A model generated the notes under the pieces. The model was not told the origin of the DNA. It did not search any database and worked only from the letters and a program-made list of their open reading frames with translations. A stretch of DNA of 64,000 nucleotides, taken from contig NW_027271335.1 of assembly GCF_040938485.1 (NCBI RefSeq), positions 620,001 to 684,000 on the forward strand, given 5' to 3'. The DNA comes from Diadema antillarum (taxonomy: Eukaryota). Positions within the stretch are counted from its first letter, which is position 1. Each line of letters begins with the position of its first letter. Positions 1 through 64,000 of this stretch are shown piece by piece. Position numbers and translations under genes: made by a program.

Positions 1-985
1 CTATGACACATGTGTACATCTACTCAATGTACTCGCTCATAAATCTTATACTTATGTCAACTCTGCGTCATAAGTTAGCCAAAGCAACAACAAAAATTAA
101 CCATCGGACATTTCTTTTTGTCACTCCACACATACATGTTTTGTTACTCGTTAGCATGTTATAACATATGTGCAAACTCTGGAAAATATCGAGATCATAC
201 TCGACACACAAATGTGACTCTGTCATTCTGTAACGAAATACTTATATACAGGTTATTAATGTACAGAAGTGACATTATATCTTGGCTTCTTTATGCCTCA
301 CTGTCACTCAACACCTTTTCATTCATACAAAACAACACAAATTCTTTTGTTTTAACACAAATCGGTTGACATAAAACTCATAATTTGATCAACAGTTTTC
401 CTGTGACTGGCCGTTTGTGTTTGCTATACTATTTTTGCATTTGCTAGCATTAACTCTGTAACGTAACGGTATACATACAAAACTGAATCCTTTGACTCTT
501 TGGGGTAAATTGAATGAAATCAAAATATAAGTGTGCCACTGAAGCACAACTTTCACTGTAATCTTACACACCAAAAATGTTGTATCCTGGCGCTTCCTGT
601 AATGTTGGGTTTTCAAAATACATGTATCATACAATGCTTGGCGTGTAACACATCATGAAATTTTCAAGTAACGTCTCCTTATAAAGACAGAATATTGTGT
701 ACTAGTACTTTCTCATACTTCCTAGCATCACTCATATATACTGTTGACGTTTAAAACAAACATGATTGACATGAATACACTTTCCTCCTTCACAGATCCT
801 TGGGAAAGGAAAAAAAACTGAAAGAGAATACATAAACACATGTATACATTGTTATGTACACACAAAAAGTCAACATCAGTTTCTTGTATGTTTTGAGTCT
901 TGTTTGAAATGTTCTGCTTGATGTAGGTTTCACTGTAGATTTGAGATTGTTATCGTTCGGCAACATTATCAGCGCGTGCACAGTT

Positions 986-1969
986 TCAAACTCGCGACAA
1001 AGCGTCTGCTAATTTGTTGTCCTTTCCTGTTATGTGCACAATTCTCAGTGGGTACGGCTGGAGAATCAAACTCCAACGGAAGAGACGCTGATTTTTGTGT
1101 TTGAAGCGTTCTAAGAATGTCAATGGGTTATGGTCAGTGTACACCACGATGTCTCTTCCACCGTCCAAATACGCTTCGAAATGTTGCACCGCTAGAACGA
1201 CACTGAGGCATTCCTTCTCCACAGTTGAATACTTTTCCTGATGGCGATTCAGTTTTTTGGAGAAGAAACACACGGGTTTGCTGTGTCCGTTGTCGTCGTC
1301 CTGAAGTAGCACGGCTCCTACTCCTCGGTCACTAGCATCCGTAGCTAGCTGGAAGCTCCTCTCGAAGTTTGGTGCGATGAGCACGGGATCGTTCATGAGG
1401 ATGGCCTTCAGCTTCTGGAACGCACCCTGGCAGCTCGCCGACCACTGGAACGTTGTACCCTTTTTCAACAGGTCCGTCAAGGGCATTACCAAGTGACTGA
1501 AATTGGGAACGAACCTCCGGTAAAATCCGCACATTCCCAAGAAGCGCTGAAGCTCCCGTTTCGATGCCGGCACTGGGAAGTCCACGATGGCTCGGACCTT
1601 TGCATCTCGTGGTGCGACGCTTCCTCGGCCTACCTTGTGACCTAGGTAGGTCACACAAGCTTTCCCAAACTCACATTTGGCCAGATTCACCACGAGTCCT
1701 GCATGTGACAACCTCCGGAACAGCTCTCGAAGATGAGCAACATGCTCCTCCCACGTATTGCTGAAAACCAACACATCGTCTATATAGACAACACAGTTAT
1801 CATGACCAGCAATAACTCGATTCATCATCCGTTGAAAAGTGGCGGGGGAGTTTTTCATCCCGAAGGGCATGACACGACACTGGCATAACCCGGAGGGCGT
1901 GACAAACGCCGAGATCTCTCTTGCATCCTTGTCTAATGGCACCTGCCAATACCCTTTCATCAAATCCAA
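986..1969 (-). pseudogene. Gypsy reverse transcriptase (C-terminal part) + RNase H
   Basis: DLMKGYWQVP, VMPFGMKNSPATFQR, VVYIDDVL, ATDASDRGVGAVL, TVEKECL, YTDHNPL, NKLADALSR. The frame extends upstream (EECIDRVGSAEYVSKL) to a small deletion near 2015. Confidence 0.92.
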
Positions 1970-1992
1970 TTTGCTGACATACTCAGCACTTC

Positions 1993-2658
1993 CTACCCGA
2001 TCAATACATTCCTCAAAGGAAGCGGAAATGAATCAGTCTTGGTTATGGTATTGACCTTCCTGTAATCTATACAAAACCTGGACGTTCCGTCTGCCTTTGG
2101 GACTAGCACTACTGGGGAACTCCAGTTTGAGTTACTAGGCTCTACGATTCCATTTGCAAGCATGAAATCTATCTCCCTATCAACCTGTTCTCTCTTAGCA
2201 GGATGAATCCGATATGGATGCTGCTTTATGGGTGCATTGTCACCAACATCTACCGTATGAACAGTATCGTGTGCACAGCCCAATCTATCACTGCAGACCT
2301 CCAGAAATTCCAGGAAGATGTCGACAACATCTTGCCTCTCCGAATCAGACAGATGACTGAGCAGTAACTCTGGATTTTCTAGTGCCTTTGAGTTCTCTAC
2401 TCGCGGAATCATTCCTGACTTGAAACTCACACTCTGAGAATCTGGAGCATCATGTTCAAACTCTTCTGCACTTTTCTCAGCACTGTGTACGACACTCTCA
2501 CTCACAACTGCACCTCCTTCTTCTACCATCACACGGCTAAATAGCTCCTCAAAAGCCGGAATAGGAATCAACGGCGCAGGTCTAATGGCATGTTGTGGTT
2601 TTCCTACCACTTGACATTCATGACACGTTCGACAAAATTCAGACACATCCTTTCTCAT
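1993..2658 (-). pseudogene. Integrase CxxC remnant fused in frame to linker and RT N-terminus (integrase catalytic core missing)
   Basis: FCRTCHECQVVGKP...PAFEELFSRVMVE jumps to an acidic linker, then PIKQHPYR, WSSPVVLVPKADG, RFCIDYRKVN; frame lost after DSFPLP. Confidence 0.85.
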
Positions 2659-2664
2659 CTTGGG

Positions 2665-4902
2665 CTAGAAGAAATGAGTTCTAATTCTACACAAAGTCTT
2701 CTTGACACCCATGTGTCCGGCCATTGGAATTTCATGTGCAAGACGTAGAATTTCCTTTCGATACGGCGGAGGAACAACTATCTGGTAGACAACCGTCCAG
2801 TCCTCATCTGCGGGACGATCTGGAGGACGCCATTTCCTCATCAAAACACCAGACTTTACATACAAACAGTCTGGCACTCCCTTCGCCTCATCTACAGTCA
2901 ATGCACCCTCTCTCAACTTCAACAATTCCTCATCTTCCATTTGTGCTTTGATTAAAGCTGGCTGACTGAACACACCTTCTTCCCAACTTTGTTCTCTTTC
3001 ACCTTCACTAGTCACCTTACCAAAGAATGTGTCATCAAGAGAAATTTCACTTTCAGACTTCTTTCTCTCACGCTCTGCTTCACTTGCTCGAAACCTGGTG
3101 ATAGCACATGTTGGAAATACTTCTGGGAATTCATCGACCAGTTTTTCGGTTTCCCGCTCGTACACTGGGACTTCAGAAACAACCGGAAGGACACTCACTC
3201 GACCTCCTGCAAGGTCATTACCAAGCAAAAAGGAAACTCCATCCATAGGGAGAAATGGAACAATTCCAACAATCACTTCCCCTGAAATCAGTCCACTATC
3301 CAAATTCACTCGGAATAGAGGGACCGCCTGCGTTCCTCCGTTGACATCATGTATCAGTACCTTTCTACCCGTGTTACAATCTATGGGCATACTCTTCACA
3401 TCTCCTACCATGAGGGACTGTGTAGCTCCAGTATCACGAAGGATGACAACCGGTACTCTAAATTCAGCAATGGTAACTGTACCATTTGAAATGAAGTCCT
3501 TGTACTTTTCATCCACACGACTACTTGAACACCTATCTGTCATTTTTGAGACACTGCTTTTCACAACATTTGGATGACGCTGTTCATCACTTACACTTGA
3601 CTTAACAAAACCATTGGTGGCTGTCTGGTTCGGTTTCTCTTTTGTTTCAGCATCTGAAATGTTCTGTGAACGTGCATGGACTAAACCATGTGTTGCTTTT
3701 TGCTTTTGTTTTTCTTTTGCTTCATTTTGTTCCAGCAATCGCCTACATTCAGACTTAATGTGACCTGTTTTCCCACAGAAAAAGCATCTCACTTCTTTGT
3801 ATTGAGGCCGTGGCGATTTTGGGCGCTCTTTCGGTGATTCAGTCTTTTCCCTATAACTACCGTGCCACTTTTGATTGTCAGGATTTCTCAACTGATCAAA
3901 CTTACTCTTTCCCTCAGGACTTTTTGTTTTCACTTTATGTGTCAACTCATACTGGTCAGCGGTGACTGCTGCACTCTTTACATCATGTACTCTTCGATCT
4001 TCCAAGTATGTTCTCAGATCTGGAGGTGTCGATTTCTTGAACTCCTCCATCAACACTATCCCTCTCAAATTGTCATAAGTGAGATCTACTTTCATTGATC
4101 GAACCCATCGATCAAACATAATTTCTTTTTCTCTCTGAAACTCTATGTAGGTCTGTCCCGAACCTCTCCTATATCCTCGAAACTTTTGCCTGTAGGCTTC
4201 TGGGACTAACTGATAGGCAAGAAGGACTGCTTCCTTAACTGTGTCATAGTCATTTGCCTCCTCATCCGAGAGAGCAGACACTACTGAATGTGCCTTGCCT
4301 GTGAGCTTTTGTTGTACTATCATAGACCAATATTTCTTCTCCCACTCCAAATTCCTGGCTATTCTCCCAAAGGAGAAAAAGAAAGAGTCTACATCCTCTT
4401 CATCAAAGCGGGGGACTGTGTTTGCCATTTTTGCAATGTCGGGCGTCTCTGGCCTCGACATAGTAACATTAGGCCTATCCCCTGGGACGCTACTGGCCTG
4501 TGCCTGAGTCAACTCGATTTGACGTTGCATTAACCCTTGTTCGAGTCTCAGATTTTCTGCCTTCATTTTTTCTTTTTCTAACTCCAATCTAGCCAGTTCT
4601 AGTTGTGTGGAATCTACCCTCATCTCACTAGGTCTAGTAGTAGTAGTAGTACTTGGAGAAGTTCTTCTACCAGCACTCTCAATCTCATCTGTACTCTCAC
4701 TCTGGTCTGTGTGTTCATATTCTACACCACCCAGTTCAAGCTTCTCCACCAGAACTGCAAAAATTTCTTTCTTTCGACTACACTCTCTGATATCAGCATC
4801 TACATGAGTTGCAACCTCAATCAACTGGGCTTTCACTAACCCTCTCAGTCTACCAAGAGTGACGTCTTTCACAAACTCTGCAGCATCGAACTTGGCTGCC
4901 AT
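2665..4902 (-). CDS. Gmr1-type Gag (capsid/SCAN-like, zinc knuckle) + aspartic protease + start of integrase zinc finger; ends at a premature TAG
   Basis: 745 aa. VPRFDEEDVDSFF...AYQLVPEAYRQKFR capsid; CFFCGKTGHIKSEC; ILRDTGATQSL; LAHEIPMAGHMGV. Reads HFF-TAG-PKMRKDV where HFYWP-type Trp is expected. Confidence 0.9.
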   Translation of the reverse strand: MAAKFDAAEFVKDVTLGRLRGLVKAQLIEVATHVDADIRECSRKKEIFAVLVEKLELGGVEYEHTDQSESTDEIESAGRRTSPSTTTTTRPSEMRVDSTQLELARLELEKEKMKAENLRLEQGLMQRQIELTQAQASSVPGDRPNVTMSRPETPDIAKMANTVPRFDEEDVDSFFFSFGRIARNLEWEKKYWSMIVQQKLTGKAHSVVSALSDEEANDYDTVKEAVLLAYQLVPEAYRQKFRGYRRGSGQTYIEFQREKEIMFDRWVRSMKVDLTYDNLRGIVLMEEFKKSTPPDLRTYLEDRRVHDVKSAAVTADQYELTHKVKTKSPEGKSKFDQLRNPDNQKWHGSYREKTESPKERPKSPRPQYKEVRCFFCGKTGHIKSECRRLLEQNEAKEKQKQKATHGLVHARSQNISDAETKEKPNQTATNGFVKSSVSDEQRHPNVVKSSVSKMTDRCSSSRVDEKYKDFISNGTVTIAEFRVPVVILRDTGATQSLMVGDVKSMPIDCNTGRKVLIHDVNGGTQAVPLFRVNLDSGLISGEVIVGIVPFLPMDGVSFLLGNDLAGGRVSVLPVVSEVPVYERETEKLVDEFPEVFPTCAITRFRASEAERERKKSESEISLDDTFFGKVTSEGEREQSWEEGVFSQPALIKAQMEDEELLKLREGALTVDEAKGVPDCLYVKSGVLMRKWRPPDRPADEDWTVVYQIVVPPPYRKEILRLAHEIPMAGHMGVKKTLCRIRTHFF

Positions 4903-5330
4903 GATTTATTCACATCTAGCTATCCGACTAGATTTCAAGACTACGTCGCTAACGCAACTTCCTACAGTACACTCCGCTGCGTACCGAACTACGAGAATAG
5001 TCTAAGCAATTCAGACCTGACAAACACTCGTATATCTCGAGGCCAATTTCCTCGTAAAGCCATATCTAACGATGCTGATCAAAATAACCAGAAAGTGACA
5101 CACTAATCTGATAAAATGACATAAAGGAAACGATGATACGTACCCTTCCTTTTCAGCAATCAAAGCTGCAACCCTGGTATTCAGCTAGCGAGAAGACCAG
5201 TACAAGTGCGCAAAACATACTCCTCGCATCGCTTCGCGAATCGCACTTCATTCACAACCACTGCATATCGCAGCCCCATTACACATACCGTGCAATGTCA
5301 CGCAGTATACAATACCGCTACGAACGACAC

Positions 5331-5680
5331 TGTTACGTTCGCTACCTGTGTACACATCTCACACGAGTGCAAACACTACACATTAACCTCCAAAGGGCAT
5401 CAATCATTACAACGATGTACCAAACACCGAAATAACTACCCATAAGACGGCCTGTTTGTATGTTTCCCGGACATGTTCCCCCACATGTCATGCACCAACA
5501 GAACACCCGTCAGCACCGACGTAACATCTGTCATATACCGACAAAACATTCTTGGATCAGCACCGAATGAGTACAGCTGTTCACGCCATGTTTGCCAACT
5601 CCAACTCTCATGTCCCGAATGGACACTTTTATTACACCCCACCCTGGTTTCACCAAGGCACATCACGGTTCTCCGTCACA
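5331..5680 (-). repeat. Possible 5' LTR of the Gmr1 element
   Basis: Minus strand begins TGTGACGG at 5680 and ends ...CGTAACA at 5331 (imperfect inverted termini). No second copy or clear PBS found, so weak. Confidence 0.3.
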
Positions 5681-7253
5681 GTCACTATAGGTCACTTTAC
5701 TTTGAAGGCGTCCCTATAGGCAATAACCTGAATACAACATCACCCTTTTCTTGTCTCACCTTAAACCTTAAAGAAAACAATTTGATATATTTCTTCATGT
5801 CAGAAGTTTATATTTTGCCTAAGTTACATGTATTGTTAGCTTTCTCCGCAGTACAGATATCACTGCTTAATACCTTCCAAGGTATTCCGATGATTCAGAT
5901 TCTTTCGAAAAAAAATATATATATTTGAGTGATTGAAACGGTATGGCATCCACATACGATAAATCTGGAGAGTTAGTGTTCAAGCAGATATCTACTACCC
6001 GGAGTTTACAAAGAGTAACATAAACTCTTTCATGTAGGTAGGCACGTCGCATGTCCACAACCAAGGGAAGGGCACGGTTTGCTCTGAGAATGTTCTCAAA
6101 CAGTATAGGCCTAGTGAATGGTCTGCACATGAATGCTTCCTATAGTAAATTTCTACAAATATTAGAGTCGGCGAGCAATGTACACCACAGTACCGCTGAT
6201 GTTAATGTTTACTGTCGTCGTATGGTACATTTTGTGTTAGTGCTCACCGGTGCTGAAGTCCATAATTCACCTTCTTATATTTAAGACAACAGATTTCAGA
6301 GAGAGAATTCCAGATGGCGGGAGCAGGCCTGTTTTGATTAACAATGAACCTTGCACTCTGCCCAAATACAGTAAACTGTATCACAACGTCAGTATCATGC
6401 ATGTACGAATCATGCATGTACGAACAAAACACTCAACGATTGGCTGATAGAATTGGCTGATAGAAGATAGAAGATTGGCTGATAGAAGACTACGTAAATT
6501 TATTCTCACTGATATAGCACCACTCGCAAATTTCAAATAGCTACCACGAGTTGTGTTCGTTCCTTTTCCTTCTTTTTTGTGTCATGTTATTCAAACATTA
6601 TGTCATGTTATTCAAACAAAGCACTCAACAATTATACTAAGTGTATGAGGCCGATGCAGCGGCTCACACAGTCAATTATTCATTTTGGTTGAATTGATTT
6701 TAAATATAAACAGTGCGCTCATTATACGTTTATGGGATTGAATGGCAATGATTGAACTCTGAAGTTTACTGCCCAACAGATTTGGTATATATATTGATTG
6801 GAAGTAAGCGTCTTCCTGTACATTTTCTTTCTTTCTTCTACATCTGCTCTAATATTCGGCAAATGGAAAATTGTTTTTCTCGTAATCTTAGACTACCATA
6901 TCCAGCACGAGATGGCTTGCACTATGCTACGACTGGAACTTAACCTCTGACTTCATAACACGTTTAAATTATGTGATTGAAAAGTAATGATCTAATTTAC
7001 TGTTCAACAGATTTGGTCTGTTTACTGGTAGGAAGAATGTTTCTTAATTCCTCTATTTTTCCCATTATGTCCCAATACTCGGCTATTGGAGAAAAAACAT
7101 GTAAAATGTGATATGCTTTTTATCGCAATCTGTGATTATAGTATATCCGACATGAAATAGTCTGTACTGTGTTATGACTGAAACTATTATAACCTTTTGT
7201 CTTTTTTCTTCACAATTCCATGAAAATGATAACAAAATTATAATTTACACGTA

Positions 7254-8408
7254 ATGCGAAAAGAAGTAAATCGCAATAATGTCTGTACTTTGATTGCAAA
7301 GGGATTTTTCAAGGGTGAGGGAGGGAGGGTGGCTGCGGGTAACATCTGGAGAAAACGGTCTAAAGAAGACATGTATGTAAGTAATTTTTTATTGATTATG
7401 TATCTTTCTGTGTGCTTTAAGTACGCACACGACACAGCGATTGATATTCATTTCAACTTAGATTTTGTTATGTGCTCAGCAGTGTTTGCATTTTGCCTTG
7501 ACATACATTCCATGTACGCAACATCAAAATCTGTCTTACCTGGATATATTAATTTGATTTTTCACAATTCTGCCAAGTGCATACTTATGAACGTACGTAT
7601 AACCACTCGTATGTTTAGATTTGAACTGAGAACTGTATTACCATATCCACTATGTAAAGAACCAGTACTCGGTATACCTTTTTACATTGTTCTATGCACG
7701 CTCACTGTGCTTTCTCTCCTGGCGAAATTCACAAAAATTTACATAACAGTGTTAATGAACTTCCTATTGTGTATGCAAAAATGTGTTATGCCGGTGCTCT
7801 CGACCGCTATCAATTTGTCATCAGCTTTGAGCAATCTGTCATCCTTGTGTATCCAAAAATGCATTATTCCGGTGTTTTTGACCTCGCAAATCAATTCACT
7901 ACCTGTTCTCAGCTATTTGTTATTGTACATGCAAAGACGTGTTACCACGGTACTTCCGACTCCTCTCAGTGATTTGTTATCAATGTTTATGCAAAAATGT
8001 GTCATCCCGGTGCTTCTGACTCCTCTACGTAATTTGCCTCCTACCCTCTGCAAACTGTTATCATTGTGTAGGCATAAATGTGTTGCTATGGTGTTTTTGT
8101 TCACCCCCAATTATTTGTTGTCTGTTTGCTCTGGCATTCGCTTCTCTGAACTCTTCAGTGCAATTCTGGCCTCATATAGCCTAGCAACAACCTCATTCCC
8201 TACTTACTATACTGGTGCAGTTACCTTTGCATTTTTGGCATGCATTGTTTTATGTATGGCCATTGGACATTCTTTTCCCATATATTATCAGGGTGAATGT
8301 TCTCCCACTTGTCTCCCTATAAAACCAAGCAGCAGATGTGTTTTTAAGAAGTTATTTCCTGTTTACAGCCTGTCTTCATATTCACCTGCCTTGTATCAGT
8401 CACAATGA
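7254..8408 (+). CDS. Putative ORF1 of LINE A: hydrophobic Leu/Cys-rich protein with ~26-aa tandem repeats, no recognisable domain
   Basis: 384 open codons directly upstream of ORF2; repeats MQKCVMPVL / IQKCIIPVF / MQRRVTTVL / MQKCVIPVL / RHKCVAMVF; stop overlaps the ORF2 ATG (ATGA). Confidence 0.55.
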   Translation: MRKEVNRNNVCTLIAKGFFKGEGGRVAAGNIWRKRSKEDMYVSNFLLIMYLSVCFKYAHDTAIDIHFNLDFVMCSAVFAFCLDIHSMYATSKSVLPGYINLIFHNSAKCILMNVRITTRMFRFELRTVLPYPLCKEPVLGIPFYIVLCTLTVLSLLAKFTKIYITVLMNFLLCMQKCVMPVLSTAINLSSALSNLSSLCIQKCIIPVFLTSQINSLPVLSYLLLYMQRRVTTVLPTPLSDLLSMFMQKCVIPVLLTPLRNLPPTLCKLLSLCRHKCVAMVFLFTPNYLLSVCSGIRFSELFSAILASYSLATTSFPTYYTGAVTFAFLACIVLCMAIGHSFPIYYQGECSPTCLPIKPSSRCVFKKLFPVYSLSSYSPALYQSQ

Positions 8409-11400
8409 TGAATTCAAATACTACTGTAAACTCGAATGCCGCATCAGTTGCCACCCTTTATCCTCAGTCATTTGCTGATATGACACCAGTAATTTCAGTA
8501 GACAGCGAAGAGGGTGAGGATTCCGACATCGTCACTTTCTTAAATATGCAAACTCCTGAATTAAGACTGGATTTTGACTGTAGCGATACAGCAGTCCAAA
8601 ATGTATTCACTCACTACCACACAGAGGATGAGCTTACTTCACTCACTCATACCGACGAAAATCAACTGTTTATTTCACATTTTAATATCAGAAGCTTAAA
8701 TAAAAACTTTGATCAATTTCTTTCTTTTGTGAGTATATTAAAATCCAAATATAATATTATCGGGCTCAGTGAAACTTGGTTGAAGGAGACATCACCCTCT
8801 TCGCTGCTTACTATAGACGGTTTTAAACTCATAACAAATAATAGAACATGGAAGAAAGGTGGGGGAGTCGGATTTTATGTGTCACAGAATTTAGACTGTG
8901 TCTTCTTAGAAAAATACAGCGTGATGTCAGATACATTTGAGAGTGTATTTATCGAGGTCAAAACTTCAAACAAAGGTAATATTATAATTGGGGAGATTTA
9001 TCGACCCCCAAGCTCAAACCCTGCTGAATTTTTAGAGTTATTCTGCGGCCTTATCTCGAACACTTACTTTGACAGTAAGACATGTTTTGTCATGGGTGAT
9101 TTTAATCTCAATCTCCTTAATTACAGTGATAATCACTTATGCGCAGATTTTCTTAATCTTATGTTGTCGAAATCATTTATTCCCCTTATAAGGAAACCGA
9201 CTCGAATAACTGATGATGTATCTACTCTTATTGACAACATTTTTGTAAATGATTCATTTTCTGACATTACATCTGGCATAATAGTTTCTGACGTTACTGA
9301 TCATTTCCCAATTTACGCCCTTGTGTCCAGTTTATGACTGCTAATGCTTCTCACACCCATAACCCAGGTATTCGTGTAATGTCGGAATCCAACCTTAATA
9401 AACTTAGGGAGAAATTAAGTTCAGAGGATTGGTCCACCGTATACAGTCAAAGCGACATTGATTTAGCCTTTGAAAATTTTATGAATATTTTGATGGCTAA
9501 TTATGATTCTTGTGTTCCTCTCCGAAGACCTCACCATTCTAATTATAAAAAAGTACCACGACAACCATGGGTTACAAAATCTCTTCTCAGGTCCATTAAC
9601 CGCAAGAATAAATTTTTTCATAAGTATCGTAAAGATCCATCCCCTTTAAACAAATTAAGATATGTTCGTTATCGGAATATATTGACATCCATAATACGTA
9701 TAGCCAAGCGAAATTATTTTTCCCGACAGTTTGTTAAATATAAATCTGATGTGAAGAGTACGTGGAAGGTGATTAATGAGGCGCTCAAACATAAAAACAA
9801 TACTGATCCTCCTAAATATATTTCAGTGGACGGCCGCCAGATTAACGACCCGGTCAATATGGCGGAATCTTTCAATGATTATTTTGCAACTCTTGGTCCA
9901 CATCTTGCCAGTAAAATCCCGAAATCATCAACTGAATTTTATAGATACTTAGGTAATAGGAATTCTCAATCAATATTTTTTTAACCTATTGCTGAAGAAG
10001 AAATTATAGATATTATTAAGAATTTGAACGATAAAAAAAGTTCAGGATATGATGGAATTACAAATTTTCTTTTAAAAAATGTTTTAAACGAAATCATTAC
10101 TCCTCTCACATACATTTTCAATCAATCCTTATTTAATGGCAAAGTCCCCAATAAGATGAAGGTCGCAAAAGTTGTCCCTATCTTTAAGAAGGGACAGAAA
10201 GATTTGGTGAATAATTACCGACCAATTTCTTTGTTGACTTCAATCTCTAAAATTCTCGAAAGGGTGGTTTACACACGATTATTAAAATTTCTCACAAATC
10301 ATAACATTCTGTCGGATTCTCAGTTTGGTTTTAGAAAACATTACAACACAACCCATGCTTTACTTACTTTTATAGACAAGGTAGCTCATGCTATAGATAG
10401 TTTTGAACATACAATTGGAGTTTTTCTTGATTTTTCTAAAGCTTTCGACACGATAGATCATGAAATCTTGTTTTATAAATTGTGTCACTATGGAATCCGC
10501 GGTACCCCCTTAGAATGGTTTAAGAGTTATTTAACAGAAAGAAAGCAATTTGTTAATATCAATAGCCATGATTCGCAATTAAAGCCTATTTCATGTGGAG
10601 TCCCGCAGGGCTCCCTCTTGGGCCCACTTTTATTTATAGTATACATAAACGATCTTCCAAAATCATCGCAAATTTTGTCATTCATTTGTTTCGCCGATGA
10701 CACAAGCTTGTTTTTTTCACATCGAGACCCTAATGCATTAATGAATATGATGAATACTGAGCTCAGGTCCGTGCAATCCTGGATTTATGCGAACAAATTG
10801 TCCTTGAACATAGAAAAAAACTCATTATATGGTATTTAGTAATTCTTTGAATGTTGTTCCATATGATATCAAAATAAATGATTTATGTTTAAAGCAGGTT
10901 AATAACACAAAGTTTTTAGGGCTTTGGATTGACCAAGAATTATCCTGGAAAACTCATGTTAATTTTGTAAGTAAAATTTTGTCTAGAAATATTGGGATCT
11001 TGAATAAGCTAAAACATTTTTTTCCTGTTCATATTTTGCAGAGTATATATTCTTGTTTAATATCTCCACACTTCAATTATGGAATTTTGGCGTGGGGAAA
11101 TGCAATTCACTCATTACTAGATTCCCTTCTCCGTATTCAAAAGCGTGCAATAAGAATCATAAACCACGCCGGATATTTTGCCCATACCAATTGTTTTTTC
11201 CATCAAAACAGAATTCTGAAAATTTCAGACTTATATTATTATAATCTCGGAATTTTCATGTATAAACTAACAACTAATGAATTACCATCTGTTTTTATCC
11301 ACATGTTCAAAAGGAATCGTTCTATCCACTGTTATCCCACTCGCCAGAGTGACGCCTATCACCTTCCCCGTACTCGCACTATTTTTGCAAAGAAGACAAT

Positions 11401-11527
11401 TATATTTACTGGACCCAGATATTGGAATGATCTCCCTCTAGATATCACTTCTTCCTTATCTTTATTCACCTTCAAACGCAAATTAAAACAGTTATTACTT
11501 AGTGGATACACACTACCAAGCCCTTAG
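8405..11527 (+). pseudogene. LINE A ORF2: AP endonuclease + reverse transcriptase, broken into four ORFs
   Basis: HFNIRSL, GLSETWL, IYRPP, MGDFN, SDVTDHFPI (APE); FLDFSKAFDTIDH, GVPQGSLLGP, FADDT (RT). Frameshift near 9335, in-frame TAA 9982-9984, frameshift in an A-run near 10815. Confidence 0.93.
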
Positions 11528-11791
11528 CAACCTTTTTATGCTCCCAGTCTTTTGTCCTTGTCCGCAGCACCGAGTTACTTAAGTTATTTCATGGTACCGA
11601 TACATCTTTTAATAATACAGCATTTTTTGTTATTCAAACACTGCGAGATTTGTATGCAGTCTGGTTTGTGCGATATCTATGTGGTTCATTAGTTTATTAC
11701 TCATCTATTTTTTTTTTTTGTACTGGTGTAATTTTAGTTGGTCAAGACAAACATATCCGTTCTCCGTGTAAAGTTATATGCCTATGAACTC

Positions 11792-11836
11792 GGGAACCTA
11801 CAGTTTTACAAACTTTAAAGCTTTTATGTAGGCCCC
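11792..11836 (+). other. 3' UTR stem-loop of LINE A
   Basis: CCTACA/TGTAGG plus GGG/CCC stem around a 24-nt loop resembling the LINE B loop. Confidence 0.55.
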
Positions 11837-12099
11837 ATCATATTTCTTATACTTACTAGTGACATTTTCATACGATGTGACCATGTACATTTGTGTCAAG
11901 TATATTTTCTTTTTCTTTTTCTTCTACAATCAAAAGACATGATTGTATATATTTTGTACTCTTGTTTTGTTGTCAATAATTTTGTAATGTCATCATTGAG
12001 AAAATGGAAATATGAAATAAATTTGAACTGAACTGAAATGATAGGCCCATTGTTCAAACTTTTTCGGACAAGAAAAAAAAAAATCATCCGGGGAATCCC

Positions 12100-12668
12100 C
12101 GCATTGCGTAATTGCAGGCCTCAGGATACTTGCGTTCCATCGAGCGGCGTCAGCCTCGTTCTGTACTCCGTTCATATGGCATTACTCTCCAGACGCCCAT
12201 TACACATCTCAAGGGATATGGAGACTATCGCTCATAGTCTATAGAACTCCCTGCCATCTTTTCTCTGTGAAATTGACAAACTGGAACACTTCAAAGCCTC
12301 CCTCAAGACTCACATTATTCACTAGGCATTCAATTGCTACTCGATCTCTTGAAGGAGTCTGCGCCTTTGAATATTTCTGCAACAGATATACGTGTATGTC
12401 GCTACACATATACTGAGGATCATCATCATCTTGATACTTTTTTGTTTCTTAGGGTATTTGCTTCGTTTTCCTTTTTTTTCTTTGCTGCACTTTTCATAAT
12501 GTTTCGTTGCTTTTGCTGCTACCTGACACTTGTTCATTTCTTTATTATTGTATTTGCACTTTGTATGTATTTCTGCTATTTTTATATTGTTCACGGATTT
12601 GCAGAAGAACAGCTTTGCTGAAACAAATTGCCGTGATTAAATAAAATGAAATAAACTGTACTGAACTG
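12100..12668 (+). mobile_element. Degraded 3' fragment of an L2-type LINE
   Basis: Broken translation (W>*)NSLPSFLCEIDKLEHFKASLKTH resembles the L2 ORF2 C-terminus; ends in AATAAA and CTGAA-like repeats. The left boundary is approximate. Confidence 0.5.
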
Positions 12669-14595
12669 ATCATCTCTCGCTGAACATCTCTACCCCTTAC
12701 ATGTGAGTCACCTGATGCCGGCTGAAGTCAAAGCAGAACTCTGACTTCTGGTGTGTATGTTTATAGGCACATACTATAAATAGCGGGAGTAACGGAACTC
12801 AGTTTCCTCAGATCAATTACGAAAGGAGCTAGACTGCACTGCGGATTGCTAAAGCTATTAAGTAGGAGTGAACTGAAAAGTGCGTAGCTCTCTCACAAGA
12901 ACAAGTGAAAGAATGGGATTGACTCCTTTGAAACAGCAGTTATGTCAGACACGTTTTGATCACATCTTCCTAGAGAGCCCCAAGAAGAATAAGAGTAAAG
13001 ACGAACGCGGATCAAGACATAATGGAGAGATCTGCCTCACATATTTCACACCAGTACGTATAAGCAGTTGTGTCAAACCCATTGAGATACTGAATACGAA
13101 AATCAGAGTCGACTCAACTACTGTACAACATGGAGATGATCACACTAGGCCAAACGAGACACATAGAACTCGCTCAAACATTTTGACTTTAAACTTTGAT
13201 TGATGCCTTTTGGATGCCTCCGAAACGACACAAAATCAACATTAGTACACAATCTAAGGGTATATCACCGAGTAAATATTTTGCTGAAATAGTGGTCATT
13301 GATAGTCCTAAAAAAACATACAATGGGAACCTCCTCAATGATAACTTTAAAAATAGTCAATCAATCCAAATACAGTTTCAGGGTATGAAACTATAACTCA
13401 TTGCCCACATCTTACAGAAAACCCCATTCGGTTTGCTTCAGCGGTCAACGAGAAATGAGGAATTTTGTTGAGCATGTCAGGAATCTCTTCCCTCCAAGTT
13501 CTGTCTATTGTGTTCACACACAAGAACATCCAAGTGCTATACTTGGAAGAATCAGCCTCATGACATGCTTTACAACAATTCACATTTTTCTGTGACCGCT
13601 TAACCAAATTGAATAGAGTTTTCTGCAGAATAGAACTAAGATGTTACATTTTAAGACCCTGAAGAAGCAGTTAAACAGTTTAATCATATTGGATGTTATC
13701 AACGCCAAAATCTGATTGTATTTTGTCGTGTCGTCATAATAGCGGAATAATTGTATCTGCTCTCTCTGCATCCATGAAGAGACTTGAAAAGTACCATTAA
13801 TATTACACAAAGTGCTTGTGTTTCACAGGGCAAATAAAGCCCATGAATTTCTGCAATAGAAAAACAAGACCCATGAGTTTTGTGGCGAATTTCCGGGAAT
13901 CGCCTAGAAGAATGGAAAATGATTTGGCAGCCATTTCGTTTATGCAAATTAATGGGCTTGCACTATAGAATGACGTTTTATAGGGAACCGTTTTTTTTTT
14001 TTAACTCTACATACATTATGCAACTAAGAAAAAAGTAGTATTTTACTCTAAAATTTCCCTAGCAGTCACATTATTCAAACATCCCATTAGACCAAAATAA
14101 TCATAGCCGTAGATTTTTTCTTTGTTTTTCGGGGGTTGAGAGGGCAAGGATACCTGTATAAAAGGTCGAAGAGTTAACACGCAATCGAGGCAAGCAATGT
14201 TGTCTGTAATCATAGGATCACTATCCCCTCGAGCAAGATGAAAAACACTCTGTCCCTCGGATAGGACATAAATAGAGATCCCGTGTATGAGAGAGGCACA
14301 ACTCATGCACGCAAAAGATCCCGCTTCATTCATTCATCGCAAAGAACAGGGTGTTTAACCCAGTAAAGTGGTTCCACCTCACATCCAACTGGACACCAAG
14401 GAAGACCAGCTTAGTGTAGCTGAATATGGGCTATTCAGCCATCTTCTCAGAAGGAAATGAACAAACAAACAAACAGGCTGCTTTAAATAGCATTTTGGGA
14501 ATTGAAGTGTAAAGGTCTGGTGCATACTTTTAGTAAATTTTGTTAATTTGTATATATACATATATACACTGTATGTGTATATATATGTACATATA

Positions 14596-14599
<4 letters not shown>

Positions 14600-14631
<32 letters not shown>
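14600..14631. repeat. (TA)n microsatellite within a TA-rich tract (about 14540-14631)
   Basis: 16 perfect TA units read directly. Confidence 0.95.
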
Positions 14632-14634
<3 letters not shown>

Positions 14635-15069
14635 TCAGCAAAAAAAAAAGTAAACACTTTTTCAAGATTATATTTCTCATAGATTATTTGGCTAAAAGTT
14701 GATGTATTATATACCATATCAAAGATAATTTAATTGGCTATCAACTTGGTATGTCAACAAAAAAGGAAAACTTTATACATGAGTGAACACCTTTGTTTTT
14801 CTCTTCCAGGGCACAAAAGTAAAAATTGCAAAACTGAGCAAGTTGTCATTCATGCGTAGGTGCTCTTCCTTATAACAATAAGAATAAACAACACATTTAA
14901 CACAAAACAAAACACGAATTAAGTTGTAAAGTAAACCTATGATCTCTATGATATCTTTTAAGCCCAAAAGATCAAGGAAGGCTAAAAATGATGGAGGAAA
15001 ATGAAGAATATTCGGTCAAATCGAGATTCAAATGAAACATGTAACACTTTCTTTTTGCACGACCCTCTG
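14632..15069. mobile_element. Possible Tc1/mariner-like terminal fragments (two non-matching ends)
   Basis: TA|CACTCAGCAAAAAAAAAAGTAAACAC at 14632 and ...TTTTTGCACGACCCTCTG|TA at 15069 both look like Tc1 termini next to TA, but are not reverse complements of each other. Confidence 0.3.
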
Positions 15070-16191
15070 TATTTCAACTCCCACCCTATCAACTTTGTGT
15101 CAAACTATAATGTATTGTAGATCATATTCTATCAGTAAAATTGCTAACTTTGAGTAAAAGGTAGCATTGCTTATCACATTCTATCATATTATTCTAATCA
15201 TTTTGATCGAAATAAGGCTGAATATTTGACACACTGTATATAGTTGTTTCATTAAGCCGTTTTGACATCCTCACACTTGTCAAAATCGCAGAGAGTGAAA
15301 GTATTCAAACACTAATGAAGACTATAGTATCCCATCGTTTACGTGAAGTAGCCTAAACTCTTTAATCATGTTGCCATATCACTTTGTCTTCAAGCAATCA
15401 AGGAACGCGCAGTTTGCTGTTTTCAACATTGGATATAGTCAATATAACATTCGGTAGATCGTTCTTCATGCAACACCTTATTTCTACGAATGTTCTTAAG
15501 TAAGTGAGAAAAATCAATTTGATGTACGTACCACAGCACCACTGGCGCCATTGTTTATATCAACGTATCATTCATTTCGTGTTAGTAGGCCTACTGACTC
15601 ACCGCAACTTAGATCCATAATACACGTTCTTTTGATGCATGGGTACAACAACGGCTGTAACGCAAATAACCGCCACCTGAATACGATCTGAATGCACTGT
15701 GCTATGCACGTCTGCCTAAATACCTCGATATCTGCTATGATATCATATAAAACATGAACGATCAAAGTACAGCAACACGTGGCAGATAAATGGGCTATAA
15801 GTGTCGGAAGTCTGCACCCTTGAACAAAGTAACAATCCGGAAAATTCTGTCATTGCTCAATTTCTGGCTGAACAGTCCCTTTTCACTCAGTTACCAGTCT
15901 ACAAAGCCAGACCAGCCAAGCCAATTCAAAGTGCACCAAAGTCGTCCATTTCGTACCTAAAAGGGCTGCTCTTGGGTGCAAACTTTCTTTGCTTGTGGAT
16001 TGTCATTTGGGAATCTCAGTAAGCATTTTACCGCTCTGGAAAGCAAAGGATTAAGCGACGAGTGTCACAAAAGAATGGATGACAAAGTCATTTCTGTTAA
16101 AGTCTTTCTGTCATGCTTTTTGTTTTTAAACTTGAAAAAGCATTCAAATATCCCCGCTCCCTGAGACGTATTCGCAAGAGCAGGTGTGTAG

Positions 16192-17351
16192 GACCCCGTT
16201 TACAGTGCGGGCCCGGCCTCAATTGTGCGGCCGAGCCCCGCAATTTTGTCCGTTTACACTGCTGGGCTCGGCCGCGCTTTTAATCAAAACCTTTCAATAT
16301 TTTGTCGTAGTGGCGCTCTGCTTGTAAACAAACCCAATTTGGTATTGTCTGGTTTTCACACCCTTTGCCAACTGAATACCGCGGCGACGAATTCGCCGTT
16401 CGGGCAAAGGCCTTTGTCGAAGGAAAAAATCCTTTGCAGGACAAAACCACCTTAAACTATACTAGTTTTCGACGTTGAGGGGGTTAATATCCTGATAAGT
16501 GAAATAGTACAGGCAGAGGGTTTGGAAGCCAGACTAAAATTGGCCGCGCATTTGGCCCAGTTTGCGTTTACACTTAGACCCCGTTTACAGTGCGAGGCTC
16601 GGCCGCGGCCGAGCCGCGGCCGTGCCCAGCCCCGCTTCAGTGTAAACGCGCAAAAGGCCAAATGCGAGGCCAAAATTGGCCTCGCATTTGGCCTCGCTCT
16701 GGAGGTGGTCTCGGCCGCGGCCGAGCCGCGGCCGAGCCCGGCCTTTTCTTGGTGTAAACGCAAGCTGGGCCAAATGCGCGGCCAATTGCGCGGCCAATTT
16801 TAGTCTGGCTTCCAAACCCTCTGCCTGTATCTTTCGCTATTCAGGATATTAACCCCCTCAACGTCGAAAACTAGTATAGTTTAAGGTGGTTTTGTCCTGC
16901 AAAGGATTCTTTCCTTCGGCAAAGGCCTTTGCCCGAACGGCGACTTCGTCGCCACGGAATTCAATTGGCAAAGGGTCTGAAAACCAGACAATACCAAATT
17001 GCATTTGTTTACAAGCAGAGCGCCACTACGACAAAATATTGAAAGGTTTGAATCAAAAGCGCGGCCGAGCCCGGCAGTGTAAACGGACAAATTGCGGAGC
17101 CCGGCCTCGCAATTGAGGCTGGGCTCGGCCGCGGCTCGGCCGCGGCTCGGCCCAGCCCCGCACTGTAAACGGGGTCTGAGAAAAGGCCGGGCTCGGCCGC
17201 GGCTCGGCCGCGGCCGAGACCACCTCCAGAGCGAGGCCAAATGCGAGGCCAATTTTGGCCTCGCATTTGGCCTTTTGCGCGTTTACACTGAAGCGGGGCT
17301 GGGCCAGGCCGCGGCTCGGCCGCGGCCGAGCCTCGCACTGTAAACGGGGTC
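16192..17351 (+). mobile_element. PIF/Harbinger-like MITE (outer copy, split by a second copy)
   Basis: Termini GACCCCGTTTACAGTGCG / CGCACTGTAAACGGGGTC; internal GTTTACAC motifs and GGCCGAGCCGC repeats. Pieces 16192-16576 and 17180-17351. Confidence 0.75.
16577..17176 (-). mobile_element. 600-bp copy of the same MITE inserted in opposite orientation
   Basis: Same terminal inverted repeats; flanked by TTA (16574-16576) and TGA (17177-17179), consistent with a 3-bp TWA-type target duplication with one mismatch. Confidence 0.75.
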
Positions 17352-17637
17352 CGAGGCGAGATTTTCCCCAGGATAGCCCCTACAACAGAATACATATCAG
17401 AATACATATAAGTCGTTCGTGTCGAGTACCGGTACAAAGCCCCATCTTTTCAACATTTGCAGGCTTCATTATGTCGTTTTTATTGTAATTACTGTTCGCC
17501 TTCACTAATTGTTAAAGATGAGAGGTACTCAGTGGTTAAAGCATGACATGCTCTACCGGTAAAGACTGCCTCTTTTGAGAGATTTCAGTCGCCTACCGTT
17601 TTTTAAAGAAATCTACTGTTTTTTGCTAATCTGTCAC

Positions 17638-18068
17638 CTAACCAAATAATTAAGCAAACTGAGATGAAATACAAGTCAATACACTGTCCGTGTCTAATAC
17701 AGTCAATCCTGTCTTATATTACCACTGTCTATATTTAACGACCACAGATAATTTCCCCACAACCAACTTATGAACTAAAACGCCTGTGTATAGCAACCGC
17801 CTATTTTGTCGCCCAACATGAGGGATAACCAAACTAATTAAGTAAACTGAGATGAAATACAAGTCAATACACTGTCCGTGTCTAATACAGTCAATCTTGT
17901 CTTATATTACCACCTGTCTATATTTAACGACCACAGATAATTTCCCCACGACCAGCTTATGAACTAAAACGCCTGTGTATAGCAACCGCCTATTTTGTCG
18001 CCCAACATGAGGGATAACCAAATAATTAAGTAAACTGAGATGAAATACACGTCAATACACTATCCGTG
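17638..18068. repeat. 188-bp tandem repeat, about 2.3 copies
   Basis: GAGATGAAATAC recurs at 17661, 17849 and 18037 with matching sequence in between. Confidence 0.9.
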
Positions 18069-18299
18069 TAACTCACTTTCGTCGTATTGTCTTCAGAATG
18101 TAAATGTAGTGTGTATCATGCTGTATTGCTTTATGTTTTGTTCTTGCATCGGTATATGTGTTCATCTCATTTTTTTTTTTATAAATATGAAATAATTTAC
18201 CACCCATGCATTTTTTTAAATTGATTTTCTGGGTCGGCCAGATTTTAAGGAAACTTAATTCCTCGTTGGCTGCTTCCCTTCAGCTTTATAAAGTTATGT

Positions 18300-18396
18300 T
18301 TTTTTTTCTCTGTGTCTGTCATGACTGTTCATCAATGTCTTTCTCTGTTGTTTTTATGCTGAATAAATAAATTCAATTCAATTCAATTCAATTCAA
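18300..18396 (+). mobile_element. 3' tip of a LINE/SINE: AATAAA + (ATTCA)5 tail
   Basis: AATAAA at 18362, five ATTCA units 18371-18395, T-rich UTR-like sequence upstream. Confidence 0.45.
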
Positions 18397-19039
18397 TAAC
18401 ATTGCTGCAACAACAGCCTGCATCAGTGACATAGCTGTGAACAGTCATTCTTATATCCCCGTCACAGAATAGTATTATATATAGCACGAATCAAGCAGAA
18501 GTGACTCGAATGAAAGATTTTCAAAATTCGTGCCACATTCGGGAAAGAATTTAAAATTCCTACAGTTTGTTGAGAATTGTTGTTCTAATACTTGGAACAG
18601 CTTTGTATCGAATCATTCTAATGTGATATTCCGTTTAGCTCTCGAGTGTGGTTCGAATGTAGTTGGAACACAATAGGAATATTAAGAATGCTATTAAAAT
18701 GCAGTCAGAATATTTCAAAAGCACTTCGAATGCCGTACGAATGCCGACCGATTGTAGCTGCTCGAAGTCTGGTTAGCAGGTCTGAAAGCGTCCCGAATGA
18801 AGTACATTGTACAAATTTATCTCGAATGCAGTCAAAAGGCTCCGGGAATAGCTAATAAACATGATTTGAATGTTCAAGAATTCAAACAGAATGCAACGCG
18901 AATATTTAGAATGTACTCATAATGTAAAACGAATATTCCATGATGTGCATCAAGAATCCCGCCGGAATGGTCTGCGATAAGGTTTCAAGTACTGGTGAAT
19001 CGAGCATTTTCATGAGTCTCAGCCCAGCCATGATAGAGT

Positions 19040-19395
19040 ATGGACCGTTTGGACCATGTTGCTTTGCTGCAGATTGCTGTCCTGAGCACGACCTACTTGA
19101 TAGAGAGACGTAGAGAAGGCAAAGAGAAGGAACAGATGGAGAAGACCCTGAAAATATCGCACTCAACCATGGCCGCCAGAGGAGAGCAGGAGGCTGTAGA
19201 GACATTATCCCAGGCTAACGGAGAAGCTTAGAGTTGAAATCCTAAGCCCTTCTTTAAAAACTTCAGGATGGAGCCTGTTATGTTCGATGAGTGGGGCCAA
19301 GGATACAGAAGCAGGAATAATAGATGAGGAACGCACTAACTCCGGGCTTTAAGCTGGCCATCACGGCGCAGTTCCTGGCTTCAGGTGACAATTCA
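19040..19395 (+). pseudogene. PIF/Harbinger (HARBI1-like) transposase N-terminal relic
   Basis: FRMEPVMFDE then VGPRIQKQE**MRNALTPGFKLAITAQFLASGDN matches the Harbinger RM..MFDEL..VGPRI.KQDT..R.A..PG.KLAITLRFLA.GD motif as I recall it. GAATG-rich tract upstream (about 18600-18970). Confidence 0.7.
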
Positions 19396-19420
19396 ATTTC
19401 AATATCAATTCTATTTTGGA

Positions 19421-19477
19421 GTCAAAAGGGGCCTGAGCTTTCGATCCTAGCAGAATCTTCGTCAGAGGCAAAATGAC
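19421..19477 (-). ncRNA. Minimal type I hammerhead ribozyme, copy 1
   Basis: Minus strand GCCU-CUGACGA-A-GAUUC-UGCUA-GGAUC-GAA-AGCU-C^AGGC: stem I 4 bp, stem II 5 bp, palindromic AGCU stem III. Cleavage predicted between 19435 and 19434. Confidence 0.8.
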
Positions 19478-19734
19478 AAACAAGCAGGGAAAGCAATCAC
19501 ATATAAGGACTTCACACAACAGGAACAGAAGTGGGAGTGAAAGAGGGCTAGGAAGGAGACTGAACTGGAACAAAGCAATAAAACAGTTAAAACAATTAAA
19601 ACAGAACAGAGAAGACAAAGAGGATAAGGAGGATCACGTGGGCGTGATGCAACAGCAGAAAATGAACTAAATGTGGCAAAAAAACTGCTGAAAACTGCCT
19701 ATCCAATAAAGGCGAGCCAATGGAGTAAAATGGA

Positions 19735-19791
19735 GTCAAAAGGGGCCTGAGCTTTCGATCCTAGCAGAATCTTCGTCAGAGGCAAAATGAC
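19735..19791 (-). ncRNA. Minimal type I hammerhead ribozyme, copy 2
   Basis: Identical core to copy 1. Cleavage predicted between 19749 and 19748. Confidence 0.8.
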
Positions 19792-20111
19792 AAGCAGGGA
19801 AAGCAATCACATAATAAGGACTTCAATCATAATACGTATAAGGACTTCAATTTTATTTTCGTATTTCTCGATGCAAAATACTTAAAATATAAGAATATAT
19901 TATAATAATAGAGAATGTCCAGCTTGGATATAATACCCAAAAAATACAAAATAGCGGTCGATGTGTCTTTATCAGAGTAAAAGAATGCTATTTTGAATAT
20001 CAGTATTCATGCTTATGACAAACTGTTCTCTTTATGTTTGTGCCTACTTAGATCGTATTAATGTTATGTATAGGACGATCCTATTTTCCTTTGTAGACAA
20101 CGTTATATTAA

Positions 20112-23100
20112 GAGACAACGATAAAATGTGTAACTGCAATATTGCAACAATCTCCACAGTCAAATTGTTCTATACTGCCCTCTACAGGTGCCCTCGTGGA
20201 CTCAAGCAACGGACAACACGCTCACCCTTTCATACGCAATTCTATAGACACAGCATTCAATTCAATTAATGATGATGACTTTTTTGATTTGGCAGGACCT
20301 TCTTTTGAACAAAACGAATCAAATATCAATCAAAATGACATTTTTTTTGATAATTATGTTTCTGACAGTTTTAATTCATCGCCGCAAGAATTAGACTATG
20401 ATTTTGACACAGAGAACCAATTGCAAAGTCCGTCTTCTGAATATCTTACTCAATCCCAATTTACCAATGTTGTCAAGGAATATGATAGTACTACTTTTTC
20501 TCTTTTACATTTTAATATTAGAAGTATTAATAAGCATTTTGAAGAATTGAGGTTATTTTTAAATAGTCCCATCATGCATAATATCTCGGCGGTAGGTTTA
20601 ACCGAAACCTGGCTCTCTCATGACTCCAGTCTTCCCTTCGCTCTCGACGGGTACGATTTAGTGGTTAATAACAGACAAAATAGGGTAGGTGGAGGCGTTG
20701 CCATATATGTTAAACAAAATTATGATTATGTAGTCCGCGATGAGTTCACCAGTATGACTGATTTTTTTGAGTCTTTATTTATTGAAATCACAGTTCCAGG
20801 CAGCAAAAATATAATCATAGGTGTAGTATATAGACCACCAAACGCGAATACTAAATCATTTTTAGATTATTTTTCGGATCTGGTTAAAAACCCACTTTTT
20901 ATCAACAAAAATTGTTTTATAATGGGTGATTTTAATATAGATTTGCTAAAACAGAATAATATGTCGCAAGATTTTTTGGAAATATTTTTGTCTGCCTCTT
21001 TTTTACCCTTAATATCTAAACCCACACGTATAGTTAATGAATCTGTTTCTTTAATTGATAACATTTTTTGTAACATTCTTCCTCCTCCTGATTCTTTTAT
21101 AGTACTCTCAGATATCACCGATCATTTCCCCATCTCGACTGGTTTTTCTTTAAATGGAACAGTTAATAATAAAAACAACAATATATTTAAACGAAGAATT
21201 ACTCATGAAAGTATAGCCAGGCTAGGTGCTAGCTTAGACACCGCAGACTGGTCCTGTATCTTTGATACAGATGATGTTAATTTGTCTTATGAATATTTTA
21301 TGAAGATTTTTATCCAACATTTGGACATTTGTATTCCAAAACGTAGAGAAAAATCAGCTAATTACAAAAAAAATACCCAGGCTCCCATGGATTTCAAAAT
21401 CGCTCCTGCGTTCAATAAATAGAAAGAATAATTTATATTACAGATTTAAAATGAAACGTACTGAGCAATCAAAGTTGAAATACACTAGTTATAAAAATAC
21501 TTTGACGAAAATTATACGAATAGAAAAGAAAAAATATTATACTAATCAGTTACAATTTTACAGGCATGATATGCAAAATACATGGAAAGTTTTAAAGCAA
21601 GCCATGAATATATCAAATGTTAAGTCAAATATTACAAAAATTAGATTTGATGGTGAAATTCTTGAAGATTCTCAACAAATTTGTGATGTTTTGAATAACC
21701 ATTTTTCTTCAATTGGGGAAAGCCTGGCAAGTAATATTCCTCCCTCCACAAAACATTTTTCCGAATTTTTGGGTCCCCCAAATTCTAGTTCAATATTTTT
21801 TAATCCAACATACACTCAGGAGATAATTAATATTGTCTCTGATTTCAGTTCCAAAAAAAGTGCTGGACACGATGACATCAGCAATTTTCTTTTAAAGGGG
21901 GTAATATCGTCAATTGCGGATCCCTTAGCTCATATATTTAATCTATCCCTTTTTAATGGCACCTTCCCCGAAAGTATGAAAATAGCAAAAGTCATCCCCT
22001 TGTTTAAAAAAGGTGACAAATTAGATGTAAATAATTACCGACCAATTTCTTTGTTAAGTGCATTGTCAAAAATTCTTGAAAAAATTATTTATAAAAGAAC
22101 TATTAATTTCTTTAAATTTAATCATATATTTACGAATTCTCAATTTGGATTTAGGGAGAAACATAGCACCACACATGCATTATTGAGTTTTATAGAAAAA
22201 GTGGCACATGCTATCGATAAATCTTCTCATTTGATAGGTTTGTTCCTGGACTTCTCCAAGGCCTTCGACACCATCAATCATGATATTTTACTTAACAAAT
22301 TACACCATTATGGAGTTCGTGGGAAGGCCTTGGAGTGGTTCAGGAGCTACCTCATGAACAGGAAACAATATGTTTCTTTAAATGGTTGTAATTCACAAAT
22401 ATTAAATATTAAATGTGGGGTGCCACAGGGAAGTTTATTAGGTCCACTGTTGTTTACTGTTTACATAAATGATTTTTGTAGATCATCAGATGTTCTTTCT
22501 TTTATTCTTTTTGCAGACGACTCAAATCTATTTTTTTCACACAATAATCTTTTTACCCTTGTTAATACAATAAATTTAGAATTAGAAAATGTTGCCCAGT
22601 GGATAAAAGCAAATAAGCTATCTCTTAACCTTCAAAAAACAAAATATATGCTCTTTAGTAATTCTACTGAGGCATTACCTGTTGATATTGTTTTAGATGG
22701 TACTCCACTCGAAAATGTCTCCCATATAAAATTTCTTGGAGTAACAGTTGACAATAAGCTGTCCTGGAAATTTCATATTGACAGTATATGTAAAATTATT
22801 TCACGTAATATTGGTATAATTAATAAGCTTAAGTTTTGTTTTCCTTTGTCGTCCCTGCTCGTATTATATTCATCCTTAATATTGCCACATTTAAGTTACG
22901 GTATTCTCGCGTGGGGAAATACATATAAAACATTCTTAGATAAATTACTTTTATTGCAAAAGAAATCACTCCGTGTTATATGTCATACTGCATTTTTGTC
23001 CCATACTGACCCACTATTTTATGAGCATAAAATATTGAAAATTAATGATTTGTATTTGTTTAATCTAGGACAATTTATGTATAATTATAATAAAAATAAT

Positions 23101-23346
23101 CTCCCAAATATATTTGAAACAATGTTTCAAAGAAATCAATCCATTCATAATTATCCAACACGGCGATCAAATGATTTCCATTTGCCATTTCTGAGAACTT
23201 TGTTGGCTCAAAACACATTTATTTACGACGGGCCAAAGTACTGGAATTCACTTCCCAGTAACATTACTACTGCTCAATCTCTGAATTTCTTTAAGAATAA
23301 ATTAAAACCATTTTTATTGAAACTTTACAACATCCAACAGAGTTAG
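20112..23346 (+). pseudogene. LINE B ORF2 (AP endonuclease + RT) with a single frameshift
   Basis: HFNIRSI, GLTETWL, VYRPP, MGDFNID, SDITDHFPI; FLDFSKAFDTINH, GVPQGSLLGP, FADDS. One extra A in the A-run near 21365-21373 breaks NYKKIPRLPWISKSLLRSIN. Confidence 0.93.
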
Positions 23347-23739
23347 TTTCCCTTTATCATCTCAGTCAAGTCATCATTTTTTTTTTTTTTTTTACATAAG
23401 TCCTCCTATTAAACTATGTCCCTCTCTGTGTTCTAAATATAACGATGTGGTTTTTTTTTCTCCTGCATTCTTACCAACATAACTACGTATAAAAAATGTT
23501 TTGCATTACATTCAATCCAGCTTGTATTTTATCACTTATTTTACATTATGAAATCCAGATTGCTTGCGTCCACGATGGCACATGCTGTAGTTCCCTCTTT
23601 TTTCTCCCTTTTTTTCCTCTCTTTTTTTCCTCTTCTTTTTCCTTTCCTTTTCTCTCTTTTTCCTCTTCCCAATCATTTTGATGTCAGTTGACATCGGTTC
23701 GTTTATTGTGTTTTATATTGATGTTTTGTGTATTTTTCT

Positions 23740-23783
23740 GAGGGTCCCATATCGTACAAGCTTTGCTTCTTAGTGGGACCCTC
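23740..23783 (+). other. 3' UTR stem-loop of LINE B
   Basis: Perfect 10-bp stem GAGGGTCCCA/TGGGACCCTC, 24-nt loop containing AAGC-TTT-GCTT. Confidence 0.7.
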
Positions 23784-25536
23784 CACTTCCATCCTCATCC
23801 TTAGTTGACTTGTATTATACGCTTTATGTATTTAACAAAGATGTAATCACATCTACTTTTCACTTTCATAATTTTCTTATGTACCTTTTCAAGTTTTGTT
23901 CTGTATCACAAATGTCCTGTGTATACGCAATGTACATAAAGTTCTTTGTTCATTTTGATGGAGGTGAAAATAAAGTTGAAAGTTGATATAGAGAAATACA
24001 ATTTTACCTACTAAAAAGCAAAGCTTGGTGTTTATAGGTCCCAACAAAAAGCCTAGTGTGGAGAAGATGCGCGGGCCTGTTGCGAGTAGGGATTTTCCAG
24101 CACGCAGGAGAATTTTCTGCGGGCGGAAAAGTATGTTTGCGAGTTTCCTACTTGTGCCTTACTGCTAGACGCGTGCTACTTGCGTGTATTCCGTGTGACC
24201 TGCGTGAGAGCTTCGAAATCGACCCGTTTTCAGTTACGAGCGACACACGGGGACTGCGAAGTACCTGCGTGGGAGTCGCCTTTGAGGTGCTGCCGCTCAA
24301 AGGCCTCCTACTGGTGTTCTGCGTGTACCTCCGCGGGCAAACCCCGCGACTCACCCGGAAAGAGTTTTGCATGTGTAACCCCACCAAAATTTGGGTTACT
24401 AAGATTTCTCCAGAAATGTCGTCAGACTAGATTCCTACTTCCTTGGAAGACCCATGGTCACTGTTATCACCACCCCCTCCATTCATCCCTCCTCTGACGT
24501 CCGTACCCCACCTGTTTTCCAACAACCCCTCGACCAGTGTACTAGTAACCCCCAAGATTAGTCTTAAGATTTCCCCTTCAGCCTTTGACCCCAATAGCCA
24601 ATGTCCAATTGTAAGCCTGTGTGTATTGAGACTGGTCAAGCCCTGTGAAACGCCCCTGCTGGTGTTAGACTATGTAGGTGTAATAAAACTCAAGGATGGA
24701 GCAAGCTAGCCAGTCTAGGGATATTGTTTTAAGCACCCCTCCCTTTTGTTGGTGTGTAGGCACATCAAGAGAAACGAAAGGACCATGTCTCAGAAGAGGA
24801 AGGTCATTCTTGCTAGGACAAAGTAGTAGTTGCTTTGGGATTTAGGGACAGTGTCCTACCATGGGCAAAGCCTATACAGAGTGGACTGGTTCTAACTGTA
24901 GACCAACATTTTCTGTGACAATGACGTAGAGTGCACGTCTAGCCCAAATTCTGCCCCCTCCTATTCCTTTCTTCTCACATACCCCCCCCCCCCTAATTTC
25001 CAATGAACTGTTTAGGCTAGCTTTGCGTGTGCCTTAAAGTAGAGTAACTCCATACATTACTAGATTTACTTTGCTCGTGTTACCTTTTATATTACAGATA
25101 CTGTTGTGCTACTATGATCAATGGCTGAAAGGATATGACTTTTTGCAAGATTATTATTTGATATGTCATGTGTTCAGAACAAAGTGTGATCCACGCACTT
25201 CAGCATAAGAGATATGTATGTGCAGTGGTTATGTTTAATACATCATTTATGCAAATGAGATATAATTATGTCTCTATATTCTAATTGAGTGCTTTTATGA
25301 CTTATGCTATACGATTTGTCTAGTATGTTAACTAGATCGGTGTTTGCATGAGTATAAACAATGTGTTATATAGCTATGCTGGTTAGGCAGCAGCTCTAGT
25401 GACCAAGGTCACAGGAGTGCAACTTTAAAGCCCTGTAGGCAGAATGCTCGAGAGTGACTGGAAAGCCTGTCGTTACTGCCCTTGGTCAATGTTAAGACTT
25501 TGTCTGGCCAAGTGGATGGTCAGTACGTCAGTAATG

Positions 25537-25713
25537 TTCCTGGAAGTCAAGGGGAATGAGTGACCTCTAGCCAATGAGGCAGACTTTGAATGATGTCATA
25601 GAAACATGAACCAATGAAATTTCTGCTGGTCAGTTAACTTCCTGGAAGTTTCTGATTTTCTCGAGAAAGTTTGTAATATTAACATTTTACAGAGAGACAG
25701 AAAATTATAAAAG
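25537..25713 (+). promoter_or_regulatory. Putative LTR promoter: 2x TTCCTGGAA (STAT/GAS-type), 2x CCAAT, TGATGTCA, TTTCTCGAGAAA palindrome, TATAAAAG (present in all LTRs)
   Basis: TTCCTGGAA 25537 and 25639; CCAAT 25571 and 25611; TGATGTCA 25591; palindrome 25657-25668; TATAAAAG 25706. Confidence 0.6.
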
Positions 25714-25993
25714 CCCATAGCTTTGGAGCAAATAGGCATATCTGCTTCCTGCCAGCGCTTTGAGGCCTGCACCCACTTTGCTTGTTACATCGACTGTGTG
25801 ATCCAGAAAGTTTTTTCACACATTTATCTGCTGAGAGGTTACCACAAAACACTGGTAGACCCCCACAAGCATCAGCTGTATTGTTATATACAATTTTTAT
25901 GTGCCTGTGATACAACTGGTTGTGGCACGTACATCCACTGACTGCCGTGTGGAGCAACTTGTAGTGAAAACGAGTGTTGGCTCTTTTGACTAG

Positions 25994-27094
25994 GTAAGTC
26001 ATTGTATTTCTCATGTTATGTATTGCATTGGAGAGTGTTTGTAGTTATGAACCCCAATCCATAGACATGGAGGTTGCTTGTTAAGAAGAAGACTCTGATA
26101 TCATGTATATAAATTCCGAAGTTATCATATGTTATGCCAAAAGTATTGATGATTGATGATTGTTGCTTGTATATTATTTGAAGATATATTGCAATGCACT
26201 TCAAGGTATTTGCGCTTCGAATGTTTTATGAATGGACATGATTAGGCATACACTCAAGTTCATTATTAGACAGATGAAATTGGGAAACTGACTTGGCATT
26301 AGAAGTCAGATTTTAATTTGATTACATACATATTGAAATGCCCGGTAGACCCTCACACTCAGAGAAAGTGAGGCTATGCTCGTAAACATTGAGGTCTACA
26401 ATGTGCAGCACCCCCCCCCCCTCGTCTGAACTGACAGATTTATGTCCACTGACCGTTCCCTGTGAGTGACAGAGGTCACTGCACTATTGAATTGTGGAAT
26501 GTTTAACTCTAGAGGGGGAGGACTAGCCACTAGATGTGAAGAACCTTGCAAAGAACTAAATGTGAGGAATAGTTGTGCCATTGTGAATATAAAAAGGTTA
26601 TACATTCATGCTCTTTAGAATGTATACATGTTAACTGTACATGCGTGGTAAGGTGTACAACTGCTCAGTGTAATTATTGTGTGCGTGGAGCATTATTTCC
26701 ACTCAAACTATAATATTTGAATCGGAGTCACAATATTTGTCGACCCCAGATGAAGCAACTATACTGCCAGTCGATCAGATAGATCAAAGCTTTATTTGTG
26801 GCAGCAGTGTTGGATATAATTCAGGATGCTGAAAATGTTTAACTGAAGAGAAGTTATTCTGACCGTATTTAGCACCTGTATGTCAAAATGAATTGACAAA
26901 CATTTGAATGTATGTGACTGGAATTTGTATCTGTATTGTCTAATGCACTCATATATGTTTATGAGGCATGTATATGTAGAGACAATGTATCAGATCAGAT
27001 TTTGGAGTGGACTTCCATACTCCTGAAGAAATATTATTGATTAGAAAGACACTATATTAGGAAAGTCCTGTGTCTTATAAATTCTTTTGACTAG
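25994..27094 (+). other. Candidate GT-AG intron inside the LTR (1101 bp)
   Basis: AG|GTAAGT at 25992-25999; TTCTTTTGACTAG acceptor ending 27094; both junctions share TCTTTTGACTAG. Confidence 0.4.
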
Positions 27095-27367
27095 ATACAT
27101 ATTTGGACGAGAGCTTTGGCCAGCCTTTGCTTGGTTCAGCGTGACTGACGGCTACTGAGCATTGCATCAGCTACCGTGTACGACTGGTTTGCGACTACTC
27201 TGGGCTCGTCGACAGGATAACCGGCGAGAGAGACAAAGAGACAGCAACGAGTCGAAATATCGTCATACACTGGCAAATATTTAATTATGCTAATGTAACA
27301 AAGGTTACATTTGAGTCTGTGAACATATTGAATTGAATGATGTACTTTGTTGAACGACAAACAAGTT

Positions 27368-27373
27368 AATAAA
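27368..27373 (+). terminator. Putative LTR polyadenylation signal
   Basis: AATAAA about 90 nt before the LTR end, followed by T/GT-rich sequence. Confidence 0.5.
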
Positions 27374-27465
27374 GTTTGTCATTGGATTATTTTGTCAAAA
27401 CTGAATCCCAGGTGTGATATTCTTTATTTATGAACTCGGGAGTGTAACATTCGGGTTACATAAAT

Positions 27466-27483
27466 TGGGGGCTTGTCCGGGAA
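27466..27483 (+). other. Primer binding site, tRNA-Pro type (copy 1)
   Basis: TGGGGGCTTGTCCGGGAA, 16/18 to the MLV tRNA-Pro PBS TGGGGGCTCGTCCGGGAT, 5 nt after the LTR. Confidence 0.88.
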
Positions 27484-27637
27484 CTATAATTGTTTCTTAA
27501 TTGTATAATTGCATTTGTTTGGTGACACATGTTACCGAAACTGAGTCTTGGTTATCATTGTTGATTGTTACTGTTACATTCACCATTTTCGTTCTATTGT
27601 ACCAAAGAGCCAACACTCGTGTGCAGGAAACAAAGCG

Positions 27638-29071
27638 ATGGCAGGTAAAAGTTTGAAGCAGATTGGTCAGGATTGGTGCAAGAAGGAGGAGATTAGAGTA
27701 GAGAATGCCCTCCTACTTGCAACAGGTATAAAGACTGTGCCAACAGAGGTGTTTGCACTGGCACTGTCAGAGTTATATCCCACATTACTTGAGGTGTTAA
27801 GACGGGATGATCCCGATACAGGGGAAACATTGCTCCTGTGTGAATTCGAAGATGCAGTTGCTATGTTAGGATTACAGGCACAGATTGTCATTCCAGTAGA
27901 TGGGGAGACTATGTGCAGAGTAGTGAGGTTAGACGGTTTAGGACCAGTCAGAGGAAATAGGGTCAGTGTCAAGGACCTGAGGGAGAGAGGTTTAGTTAGG
28001 GAATGGAGAAAAGCAGGACGTAGAGCTCAGGAAGTCCAGTCTCAAGACATCCCTACTACTAACAACCTTCCACCCCCTTCCCCTGGTATCAGTGAACCAT
28101 CCATGTCCTTCCCTGATCGAGACATCCCAATTTTAGCAGCTTCACTAGCACGGTGTGGGCTGACCACAGGGTATCGGAAACTGCGATGCTTCTCTGGTGC
28201 AAAGACAGCAGCGCGTGATGAGGATAGCTACCCCATCTGGATAGAGCACGTTGAGAGCCAGATGGAGGAGTGGCAGACTCTGGATGATGCTGAGCGGCGC
28301 AAGCGCATTCGTGAGTCATTGCGTCCGCCTGCGTCAAGCATCATTACAGACCTTAGGCGTGAGAATCCCCAGGCCTGCTCTGCAGACTACCTCAGGGCTC
28401 TGGATCTGGCTTTTGGCGATACTGACACAGATGATGAACTGTTTGTCAGATTTCATCAGACAGTCCAGGCTGAAGGTGAGTCTCCCTCTGAGTATCTTTC
28501 TCGCTTACAGGAAGTCATGCGCCATGTGGTTAGGCGGGGAGTTGTCAAGCCACATGACGCCAACAAGGTGAGACTGCGACAATTCATCAGGGGCATCCTC
28601 TACCATGAAATGCTCCTAGTAAACCTACAGCTCAGGGAGCGCCTGGAGAAACCACCATCCTTCCTGGAACTCCTGTCTTCAGTGAGGAAGCAGGAAGAAG
28701 AGGAAAGGGTGAAGAAATCTCTGTCTGCCTCGAGACCCCCCGTTAGCCCAAAACCAAAGCAGGCTGCCCACCGTAAGGTAGAGCCCTCTATTCTGCCACC
28801 CCACGCAGCCCCTCAACCCCATGTCCTTCCCCAACCAGCACCTCCACCAGCACCCCAACCCACCAATAATCCCCCCAAATCTCAGTCGTCCCAGCAGAGT
28901 AATACTGGTGTTGTTTGCTTCAAGTGTGGAGAGGAGGGCCATATCAGTAGAAATTGCCAAAATTCTGTTCCCCCTGACGTACTGAGTAAAAGACTTGTCA
29001 ACTACATCCTTGGCAACCAGGGAAACGAGAAAGGGCGCCTGGGAAGGGGAAACCAGGGGCCCCAAAAATAG
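27638..29071 (+). CDS. PNMA-like Gag (477 aa from first ATG), copy 1
   Basis: DWC...NALLLATG N-domain; YRKLRCFSG...W...ERRKRIRESLRPPA capsid as in PNMA; CFKCGEEGHISRNC knuckle. The ORF-track start at 27548 is TTG; GCGATGG at 27638 is the likely start. Confidence 0.92.
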   Translation: MAGKSLKQIGQDWCKKEEIRVENALLLATGIKTVPTEVFALALSELYPTLLEVLRRDDPDTGETLLLCEFEDAVAMLGLQAQIVIPVDGETMCRVVRLDGLGPVRGNRVSVKDLRERGLVREWRKAGRRAQEVQSQDIPTTNNLPPPSPGISEPSMSFPDRDIPILAASLARCGLTTGYRKLRCFSGAKTAARDEDSYPIWIEHVESQMEEWQTLDDAERRKRIRESLRPPASSIITDLRRENPQACSADYLRALDLAFGDTDTDDELFVRFHQTVQAEGESPSEYLSRLQEVMRHVVRRGVVKPHDANKVRLRQFIRGILYHEMLLVNLQLRERLEKPPSFLELLSSVRKQEEEERVKKSLSASRPPVSPKPKQAAHRKVEPSILPPHAAPQPHVLPQPAPPPAPQPTNNPPKSQSSQQSNTGVVCFKCGEEGHISRNCQNSVPPDVLSKRLVNYILGNQGNEKGRLGRGNQGPQK

Positions 29072-29080
29072 ATTCTCCCC
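29020..29080 (+). other. -1 programmed frameshift signal gag/pol, copy 1
   Basis: In-phase G GGA AAC, 6-nt spacer, stem 29033-29042/29053-29062, loop GGGGA complementary to TCCCC 29076-29080; pol frame open from 28990. Confidence 0.8.
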
Positions 29081-32000
29081 CACTTGTTTCTAAAGTTGAG
29101 GTTTCCAAGAACGATGTTCCTGAAGGTTTAGTAGGAGATGCTATCAACCCAAAATGTTGGATAGATGGAAAGGAGACAAAATGCCTTCTTGATAGTGGGT
29201 CTCAGGTCACTCTTATACACAAGAGCCTTTTCGACACACTAGATAGGGAATTGCATGGACTGAGTGACCTAGTCCTGTACCATGGAGGAGATGGGACTAT
29301 GCCCTATCTGGGTTGGGCTTACGTCAACATAGGTTTTGAACGGTCATTTGCTGGCACAGGGACTGAGTTTAGTACATTGGCTCTTGTAGTACCAGACCCC
29401 CAGCGTCCCTGTGACCATAGAGTGATTATTGGCACTAATTCAGGACTTTTCAGGCACTGTTTTGAATCTTGTAGGAGGATGGCTGGAGCACGCTTTGCCC
29501 AGTCATTGCAGATAAGTGCTACCTGCAGGGATATCTACGCCAGCATATCGAAACAAGAGAAGGTGTCCCCTGATGGCAAATTGGGCACTGCTAGGACCAA
29601 GAAAGGACATAGCACGCAAATACCTCCCCACTCCAAATTGGTAATGACCGCCCAAATTAGGAATCCCCTGAAAGAAGAAATGACTGTTTTCGTAGAGTCC
29701 AATCCCCACAGCAGACTTCCAAGTGGGTTACACATAGCCCCAGGAGTACAAAAATTGTCAGGTGGTGCGATTGGAAAGGTAAGGGTGCTGGTGACCAATA
29801 GTAGCCCTGAGTCTATCACTGTCCCTGGCAACTGCCCAATAGTAGATGCCTATGTCCCCGACAAGTGTTTCCCTACCCCTAGTAGTTTTCCTACCCAGCC
29901 TCACAGTTACACCGAGGCAACCCATTCCCAAGTAGGTGCTAATGTAGGCGATAACACCCCTTCCCCTCAAGTTGACGTTAGTGAGCTGCCCATCAATTGG
30001 GGCCCGATTTCCCCGGAGTGGAAAGAAAGGCTGCTCAATCAGTGCAGGCAGAGGAGTGATGTGTTCTCCAGGCATGAATTTGACCTAGGCAGTACAGGCT
30101 ATGCGGAGCATCAGATTCGTGTTAACGATGACACACCATTCCGTGAGAGGTCTCGGAGGGTGCCTCCCTCTGATCTTAGGGACTTGCAGCAACATCTTCA
30201 ACAGCTGTTGGAGAACAACATAATTAAGGAGTCTAAGAGTCCCTATGCCTCTCCAATTGTGCTGGTTCGGAAAAAGAATGGTACTTTGAGAATGTGCGTC
30301 GACTACCGTACACTCAATTCTCGTACCATTCCCGACCAGTACACAGTGCCCCTGATACAGGAGGCCATTGATTCCCTGAGTGGCAGTAAATGGTTTTCTG
30401 TTATCGACTTAAAGTCGGGATTCTATCAAATCCCGATGCGTGAATCTGACAAGGAGAAGACGGCCTTCACTTGTCCTTTGGGGTTTTACCAGTTCGAGCG
30501 TATGCCCCAAGGGGTGAAGGGAGCACCAGCAACCTTCCAGAGGCTGATGGAGAAGTGCATGTCAGGTCTGAACATGTTAGAGGTGTTGGTGTACATGGAT
30601 GACCTGATAATCTTCTCCAAAACGCTGGAGGAAATGGAGGAGCGCCTGGCTAGGGTACTGGATAGGTTGCAGCAATTTGGCTTGAAGGTGTCCCCAGAAA
30701 AATGCCAATTTTGCTGTCAGTCGGTTAGGTACCTTGGTCATGTAGTCTCCGAGGCTGGGGTACAGACAGACCCAGACAAAGTGGCCGATGTAAGAACCTG
30801 GCCCAGGCCACAGACAGTGAGGCATGTCAAGTCTTTCTTAGGATTTGCTGGCTATTACCGGCGATTCATAAAGGACTATGCCAAGATTTCCCGTCCTTTG
30901 AACGCACTTACAAGTGGGTGCGTTTACCCCAGGAAGCGAGGACGTCCACCTCCAAAGAAAGATCCGAGCCCGGATGCACGAAAGGCAAGTGACCCCCTTG
31001 GTGATGCTTGGACTGAGGAGTGTGAGAATGCTTTTCAGGCTTTGAAGCATTGTCTGGTCACAGCCCCAGTCTTAGCCTTCGCAGACCTGTCAAAGCCCTT
31101 TGTGCTCCATGTTGATGCCAGCCGTGATGGACTGGGTGGTGTCCTGTATCAAGATCATGGAGGTAAGCTTCGTCCAGTGACATATGGAAGTCGGGGACTG
31201 TCCCACAGTGAGAAGAACTATCCAGCCCACAAGCTGGAATTTCTTGCTCTAAAGTGGGCAGTTACCGACAAGTTCAGGGATTATCTGTATGCAGCAAAAG
31301 GTGCGCGGGTTATGACTGATAATAACCCACTAACATATGTCCTGACATCGGCAAAACTCGATGCCACAGGACATAGATGGCTTGCTGCACTTTCCTGCTT
31401 TGATTTTTCCATCCATTATAAGCCAGGAAAGACGAACATTGAAGCAGATGTACTGTCACGGAAACCACATCCTCCCGGCCTCGACAAGGAGTTTGAGGCT
31501 CGCCAGCAGTGCAAGATTAGTGATCTGGAGGCAAGGCTGCATGAGACGTCAGACTCAGGTGAGAAAGTGTCCACACTCTCTGCCTTCTGTCAGACGCATT
31601 ATGTTTCAGCCAACTCTCCTCATAGAAGCCAGCCATACGTTGAGACCCTGTGTGCCAGTGCAGAGTCTATCCCAGGTCTGTATGCGAAGGGCTCAGACCT
31701 GAATGTAGTAGACTGGGCACAGGCTCAAAAGGCAGATCCGCAACTGAAACTAGTCAGGGATTATGTTGAACGTGGGGAGAGGCCACAGTCTTATACCGGC
31801 CTTTCAAGAGAGGCTGCCCTGATACTCCGCGAGTTCGACAGGCTAGTTCTGTGCAAAGGAGTCCTCTACAGAACTTTCACTGACTCCTTAGGGAACCGCC
31901 ATCACCAGTTAGTATTGCCTGCCCAGCGCCGTGTCGAGGCAATGAGGGGCATACACGACAGTGTTGGCCACCTTGGAATCGAGAAGTCCATAGCGTTGGC

Positions 32001-32574
32001 TAGAGACAGGTTCTACTGGCCAAAGATGAGTGCTGACATTACGGAGTGGGTCAAGCATTGCCCTCGTTGTATAGCAAGAAAGACTCCTCCAAAGCCAGCA
32101 GCCCCATTGGTGAGTATTCACACAACCAGCCCCCTGGAGCTGGTTTGCATGGACTTTCTCTCCCTAGAACCAGACCGCTCGAATAAGAAGTCTATCTTGG
32201 TAGTGACGGATCACTACACACGATACGCACAAGCCTTCCCAACGAAGGATCAGACTGCTGCCACTGTCGCCAAGGTCCTGTGGGAGAACTTCTTTGTACA
32301 TTATGGTCTGCCCCAACGCCTTCATTCTGATCAAGGTAGGGACTTTGAGAGTAAAGTGATCCATGAGCTGTCAAGGCTCCTCGGCATTAAGAAATCAAGG
32401 ACAACTCCTTACCATCCCCAGGGAGACCCTCAGCCTGAGCGTTTCAACAGAACGCTACTGGACATGCTAGGGACCCTGGAGGAGGAGAAGAAGGCAAATT
32501 GGAGCAAGTACGTAAGTGCACTTGTACACGCTTACAATTGTTCAAGGAATGACAGTACTGGTTTCTCACCTTAG
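29020..32574 (+). CDS. Pol (protease-RT-RNase H-integrase core), copy 1, ends at in-frame TAG
   Basis: CLLDSGSQVT lies upstream of the ORF-track start; YMDD; HVDASRDG; IHDSVGH..CPRC; CMDF, HSDQGRDFE, PERFNRTL. Confidence 0.95.
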   Translation, partial: GKRERAPGKGKPGAPKIDSPPLVSKVEVSKNDVPEGLVGDAINPKCWIDGKETKCLLDSGSQVTLIHKSLFDTLDRELHGLSDLVLYHGGDGTMPYLGWAYVNIGFERSFAGTGTEFSTLALVVPDPQRPCDHRVIIGTNSGLFRHCFESCRRMAGARFAQSLQISATCRDIYASISKQEKVSPDGKLGTARTKKGHSTQIPPHSKLVMTAQIRNPLKEEMTVFVESNPHSRLPSGLHIAPGVQKLSGGAIGKVRVLVTNSSPESITVPGNCPIVDAYVPDKCFPTPSSFPTQPHSYTEATHSQVGANVGDNTPSPQVDVSELPINWGPISPEWKERLLNQCRQRSDVFSRHEFDLGSTGYAEHQIRVNDDTPFRERSRRVPPSDLRDLQQHLQQLLENNIIKESKSPYASPIVLVRKKNGTLRMCVDYRTLNSRTIPDQYTVPLIQEAIDSLSGSKWFSVIDLKSGFYQIPMRESDKEKTAFTCPLGFYQFERMPQGVKGAPATFQRLMEKCMSGLNMLEVLVYMDDLIIFSKTLEEMEERLARVLDRLQQFGLKVSPEKCQFCCQSVRYLGHVVSEAGVQTDPDKVADVRTWPRPQTVRHVKSFLGFAGYYRRFIKDYAKISRPLNALTSGCVYPRKRGRPPPKKDPSPDARKASDPLGDAWTEECENAFQALKHCLVTAPVLAFADLSKPFVLHVDASRDGLGGVLYQDHGGKLRPVTYGSRGLSHSEKNYPAHKLEFLALKWAVTDKFRDYLYAAKGARVMTDNNPLTYVLTSAKLDATGHRWLAALSCFDFSIHYKPGKTNIEADVLSRKPHPPGLDKEFEARQQCKISDLEARLHETSDSGEKVSTLSAFCQTHYVSANSPHRSQPYVETLCASAESIPGLYAKGSDLNVVDWAQAQKADPQLKLVRDYVERGERPQSYTGLSREAALILREFDRLVLCKGVLYRTFTDSLGNRHHQLVLPAQRRVEAMRGIHDSVGHLGIEKSIALARDRFYWPKMSADITEWVKHCPRCIARKTPPKPAAPLVSIHTTSPLELVCMDFLSLEPDRSNKKSILVVTDHYTRYAQAFPTKDQTAATVAKVLWENFFVHYGLPQRLHSDQGRDFESKVIHELSRLLGIKKSRTTPYHPQGDPQPERFNRTLLDMLGTLEEEKKANWSKYVSALVHAYNCSRNDSTGFSP

Positions 32575-33138
32575 TTCCTCATGTTCGGTAGGGAAGCTAG
32601 ACTGCCTGTTGATCTGCGATTTGGCACAAGCCCTGACAATTTCACTGGGACTGACCACGTGAAGTACGTCAGTGGTTTGCGCGATCAACTTACGCGGGCG
32701 TATAAACTTGCGTCAGCTGCATCCAACAAGTCTGCCAGTGCCAACAAGGTCCGCTATGATGCGAAAGTGCGAGCCAATGGCCTGAAACCTGGCGATCGCG
32801 TCCTTGTCAGGAACGTTGGACTGACTGGTAAGCAGAAATTAGCTGATAGATGGTATGCGAACCCTTATGTCATCACAAAGCGACTCAACCCTGATATGCC
32901 GGTTTACGAAGTTGCACCTGAAGACGGGATTGGTAGGACACGCACCCTACACCGCAACCTTCTCCTACCCATAGAGTACTTGAATGAGGCCCCAGCCCAT
33001 AACTCAGAGACCCAGAGACCAGGTAAGAAAAGGAATCCAGCTGATCGGACCCGTTCCAAAAGGTCCATTGCCCCTCCGAGTGAGGAAGAGTCTGATAGTT
33101 CAGACTCAAGTGATGAGGGGTGTACGCAAGCACATTAA
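32575..33138 (+). pseudogene. Integrase C-terminal region in the pol frame beyond the TAG, copy 1
   Basis: GFSP*FLMFGREARLPVDL...GDRVLVRN...WYANPYVI...RTLHRNLLLP (GPY/F region). Confidence 0.88.
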
Positions 33139-33721
33139 CCGCCCACATTCAGTACTTAACGTAAATGCGCCAGAGTTTGTCCCCTCCCAACCTCCCAGTA
33201 TTCCCTCTGAGACTACCAGCGAGACCCCTGAACAGGTCAACACAGCTGATGTAGTGAGTGACACAGGTGTTTCCGGCGGTTCCGTTTTATCCCCTGACCC
33301 CACTACTGAGGAGACATCAACCGACTCAGACTTAGAGAACCAGGCTGGCAGTGACATCAGCATAGATGCCACAAGTGCATCCAGTGGTTCTGGTAGAGCA
33401 ACACCGGATGATGCAGTACCCGATTTGAGAGGGGAGAGCATGGAGGAAGAGAGTAGACACACTAGCCCTTTACCCCCAGACGCAGAGTCCAGAGGTAACG
33501 CCCCTCATACTCTAGCAGAGCCCGAGGTTGAGCAAGCGCAAAATGCAAAGCAAGCAATCGATTCAGAGCCTGCCCCGCAATCCATCAGGCGCTCAACTCG
33601 CTCTTCAAGGCCGCCGCTACGCATGCAGTACGATACCCTTGGTGAACCCTCTGGTGCTAGGCAAGCAACTTCATCAGGATTTTTTGCTGACCTTAAGCGT
33701 AAGATCTTTGGCTTTGATTAA
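32984..33721 (+). CDS. Pol tail in the +1 frame (or separate ORF3) with PAM2 motif, copy 1
   Basis: SVLNVNAPEFVP at 33149-33184; acidic Ser/Thr/Pro tract; RRSTRSSRPPLRMQYDTLGEP Gypsy tail motif at 33587-33649. Confidence 0.65.
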   Translation: MRPQPITQRPRDQVRKGIQLIGPVPKGPLPLRVRKSLIVQTQVMRGVRKHINRPHSVLNVNAPEFVPSQPPSIPSETTSETPEQVNTADVVSDTGVSGGSVLSPDPTTEETSTDSDLENQAGSDISIDATSASSGSGRATPDDAVPDLRGESMEEESRHTSPLPPDAESRGNAPHTLAEPEVEQAQNAKQAIDSEPAPQSIRRSTRSSRPPLRMQYDTLGEPSGARQATSSGFFADLKRKIFGFD

Positions 33722-33751
33722 TCAAAGGTTCACAGGAGTGAACCCTGGTTT

Positions 33752-33763
33752 GAAAGGGGAGGA
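33752..33763 (+). other. Polypurine tract, copy 1
   Basis: GAAAGGGGAGGA abutting TGTAACC of the next LTR. Confidence 0.9.
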
Positions 33764-36710
33764 TGTAACCCCACCAAAATTTGGGTTACTAAGATTTCTC
33801 CAGAAATGTCGTCAGACTAGATTCCTACTTCCTTGGAAGACCCATGGTCACTGTTATCACCACCCCCTCCATTCATCCCTCCTCTGACGTCCGTACCCCA
33901 CCTGTTTTCCAACAACCCCTCGACCAGTGTACTAGTAACCCCCAAGATTAGTCTTAAGATTTCCCCTTCAGCCTTTGACCCCAATAGCCAATGTCCAATT
34001 GTAAGCCTGTGTGTATTGAGACTGGTCAAGCCCTGTGAAACGCCCCTGCTGGTGTTAGACTATGTAGGTGTAATAAAACTCAAGGATGGAGCAAGCTAGC
34101 CAGTCTAGGGATATTGTTTTAAGCACCCCTCCCTTTTGTTGGTGTGTAGGCACATCAAGAGAAACGAAAGGACCATGTCTCAGAAGAGGAAGGTCATTCT
34201 TGCTAGGACAAAGTAGTAGTTGCTTTGGGATTTAGGGACAGTGTCCTACCATGGGCAAAGCCTATACAGAGTGGACTGGTTCTAACTGTAGACCAACATT
34301 TTCTGTGACAATGACGTAGAGTGCACGTTTACCTTTTATATTACAGATACTGTTGTGCTACTATGATCAATGGCTGAAAGGATATGACTTTTTGCAAGAT
34401 TATTATTTGATATGTCATGTGTTCAGAACAAAGTGTGATCCACGCACTTCAGCATAAGAGATATGTATGTGCAGTGGTTATGTTTAATACATCATTTATG
34501 CAAATGAGATATAATTATGTCTCTATATTCTAATTGAGTGCTTTTATGACTTATGCTATACGATTTGTCTAGTATGTTAACTAGATCGGTGTTTGCATGA
34601 GTATAAACAATGTGTTATATAGCTATGCTGGTTAGGCAGCAGCTCTAGTGACCAAGGTCACAGGAGTGCAACTTTAAAGCCCTGTAGGCAGAATGCTCGA
34701 GAGTGACTGGAAAGCCTGTCGTTACTGCCCTTGGTCAATGTTAAGACTTTGTCTGGCCAAGTGGATGGTCAGTACGTCAGTAATGTTCCTGGAAGTCAAG
34801 GGGAATGAGTGACCTCTAGCCAATGAGGCAGACTTTGAATGATGTCATAGAAACATGAACCAATGAAATTTCTGCTGGTCAGTTAACTTCCTGGAAGTTT
34901 CTGATTTTCTCGAGAAAGTTTGTAATATTAACATTTTACAGAGAGACAGAAAATTATAAAAGCCCATAGCTTTGGAGCAAATAGGCATATCTGCTTCCTG
35001 CCAGCGCTTTGAGGCCTGCACCCACTTTGCTTGTTACATCGACTGTGTGATCCAGAAAGTTTTTTCACACATTTATCTGCTGAGAGGTTACCACAAAACA
35101 CTGGTAGACCCCCACAAGCATCAGCTGTATTGTTATATACAATTTTTATGTGCCTGTGATACAACTGGTTGTGGCACGTACATCCACTGACTGCCGTGTG
35201 GAGCAACTTGTAGTGAAAACGAGTGTTGGCTCTTTTGACTAGGTAAGTCATTGTATTTCTCATGTTATGTATTGCATTGGAGAGTGTTTGTAATTATGAA
35301 CCCCAATCCATAGACATGGAGGTTGCTTGTTAAGAAGAAGACTCTGATATCATGTATATAAATTCCGAAGTTATCATATGTTATGCCAAAAGTATTGATG
35401 ATTGATGATTGTTGCTTGTATATTATTTGAAGATATATTGCAATGCACTTCAAGGTATTTGCGCTTCGAATGTTTTATGAATGGACATGATTAGGCATAC
35501 ACTCAAGTTCATTATTAGACAGATGAAATTGGGAAACTGACTTGGCATTAGAAGTCAGATTTTAATTTGATTACATACATATTGAAATGCCCGGTAGACC
35601 CTCACACTCAGAGAAAGTGAGGCTATGCTCGTAAACATTGAGGTCTACAATGTGCAGCACCCCCCCCCCCCTCGTCTGAACTGACAGATTTATGTCCACT
35701 GACCGTTCCCTGTGAGTGACAGAGGTCACTGCACTATTGAATTGTGGAATGTTTAACTCTAGAGGGGGAGGACTAGCCACTAGATGTGAAGAACCTTGCA
35801 AAGAACTAAATGTGAGGAATAGTTGTGCCATTGTGAATATAAAAAGGTTATACATTCATGCTCTTTAGAATGTATACATGTTAACTGTACATGCGTGGTA
35901 AGGTGTACAACTGCTCAGTGTAATTATTGTGTGCGTGGAGCATTATTTCCACTCAAACTATAATATTTGAATCGGAGTCACAATATTTGTCGACCCCAGA
36001 TGAAGCAACTATACTGCCAGTCGATCAGATAGATCAAAGCTTTATTTGTGGCAGCAGTGTTGGATATAATTCAGGATGCTGAAAATGTTTAACTGAAGAG
36101 AAGTTATTCTGACCGTATTTAGCACCTGTATGTCAAAATGAATTGACAAACATTTGAATGTATGTGACTGGAATTTGTATCTGTATTGTCTAATGCGCTC
36201 ATATATGTTTATGAGGCATGTATATGTAGAGACAATGTATCAGATCAGATTTTGGAGTGGACTTCCATACTCCTGAAGAAATATTATTGATTAGAAAGAC
36301 ACTATATTAGGAAAGTCCTGTGTCTTATAAATTCTTTTGACTAGATACATATTTGGACGAGAGCTTTGGCCAGCCTTTGCTTGGTTCAGCGTGACTGACG
36401 GCTACTGAGCATTGCATCAGCTACCGTGTACGACTGGTTTGCGACTACTCTGGGCTCGTCGACAGGATAACCGGCGAGAGAGACAAAGAGACAGCAACGA
36501 GTCGAAATATCGTCATACACTGGCAAATATTTAATTATGCTAATGTAACAAAGGTTACATTTGAGTCTGTGAACATATTGAATTGAATGATGTACTTTGT
36601 TGAACGACAAACAAGTTAATAAAGTTTGTCATTGGATTATTTTGTCAAAACTGAATCCCAGGTGTGATATTCTTTATTTATGAACTCGGGAGTGTAACAT
36701 TCGGGTTACA
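33764..36710 (+). repeat. LTR 2 (2947 bp, carries a 141-bp deletion), shared
   Basis: Same termini; GTGCACGT joined to TTACCTTTT at 34328/34329. Confidence 0.95.
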
Positions 36711-36715
36711 TAAAT

Positions 36716-36733
36716 TGGGGGCTTGTCCGGGAA
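36716..36733 (+). other. tRNA-Pro PBS, copy 2
   Basis: Identical to copy 1. Confidence 0.88.
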
Positions 36734-36887
36734 CTATAATTGTTTCTTAATTGTATAATTGCATTTGTTTGGTGACACATGTTACCGAAACTGAGTCTTG
36801 GTTATCATTGTTGATTGTTACTGTTACATTCACCATTTTCGTTCTATTGTACCAAAGAGCCAACACTCGTGTGCAGGAAACAAAGCG

Positions 36888-38321
36888 ATGGCAGGTAAAA
36901 GTTTGAAGCAGATTGGTCAGGATTGGTGCAAGAAGGAGGAGATTAGAGTAGAGAATGCCCTCCTACTTGCAACAGGTATAAAGACTGTGCCAACAGAGGT
37001 GTTTGCACTGGCACTGTCAGAGTTATATCCCACATTACTTGAGGTGTTAAGACGGGATGATCCCGATACAGGGGAAACATTGCTCCTGTGTGAATTCGAA
37101 GATGCAGTTGCTATGTTAGGATTACAGGCACAGATTGTCATTCCAGTAGATGGGGAGACTATGTGCAGAGTAGTGAGGTTAGACGGTTTAGGACCAGTCA
37201 GAGGAAATAGGGTCAGTGTCAAGGACCTGAGGGAGAGAGGTTTAGTTAGGGAATGGAGAAAAGCAGGACGTAGAGCTCAGGAAGTCCAGTCTCAAGACAT
37301 CCCTACTACTAACAACCTTCCACCCCCTTCCCCTGGTATCAGTGAACCATCCATGTCCTTCCCTGATCGAGACATCCCAATTTTAGCAGCTTCACTAGCA
37401 CGGTGTGGGCTGACCACAGGGTATCGGAAACTGCGATGCTTCTCTGGTGCAAAGACAGCAGCGCGTGATGAGGATAGCTACCCCATCTGGATAGAGCACG
37501 TTGAGAGCCAGATGGAGGAGTGGCAGACTCTGGATGATGCTGAGCGGCGCAAGCGCATTCGTGAGTCATTGCGTCCGCCTGCGTCAAGCATCATTACAGA
37601 CCTTAGGCGTGAGAATCCCCAGGCCTGCTCTGCAGACTACCTCAGGGCTCTGGATCTGGCTTTTGGCGATACTGACACAGATGATGAACTGTTTGTCAGA
37701 TTTCATCAGACAGTCCAGGCTGAAGGTGAGTCTCCCTCTGAGTATCTTTCTCGCTTACAGGAAGTCATGCGCCATGTGGTTAGGCGGGGAGTTGTCAAGC
37801 CACATGACGCCAACAAGGTGAGACTGCGACAATTCATCAGGGGCATCCTCTACCATGAAATGCTCCTAGTAAACCTACAGCTCAGGGAGCGCCTGGAGAA
37901 ACCACCATCCTTCCTGGAACTCCTGTCTTCAGTGAGGAAGCAGGAAGAAGAGGAAAGGGTGAAGAAATCTCTGTCTGCCTCGAGACCCCCCGTTAGCCCA
38001 AAACCAAAGCAGGCTGCCCACCGTAAGGTAGAGCCCTCTATTCTGCCACCCCACGCAGCCCCTCAACCCCATGTCCTTCCCCAACCAGCACCTCCACCAG
38101 CACCCCAACCCACCAATAATCCCCCCAAATCTCAGTCGTCCCAGCAGAGTAATACTGGTGTTGTTTGCTTCAAGTGTGGAGAGGAGGGCCATATCAGTAG
38201 AAATTGCCAAAATTCTGTTCCCCCTGACGTACTGAGTAAAAGACTTGTCAACTACATCCTTGGCAACCAGGGAAACGAGAAAGGGCGCCTGGGAAGGGGA
38301 AACCAGGGGCCCCAAAAATAG
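36888..38321 (+). CDS. PNMA-like Gag, copy 2
   Basis: Same translation as copy 1. Confidence 0.92.
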   Translation: MAGKSLKQIGQDWCKKEEIRVENALLLATGIKTVPTEVFALALSELYPTLLEVLRRDDPDTGETLLLCEFEDAVAMLGLQAQIVIPVDGETMCRVVRLDGLGPVRGNRVSVKDLRERGLVREWRKAGRRAQEVQSQDIPTTNNLPPPSPGISEPSMSFPDRDIPILAASLARCGLTTGYRKLRCFSGAKTAARDEDSYPIWIEHVESQMEEWQTLDDAERRKRIRESLRPPASSIITDLRRENPQACSADYLRALDLAFGDTDTDDELFVRFHQTVQAEGESPSEYLSRLQEVMRHVVRRGVVKPHDANKVRLRQFIRGILYHEMLLVNLQLRERLEKPPSFLELLSSVRKQEEEERVKKSLSASRPPVSPKPKQAAHRKVEPSILPPHAAPQPHVLPQPAPPPAPQPTNNPPKSQSSQQSNTGVVCFKCGEEGHISRNCQNSVPPDVLSKRLVNYILGNQGNEKGRLGRGNQGPQK

Positions 38322-41300
38322 ATTCTCCCCCACTTGTTTCTAAAGTTGAGGTTTCCAAGAACGATGTTCCTGAAGGTTTAGTAGGAGATGCTATCAACCC
38401 AAAATGTTGGATAGATGGAAAGGAGACAAAATGCCTTCTTGATAGTGGGTCTCAGGTCACTCTTATACACAAGAGCCTTTTCGACACACTAGATAGGGAA
38501 TTGCATGGACTGAGTGACCTAGTCCTGTACCATGGAGGAGATGGGACTATGCCCTATCTGGGTTGGGCTTACGTCAACATAGGTTTTGAACGGTCATTTG
38601 CTGGCACAGGGACTGAGTTTAGTACATTGGCTCTTGTAGTACCAGACCCCCAGCGTCCCTGTGACCATAGAGTGATTATTGGCACTAATTCAGGACTTTT
38701 CAGGCACTGTTTTGAATCTTGTAGGAGGATGGCTGGAGCACGCTTTGCCCAGTCATTGCAGATAAGTGCTACCTGCAGGGATATCTACGCCAGCATATCG
38801 AAACAAGAGAAGGTGTCCCCTGATGGCAAATTGGGCACTGCTAGGACCAAGAAAGGACATAGCACGCAAATACCTCCCCACTCCAAATTGGTAATGACCG
38901 CCCAAATTAGGAATCCCCTGAAAGAAGAAATGACTGTTTTCGTAGAGTCCAATCCCCACAGCAGACTTCCAAGTGGGTTACACATAGCCCCAGGAGTACA
39001 AAAATTGTCAGGTGGTGCGATTGGAAAGGTAAGGGTGCTGGTGACCAATAGTAGCCCTGAGTCTATCACTGTCCCTGGCAACTGCCCAATAGTAGATGCC
39101 TATGTCCCCGACAAGTGTTTCCCTACCCCTAGTAGTTTTCCTACCCAGCCTCACAGTTACACCGAGGCAACCCATTCCCAAGTAGGTGCTAATGTAGGCG
39201 ATAACACCCCTTCCCCTCAAGTTGACGTTAGTGAGCTGCCCATCAATTGGGGCCCGATTTCCCCGGAGTGGAAAGAAAGGCTGCTCAATCAGTGCAGGCA
39301 GAAGAGTGATGTGTTCTCCAGGCATGAATTTGACCTAGGCAGTACAGGCTATGCGGAGCATCAGATTCGTGTTAACGATGACACACCATTCCGTGAGAGG
39401 TCTCGGAGGGTGCCTCCCTCTGATCTTAGGGACTTGCAGCAACATCTTCAACAGCTGTTGGAGAACAACATAATTAAGGAGTCTAAGAGTCCCTATGCCT
39501 CTCCAATTGTGCTGGTTCGGAAAAAGAATGGTACTTTGAGAATGTGCGTCGACTACCGTACACTCAATTCTCGTACCATTCCCGACCAGTACACAGTGCC
39601 CCTGATACAGGAGGCCATTGATTCCCTGAGTGGCAGTAAATGGTTTTCTGTTATCGACTTAAAGTCGGGATTCTATCAAATCCCGATGCGTGAATCTGAC
39701 AAGGAGAAGACGGCCTTCACTTGTCCTTTGGGGTTTTACCAGTTCGAGCGTATGCCCCAAGGGGTGAAGGGAGCACCAGCAACCTTCCAGAGGCTGATGG
39801 AGAAGTGCATGTCAGGTCTGAACATGTTAGAGGTGTTGGTGTACATGGATGACCTGATAATCTTCTCCAAAACGCTGGAGGAAATGGAGGAGCGCCTGGC
39901 TAGGGTACTGGATAGGTTGCAGCAATTTGGCTTGAAGGTGTCCCCAGAAAAATGCCAATTTTGCTGTCAGTCGGTTAGGTACCTTGGTCATGTAGTCTCC
40001 GAGGCTGGGGTACAGACAGACCCAGACAAAGTGGCCGATGTAAGAACCTGGCCCAGGCCACAGACAGTGAGGCATGTCAAGTCTTTCTTAGGATTTGCTG
40101 GCTATTACCGGCGATTCATAAAGGACTATGCCAAGATTTCCCGTCCTTTGAACGCACTTACAAGTGGGTGCGTTTACCCCAGGAAGCGAGGACGTCCACC
40201 TCCAAAGAAAGATCCGAGCCCGGATGCACGAAAGGCAAGTGACCCCCTTGGTGATGCTTGGACTGAGGAGTGTGAGAATGCTTTTCAGGCTTTGAAGCAT
40301 TGTCTGGTCACAGCCCCAGTCTTAGCCTTCGCAGACCTGTCAAAGCCCTTTGTGCTCCATGTTGATGCCAGCCGTGATGGACTGGGTGGTGTCCTGTATC
40401 AAGATCATGGAGGTAAGCTTCGTCCAGTGGCATATGGAAGTCGGGGACTGTCCCACAGTGAGAAGAACTATCCAGCCCACAAGCTGGAATTTCTTGCTCT
40501 AAAGTGGGCAGTTACCGACAAGTTCAGGGATTATCTGTATGCAGCAAAAGGTGCGCGGGTTATGACTGATAATAACCCACTAACATATGTCCTGACATCG
40601 GCAAAACTCGATGCCACAGGACATAGATGGCTTGCTGCACTTTCCTGCTTTGATTTTTCCATCCATTATAAGCCAGGAAAGACGAACATTGAAGCAGATG
40701 TACTGTCACGGAAACCACATCCTCCCGGCCTCGACAAGGAGTTTGAGGCTCGCCAGCAGTGCAAGATTAGTGATCTGGAGGCAAGGCTGCATGAGACGTC
40801 AGACTCAGGTGAGAAAGTGTCCACACTCTCTGCCTTCTGTCAGACGCATTATGTTTCAGCCAACTCTCCTCATAGAAGCCAGCCATACGTTGAGACCCTG
40901 TGTGCCAGTGCAGAGTCTATCCCAGGTCTGTATGCGAAGGGCTCAGACCTGAATGTAGTAGACTGGGCACAGGCTCAAAAGGCAGATCCGCAACTGAAAC
41001 TAGTCAGGGATTATGTTGAACGTGGGGAGAGGCCACAGTCTTATACCGGCCTTTCAAGAGAGGCTGCCCTGATACTCCGCGAGTTCGACAGGCTAGTTCT
41101 GTGCAAAGGAGTCCTCTACAGAACTTTCACTGACTCCTTAGGGAACCGCCATCACCAGTTAGTATTGCCTGCCCAGCGCCGTGTCGAGGCAATGAGGGGC
41201 ATACACGACAGTGTTGGCCACCTTGGAATCGAGAAGTCCATAGCGTTGGCTAGAGACAGGTTCTACTGGCCAAAGATGAGTGCTGACATTACGGAGTGGG

Positions 41301-41824
41301 TCAAGCATTGCCCTCGTTGTATAGCAAGAAAGACTCCTCCAAAGCCAGCAGCCCCATTGGTGAGTATTCACACAACCAGCCCCCTGGAGCTGGTTTGCAT
41401 GGACTTTCTCTCCCTAGAACCAGACCGCTCGAATAAGAAGTCTATCTTGGTAGTGACGGATCACTACACACGATACGCACAAGCCTTCCCAACGAAGGAT
41501 CAGACTGCTGCCACTGTCGCCAAGGTCCTGTGGGAGAACTTCTTTGTACATTATGGTCTGCCCCAACGCCTTCATTCTGATCAAGGTAGGGACTTTGAGA
41601 GTAAAGTGATCCATGAGCTGTCAAGGCTCCTTGGCATTAAGAAATCAAGGACAACTCCTTACCATCCCCAGGGAGACCCTCAGCCTGAGCGTTTCAACAG
41701 AACGCTACTGGACATGCTAGGGACCCTGGAGGAGGAGAAGAAGGCAAATTGGAGCAAGTACGTAAGTGCACTTGTACACGCTTACAATTGTTCAAGGAAT
41801 GACAGTACTGGTTTCTCACCTTAG
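38270..41824 (+). CDS. Pol, copy 2 (begins at the GGGAAAC frameshift signal, ends at in-frame TAG)
   Basis: As copy 1, except CRQKSD and RPVAYG. Confidence 0.95.
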   Translation, partial: GKRERAPGKGKPGAPKIDSPPLVSKVEVSKNDVPEGLVGDAINPKCWIDGKETKCLLDSGSQVTLIHKSLFDTLDRELHGLSDLVLYHGGDGTMPYLGWAYVNIGFERSFAGTGTEFSTLALVVPDPQRPCDHRVIIGTNSGLFRHCFESCRRMAGARFAQSLQISATCRDIYASISKQEKVSPDGKLGTARTKKGHSTQIPPHSKLVMTAQIRNPLKEEMTVFVESNPHSRLPSGLHIAPGVQKLSGGAIGKVRVLVTNSSPESITVPGNCPIVDAYVPDKCFPTPSSFPTQPHSYTEATHSQVGANVGDNTPSPQVDVSELPINWGPISPEWKERLLNQCRQKSDVFSRHEFDLGSTGYAEHQIRVNDDTPFRERSRRVPPSDLRDLQQHLQQLLENNIIKESKSPYASPIVLVRKKNGTLRMCVDYRTLNSRTIPDQYTVPLIQEAIDSLSGSKWFSVIDLKSGFYQIPMRESDKEKTAFTCPLGFYQFERMPQGVKGAPATFQRLMEKCMSGLNMLEVLVYMDDLIIFSKTLEEMEERLARVLDRLQQFGLKVSPEKCQFCCQSVRYLGHVVSEAGVQTDPDKVADVRTWPRPQTVRHVKSFLGFAGYYRRFIKDYAKISRPLNALTSGCVYPRKRGRPPPKKDPSPDARKASDPLGDAWTEECENAFQALKHCLVTAPVLAFADLSKPFVLHVDASRDGLGGVLYQDHGGKLRPVAYGSRGLSHSEKNYPAHKLEFLALKWAVTDKFRDYLYAAKGARVMTDNNPLTYVLTSAKLDATGHRWLAALSCFDFSIHYKPGKTNIEADVLSRKPHPPGLDKEFEARQQCKISDLEARLHETSDSGEKVSTLSAFCQTHYVSANSPHRSQPYVETLCASAESIPGLYAKGSDLNVVDWAQAQKADPQLKLVRDYVERGERPQSYTGLSREAALILREFDRLVLCKGVLYRTFTDSLGNRHHQLVLPAQRRVEAMRGIHDSVGHLGIEKSIALARDRFYWPKMSADITEWVKHCPRCIARKTPPKPAAPLVSIHTTSPLELVCMDFLSLEPDRSNKKSILVVTDHYTRYAQAFPTKDQTAATVAKVLWENFFVHYGLPQRLHSDQGRDFESKVIHELSRLLGIKKSRTTPYHPQGDPQPERFNRTLLDMLGTLEEEKKANWSKYVSALVHAYNCSRNDSTGFSP

Positions 41825-42388
41825 TTCCTCATGTTCGGTAGGGAAGCTAGACTGCCTGTTGATCTGCGATTTGGCACAAGCCCTGACAATTTCACTGGGA
41901 CTGACCACGTGAAGTACGTCAGTGGTTTGCGCGATCAACTTACGCGGGCGTATAAACTTGCGTCAGCTGCATCCAACAAGTCTGCCAGTGCCAACAAGGT
42001 CCGCTATGATGCGAAAGTGCGAGCCAATGGCCTGAAACCTGGCGATCGCGTCCTTGTCAGGAACGTTGGACTGACTGGTAAGCAGAAATTAGCTGATAGA
42101 TGGTATGCGAACCCTTATGTCATCACAAAGCGACTCAACCCTGATATGCCGGTTTACGAAGTTGCACCTGAAGACGGGATTGGTAGGACACGCACCCTAC
42201 ACCGCAACCTTCTCCTACCCATAGAGTACTTGAATGAGGCCCCAGCCCATAACTCAGAGACCCAGAGACCAGGTAAGAAAAGGAATCCAGCTGATCGGAC
42301 CCGTTCCAAAAGGTCCATTGCCCCTCCGAGTGAGGAAGAGTCTGATAGTTCAGACTCAAGTGATGAGGGGTGTACGCAAGCACATTAA
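41825..42388 (+). pseudogene. Integrase C-terminal region beyond the TAG, copy 2
   Basis: Same as copy 1. Confidence 0.88.
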
Positions 42389-42971
42389 CCGCCCACATTC
42401 AGTACTTAACGTAAATGCGCCAGAGTTTGTCCCCTCCCAACCTCCCAGTATTCCCTCTGAGACTACCAGCGAGACCCCTGAACAGGTCAACACAGCTGAT
42501 GTAGTGAGTGACACAGGTGTTTCCGGCGGTTCCGTTTTATCCCCTGACCCCACTACTGAGGAGACATCAACCGACTCAGACTTAGAGAACCAGGCTGGCA
42601 GTGACATCAGCATAGATGCCACAAGTGCATCCAGTGGTTCTGGTAGAGCAACACCGGATGATGCAGTACCCGATTTGAGAGGGGAGAGCATGGAGGAAGA
42701 GAGTAGACACACTAGCCCTTTACCCCCAGACGCAGAGTCCAGAGGTAACGCCCCTCATACTCTAGCAGAGCCCGAGGTTGAGCAAGCGCAAAATGCAAAG
42801 CAAGCAATCGATTCAGAGCCTGCCCCGCAATCCATCAGGCGCTCAACTCGCTCTTCAAGGCCGCCGCTACGCATGCAGTACGATACCCTTGGTGAACCCT
42901 CTGGTGCTAGGCAAGCAACTTCATCAGGATTTTTTGCTGACCTTAAGCGTAAGATCTTTGGCTTTGATTAA
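42234..42971 (+). CDS. PAM2-containing Pol tail ORF, copy 2
   Basis: Same as copy 1. Confidence 0.65.
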   Translation: MRPQPITQRPRDQVRKGIQLIGPVPKGPLPLRVRKSLIVQTQVMRGVRKHINRPHSVLNVNAPEFVPSQPPSIPSETTSETPEQVNTADVVSDTGVSGGSVLSPDPTTEETSTDSDLENQAGSDISIDATSASSGSGRATPDDAVPDLRGESMEEESRHTSPLPPDAESRGNAPHTLAEPEVEQAQNAKQAIDSEPAPQSIRRSTRSSRPPLRMQYDTLGEPSGARQATSSGFFADLKRKIFGFD

Positions 42972-43001
42972 TCAAAGGTTCACAGGAGTGAACCCTGGTT
43001 T

Positions 43002-43013
43002 GAAAGGGGAGGA
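43002..43013 (+). other. Polypurine tract, copy 2
   Basis: GAAAGGGGAGGA before LTR 3. Confidence 0.9.
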
Positions 43014-46000
43014 TGTAACCCCACCAAAATTTGGGTTACTAAGATTTCTCCAGAAATGTCGTCAGACTAGATTCCTACTTCCTTGGAAGACCCATGGTCA
43101 CTGTTATCACCACCCCCTCCATTCATCCCTCCTCTGACGTCCGTACCCCACCTGTTTTCCAACAACCCCTCGACCAGTGTACTAGTAACCCCCAAGATTA
43201 GTCTTAAGATTTCCCCTTCAGCCTTTGACCCCAATAGCCAATGTCCAATTGTAAGCCTGTGTGTATTGAGACTGGTCAAGCCCTGTGAAACGCCCCTGCT
43301 GGTGTTAGACTATGTAGGTGTAATAAAACTCAAGGATGGAGCAAGCTAGCCAGTCTAGGGATATTGTTTTAAGCACCCCTCCCTTTTGTTGGTGTGTAGG
43401 CACATCAAGAGAAACGAAAGGACCATGTCTCAGAAGAGGAAGGTCATTCTTGCTAGGACAAAGTAGTAGTTGCTTTGGGATTTAGGGACAGTGTCCTACC
43501 ATGGGCAAAGCCTATACAGAGTGGACTGGTTCTAACTGTAGACCAACATTTTCTGTGACAATGACGTAGAGTGCACGTCTAGCCCAAATTCTGTCCCCTC
43601 CTATTCCTTTCTTCTCACATACCCCCCCCCCCCTAATTTCCAATGAACTGTTTAGGCTAGCTTTGCGTGTGCCTTAAAGTAGAGTAACTCCATACATTAC
43701 TAGATTTACTTTGCTCGTGTTACCTTTTATATTACAGATACTGTTGTGCTACTATGATCAATGGCTGAAAGGATATGACTTTTTGCAAGATTATTATTTG
43801 ATATGTCATGTGTTCAGAACAAAGTGTGATCCACGCACTTCAGCATAAGAGATATGTATGTGCAGTGGTTATGTTTAATACATCATTTATGCAAATGAGA
43901 TATAATTATGTCTCTATATTCTAATTGAGTGCTTTTATGACTTATGCTATACGATTTGTCTAGTATGTTAACTAGATCGGTGTTTGCATGAGTATAAACA
44001 ATGTGTTATATAGCTATGCTGGTTAGGCAGCAGCTCTAGTGACCAAGGTCACAGGAGTGCAACTTTAAAGCCCTGTAGGCAGAATGCTCGAGAGTGACTG
44101 GAAAGCCTGTCGTTACTGCCCTTGGTCAATGTTAAGACTTTGTCTGGCCAAGTGGATGGTCAGTACGTCAGTAATGTTCCTGGAAGTCAAGGGGAATGAG
44201 TGACCTCTAGCCAATGAGGCAGACTTTGAATGATGTCATAGAAACATGAACCAATGAAATTTCTGCTGGTCAGTTAACTTCCTGGAAGTTTCTGATTTTC
44301 TCGAGAAAGTTTGTAATATTAACATTTTACAGAGAGACAGAAAATTATAAAAGCCCATAGCTTTGGAGCAAATAGGCATATCTGCTTCCTGCCAGCGCTT
44401 TGAGGCCTGCACCCACTTTGCTTGTTACATCGACTGTGTGATCCAGAAAGTTTTTTCACACATTTATCTGCTGAGAGGTTACCACAAAACACTGGTAGAC
44501 CCCCACAAGCATCAGCTGTATTGTTATATACAATTTTTATGTGCCTGTGATACAACTGGTTGTGGCACGTACATCCACTGACTGCCGTGTGGAGCAACTT
44601 GTAGTGAAAACGAGTGTTGGCTCTTTTGACTAGGTAAGTCATTGTATTTCTCATGTTATGTATTGCATTGGAGAGTGTTTGTAATTATGAACCCCAATCC
44701 ATAGACATGGAGGTTGCTTGTTAAGAAGAAGACTCTGATATCATGTATATAAATTCCGAAGTTATCATATGTTATGCCAAAAGTATTGATGATTGATGAT
44801 TGTTGCTTGTATATTATTTGAAGATATATTGCAATGCACTTCAAGGTATTTGCGCTTCGAATGTTTTATGAATGGACATGATTAGGCATACACTCAAGTT
44901 CATTATTAGACAGATGAAATTGGGAAACTGACTTGGCATTAGAAGTCAGATTTTAATTTGATTACATACATATTGAAATGCCCGGTAGACCCTCACACTC
45001 AGAGAAAGTGAGGCTATGCTCGTAAACATTGAGGTCTACAATGTGCAGCACCCCCCCCCCCCTCGTCTGAACTGACAGATTTATGTCCACTGACCGTTCC
45101 CTGTGAGTGACAGAGGTCACTGCACTATTGAATTGTGGAATGTTTAACTCTAGAGGGGGAGGACTAGCCACTAGATGTGAAGAACCTTGCAAAGAACTAA
45201 ATGTGAGGAATAGTTGTGCCATTGTGAATATAAAAAGGTTATACATTCATGCTCTTTAGAATGTATACATGTTAACTGTACATGCGTGGTAAGGTGTACA
45301 ACTGCTCAGTGTAATTATTGTGTGCGTGGAGCATTATTTCCACTCAAACTATAATATTTGAATCGGAGTCACAATATTTGTCGACCCCAGATGAAGCAAC
45401 TATACTGCCAGTCGATCAGATAGATCAAAGCTTTATTTGTGGCAGCAGTGTTGGATATAATTCAGGATGCTGAAAATGTTTAACTGAAGAGAAGTTATTC
45501 TGACCGTATTTAGCACCTGTATGTCAAAATGAATTGACAAACATTTGAATGTATGTGACTGGAATTTGTATCTGTATTGTCTAATGCGCTCATATATGTT
45601 TATGAGGCATGTATATGTAGAGACAATGTATCAGATCAGATTTTGGAGTGGACTTCCATACTCCTGAAGAAATATTATTGATTAGAAAGACACTATATTA
45701 GGAAAGTCCTGTGTCTTATAAATTCTTTTGACTAGATACATATTTGGACGAGAGCTTTGGCCAGCCTTTGCTTGGTTCAGCGTGACTGACGGCTACTGAG
45801 CATTGCATCAGCTACCGTGTACGACTGGTTTGCGACTACTCTGGGCTCGTCGACAGGATAACCGGCGAGAGAGACAAAGAGACAGCAACGAGTCGAAATA
45901 TCGTCATACACTGGCAAATATTTAATTATGCTAATGTAACAAAGGTTACATTTGAGTCTGTGAACATATTGAATTGAATGATGTACTTTGTTGAACGACA

Positions 46001-46101
46001 AACAAGTTAATAAAGTTTGTCATTGGATTATTTTGTCAAAACTGAATCCCAGGTGTGATATTCTTTATTTATGAACTCGGGAGTGTAACATTCGGGTTAC
46101 A
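43014..46101 (+). repeat. LTR 3 (3088 bp), shared
   Basis: TGTAACCC...GGGTTACA. Confidence 0.95.
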
Positions 46102-46106
46102 TAAAT

Positions 46107-46124
46107 TGGGGGCTTGTCCGGGAA
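46107..46124 (+). other. tRNA-Pro PBS, copy 3
   Basis: Identical to copy 1. Confidence 0.88.
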
Positions 46125-46278
46125 CTATAATTGTTTCTTAATTGTATAATTGCATTTGTTTGGTGACACATGTTACCGAAACTGAGTCTTGGTTATCATT
46201 GTTGATTGTTACTGTTACATTCACCATTTTCGTTCTATTGTACCAAAGAGCCAACACTCGTGTGCAGGAAACAAAGCG

Positions 46279-47712
46279 ATGGCAGGTAAAAGTTTGAAGC
46301 AGATTGGTCAGGATTGGTGCAAGAAGGAGGAGATTAGAGTAGAGAATGCCCTCCTACTTGCAACAGGTATAAAGACTGTGCCAACAGAGGTGTTTGCACT
46401 GGCACTGTCAGAGTTATATCCCACATTACTTGAGGTGTTAAGACGGGATGATCCCGATACAGGGGAAACATTGCTCCTGTGTGAATTCGAAGATGCAGTT
46501 GCTATGTTAGGATTACAGGCACAGATTGTCATTCCAGTAGATGGGGAGACTATGTGCAGAGTAGTGAGGTTAGACGGTTTAGGACCAGTCAGAGGAAATA
46601 GGGTCAGTGTCAAGGACCTGAGGGAGAGAGGTTTAGTTAGGGAATGGAGAAAAGCAGGACGTAGAGCTCAGGAAGTCCAGTCTCAAGACATCCCTACTAC
46701 TAACAACCTTCCACCCCCTTCCCCTGGTATCAGTGAACCATCCATGTCCTTCCCTGATCGAGACATCCCAATTTTAGCAGCTTCACTAGCACGGTGTGGG
46801 CTGACCACAGGGTATCGGAAACTGCGATGCTTCTCTGGTGCAAAGACAGCAGCGCGTGATGAGGATAGCTACCCCATCTGGATAGAGCACGTTGAGAGCC
46901 AGATGGAGGAGTGGCAGACTCTGGATGATGCTGAGCGGCGCAAGCGCATTCGTGAGTCATTGCGTCCGCCTGCGTCAAGCATCATTACAGACCTTAGGCG
47001 TGAGAATCCCCAGGCCTGCTCTGCAGACTACCTCAGGGCTCTGGATCTGGCTTTTGGCGATACTGACACAGATGATGAACTGTTTGTCAGATTTCATCAG
47101 ACAGTCCAGGCTGAAGGTGAGTCTCCCTCTGAGTATCTTTCTCGCTTACAGGAAGTCATGCGCCATGTGGTTAGGCGGGGAGTTGTCAAGCCACATGACG
47201 CCAACAAGGTGAGACTGCGACAATTCATCAGGGGCATCCTCTACCATGAAATGCTCCTAGTAAACCTACAGCTCAGGGAGCGCCTGGAGAAACCACCATC
47301 CTTCCTGGAACTCCTGTCTTCAGTGAGGAAGCAGGAAGAAGAGGAAAGGGTGAAGAAATCTCTGTCTGCCTCGAGACCCCCCGTTAGCCCAAAACCAAAG
47401 CAGGCTGCCCACCGTAAGGTAGAGCCCTCTATTCTGCCACCCCACGCAGCCCCTCAACCCCATGTCCTTCCCCAACCAGCACCTCCACCAGCACCCCAAC
47501 CCACCAATAATCCCCCCAAATCTCAGTCGTCCCAGCAGAGTAATACTGGTGTTGTTTGCTTCAAGTGTGGAGAGGAGGGCCATATCAGTAGAAATTGCCA
47601 AAATTCTGTTCCCCCTGACGTACTGAGTAAAAGACTTGTCAACTACATCCTTGGCAACCAGGGAAACGAGAAAGGGCGCCTGGGAAGGGGAAACCAGGGG
47701 CCCCAAAAATAG
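46279..47712 (+). CDS. PNMA-like Gag, copy 3
   Basis: Same translation as copy 1. Confidence 0.92.
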   Translation: MAGKSLKQIGQDWCKKEEIRVENALLLATGIKTVPTEVFALALSELYPTLLEVLRRDDPDTGETLLLCEFEDAVAMLGLQAQIVIPVDGETMCRVVRLDGLGPVRGNRVSVKDLRERGLVREWRKAGRRAQEVQSQDIPTTNNLPPPSPGISEPSMSFPDRDIPILAASLARCGLTTGYRKLRCFSGAKTAARDEDSYPIWIEHVESQMEEWQTLDDAERRKRIRESLRPPASSIITDLRRENPQACSADYLRALDLAFGDTDTDDELFVRFHQTVQAEGESPSEYLSRLQEVMRHVVRRGVVKPHDANKVRLRQFIRGILYHEMLLVNLQLRERLEKPPSFLELLSSVRKQEEEERVKKSLSASRPPVSPKPKQAAHRKVEPSILPPHAAPQPHVLPQPAPPPAPQPTNNPPKSQSSQQSNTGVVCFKCGEEGHISRNCQNSVPPDVLSKRLVNYILGNQGNEKGRLGRGNQGPQK

Positions 47713-50700
47713 ATTCTCCCCCACTTGTTTCTAAAGTTGAGGTTTCCAAGAACGATGTTCCTGAAGGTTTAGTAGGAGATGCTATCAACCCAAAATGTTG
47801 GATAGATGGAAAGGAGACAAAATGCCTTCTTGATAGTGGGTCTCAGGTCACTCTTATACACAAGAGCCTTTTCGACACACTAGATAGGGAATTGCATGGA
47901 CTGAGTGACCTAGTCCTGTACCATGGAGGAGATGGGACTATGCCCTATCTGGGTTGGGCTTACGTCAACATAGGTTTTGAACGGTCATTTGCTGGCACAG
48001 GGACTGAGTTTAGTACATTGGCTCTTGTAGTACCAGACCCCCAGCGTCCCTGTGACCATAGAGTGATTATTGGCACTAATTCAGGACTTTTCAGGCACTG
48101 TTTTGAATCTTGTAGGAGGATGGCTGGAGCACGCTTTGCCCAGTCATTGCAGATAAGTGCTACCTGCAGGGATATCTACGCCAGCATATCGAAACAAGAG
48201 AAGGTGTCCCCTGATGGCAAATTGGGCACTGCTAGGACCAAGAAAGGACATAGCACGCAAATACCTCCCCACTCCAAATTGGTAATGACCGCCCAAATTA
48301 GGAATCCCCTGAAAGAAGAAATGACTGTTTTCGTAGAGTCCAATCCCCACAGCAGACTTCCAAGTGGGTTACACATAGCCCCAGGAGTACAAAAATTGTC
48401 AGGTGGTGCGATTGGAAAGGTAAGGGTGCTGGTGACCAATAGTAGCCCTGAGTCTATCACTGTCCCTGGCAACTGCCCAATAGTAGATGCCTATGTCCCC
48501 GACAAGTGTTTCCCTACCCCTAGTAGTTTTCCTACCCAGCCTCACAGTTACACCGAGGCAACCCATTCCCAAGTAGGTGCTAATGTAGGCGATAACACCC
48601 CTTCCCCTCAAGTTGACGTTAGTGAGCTGCCCATCAATTGGGGCCCGATTTCCCCGGAGTGGAAAGAAAGGCTGCTCAATCAGTGCAGGCAGAAGAGTGA
48701 TGTGTTCTCCAGGCATGAATTTGACCTAGGCAGTACAGGCTATGCGGAGCATCAGATTCGTGTTAACGATGACACACCATTCCGTGAGAGGTCTCGGAGG
48801 GTGCCTCCCTCTGATCTTAGGGACTTGCAGCAACATCTTCAACAGCTGTTGGAGAACAACATAATTAAGGAGTCTAAGAGTCCCTATGCCTCTCCAATTG
48901 TGCTGGTTCGGAAAAAGAATGGTACTTTGAGAATGTGCGTCGACTACCGTACACTCAATTCTCGTACCATTCCCGACCAGTACACAGTGCCCCTGATACA
49001 GGAGGCCATTGATTCCCTGAGTGGCAGTAAATGGTTTTCTGTTATCGACTTAAAGTCGGGATTCTATCAAATCCCGATGCGTGAATCTGACAAGGAGAAG
49101 ACGGCCTTCACTTGTCCTTTGGGGTTTTACCAGTTCGAGCGTATGCCCCAAGGGGTGAAGGGAGCACCAGCAACCTTCCAGAGGCTGATGGAGAAGTGCA
49201 TGTCAGGTCTGAACATGTTAGAGGTGTTGGTGTACATGGATGACCTGATAATCTTCTCCAAAACGCTGGAGGAAATGGAGGAGCGCCTGGCTAGGGTACT
49301 GGATAGGTTGCAGCAATTTGGCTTGAAGGTGTCCCCAGAAAAATGCCAATTTTGCTGTCAGTCGGTTAGGTACCTTGGTCATGTAGTCTCCGAGGCTGGG
49401 GTACAGACAGACCCAGACAAAGTGGCCGATGTAAGAACCTGGCCCAGGCCACAGACAGTGAGGCATGTCAAGTCTTTCTTAGGATTTGCTGGCTATTACC
49501 GGCGATTCATAAAGGACTATGCCAAGATTTCCCGTCCTTTGAACGCACTTACAAGTGGGTGCGTTTACCCCAGGAAGCGAGGACGTCCACCTCCAAAGAA
49601 AGATCCGAGCCCGGATGCACGAAAGGCAAGTGACCCCCTTGGTGATGCTTGGACTGAGGAGTGTGAGAATGCTTTTCAGGCTTTGAAGCATTGTCTGGTC
49701 ACAGCCCCAGTCTTAGCCTTCGCAGACCTGTCAAAGCCCTTTGTGCTCCATGTTGATGCCAGCCGTGATGGACTGGGTGGTGTCCTGTATCAAGATCATG
49801 GAGGTAAGCTTCGTCCAGTGGCATATGGAAGTCGGGGACTGTCCCACAGTGAGAAGAACTATCCAGCCCACAAGCTGGAATTTCTTGCTCTAAAGTGGGC
49901 AGTTACCGACAAGTTCAGGGATTATCTGTATGCAGCAAAAGGTGCGCGGGTTATGACTGATAATAACCCACTAACATATGTCCTGACATCGGCAAAACTC
50001 GATGCCACAGGACATAGATGGCTTGCTGCACTTTCCTGCTTTGATTTTTCCATCCATTATAAGCCAGGAAAGACGAACATTGAAGCAGATGTACTGTCAC
50101 GGAAACCACATCCTCCCGGCCTCGACAAGGAGTTTGAGGCTCGCCAGCAGTGCAAGATTAGTGATCTGGAGGCAAGGCTGCATGAGACGTCAGACTCAGG
50201 TGAGAAAGTGTCCACACTCTCTGCCTTCTGTCAGACGCATTATGTTTCAGCCAACTCTCCTCATAGAAGCCAGCCATACGTTGAGACCCTGTGTGCCAGT
50301 GCAGAGTCTATCCCAGGTCTGTATGCGAAGGGCTCAGACCTGAATGTAGTAGACTGGGCACAGGCTCAAAAGGCAGATCCGCAACTGAAACTAGTCAGGG
50401 ATTATGTTGAACGTGGGGAGAGGCCACAGTCTTATACCGGCCTTTCAAGAGAGGCTGCCCTGATACTCCGCGAGTTCGACAGGCTAGTTCTGTGCAAAGG
50501 AGTCCTCTACAGAACTTTCACTGACTCCTTAGGGAACCGCCATCACCAGTTAGTATTGCCTGCCCAGCGCCGTGTCGAGGCAATGAGGGGCATACACGAC
50601 AGTGTTGGCCACCTTGGAATCGAGAAGTCCATAGCGTTGGCTAGAGACAGGTTCTACTGGCCAAAGATGAGTGCTGACATTACGGAGTGGGTCAAGCATT

Positions 50701-51215
50701 GCCCTCGTTGTATAGCAAGAAAGACTCCTCCAAAGCCAGCAGCCCCATTGGTGAGTATTCACACAACCAGCCCCCTGGAGCTGGTTTGCATGGACTTTCT
50801 CTCCCTAGAACCAGACCGCTCGAATAAGAAGTCTATCTTGGTAGTGACGGATCACTACACACGATACGCACAAGCCTTCCCAACGAAGGATCAGACTGCT
50901 GCCACTGTCGCCAAGGTCCTGTGGGAGAACTTCTTTGTACATTATGGTCTGCCCCAACGCCTTCATTCTGATCAAGGTAGGGACTTTGAGAGTAAAGTGA
51001 TCCATGAGCTGTCAAGGCTCCTTGGCATTAAGAAATCAAGGACAACTCCTTACCATCCCCAGGGAGACCCTCAGCCTGAGCGTTTCAACAGAACGCTACT
51101 GGACATGCTAGGGACCCTGGAGGAGGAGAAGAAGGCAAATTGGAGCAAGTACGTAAGTGCACTTGTACACGCTTACAATTGTTCAAGGAATGACAGTACT
51201 GGTTTCTCACCTTAG
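47661..51215 (+). CDS. Pol, copy 3 (frameshift signal to in-frame TAG)
   Basis: As copy 2 (CRQKSD, RPVAYG). Confidence 0.95.
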   Translation, partial: GKRERAPGKGKPGAPKIDSPPLVSKVEVSKNDVPEGLVGDAINPKCWIDGKETKCLLDSGSQVTLIHKSLFDTLDRELHGLSDLVLYHGGDGTMPYLGWAYVNIGFERSFAGTGTEFSTLALVVPDPQRPCDHRVIIGTNSGLFRHCFESCRRMAGARFAQSLQISATCRDIYASISKQEKVSPDGKLGTARTKKGHSTQIPPHSKLVMTAQIRNPLKEEMTVFVESNPHSRLPSGLHIAPGVQKLSGGAIGKVRVLVTNSSPESITVPGNCPIVDAYVPDKCFPTPSSFPTQPHSYTEATHSQVGANVGDNTPSPQVDVSELPINWGPISPEWKERLLNQCRQKSDVFSRHEFDLGSTGYAEHQIRVNDDTPFRERSRRVPPSDLRDLQQHLQQLLENNIIKESKSPYASPIVLVRKKNGTLRMCVDYRTLNSRTIPDQYTVPLIQEAIDSLSGSKWFSVIDLKSGFYQIPMRESDKEKTAFTCPLGFYQFERMPQGVKGAPATFQRLMEKCMSGLNMLEVLVYMDDLIIFSKTLEEMEERLARVLDRLQQFGLKVSPEKCQFCCQSVRYLGHVVSEAGVQTDPDKVADVRTWPRPQTVRHVKSFLGFAGYYRRFIKDYAKISRPLNALTSGCVYPRKRGRPPPKKDPSPDARKASDPLGDAWTEECENAFQALKHCLVTAPVLAFADLSKPFVLHVDASRDGLGGVLYQDHGGKLRPVAYGSRGLSHSEKNYPAHKLEFLALKWAVTDKFRDYLYAAKGARVMTDNNPLTYVLTSAKLDATGHRWLAALSCFDFSIHYKPGKTNIEADVLSRKPHPPGLDKEFEARQQCKISDLEARLHETSDSGEKVSTLSAFCQTHYVSANSPHRSQPYVETLCASAESIPGLYAKGSDLNVVDWAQAQKADPQLKLVRDYVERGERPQSYTGLSREAALILREFDRLVLCKGVLYRTFTDSLGNRHHQLVLPAQRRVEAMRGIHDSVGHLGIEKSIALARDRFYWPKMSADITEWVKHCPRCIARKTPPKPAAPLVSIHTTSPLELVCMDFLSLEPDRSNKKSILVVTDHYTRYAQAFPTKDQTAATVAKVLWENFFVHYGLPQRLHSDQGRDFESKVIHELSRLLGIKKSRTTPYHPQGDPQPERFNRTLLDMLGTLEEEKKANWSKYVSALVHAYNCSRNDSTGFSP

Positions 51216-51779
51216 TTCCTCATGTTCGGTAGGGAAGCTAGACTGCCTGTTGATCTGCGATTTGGCACAAGCCCTGACAATTTCACTGGGACTGACCACG
51301 TGAAGTACGTCAGTGGTTTGCGCGATCAACTTACGCGGGCGTATAAACTTGCGTCAGCTGCATCCAACAAGTCTGCCAGTGCCAACAAGGTCCGCTATGA
51401 TGCGAAAGTGCGAGCCAATGGCCTGAAACCTGGCGATCGCGTCCTTGTCAGGAACGTTGGACTGACTGGTAAGCAGAAATTAGCTGATAGATGGTATGCG
51501 AACCCTTATGTCATCACAAAGCGACTCAACCCTGATATGCCGGTTTACGAAGTTGCACCTGAAGACGGGATTGGTAGGACACGCACCCTACACCGCAACC
51601 TTCTCCTACCCATAGAGTACTTGAATGAGGCCCCAGCCCATAACTCAGAGACCCAGAGACCAGGTAAGAAAAGGAATCCAGCTGATCGGACCCGTTCCAA
51701 AAGGTCCATTGCCCCTCCGAGTGAGGAAGAGTCTGATAGTTCAGACTCAAGTGATGAGGGGTGTACGCAAGCACATTAA
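51216..51779 (+). pseudogene. Integrase C-terminal region beyond the TAG, copy 3
   Basis: Same as copy 1. Confidence 0.88.
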
Positions 51780-52362
51780 CCGCCCACATTCAGTACTTAA
51801 CGTAAATGCGCCAGAGTTTGTCCCCTCCCAACCTCCCAGTATTCCCTCTGAGACTACCAGCGAGACCCCTGAACAGGTCAACACAGCTGATGTAGTGAGT
51901 GACACAGGTGTTTCCGGCGGTTCCGTTTTATCCCCTGACCCCACTACTGAGGAGACATCAACCGACTCAGACTTAGAGAACCAGGCTGGCAGTGACATCA
52001 GCATAGATGCCACAAGTGCATCCAGTGGTTCTGGTAGAGCAACACCGGATGATGCAGTACCCGATTTGAGAGGGGAGAGCATGGAGGAAGAGAGTAGACA
52101 CACTAGCCCTTTACCCCCAGACGCAGAGTCCAGAGGTAACGCCCCTCATACTCTAGCAGAGCCCGAGGTTGAGCAAGCGCAAAATGCAAAGCAAGCAATC
52201 GATTCAGAGCCTGCCCCGCAATCCATCAGGCGCTCAACTCGCTCTTCAAGGCCGCCGCTACGCATGCAGTACGATACCCTTGGTGAACCCTCTGGTGCTA
52301 GGCAAGCAACTTCATCAGGATTTTTTGCTGACCTTAAGCGTAAGATCTTTGGCTTTGATTAA
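51625..52362 (+). CDS. PAM2-containing Pol tail ORF, copy 3
   Basis: Same as copy 1. Confidence 0.65.
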   Translation: MRPQPITQRPRDQVRKGIQLIGPVPKGPLPLRVRKSLIVQTQVMRGVRKHINRPHSVLNVNAPEFVPSQPPSIPSETTSETPEQVNTADVVSDTGVSGGSVLSPDPTTEETSTDSDLENQAGSDISIDATSASSGSGRATPDDAVPDLRGESMEEESRHTSPLPPDAESRGNAPHTLAEPEVEQAQNAKQAIDSEPAPQSIRRSTRSSRPPLRMQYDTLGEPSGARQATSSGFFADLKRKIFGFD

Positions 52363-52392
52363 TCAAAGGTTCACAGGAGTGAACCCTGGTTT

Positions 52393-52404
52393 GAAAGGGG
52401 AGGA
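52393..52404 (+). other. Polypurine tract, copy 3
   Basis: GAAAGGGGAGGA before LTR 4. Confidence 0.9.
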
Positions 52405-55400
52405 TGTAACCCCACCAAAATTTGGGTTACTAAGATTTCTCCAGAAATGTCGTCAGACTAGATTCCTACTTCCTTGGAAGACCCATGGTCACTGTTATCA
52501 CCACCCCCTCCATTCATCCCTCCTCTGACGTCCGTACCCCACCTGTTTTCCAACAACCCCTCGACCAGTGTACTAGTAACCCCCAAGATTAGTCTTAAGA
52601 TTTCCCCTTCAGCCTTTGACCCCAATAGCCAATGTCCAATTGTAAGCCTGTGTGTATTGAGACTGGTCAAGCCCTGTGAAACGCCCCTGCTGGTGTTAGA
52701 CTATGTAGGTGTAATAAAACTCAAGGATGGAGCAAGCTAGCCAGTCTAGGGATATTGTTTTAAGCACCCCTCCCTTTTGTTGGTGTGTAGGCACATCAAG
52801 AGAAACGAAAGGACCATGTCTCAGAAGAGGAAGGTCATTCTTGCTAGGACAAAGTAGTAGTTGCTTTGGGATTTAGGGACAGTGTCCTACCATGGGCAAA
52901 GCCTATACAGAGTGGACTGGTTCTAACTGTAGACCAACATTTTCTGTGACAATGACGTAGAGTGCACGTCTAGCCCAAATTCTGTCCCCTCCTATTCCTT
53001 TCTTCTCACATACCCCCCCCCCCCTAATTTCCAATGAACTGTTTAGGCTAGCTTTGCGTGTGCCTTAAAGTAGAGTAACTCCATACATTACTAGATTTAC
53101 TTTGCTCGTGTTACCTTTTATATTACAGATACTGTTGTGCTACTATGATCAATGGCTGAAAGGATATGACTTTTTGCAAGATTATTATTTGATATGTCAT
53201 GTGTTCAGAACAAAGTGTGATCCACGCACTTCAGCATAAGAGATATGTATGTGCAGTGGTTATGTTTAATACATCATTTATGCAAATGAGATATAATTAT
53301 GTCTCTATATTCTAATTGAGTGCTTTTATGACTTATGCTATACGATTTGTCTAGTATGTTAACTAGATCGGTGTTTGCATGAGTATAAACAATGTGTTAT
53401 ATAGCTATGCTGGTTAGGCAGCAGCTCTAGTGACCAAGGTCACAGGAGTGCAACTTTAAAGCCCTGTAGGCAGAATGCTCGAGAGTGACTGGAAAGCCTG
53501 TCGTTACTGCCCTTGGTCAATGTTAAGACTTTGTCTGGCCAAGTGGATGGTCAGTACGTCAGTAATGTTCCTGGAAGTCAAGGGGAATGAGTGACCTCTA
53601 GCCAATGAGGCAGACTTTGAATGATGTCATAGAAACATGAACCAATGAAATTTCTGCTGGTCAGTTAACTTCCTGGAAGTTTCTGATTTTCTCGAGAAAG
53701 TTTGTAATATTAACATTTTACAGAGAGACAGAAAATTATAAAAGCCCATAGCTTTGGAGCAAATAGGCATATCTGCTTCCTGCCAGCGCTTTGAGGCCTG
53801 CACCCACTTTGCTTGTTACATCGACTGTGTGATCCAGAAAGTTTTTTCACACATTTATCTGCTGAGAGGTTACCACAAAACACTGGTAGACCCCCACAAG
53901 CATCAGCTGTATTGTTATATACAATTTTTATGTGCCTGTGATACAACTGGTTGTGGCACGTACATCCACTGACTGCCGTGTGGAGCAACTTGTAGTGAAA
54001 ACGAGTGTTGGCTCTTTTGACTAGGTAAGTCATTGTATTTCTCATGTTATGTATTGCATTGGAGAGTGTTTGTAATTATGAACCCCAATCCATAGACATG
54101 GAGGTTGCTTGTTAAGAAGAAGACTCTGATATCATGTATATAAATTCCGAAGTTATCATATGTTATGCCAAAAGTATTGATGATTGATGATTGTTGCTTG
54201 TATATTATTTGAAGATATATTGCAATGCACTTCAAGGTATTTGCGCTTCGAATGTTTTATGAATGGACATGATTAGGCATACACTCAAGTTCATTATTAG
54301 ACAGATGAAATTGGGAAACTGACTTGGCATTAGAAGTCAGATTTTAATTTGATTACATACATATTGAAATGCCCGGTAGACCCTCACACTCAGAGAAAGT
54401 GAGGCTATGCTCGTAAACATTGAGGTCTACAATGTGCAGCACCCCCCCCCCCCTCGTCTGAACTGACAGATTTATGTCCACTGACCGTTCCCTGTGAGTG
54501 ACAGAGGTCACTGCACTATTGAATTGTGGAATGTTTAACTCTAGAGGGGGAGGACTAGCCACTAGATGTGAAGAACCTTGCAAAGAACTAAATGTGAGGA
54601 ATAGTTGTGCCATTGTGAATATAAAAAGGTTATACATTCATGCTCTTTAGAATGTATACATGTTAACTGTACATGCGTGGTAAGGTGTACAACTGCTCAG
54701 TGTAATTATTGTGTGCGTGGAGCATTATTTCCACTCAAACTATAATATTTGAATCGGAGTCACAATATTTGTCGACCCCAGATGAAGCAACTATACTGCC
54801 AGTCGATCAGATAGATCAAAGCTTTATTTGTGGCAGCAGTGTTGGATATAATTCAGGATGCTGAAAATGTTTAACTGAAGAGAAGTTATTCTGACCGTAT
54901 TTAGCACCTGTATGTCAAAATGAATTGACAAACATTTGAATGTATGTGACTGGAATTTGTATCTGTATTGTCTAATGCGCTCATATATGTTTATGAGGCA
55001 TGTATATGTAGAGACAATGTATCAGATCAGATTTTGGAGTGGACTTCCATACTCCTGAAGAAATATTATTGATTAGAAAGACACTATATTAGGAAAGTCC
55101 TGTGTCTTATAAATTCTTTTGACTAGATACATATTTGGACGAGAGCTTTGGCCAGCCTTTGCTTGGTTCAGCGTGACTGACGGCTACTGAGCATTGCATC
55201 AGCTACCGTGTACGACTGGTTTGCGACTACTCTGGGCTCGTCGACAGGATAACCGGCGAGAGAGACAAAGAGACAGCAACGAGTCGAAATATCGTCATAC
55301 ACTGGCAAATATTTAATTATGCTAATGTAACAAAGGTTACATTTGAGTCTGTGAACATATTGAATTGAATGATGTACTTTGTTGAACGACAAACAAGTTA

Positions 55401-55492
55401 ATAAAGTTTGTCATTGGATTATTTTGTCAAAACTGAATCCCAGGTGTGATATTCTTTATTTATGAACTCGGGAGTGTAACATTCGGGTTACA
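52405..55492 (+). repeat. LTR 4 (3088 bp), shared
   Basis: TGTAACCC...GGGTTACA. Confidence 0.95.
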
Positions 55493-55497
55493 TAAAT

Positions 55498-55515
55498 TGG
55501 GGGCTTGTCCGGGAA
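55498..55515 (+). other. tRNA-Pro PBS, copy 4
   Basis: Identical to copy 1. Confidence 0.88.
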
Positions 55516-55669
55516 CTATAATTGTTTCTTAATTGTATAATTGCATTTGTTTGGTGACACATGTTACCGAAACTGAGTCTTGGTTATCATTGTTGATTGT
55601 TACTGTTACATTCACCATTTTCGTTCTATTGTACCAAAGAGCCAACACTCGTGTGCAGGAAACAAAGCG

Positions 55670-57103
55670 ATGGCAGGTAAAAGTTTGAAGCAGATTGGTC
55701 AGGATTGGTGCAAGAAGGAGGAGATTAGAGTAGAGAATGCCCTCCTACTTGCAACAGGTATAAAGACTGTGCCAACAGAGGTGTTTGCACTGGCACTGTC
55801 AGAGTTATATCCCACATTACTTGAGGTGTTAAGACGGGATGATCCCGATACAGGGGAAACATTGCTCCTGTGTGAATTCGAAGATGCAGTTGCTATGTTA
55901 GGATTACAGGCACAGATTGTCATTCCAGTAGATGGGGAGACTATGTGCAGAGTAGTGAGGTTAGACGGTTTAGGACCAGTCAGAGGAAATAGGGTCAGTG
56001 TCAAGGACCTGAGGGAGAGAGGTTTAGTTAGGGAATGGAGAAAAGCAGGACGTAGAGCTCAGGAAGTCCAGTCTCAAGACATCCCTACTACTAACAACCT
56101 TCCACCCCCTTCCCCTGGTATCAGTGAACCATCCATGTCCTTCCCTGATCGAGACATCCCAATTTTAGCAGCTTCACTAGCACGGTGTGGGCTGACCACA
56201 GGGTATCGGAAACTGCGATGCTTCTCTGGTGCAAAGACAGCAGCGCGTGATGAGGATAGCTACCCCATCTGGATAGAGCACGTTGAGAGCCAGATGGAGG
56301 AGTGGCAGACTCTGGATGATGCTGAGCGGCGCAAGCGCATTCGTGAGTCATTGCGTCCGCCTGCGTCAAGCATCATTACAGACCTTAGGCGTGAGAATCC
56401 CCAGGCCTGCTCTGCAGACTACCTCAGGGCTCTGGATCTGGCTTTTGGCGATACTGACACAGATGATGAACTGTTTGTCAGATTTCATCAGACAGTCCAG
56501 GCTGAAGGTGAGTCTCCCTCTGAGTATCTTTCTCGCTTACAGGAAGTCATGCGCCATGTGGTTAGGCGGGGAGTTGTCAAGCCACATGACGCCAACAAGG
56601 TGAGACTGCGACAATTCATCAGGGGCATCCTCTACCATGAAATGCTCCTAGTAAACCTACAGCTCAGGGAGCGCCTGGAGAAACCACCATCCTTCCTGGA
56701 ACTCCTGTCTTCAGTGAGGAAGCAGGAAGAAGAGGAAAGGGTGAAGAAATCTCTGTCTGCCTCGAGACCCCCCGTTAGCCCAAAACCAAAGCAGGCTGCC
56801 CACCGTAAGGTAGAGCCCTCTATTCTGCCACCCCACGCAGCCCCTCAACCCCATGTCCTTCCCCAACCAGCACCTCCACCAGCACCCCAACCCACCAATA
56901 ATCCCCCCAAATCTCAGTCGTCCCAGCAGAGTAATACTGGTGTTGTTTGCTTCAAGTGTGGAGAGGAGGGCCATATCAGTAGAAATTGCCAAAATTCTGT
57001 TCCCCCTGACGTACTGAGTAAAAGACTTGTCAACTACATCCTTGGCAACCAGGGAAACGAGAAAGGGCGCCTGGGAAGGGGAAACCAGGGGCCCCAAAAA
57101 TAG
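55670..57103 (+). CDS. PNMA-like Gag, copy 4
   Basis: Same translation as copy 1. Confidence 0.92.
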   Translation: MAGKSLKQIGQDWCKKEEIRVENALLLATGIKTVPTEVFALALSELYPTLLEVLRRDDPDTGETLLLCEFEDAVAMLGLQAQIVIPVDGETMCRVVRLDGLGPVRGNRVSVKDLRERGLVREWRKAGRRAQEVQSQDIPTTNNLPPPSPGISEPSMSFPDRDIPILAASLARCGLTTGYRKLRCFSGAKTAARDEDSYPIWIEHVESQMEEWQTLDDAERRKRIRESLRPPASSIITDLRRENPQACSADYLRALDLAFGDTDTDDELFVRFHQTVQAEGESPSEYLSRLQEVMRHVVRRGVVKPHDANKVRLRQFIRGILYHEMLLVNLQLRERLEKPPSFLELLSSVRKQEEEERVKKSLSASRPPVSPKPKQAAHRKVEPSILPPHAAPQPHVLPQPAPPPAPQPTNNPPKSQSSQQSNTGVVCFKCGEEGHISRNCQNSVPPDVLSKRLVNYILGNQGNEKGRLGRGNQGPQK

Positions 57104-60100
57104 ATTCTCCCCCACTTGTTTCTAAAGTTGAGGTTTCCAAGAACGATGTTCCTGAAGGTTTAGTAGGAGATGCTATCAACCCAAAATGTTGGATAGATGG
57201 AAAGGAGACAAAATGCCTTCTTGATAGTGGGTCTCAGGTCACTCTTATACACAAGAGCCTTTTCGACACACTAGATAGGGAATTGCATGGACTGAGTGAC
57301 CTAGTCCTGTACCATGGAGGAGATGGGACTATGCCCTATCTGGGTTGGGCTTACGTCAACATAGGTTTTGAACGGTCATTTGCTGGCACAGGGACTGAGT
57401 TTAGTACATTGGCTCTTGTAGTACCAGACCCCCAGCGTCCCTGTGACCATAGAGTGATTATTGGCACTAATTCAGGACTTTTCAGGCACTGTTTTGAATC
57501 TTGTAGGAGGATGGCTGGAGCACGCTTTGCCCAGTCATTGCAGATAAGTGCTACCTGCAGGGATATCTACGCCAGCATATCGAAACAAGAGAAGGTGTCC
57601 CCTGATGGCAAATTGGGCACTGCTAGGACCAAGAAAGGACATAGCACGCAAATACCTCCCCACTCCAAATTGGTAATGACCGCCCAAATTAGGAATCCCC
57701 TGAAAGAAGAAATGACTGTTTTCGTAGAGTCCAATCCCCACAGCAGACTTCCAAGTGGGTTACACATAGCCCCAGGAGTACAAAAATTGTCAGGTGGTGC
57801 GATTGGAAAGGTAAGGGTGCTGGTGACCAATAGTAGCCCTGAGTCTATCACTGTCCCTGGCAACTGCCCAATAGTAGATGCCTATGTCCCCGACAAGTGT
57901 TTCCCTACCCCTAGTAGTTTTCCTACCCAGCCTCACAGTTACACCGAGGCAACCCATTCCCAAGTAGGTGCTAATGTAGGCGATAACACCCCTTCCCCTC
58001 AAGTTGACGTTAGTGAGCTGCCCATCAATTGGGGCCCGATTTCCCCGGAGTGGAAAGAAAGGCTGCTCAATCAGTGCAGGCAGAGGAGTGATGTGTTCTC
58101 CAGGCATGAATTTGACCTAGGCAGTACAGGCTATGCGGAGCATCAGATTCGTGTTAACGATGACACACCATTCCGTGAGAGGTCTCGGAGGGTGCCTCCC
58201 TCTGATCTTAGGGACTTGCAGCAACATCTTCAACAGCTGTTGGAGAACAACATAATTAAGGAGTCTAAGAGTCCCTATGCCTCTCCAATTGTGCTGGTTC
58301 GGAAAAAGAATGGTACTTTGAGAATGTGCGTCGACTACCGTACACTCAATTCTCGTACCATTCCCGACCAGTACACAGTGCCCCTGATACAGGAGGCCAT
58401 TGATTCCCTGAGTGGCAGTAAATGGTTTTCTGTTATCGACTTAAAGTCGGGATTCTATCAAATCCCGATGCGTGAATCTGACAAGGAGAAGACGGCCTTC
58501 ACTTGTCCTTTGGGGTTTTACCAGTTCGAGCGTATGCCCCAAGGGGTGAAGGGAGCACCAGCAACCTTCCAGAGGCTGATGGAGAAGTGCATGTCAGGTC
58601 TGAACATGTTAGAGGTGTTGGTGTACATGGATGACCTGATAATCTTCTCCAAAACGCTGGAGGAAATGGAGGAGCGCCTGGCTAGGGTACTGGATAGGTT
58701 GCAGCAATTTGGCTTGAAGGTGTCCCCAGAAAAATGCCAATTTTGCTGTCAGTCGGTTAGGTACCTTGGTCATGTAGTCTCCGAGGCTGGGGTACAGACA
58801 GACCCAGACAAAGTGGCCGATGTAAGAACCTGGCCCAGGCCACAGACAGTGAGGCATGTCAAGTCTTTCTTAGGATTTGCTGGCTATTACCGGCGATTCA
58901 TAAAGGACTATGCCAAGATTTCCCGTCCTTTGAACGCACTTACAAGTGGGTGCGTTTACCCCAGGAAGCGAGGACGTCCACCTCCAAAGAAAGATCCGAG
59001 CCCGGATGCACGAAAGGCAAGTGACCCCCTTGGTGATGCTTGGACTGAGGAGTGTGAGAATGCTTTTCAGGCTTTGAAGCATTGTCTGGTCACAGCCCCA
59101 GTCTTAGCCTTCGCAGACCTGTCAAAGCCCTTTGTGCTCCATGTTGATGCCAGCCGTGATGGACTGGGTGGTGTCCTGTATCAAGATCATGGAGGTAAGC
59201 TTCGTCCAGTGGCATATGGAAGTCGGGGACTGTCCCACAGTGAGAAGAACTATCCAGCCCACAAGCTGGAATTTCTTGCTCTAAAGTGGGCAGTTACCGA
59301 CAAGTTCAGGGATTATCTGTATGCAGCAAAAGGTGCGCGGGTTATGACTGATAATAACCCACTAACATATGTCCTGACATCGGCAAAACTCGATGCCACA
59401 GGACATAGATGGCTTGCTGCACTTTCCTGCTTTGATTTTTCCATCCATTATAAGCCAGGAAAGACGAACATTGAAGCAGATGTACTGTCACGGAAACCAC
59501 ATCCTCCCGGCCTCGACAAGGAGTTTGAGGCTCGCCAGCAGTGCAAGATTAGTGATCTGGAGGCAAGGCTGCATGAGACGTCAGACTCAGGTGAGAAAGT
59601 GTCCACACTCTCTGCCTTCTGTCAGACGCATTATGTTTCAGCCAACTCTCCTCATAGAAGCCAGCCATACGTTGAGACCCTGTGTGCCAGTGCAGAGTCT
59701 ATCCCAGGTCTGTATGCGAAGGGCTCAGACCTGAATGTAGTAGACTGGGCACAGGCTCAAAAGGCAGATCCGCAACTGAAACTAGTCAGGGATTATGTTG
59801 AACGTGGGGAGAGGCCACAGTCTTATACCGGCCTTTCAAGAGAGGCTGCCCTGATACTCCGCGAGTTCGACAGGCTAGTTCTGTGCAAAGGAGTCCTCTA
59901 CAGAACTTTCACTGACTCCTTAGGGAACCGCCATCACCAGTTAGTATTGCCTGCCCAGCGCCGTGTCGAGGCAATGAGGGGCATACACGACAGTGTTGGC
60001 CACCTTGGAATCGAGAAGTCCATAGCGTTGGCTAGAGACAGGTTCTACTGGCCAAAGATGAGTGCTGACATTACGGAGTGGGTCAAGCATTGCCCTCGTT

Positions 60101-60606
60101 GTATAGCAAGAAAGACTCCTCCAAAGCCAGCAGCCCCATTGGTGAGTATTCACACAACCAGCCCCCTGGAGCTGGTTTGCATGGACTTTCTCTCCCTAGA
60201 ACCAGACCGCTCGAATAAGAAGTCTATCTTGGTAGTGACGGATCACTACACACGATACGCACAAGCCTTCCCAACGAAGGATCAGACTGCTGCCACTGTC
60301 GCCAAGGTCCTGTGGGAGAACTTCTTTGTACATTATGGTCTGCCCCAACGCCTTCATTCTGATCAAGGTAGGGACTTTGAGAGTAAAGTGATCCATGAGC
60401 TGTCAAGGCTCCTTGGCATTAAGAAATCAAGGACAACTCCTTACCATCCCCAGGGAGACCCTCAGCCTGAGCGTTTCAACAGAACGCTACTGGACATGCT
60501 AGGGACCCTGGAGGAGGAGAAGAAGGCAAATTGGAGCAAGTACGTAAGTGCACTTGTACACGCTTACAATTGTTCAAGGAATGACAGTACTGGTTTCTCA
60601 CCTTAG
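57052..60606 (+). CDS. Pol, copy 4 (frameshift signal to in-frame TAG)
   Basis: CRQRSD as in copy 1, RPVAYG as in copies 2-3. Confidence 0.95.
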   Translation, partial: GKRERAPGKGKPGAPKIDSPPLVSKVEVSKNDVPEGLVGDAINPKCWIDGKETKCLLDSGSQVTLIHKSLFDTLDRELHGLSDLVLYHGGDGTMPYLGWAYVNIGFERSFAGTGTEFSTLALVVPDPQRPCDHRVIIGTNSGLFRHCFESCRRMAGARFAQSLQISATCRDIYASISKQEKVSPDGKLGTARTKKGHSTQIPPHSKLVMTAQIRNPLKEEMTVFVESNPHSRLPSGLHIAPGVQKLSGGAIGKVRVLVTNSSPESITVPGNCPIVDAYVPDKCFPTPSSFPTQPHSYTEATHSQVGANVGDNTPSPQVDVSELPINWGPISPEWKERLLNQCRQRSDVFSRHEFDLGSTGYAEHQIRVNDDTPFRERSRRVPPSDLRDLQQHLQQLLENNIIKESKSPYASPIVLVRKKNGTLRMCVDYRTLNSRTIPDQYTVPLIQEAIDSLSGSKWFSVIDLKSGFYQIPMRESDKEKTAFTCPLGFYQFERMPQGVKGAPATFQRLMEKCMSGLNMLEVLVYMDDLIIFSKTLEEMEERLARVLDRLQQFGLKVSPEKCQFCCQSVRYLGHVVSEAGVQTDPDKVADVRTWPRPQTVRHVKSFLGFAGYYRRFIKDYAKISRPLNALTSGCVYPRKRGRPPPKKDPSPDARKASDPLGDAWTEECENAFQALKHCLVTAPVLAFADLSKPFVLHVDASRDGLGGVLYQDHGGKLRPVAYGSRGLSHSEKNYPAHKLEFLALKWAVTDKFRDYLYAAKGARVMTDNNPLTYVLTSAKLDATGHRWLAALSCFDFSIHYKPGKTNIEADVLSRKPHPPGLDKEFEARQQCKISDLEARLHETSDSGEKVSTLSAFCQTHYVSANSPHRSQPYVETLCASAESIPGLYAKGSDLNVVDWAQAQKADPQLKLVRDYVERGERPQSYTGLSREAALILREFDRLVLCKGVLYRTFTDSLGNRHHQLVLPAQRRVEAMRGIHDSVGHLGIEKSIALARDRFYWPKMSADITEWVKHCPRCIARKTPPKPAAPLVSIHTTSPLELVCMDFLSLEPDRSNKKSILVVTDHYTRYAQAFPTKDQTAATVAKVLWENFFVHYGLPQRLHSDQGRDFESKVIHELSRLLGIKKSRTTPYHPQGDPQPERFNRTLLDMLGTLEEEKKANWSKYVSALVHAYNCSRNDSTGFSP

Positions 60607-61170
60607 TTCCTCATGTTCGGTAGGGAAGCTAGACTGCCTGTTGATCTGCGATTTGGCACAAGCCCTGACAATTTCACTGGGACTGACCACGTGAAGTACG
60701 TCAGTGGTTTGCGCGATCAACTTACGCGGGCGTATAAACTTGCGTCAGCTGCATCCAACAAGTCTGCCAGTGCCAACAAGGTCCGCTATGATGCGAAAGT
60801 GCGAGCCAATGGCCTGAAACCTGGCGATCGCGTCCTTGTCAGGAACGTTGGACTGACTGGTAAGCAGAAATTAGCTGATAGATGGTATGCGAACCCTTAT
60901 GTCATCACAAAGCGACTCAACCCTGATATGCCGGTTTACGAAGTTGCACCTGAAGACGGGATTGGTAGGACACGCACCCTACACCGCAACCTTCTCCTAC
61001 CCATAGAGTACTTGAATGAGGCCCCAGCCCATAACTCAGAGACCCAGAGACCAGGTAAGAAAAGGAATCCAGCTGATCGGACCCGTTCCAAAAGGTCCAT
61101 TGCCCCTCCGAGTGAGGAAGAGTCTGATAGTTCAGACTCAAGTGATGAGGGGTGTACGCAAGCACATTAA
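60607..61170 (+). pseudogene. Integrase C-terminal region beyond the TAG, copy 4
   Basis: Same as copy 1. Confidence 0.88.
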
Positions 61171-61753
61171 CCGCCCACATTCAGTACTTAACGTAAATGC
61201 GCCAGAGTTTGTCCCCTCCCAACCTCCCAGTATTCCCTCTGAGACTACCAGCGAGACCCCTGAACAGGTCAACACAGCTGATGTAGTGAGTGACACAGGT
61301 GTTTCCGGCGGTTCCGTTTTATCCCCTGACCCCACTACTGAGGAGACATCAACCGACTCAGACTTAGAGAACCAGGCTGGCAGTGACATCAGCATAGATG
61401 CCACAAGTGCATCCAGTGGTTCTGGTAGAGCAACACCGGATGATGCAGTACCCGATTTGAGAGGGGAGAGCATGGAGGAAGAGAGTAGACACACTAGCCC
61501 TTTACCCCCAGACGCAGAGTCCAGAGGTAACGCCCCTCATACTCTAGCAGAGCCCGAGGTTGAGCAAGCGCAAAATGCAAAGCAAGCAATCGATTCAGAG
61601 CCTGCCCCGCAATCCATCAGGCGCTCAACTCGCTCTTCAAGGCCGCCGCTACGCATGCAGTACGATACCCTTGGTGAACCCTCTGGTGCTAGGCAAGCAA
61701 CTTCATCAGGATTTTTTGCTGACCTTAAGCGTAAGATCTTTGGCTTTGATTAA
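61016..61753 (+). CDS. PAM2-containing Pol tail ORF, copy 4
   Basis: Same as copy 1. Confidence 0.65.
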   Translation: MRPQPITQRPRDQVRKGIQLIGPVPKGPLPLRVRKSLIVQTQVMRGVRKHINRPHSVLNVNAPEFVPSQPPSIPSETTSETPEQVNTADVVSDTGVSGGSVLSPDPTTEETSTDSDLENQAGSDISIDATSASSGSGRATPDDAVPDLRGESMEEESRHTSPLPPDAESRGNAPHTLAEPEVEQAQNAKQAIDSEPAPQSIRRSTRSSRPPLRMQYDTLGEPSGARQATSSGFFADLKRKIFGFD

Positions 61754-61783
61754 TCAAAGGTTCACAGGAGTGAACCCTGGTTT

Positions 61784-61795
61784 GAAAGGGGAGGA
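61784..61795 (+). other. Polypurine tract, copy 4
   Basis: GAAAGGGGAGGA before LTR 5. Confidence 0.9.
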
Positions 61796-64000
61796 TGTAA
61801 CCCCACCAAAATTTGGGTTACTAAGATTTCTCCAGAAATGTCGTCAGACTAGATTCCTACTTCCTTGGAAGACCCATGGTCACTGTTATCACCACCCCCT
61901 CCATTCATCCCTCCTCTGACGTCCGTACCCCACCTGTTTTCCAACAACCCCTCGACCAGTGTACTAGTAACCCCCAAGATTAGTCTTAAGATTTCCCCTT
62001 CAGCCTTTGACCCCAATAGCCAATGTCCAATTGTAAGCCTGTGTGTATTGAGACTGGTCAAGCCCTGTGAAACGCCCCTGCTGGTGTTAGACTATGTAGG
62101 TGTAATAAAACTCAAGGATGGAGCAAGCTAGCCAGTCTAGGGATATTGTTTTAAGCACCCCTCCCTTTTGTTGGTGTGTAGGCACATCAAGAGAAACGAA
62201 AGGACCATGTCTCAGAAGAGGAAGGTCATTCTTGCTAGGACAAAGTAGTAGTTGCTTTGGGATTTAGGGACAGTGTCCTACCATGGGCAAAGCCTATACA
62301 GAGTGGACTGGTTCTAACTGTAGACCAACATTTTCTGTGACAATGACGTAGAGTGCACGTCTAGCCCAAATTCTGTCCCCTCCTATTCCTTTCTTCTCAC
62401 ATACCCCCCCCCCCTAATTTCCAATGAACTGTTTAGGCTAGCTTTGCGTGTGCCTTAAAGTAGAGTAACTCCATACATTACTAGATTTACTTTGCTCGTG
62501 TTACCTTTTATATTACAGATACTGTTGTGCTACTATGATCAATGGCTGAAAGGATATGACTTTTTGCAAGATTATTATTTGATATGTCATGTGTTCAGAA
62601 CAAAGTGTGATCCACGCACTTCAGCATAAGAGATATGTATGTGCAGTGGTTATGTTTAATACATCATTTATGCAAATGAGATATAATTATGTCTCTATAT
62701 TCTAATTGAGTGCTTTTATGACTTATGCTATACGATTTGTCTAGTATGTTAACTAGATCGGTGTTTGCATGAGTATAAACAATGTGTTATATAGCTATGC
62801 TGGTTAGGCAGCAGCTCTAGTGACCAAGGTCACAGGAGTGCAACTTTAAAGCCCTGTAGGCAGAATGCTCGAGAGTGACTGGAAAGCCTGTCGTTACTGC
62901 CCTTGGTCAATGTTAAGACTTTGTCTGGCCAAGTGGATGGTCAGTACGTCAGTAATGTTCCTGGAAGTCAAGGGGAATGAGTGACCTCTAGCCAATGAGG
63001 CAGACTTTGAATGATGTCATAGAAACATGAACCAATGAAATTTCTGCTGGTCAGTTAACTTCCTGGAAGTTTCTGATTTTCTCGAGAAAGTTTGTAATAT
63101 TAACATTTTACAGAGAGACAGAAAATTATAAAAGCCCATAGCTTTGGAGCAAATAGGCATATCTGCTTCCTGCCAGCGCTTTGAGGCCTGCACCCACTTT
63201 GCTTGTTACATCGACTGTGTGATCCAGAAAGTTTTTTCACACATTTATCTGCTGAGAGGTTACCACAAAACACTGGTAGACCCCCACAAGCATCAGCTGT
63301 ATTGTTATATACAATTTTTATGTGCCTGTGATACAACTGGTTGTGGCACGTACATCCACTGACTGCCGTGTGGAGCAACTTGTAGTGAAAACGAGTGTTG
63401 GCTCTTTTGACTAGGTAAGTCATTGTATTTCTCATGTTATGTATTGCATTGGAGAGTGTTTGTAATTATGAACCCCAATCCATAGACATGGAGGTTGCTT
63501 GTTAAGAAGAAGACTCTGATATCATGTATATAAATTCCGAAGTTATCATATGTTATGCCAAAAGTATTGATGATTGATGATTGTTGCTTGTATATTATTT
63601 GAAGATATATTGCAATGCACTTCAAGGTATTTGCGCTTCGAATGTTTTATGAATGGACATGATTAGGCATACACTCAAGTTCATTATTAGACAGATGAAA
63701 TTGGGAAACTGACTTGGCATTAGAAGTCAGATTTTAATTTGATTACATACATATTGAAATGCCCGGTAGACCCTCACACTCAGAGAAAGTGAGGCTATGC
63801 TCGTAAACATTGAGGTCTACAATGTGCAGCACCCCCCCCCCCCCTCGTCTGAACTGACAGATTTATGTCCACTGACCGTTCCCTGTGAGTGACAGAGGTC
63901 ACTGCACTATTGAATTGTGGAATGTTTAACTCTAGAGGGGGAGGACTAGCCACTAGATGTGAAGAACCTTGCAAAGAACTAAATGTGAGGAATAGTTGTG
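61796..64000 (+). repeat. LTR 5 (cut by the window end)
   Basis: Starts TGTAACCC after the PPT; colinear with the other LTRs to the last base. Confidence 0.95.

What the first reader, a model, noticed from the sequence alone, without database searches (positions are those of the whole stretch)
19421..19791. Two tandem minimal hammerhead ribozymes delimiting a 314-nt RNA (retrozyme or Penelope pLTR-like)
Seen: on the minus strand two identical cores GCCU-CUGACGA-A-[GAUUC UGCUA GGAUC]-GAA-AGCU-C^AGGC, with a possible stem I extension GUCA/UGAC beyond an internal loop, spaced exactly 314 nt. Established: Penelope-like elements and metazoan non-LTR retrozymes carry such minimal type I hammerheads, whose palindromic stem III lets tandem copies cleave as dimers and release monomers that can circularise. 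Inference: this locus could yield a 314-nt non-coding linear or circular RNA (19748 to 19435). No Penelope RT or GIY-YIG ORF is adjacent, so it looks non-autonomous.
Basis: partly seen in the sequence, partly recalled or inferred. Interest (0 to 1): 0.75.

Follow-up and report, generated by a model that had tools for sequence, protein, structure and literature searches.

The report
Penelope retroelement remnant with two hammerheads
The two hammerhead ribozyme motifs are real, but they are the two end-repeats of one ordinary Penelope-like retrotransposon copy that lost its 3.8-kb coding interior; this is a one-off remnant in a sea-urchin genome that holds well over a thousand such motifs, not a spreading small-RNA element.

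Summary
Observation confirmed. On the minus strand two identical 57-nt minimal type-I hammerhead motifs lie exactly 314 nt apart, and cleavage would release 19748..19435.

Interpretation partly right. The motif is the Penelope-like-element (PLE) "min-HHR" described in 2014. This genome (Diadema antillarum or a very close relative) has about 1,500 near-identical copies and 0 in a reversed control. Related sub-families keep the core and the AGCU palindrome while stems I and II covary. In other loci the same sequence sits in the pseudo-LTRs of a 4.07-kb element that encodes a 910-aa RT + GIY-YIG protein.

The window copy equals that element with 3,759 nt removed at a 3-nt TCT microhomology. That brings the two pLTR hammerheads within 314 nt of each other. 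The deletion junction occurs only here and in a 99.96-99.97 % identical twin locus on another contig. It is therefore a single ORF-less PLE remnant, not a propagated retrozyme family.

It also lacks two retrozyme traits: the canonical hammerhead and a highly self-paired RNA. Self-cleavage here is possible but untested. Published min-HHRs cleave poorly without protein.

The scan has already noted Penelope-type hammerheads on other pieces of this genome. This locus differs from those I saw only in being a direct, closely spaced pair. Known kind, low interest.

The parts
19735..19791 (-). Upstream min-HHR (5' pLTR copy). The minimal motif GCCU...AGGC is 19783-19745, and the predicted cleavage is between C19749 and A19748.
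   Evidence: motif features matched to PMC4209133; covariation.
19421..19477 (-). Downstream min-HHR (3' pLTR copy), identical to the upstream one. The minimal motif is 19469-19431, and the predicted cleavage is between C19435 and A19434.
19435..19748 (-). The 314-nt segment between the two cleavage sites. It corresponds to PLE unit positions about 492-705 joined to about 4465-4559 of reference locus L034.
   Evidence: alignment to L034; (42 % GC, 46 % paired as a circle, MFE -47.6 against shuffled -44.0 +/- 4.5).
19527..19529 (-). Deletion junction: a TCT microhomology joins '...CCCACTTCT' (L034 ~705) to 'TCTGTTC...' (L034 ~4465). The 3,759 nt that include the whole RT/GIY-YIG ORF are missing.
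   Evidence: The junction 31-mer (19537-19507), with up to 3 mismatches, is found only in C447 and C137.
19418..19846 (-). Whole PLE-derived insertion (429 nt). It holds a short 13-nt partial copy plus 8-11 nt of filler at the 5' end, then the 1.3-unit block. The 3' end is at ...TTTTGACTCC(A).
19847..19859 (-). Candidate target-site duplication, 5' copy (AAAATAAAATTGA).
   Evidence: A match of 13 nt with 1 mismatch arose in 29 of 5,000 shuffles of the flanks.
19405..19417 (-). Candidate target-site duplication, 3' copy (AAAATAGAATTGA), in an AT-rich target.
19653..19690 (-). CAGCAG/CUGCUG hairpin downstream of the upstream HHR. In other copies of the family the second class of 3' ends falls in its loop.
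   Evidence: predicted hairpin; 3' ends at ...CAGCAGCTTTTTTTGCTACA.

Best explanation
The locus is a 429-nt, ORF-less remnant of one copy of an abundant Penelope-like retrotransposon (PLE) of a sea urchin. A normal copy is pLTR-ORF-pLTR with a 4,068-nt unit. Each pLTR carries a minimal type-I hammerhead whose helix III is reduced to the palindrome AGCU, so two copies must pair to build the active double hammerhead. Here 3,759 nt between the pLTRs, including the entire RT + GIY-YIG ORF, are missing, and the break is joined at a TCT microhomology. This leaves the two pLTR hammerheads 314 nt apart in direct orientation. The loss happened either by RT template switching during insertion or by a later genomic deletion; the data cannot tell which. 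In the parent element the ribozymes most likely process multimeric PLE transcripts, probably with help from the PLE protein. If this remnant is transcribed on the minus strand, the same reaction could release a 314-nt RNA. Shown: the motif, its family, the parent element, the deletion architecture and the uniqueness of the junction. Inferred: ribozyme activity, any transcription of this locus, and the timing of the deletion.
For: 1) The motif is real and belongs to a family: 1,497 near-identical cores against 0 in the control, and 1,053 against 15 for the generic pattern.
2) Covariation on 27 distinct variants: 84.8 % of cells are paired, against at most 48.6 % when partners are slid. 7 of 9 pairs show double changes, and the core and AGCU are invariant.
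4) The parent element: the same sequence sits in a >3.3-kb repeat with variable 5' truncation and a 4,068-nt tandem period. It has a 910-aa ORF with RVT_1 at 1.6e-10 and GIY-YIG at 1.4e-3. That ORF has 1,710 relatives whose precomputed domains include RVT_1 and, in many, GIY-YIG.
5) The window copy aligns to L034 412-705 and then to 4465-4577. The junction is clean, with TCT shared.
6) The junction 31-mer is unique to this locus and its twin. The twin is 99.96-99.97 % identical including flanks.
7) The 3' end ...GACTCCA is a recurrent natural end of the family (about 7 of 17 independent census copies). The target is AT-rich and there is a candidate 13-nt TSD. Both fit PLE target-primed insertion with internal RT initiation (PMC11167929).
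8) Cross-species: marine-metagenome relatives (64 % protein identity) carry the hammerhead about 285 nt upstream of the ORF. Their helix III palindrome has changed from AGCU to ACGU, so it is still self-complementary.
Against: No cleavage or expression data exist for this locus. Enforcing the double-hammerhead fold on the 371-nt transcript costs 15.6 kcal/mol relative to the MFE (-56.7 against -72.3). Published min-HHRs cleave poorly in vitro, so activity at this locus may be nil. GIY-YIG scores below Pfam's gathering cut-off in the reference copy (19.4 against 22.6 bits), although the GIY...YIG residues are visible in the translation. Only the best 40 of 2,377 BLAST candidates were scored, and pattern listings are truncated. 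A divergent second copy of the mini-unit (more than 3 mismatches at the junction) could therefore have been missed. No empty or full-length allele was found to date the deletion.
Confidence: 0.85

Rival explanations
1. It is a genuine non-LTR retrozyme: a non-autonomous element whose tandem hammerheads release a 314-nt RNA that circularises and is reverse-transcribed in trans by PLE machinery. In that case this locus would be a young or founding copy.
For: It formally meets the operational criterion of the 2026 preprint: a tandem repeat with complete HHRs in two consecutive units. The unit size falls within 150-450 nt and GC is below 45 %. The unit keeps the HHR together with both recurrent 3'-end (presumed RT initiation) sites and the hairpin. 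The same preprint derives retrozymes from PLE pLTRs.
Against: The junction is unique to this locus and its twin. No other hit among the scored BLAST candidates covers the 1.3-mer. Among the first 100 listed exact-core hits, direct pairs are about 4.1 kb apart, apart from the twin and one 55-nt micro-tandem. The HHR is the PLE 'min' type, not the canonical loop-loop type of described retrozymes. The 314-nt RNA is not highly self-paired (z about -0.8). There are only 1.3 units.
Confidence: 0.08
2. The mini structure was made during retrotransposition and inserted as a 429-nt piece. The RT copied the 3' pLTR, then switched template at the TCT microhomology to the 5' pLTR region. This would replace the idea of a deletion after a full-length insertion. 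It is a variant of the best explanation that differs only in timing.
For: The natural 3' terminus and the candidate TSD bracket the whole 429-nt block. The junction microhomology is short. The 5' end has a partial duplicate plus filler, which is typical of untidy 5' joining.
Against: TSDs and termini would also survive a later internal deletion. The two repeats differ by two indels, which shows some post-origin change or a heterogeneous template. No allele is available to compare.
Confidence: 0.4
3. The hammerhead-like motifs are fortuitous or decayed sequence with no ribozyme function, and they are conserved only because the repeat is young.
For: Rfam finds no hammerhead. The single motif folds no better than shuffles (z -0.35). 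Within family A the copies are nearly identical, so conservation there says little.
Against: Different sub-families and a 64 %-identity relative from other organisms keep the core. They change stems I, II and the helix III palindrome in compensatory ways. The architecture matches experimentally cleaving PLE HHRs.
Confidence: 0.03

Closest known systems
Minimal hammerhead ribozymes (min-HHR) in pLTRs of Penelope-like elements (Cervera & de la Pena 2014, PMC4209133)
   Same: Type-I topology and a CUGAYGA...GAA...UH core. An unpaired nucleotide lies between A9 and G10.1, and G10.1-C11.1 is present. Helix I is 4 bp. There is no helix III hairpin, only a palindromic A-GC-U, which implies dimer action. 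The motif sits in both flanking repeats of an RT + GIY-YIG element. There are thousands of mostly solo or opposite-strand copies per genome.
   Different: Helix II here is 5 bp, against 7-8 bp in the Schistosoma families. The main text of that paper does not mention echinoderms. At this locus the two pLTR motifs are 314 nt apart rather than about 3-4 kb, because the interior is deleted.
Poseidon PAc of Anolis carolinensis (Frangieh et al. 2024, PMC11167929)
   Same: A tandem pLTR-ORF organisation with the HHR near the pLTR/ORF boundary. Insertion ends are defined by internal RT initiation shortly downstream of the HHR, and targets are AT-rich.
   Different: In PAc the HHR overlaps the start codon. 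In this family the core lies about 530 nt upstream of the ORF (core at L034 461, ORF from about 993). Protein-assisted cleavage was shown for PAc and is only assumed here.
Metazoan non-LTR retrozymes (Cervera & de la Pena 2020, PMC7229834; Li et al. 2026 preprint 10.64898/2026.07.22.740005)
   Same: A short (150-450 nt), low-GC, non-coding direct repeat with a type-I HHR in each unit. A link to PLE pLTRs is proposed.
   Different: Described retrozymes are multi-copy families, from dimers up to large arrays. They carry canonical HHRs with loop-loop contacts and give highly self-paired circRNAs. This is a single 1.3-unit locus with a min-HHR and an ordinarily structured RNA.
Newt satellite 2 / Schistosoma SM-alpha hammerhead repeats
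   Same: Repeats of about 330 nt with type-I hammerheads that need a double-hammerhead conformation.
   Different: Those are highly amplified tandem or SINE-like families with a short but real helix III. This locus is a unique deletion derivative.

Membership tests
PLE minimal hammerhead (min-HHR) | Conserved catalytic core C3-U4-G5-A6-N7-G8-A9 ... G12-A13-A14 ... U16.1-H17 | tested here: met
   CUGACGA, GAA and UC are present in both copies. These columns are invariant across 27 variants, but the variants were picked with a pattern that fixes them.
PLE minimal hammerhead (min-HHR) | [quoted passage not shown] | tested here: met
   An A follows CUGACGA in all 27 variants. Column pair 15-29 is G-C in 25 of 27. 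The trait is listed in PMC4209133.
PLE minimal hammerhead (min-HHR) | No helix III hairpin; palindromic 15.2-16.2 that allows a double hammerhead | tested here: met
   AGCU is present in all genome variants, though the search pattern fixes it. The pattern-independent evidence is ACGU, also a palindrome, in a 64 %-identity relative. The double-hammerhead pairing is sterically nested and all its pairs are standard.
PLE minimal hammerhead (min-HHR) | Helices I and II supported by compensatory changes among families | tested here: met
   7 of 9 pairs have changes on both sides. 84.8 % of cells are paired, against 17-49 % in the slid controls. 0 of 500 shuffles reach the observed covariation score.
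PLE minimal hammerhead (min-HHR) | Located in the flanking repeats of an element encoding RT + GIY-YIG | tested here: met
   L034 has cores at 461 and 4529 flanking the ORF at 993-3722, which hits RVT_1 (1.6e-10) and GIY-YIG (1.4e-3, below the gathering score). Many relatives carry PF01541.
PLE minimal hammerhead (min-HHR) | Site-specific self-cleavage | not testable with these tools
   There is no assay here. In the literature, activity is low as dimers in vitro and protein-assisted in PAc.
Metazoan non-LTR retrozyme | Short direct tandem repeat (150-450 bp) with a complete HHR in at least two consecutive units, and no ORF | tested here: met
   two complete HHRs at a 314-nt period. Only about 1.3 units are present, and TRF does not call the repeat.
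Metazoan non-LTR retrozyme | A multi-copy family that propagates as that unit (monomers, dimers, multimers at many loci) | tested here: not met
   The junction 31-mer, with up to 3 mismatches, is found only in C447 and its twin C137. No other scored hit covers the dimer.
Metazoan non-LTR retrozyme | Canonical type-I HHR with helix I/II loop-loop tertiary contacts | tested here: not met
   The motif is the min variant. No match to Rfam Hammerhead_1 in the window. None was detected genome-wide either, but that search is inconclusive.
Metazoan non-LTR retrozyme | Highly self-paired monomer RNA expressed as linear and circular forms | tested here: inconclusive
   The predicted circular fold is 46 % paired and about 0.8 sd below shuffles, so it is not unusually structured. 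Expression is not testable here.

The most novel reading that the evidence does not exclude
The locus is a retrozyme caught at birth. A single internal deletion, or a template switch, turned a Penelope-like element into a 314-nt direct repeat. That repeat keeps the ribozyme pair, both presumed RT initiation sites and the adjacent hairpin, so it could already be cleaved, circularised and mobilised in trans. This would give a concrete one-step route for the proposed origin of animal retrozymes from PLEs.
Probability: 0.1. Interest if true: 0.45.

Novelty: new member of a known kind. Interest (0 to 1): 0.2.

Why it matters
Mostly as a clean negative. A pair of closely spaced direct hammerheads looks like a circular-RNA-producing retrozyme, but here it is explained fully by a routine deletion inside a known type of retrotransposon.

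It has modest positive value in three ways. It documents a Penelope hammerhead family in an echinoderm with good covariation, including a palindrome-preserving change in helix III across species. It shows two recurrent 3' ends just downstream of the ribozyme, which fit the internal-initiation model of PLE reverse transcription. And it illustrates a simple structural route, loss of the interior between two pLTRs, by which retrozyme-like dimers can arise from PLEs.

Tried and rejected
- Rfam at gathering threshold and at E<=10 gave no hammerhead. I did not count this as evidence against the motif, because min-HHRs lack the modelled helix III.
- Rfam Hammerhead_1 over the whole genome gave nothing, and nothing in the control genomes either. 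This is uninformative.
The frequency of short direct pairs therefore rests on the first 100 listed hits.
- I looked for a paralogous empty site. The flanks 18700-19420 and 19830-19988 are unique to C447 and C137, and only the neighbouring LINE (from about 19989) is repeated. No empty or full-length allele was found.
- Single-motif and 371-nt MFE folds are no better than shuffles (z -0.35 and -0.30). This is expected for a dimer-dependent motif.
- A relaxed hammerhead descriptor found nothing in two more distant relatives, L094 (a TARA contig) and L095 (Branchiostoma). The motif may lie outside the fetched flanks or be a variant.
- An adjacent Penelope ORF was rejected: the ORFs at 20142-23346(+) are a LINE with APE endonuclease + RT, on the opposite strand.
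- The C137 copy is not an independent insertion. It matches at 99.96-99.97 % including all flanks.

Full report
**1. What is in the sequence**

Read on the minus strand, window 19791-19735 and 19477-19421 are identical 57-mers. They read GUCA UUUU GCCU CUGACGA A GAUUC UGCUA GGAUC GAA AGCU C^AGGC CCCUUU UGAC.

The repeated block is about 95 nt, with start-to-start spacing of 314. The two copies differ only by two indels upstream of the ribozyme and have no substitutions. The GUCA/UGAC extension of helix I is present and predicted to pair.

Rfam reports no hammerhead, either at gathering thresholds or at E<=10. TRF does not call the 1.3-unit repeat.

**2. Is the motif more than chance?**

Yes. 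The window lies in a 1.75-Gb eukaryotic assembly.
- The 31-nt core with up to 3 mismatches occurs 1,497 times, against 0 for the reversed control.
- A generic CTGANGA-N16-GAAAGCTH pattern gives 1,053 hits against 15.

The generic hits fall into several sequence families. The core, the extra A after A9 and the AGCU are constant, but the search pattern fixes the core and AGCU. Helix II changes in a compensatory way: GAUUC/GGAUC, GAUCC/GGAUC, GGUCC/GGACC, GGUCU/AGACC and GGCC/GGCC. So does helix I: GCCU/AGGC against GCC/GGC.

On an alignment of 27 distinct variants:
- 84.8 % of cells form standard pairs, against 17-49 % when the partners are slid.
- 7 of 9 pairs show changes on both sides.
- No shuffle out of 500 reaches the observed covariation score.

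**3. What it belongs to**

BLAST of the unit against the genome gave 2,377 first-look candidates. In most loci the sequence is not a 314-nt unit. It is embedded in a repeat longer than 3.3 kb, with shared downstream sequence and variable upstream truncation points.

In reference locus L034:
- The hammerhead core lies at 461 and again at 4529, a period of 4,068 nt.
- The cores flank a 910-aa open frame at 993-3722.
- That frame hits RVT_1 (1.6e-10) and GIY-YIG (1.4e-3, below the gathering score). The GIY...YIG residues are visible in the translation.

The frame has 1,710 relatives at E<=1e-10, whose precomputed domains include RVT_1 and, in many, GIY-YIG. The 97 %-identical named hits are from Diadema antillarum. 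One sits on a contig of 6,731,792 bp, which is the length of this assembly's contig C18. The genome is therefore that sea urchin or something very close to it.

The parent is thus a Penelope-like element (PLE) with pseudo-LTRs, and the hammerhead sits in the pLTR.

**4. Match to the literature**

Cervera and de la Pena (2014, PMC4209133) described exactly this "min-HHR" in PLE pLTRs. Its features are:
- type I topology;
- a short helix I;
- a conserved G10.1-C11.1 pair;
- no helix III hairpin but a palindromic 15.2-16.2, implying action as a dimer;
- thousands of mostly solo copies per genome, and nearby pairs on opposite strands;
- low self-cleavage in vitro.

All the sequence traits are met here.

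Frangieh et al. (2024, PMC11167929) showed several things for an Anolis PLE. Reverse transcription initiates internally just downstream of the HHR. This defines characteristic insertion ends. Targets are AT-rich. The HHR is protein-assisted, and its cleavage is dispensable for insertion in vitro.

**5. What the window locus is**

The window copy aligns to L034 412-705 and then directly to L034 4465-4577. Full-length copies read ...CCCACTTCT|CGACTTG... on the left and ...CCCTG|TCTGTTC... on the right. The window reads ...CCCACTTCTGTTC.... So 3,759 nt, including the whole ORF, are missing, and the join is at a 3-nt TCT microhomology (window 19529-19527).

That junction, allowing 3 mismatches, occurs only here and on contig C137. 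The C137 locus is 99.96-99.97 % identical over 3.4-4.8 kb including all flanks. It is the same locus, present as an uncollapsed haplotype or a very recent duplication. Three of 20 census loci had similar twins.

Among the first 100 listed exact-core hits, direct pairs are about 4.1 kb apart, as in full elements. The only exceptions are the twin locus and one 55-nt micro-tandem.

**6. Ends of the insertion**

In a census of 20 copies with an exact core, not chosen for structure (about 17 independent), the 3' ends fall in two classes:
- about +18 nt after the cleavage site (...TTTTGACTCCA);
- about +72-80 nt (...CAGCAGCTTTTTTTGCTACA, in the loop of a CAGCAG/CUGCUG hairpin).

The window copy ends at the first class. 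This is therefore a natural terminus, and it abuts AT-rich DNA.

A 13-nt direct repeat with one mismatch brackets the block: AAAATAAAATTGA at 19859-19847 and AAAATAGAATTGA at 19417-19405. It is plausibly a target-site duplication, since a match this good arose in 29 of 5,000 shuffles. That gives a 429-nt insertion at 19846-19418.

Its 5' end carries a short partial duplicate plus filler. The data do not tell whether the interior was lost during reverse transcription, by a template switch, or afterwards. The flanks are unique, so no empty or full-length allele could be found.

The neighbouring ORFs at 20142-23346(+) belong to a young LINE with APE + RT that starts at about 19989. They are unrelated to PLEs.

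**7. How it probably works**

In the parent element the two (or more) pLTR hammerheads of a multimeric transcript can pair through AGCU to form a double hammerhead and cut out unit-length RNA. Activity is probably weak and helped by the PLE protein. This is inferred.

For the window's 371-nt transcript, the double-hammerhead pairing is topologically nested and all its pairs are standard. Enforcing it costs 15.6 kcal/mol relative to the MFE (-56.7 against -72.3). The 314-nt product is not unusually structured: as a circle it is 46 % paired, at -47.6 kcal/mol against shuffled -44.0 +/- 4.5. Described retrozyme circRNAs, in contrast, are highly self-paired.

Release of a 314-nt RNA is therefore possible if the minus strand is transcribed. 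Nothing here shows that it happens.

**8. Cross-species support**

Marine-metagenome contigs encode a 64 %-identical PLE protein (P0010). They carry gcct-CUGAUGA-A-GGUCC-UGCUA-GGAUC-GAA-ACGU-U^aggc about 285 nt upstream of the ORF, and again downstream of it. The core, the extra A, the loop and helix I are kept. The helix III palindrome changes from AGCU to ACGU, so it stays self-complementary, as a dimer-forming helix III requires. Two more distant relatives gave no hit with my descriptor.

**9. Comparison and verdict**

The feature is a member of the PLE min-HHR class, and all testable defining features are met.

It is not a member of the non-LTR retrozyme family as described (PMC7229834; preprint 10.64898/2026.07.22.740005). 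It meets the formal criterion of two consecutive units with HHRs. It fails on multi-copy propagation and on the canonical HHR type, and it does not look highly self-paired.

It does illustrate a simple way in which a retrozyme-like dimer could arise from a PLE. That fits the preprint's proposal that retrozymes derive from PLE terminal repeats.

Earlier notes of this scan on other pieces of the same genome already recorded Penelope-type minimal hammerheads, mostly inverted pairs or solo copies, and judged them a known kind. My independent tests agree. The only distinction of this locus is the direct, 314-nt spacing, and the interior deletion explains it.

Noticed in passing
L066 = G000:C202:3138011-3138457 (cores at +212 and +267, inverted core at 267 on the minus strand): Two complete family-A min-HHRs lie in direct tandem only 55 nt apart, with a third, inverted copy 61 nt upstream. 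Double cleavage would give a 55-nt RNA that is essentially one ribozyme. L067 (C146:849112-849564) has a partial plus a complete HHR 36 nt apart.
   Followed up: partly
Census loci L071-L090; window 19421 and 19653-19690: Copies of this PLE family end at two recurrent 3' points: about +18 nt (...GACTCCA) and about +72-80 nt (in the loop of a CAGCAG/CUGCUG hairpin) after the hammerhead cleavage site. These are likely alternative internal RT initiation sites, like those shown for the Anolis PAc element.
   Followed up: partly
L011/L012 (G000:C596:1173056-1181162) and many pairs listed (C5, C9, C10, C18, C26, C31, C84, C146, C273): Head-to-head inverted PLE pairs are common. L011 and L012 are 99.94 % identical over 3.3 kb in inverted orientation, forming a large palindrome.
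   Followed up: no
window 27548-61753 (+): Four tandem copies (period about 9.25-9.39 kb) of a Ty3/gypsy-type LTR retrotransposon. Its gag hits the PNMA family, and its pol has RT, RNase H and integrase.
   Followed up: partly
window 19989-23346 (+), and 7254-11527 (+): Two LINE copies with APE endonuclease + RT. The first belongs to a very young family whose 5' 512 nt recur at 98-99 % identity on dozens of contigs. Its 5' end lies about 130 nt from the PLE remnant.
   Followed up: partly
window 2665-4902 (-): A retrotransposon gag-pol fragment whose gag region hits the SCAN domain (6.5e-8). SCAN is usually discussed as a vertebrate domain derived from a gypsy capsid, and here it appears in a sea-urchin element.
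   Followed up: no
G000 contig pairs C447/C137, C2/C21, C30/C37: Near-identical twin loci on different contigs: this locus and 3 of 20 census loci. This suggests the 1.75-Gb assembly holds uncollapsed haplotypes or many recent duplications, so copy counts are inflated.
   Followed up: partly
L091:2217, L092:865, L093:3315 (TARA marine-metagenome contigs): Eukaryotic PLE copies with intact 897-aa ORFs and hammerheads are present in ocean metagenome assemblies. Their helix III palindrome is ACGU rather than AGCU.
   Followed up: partly
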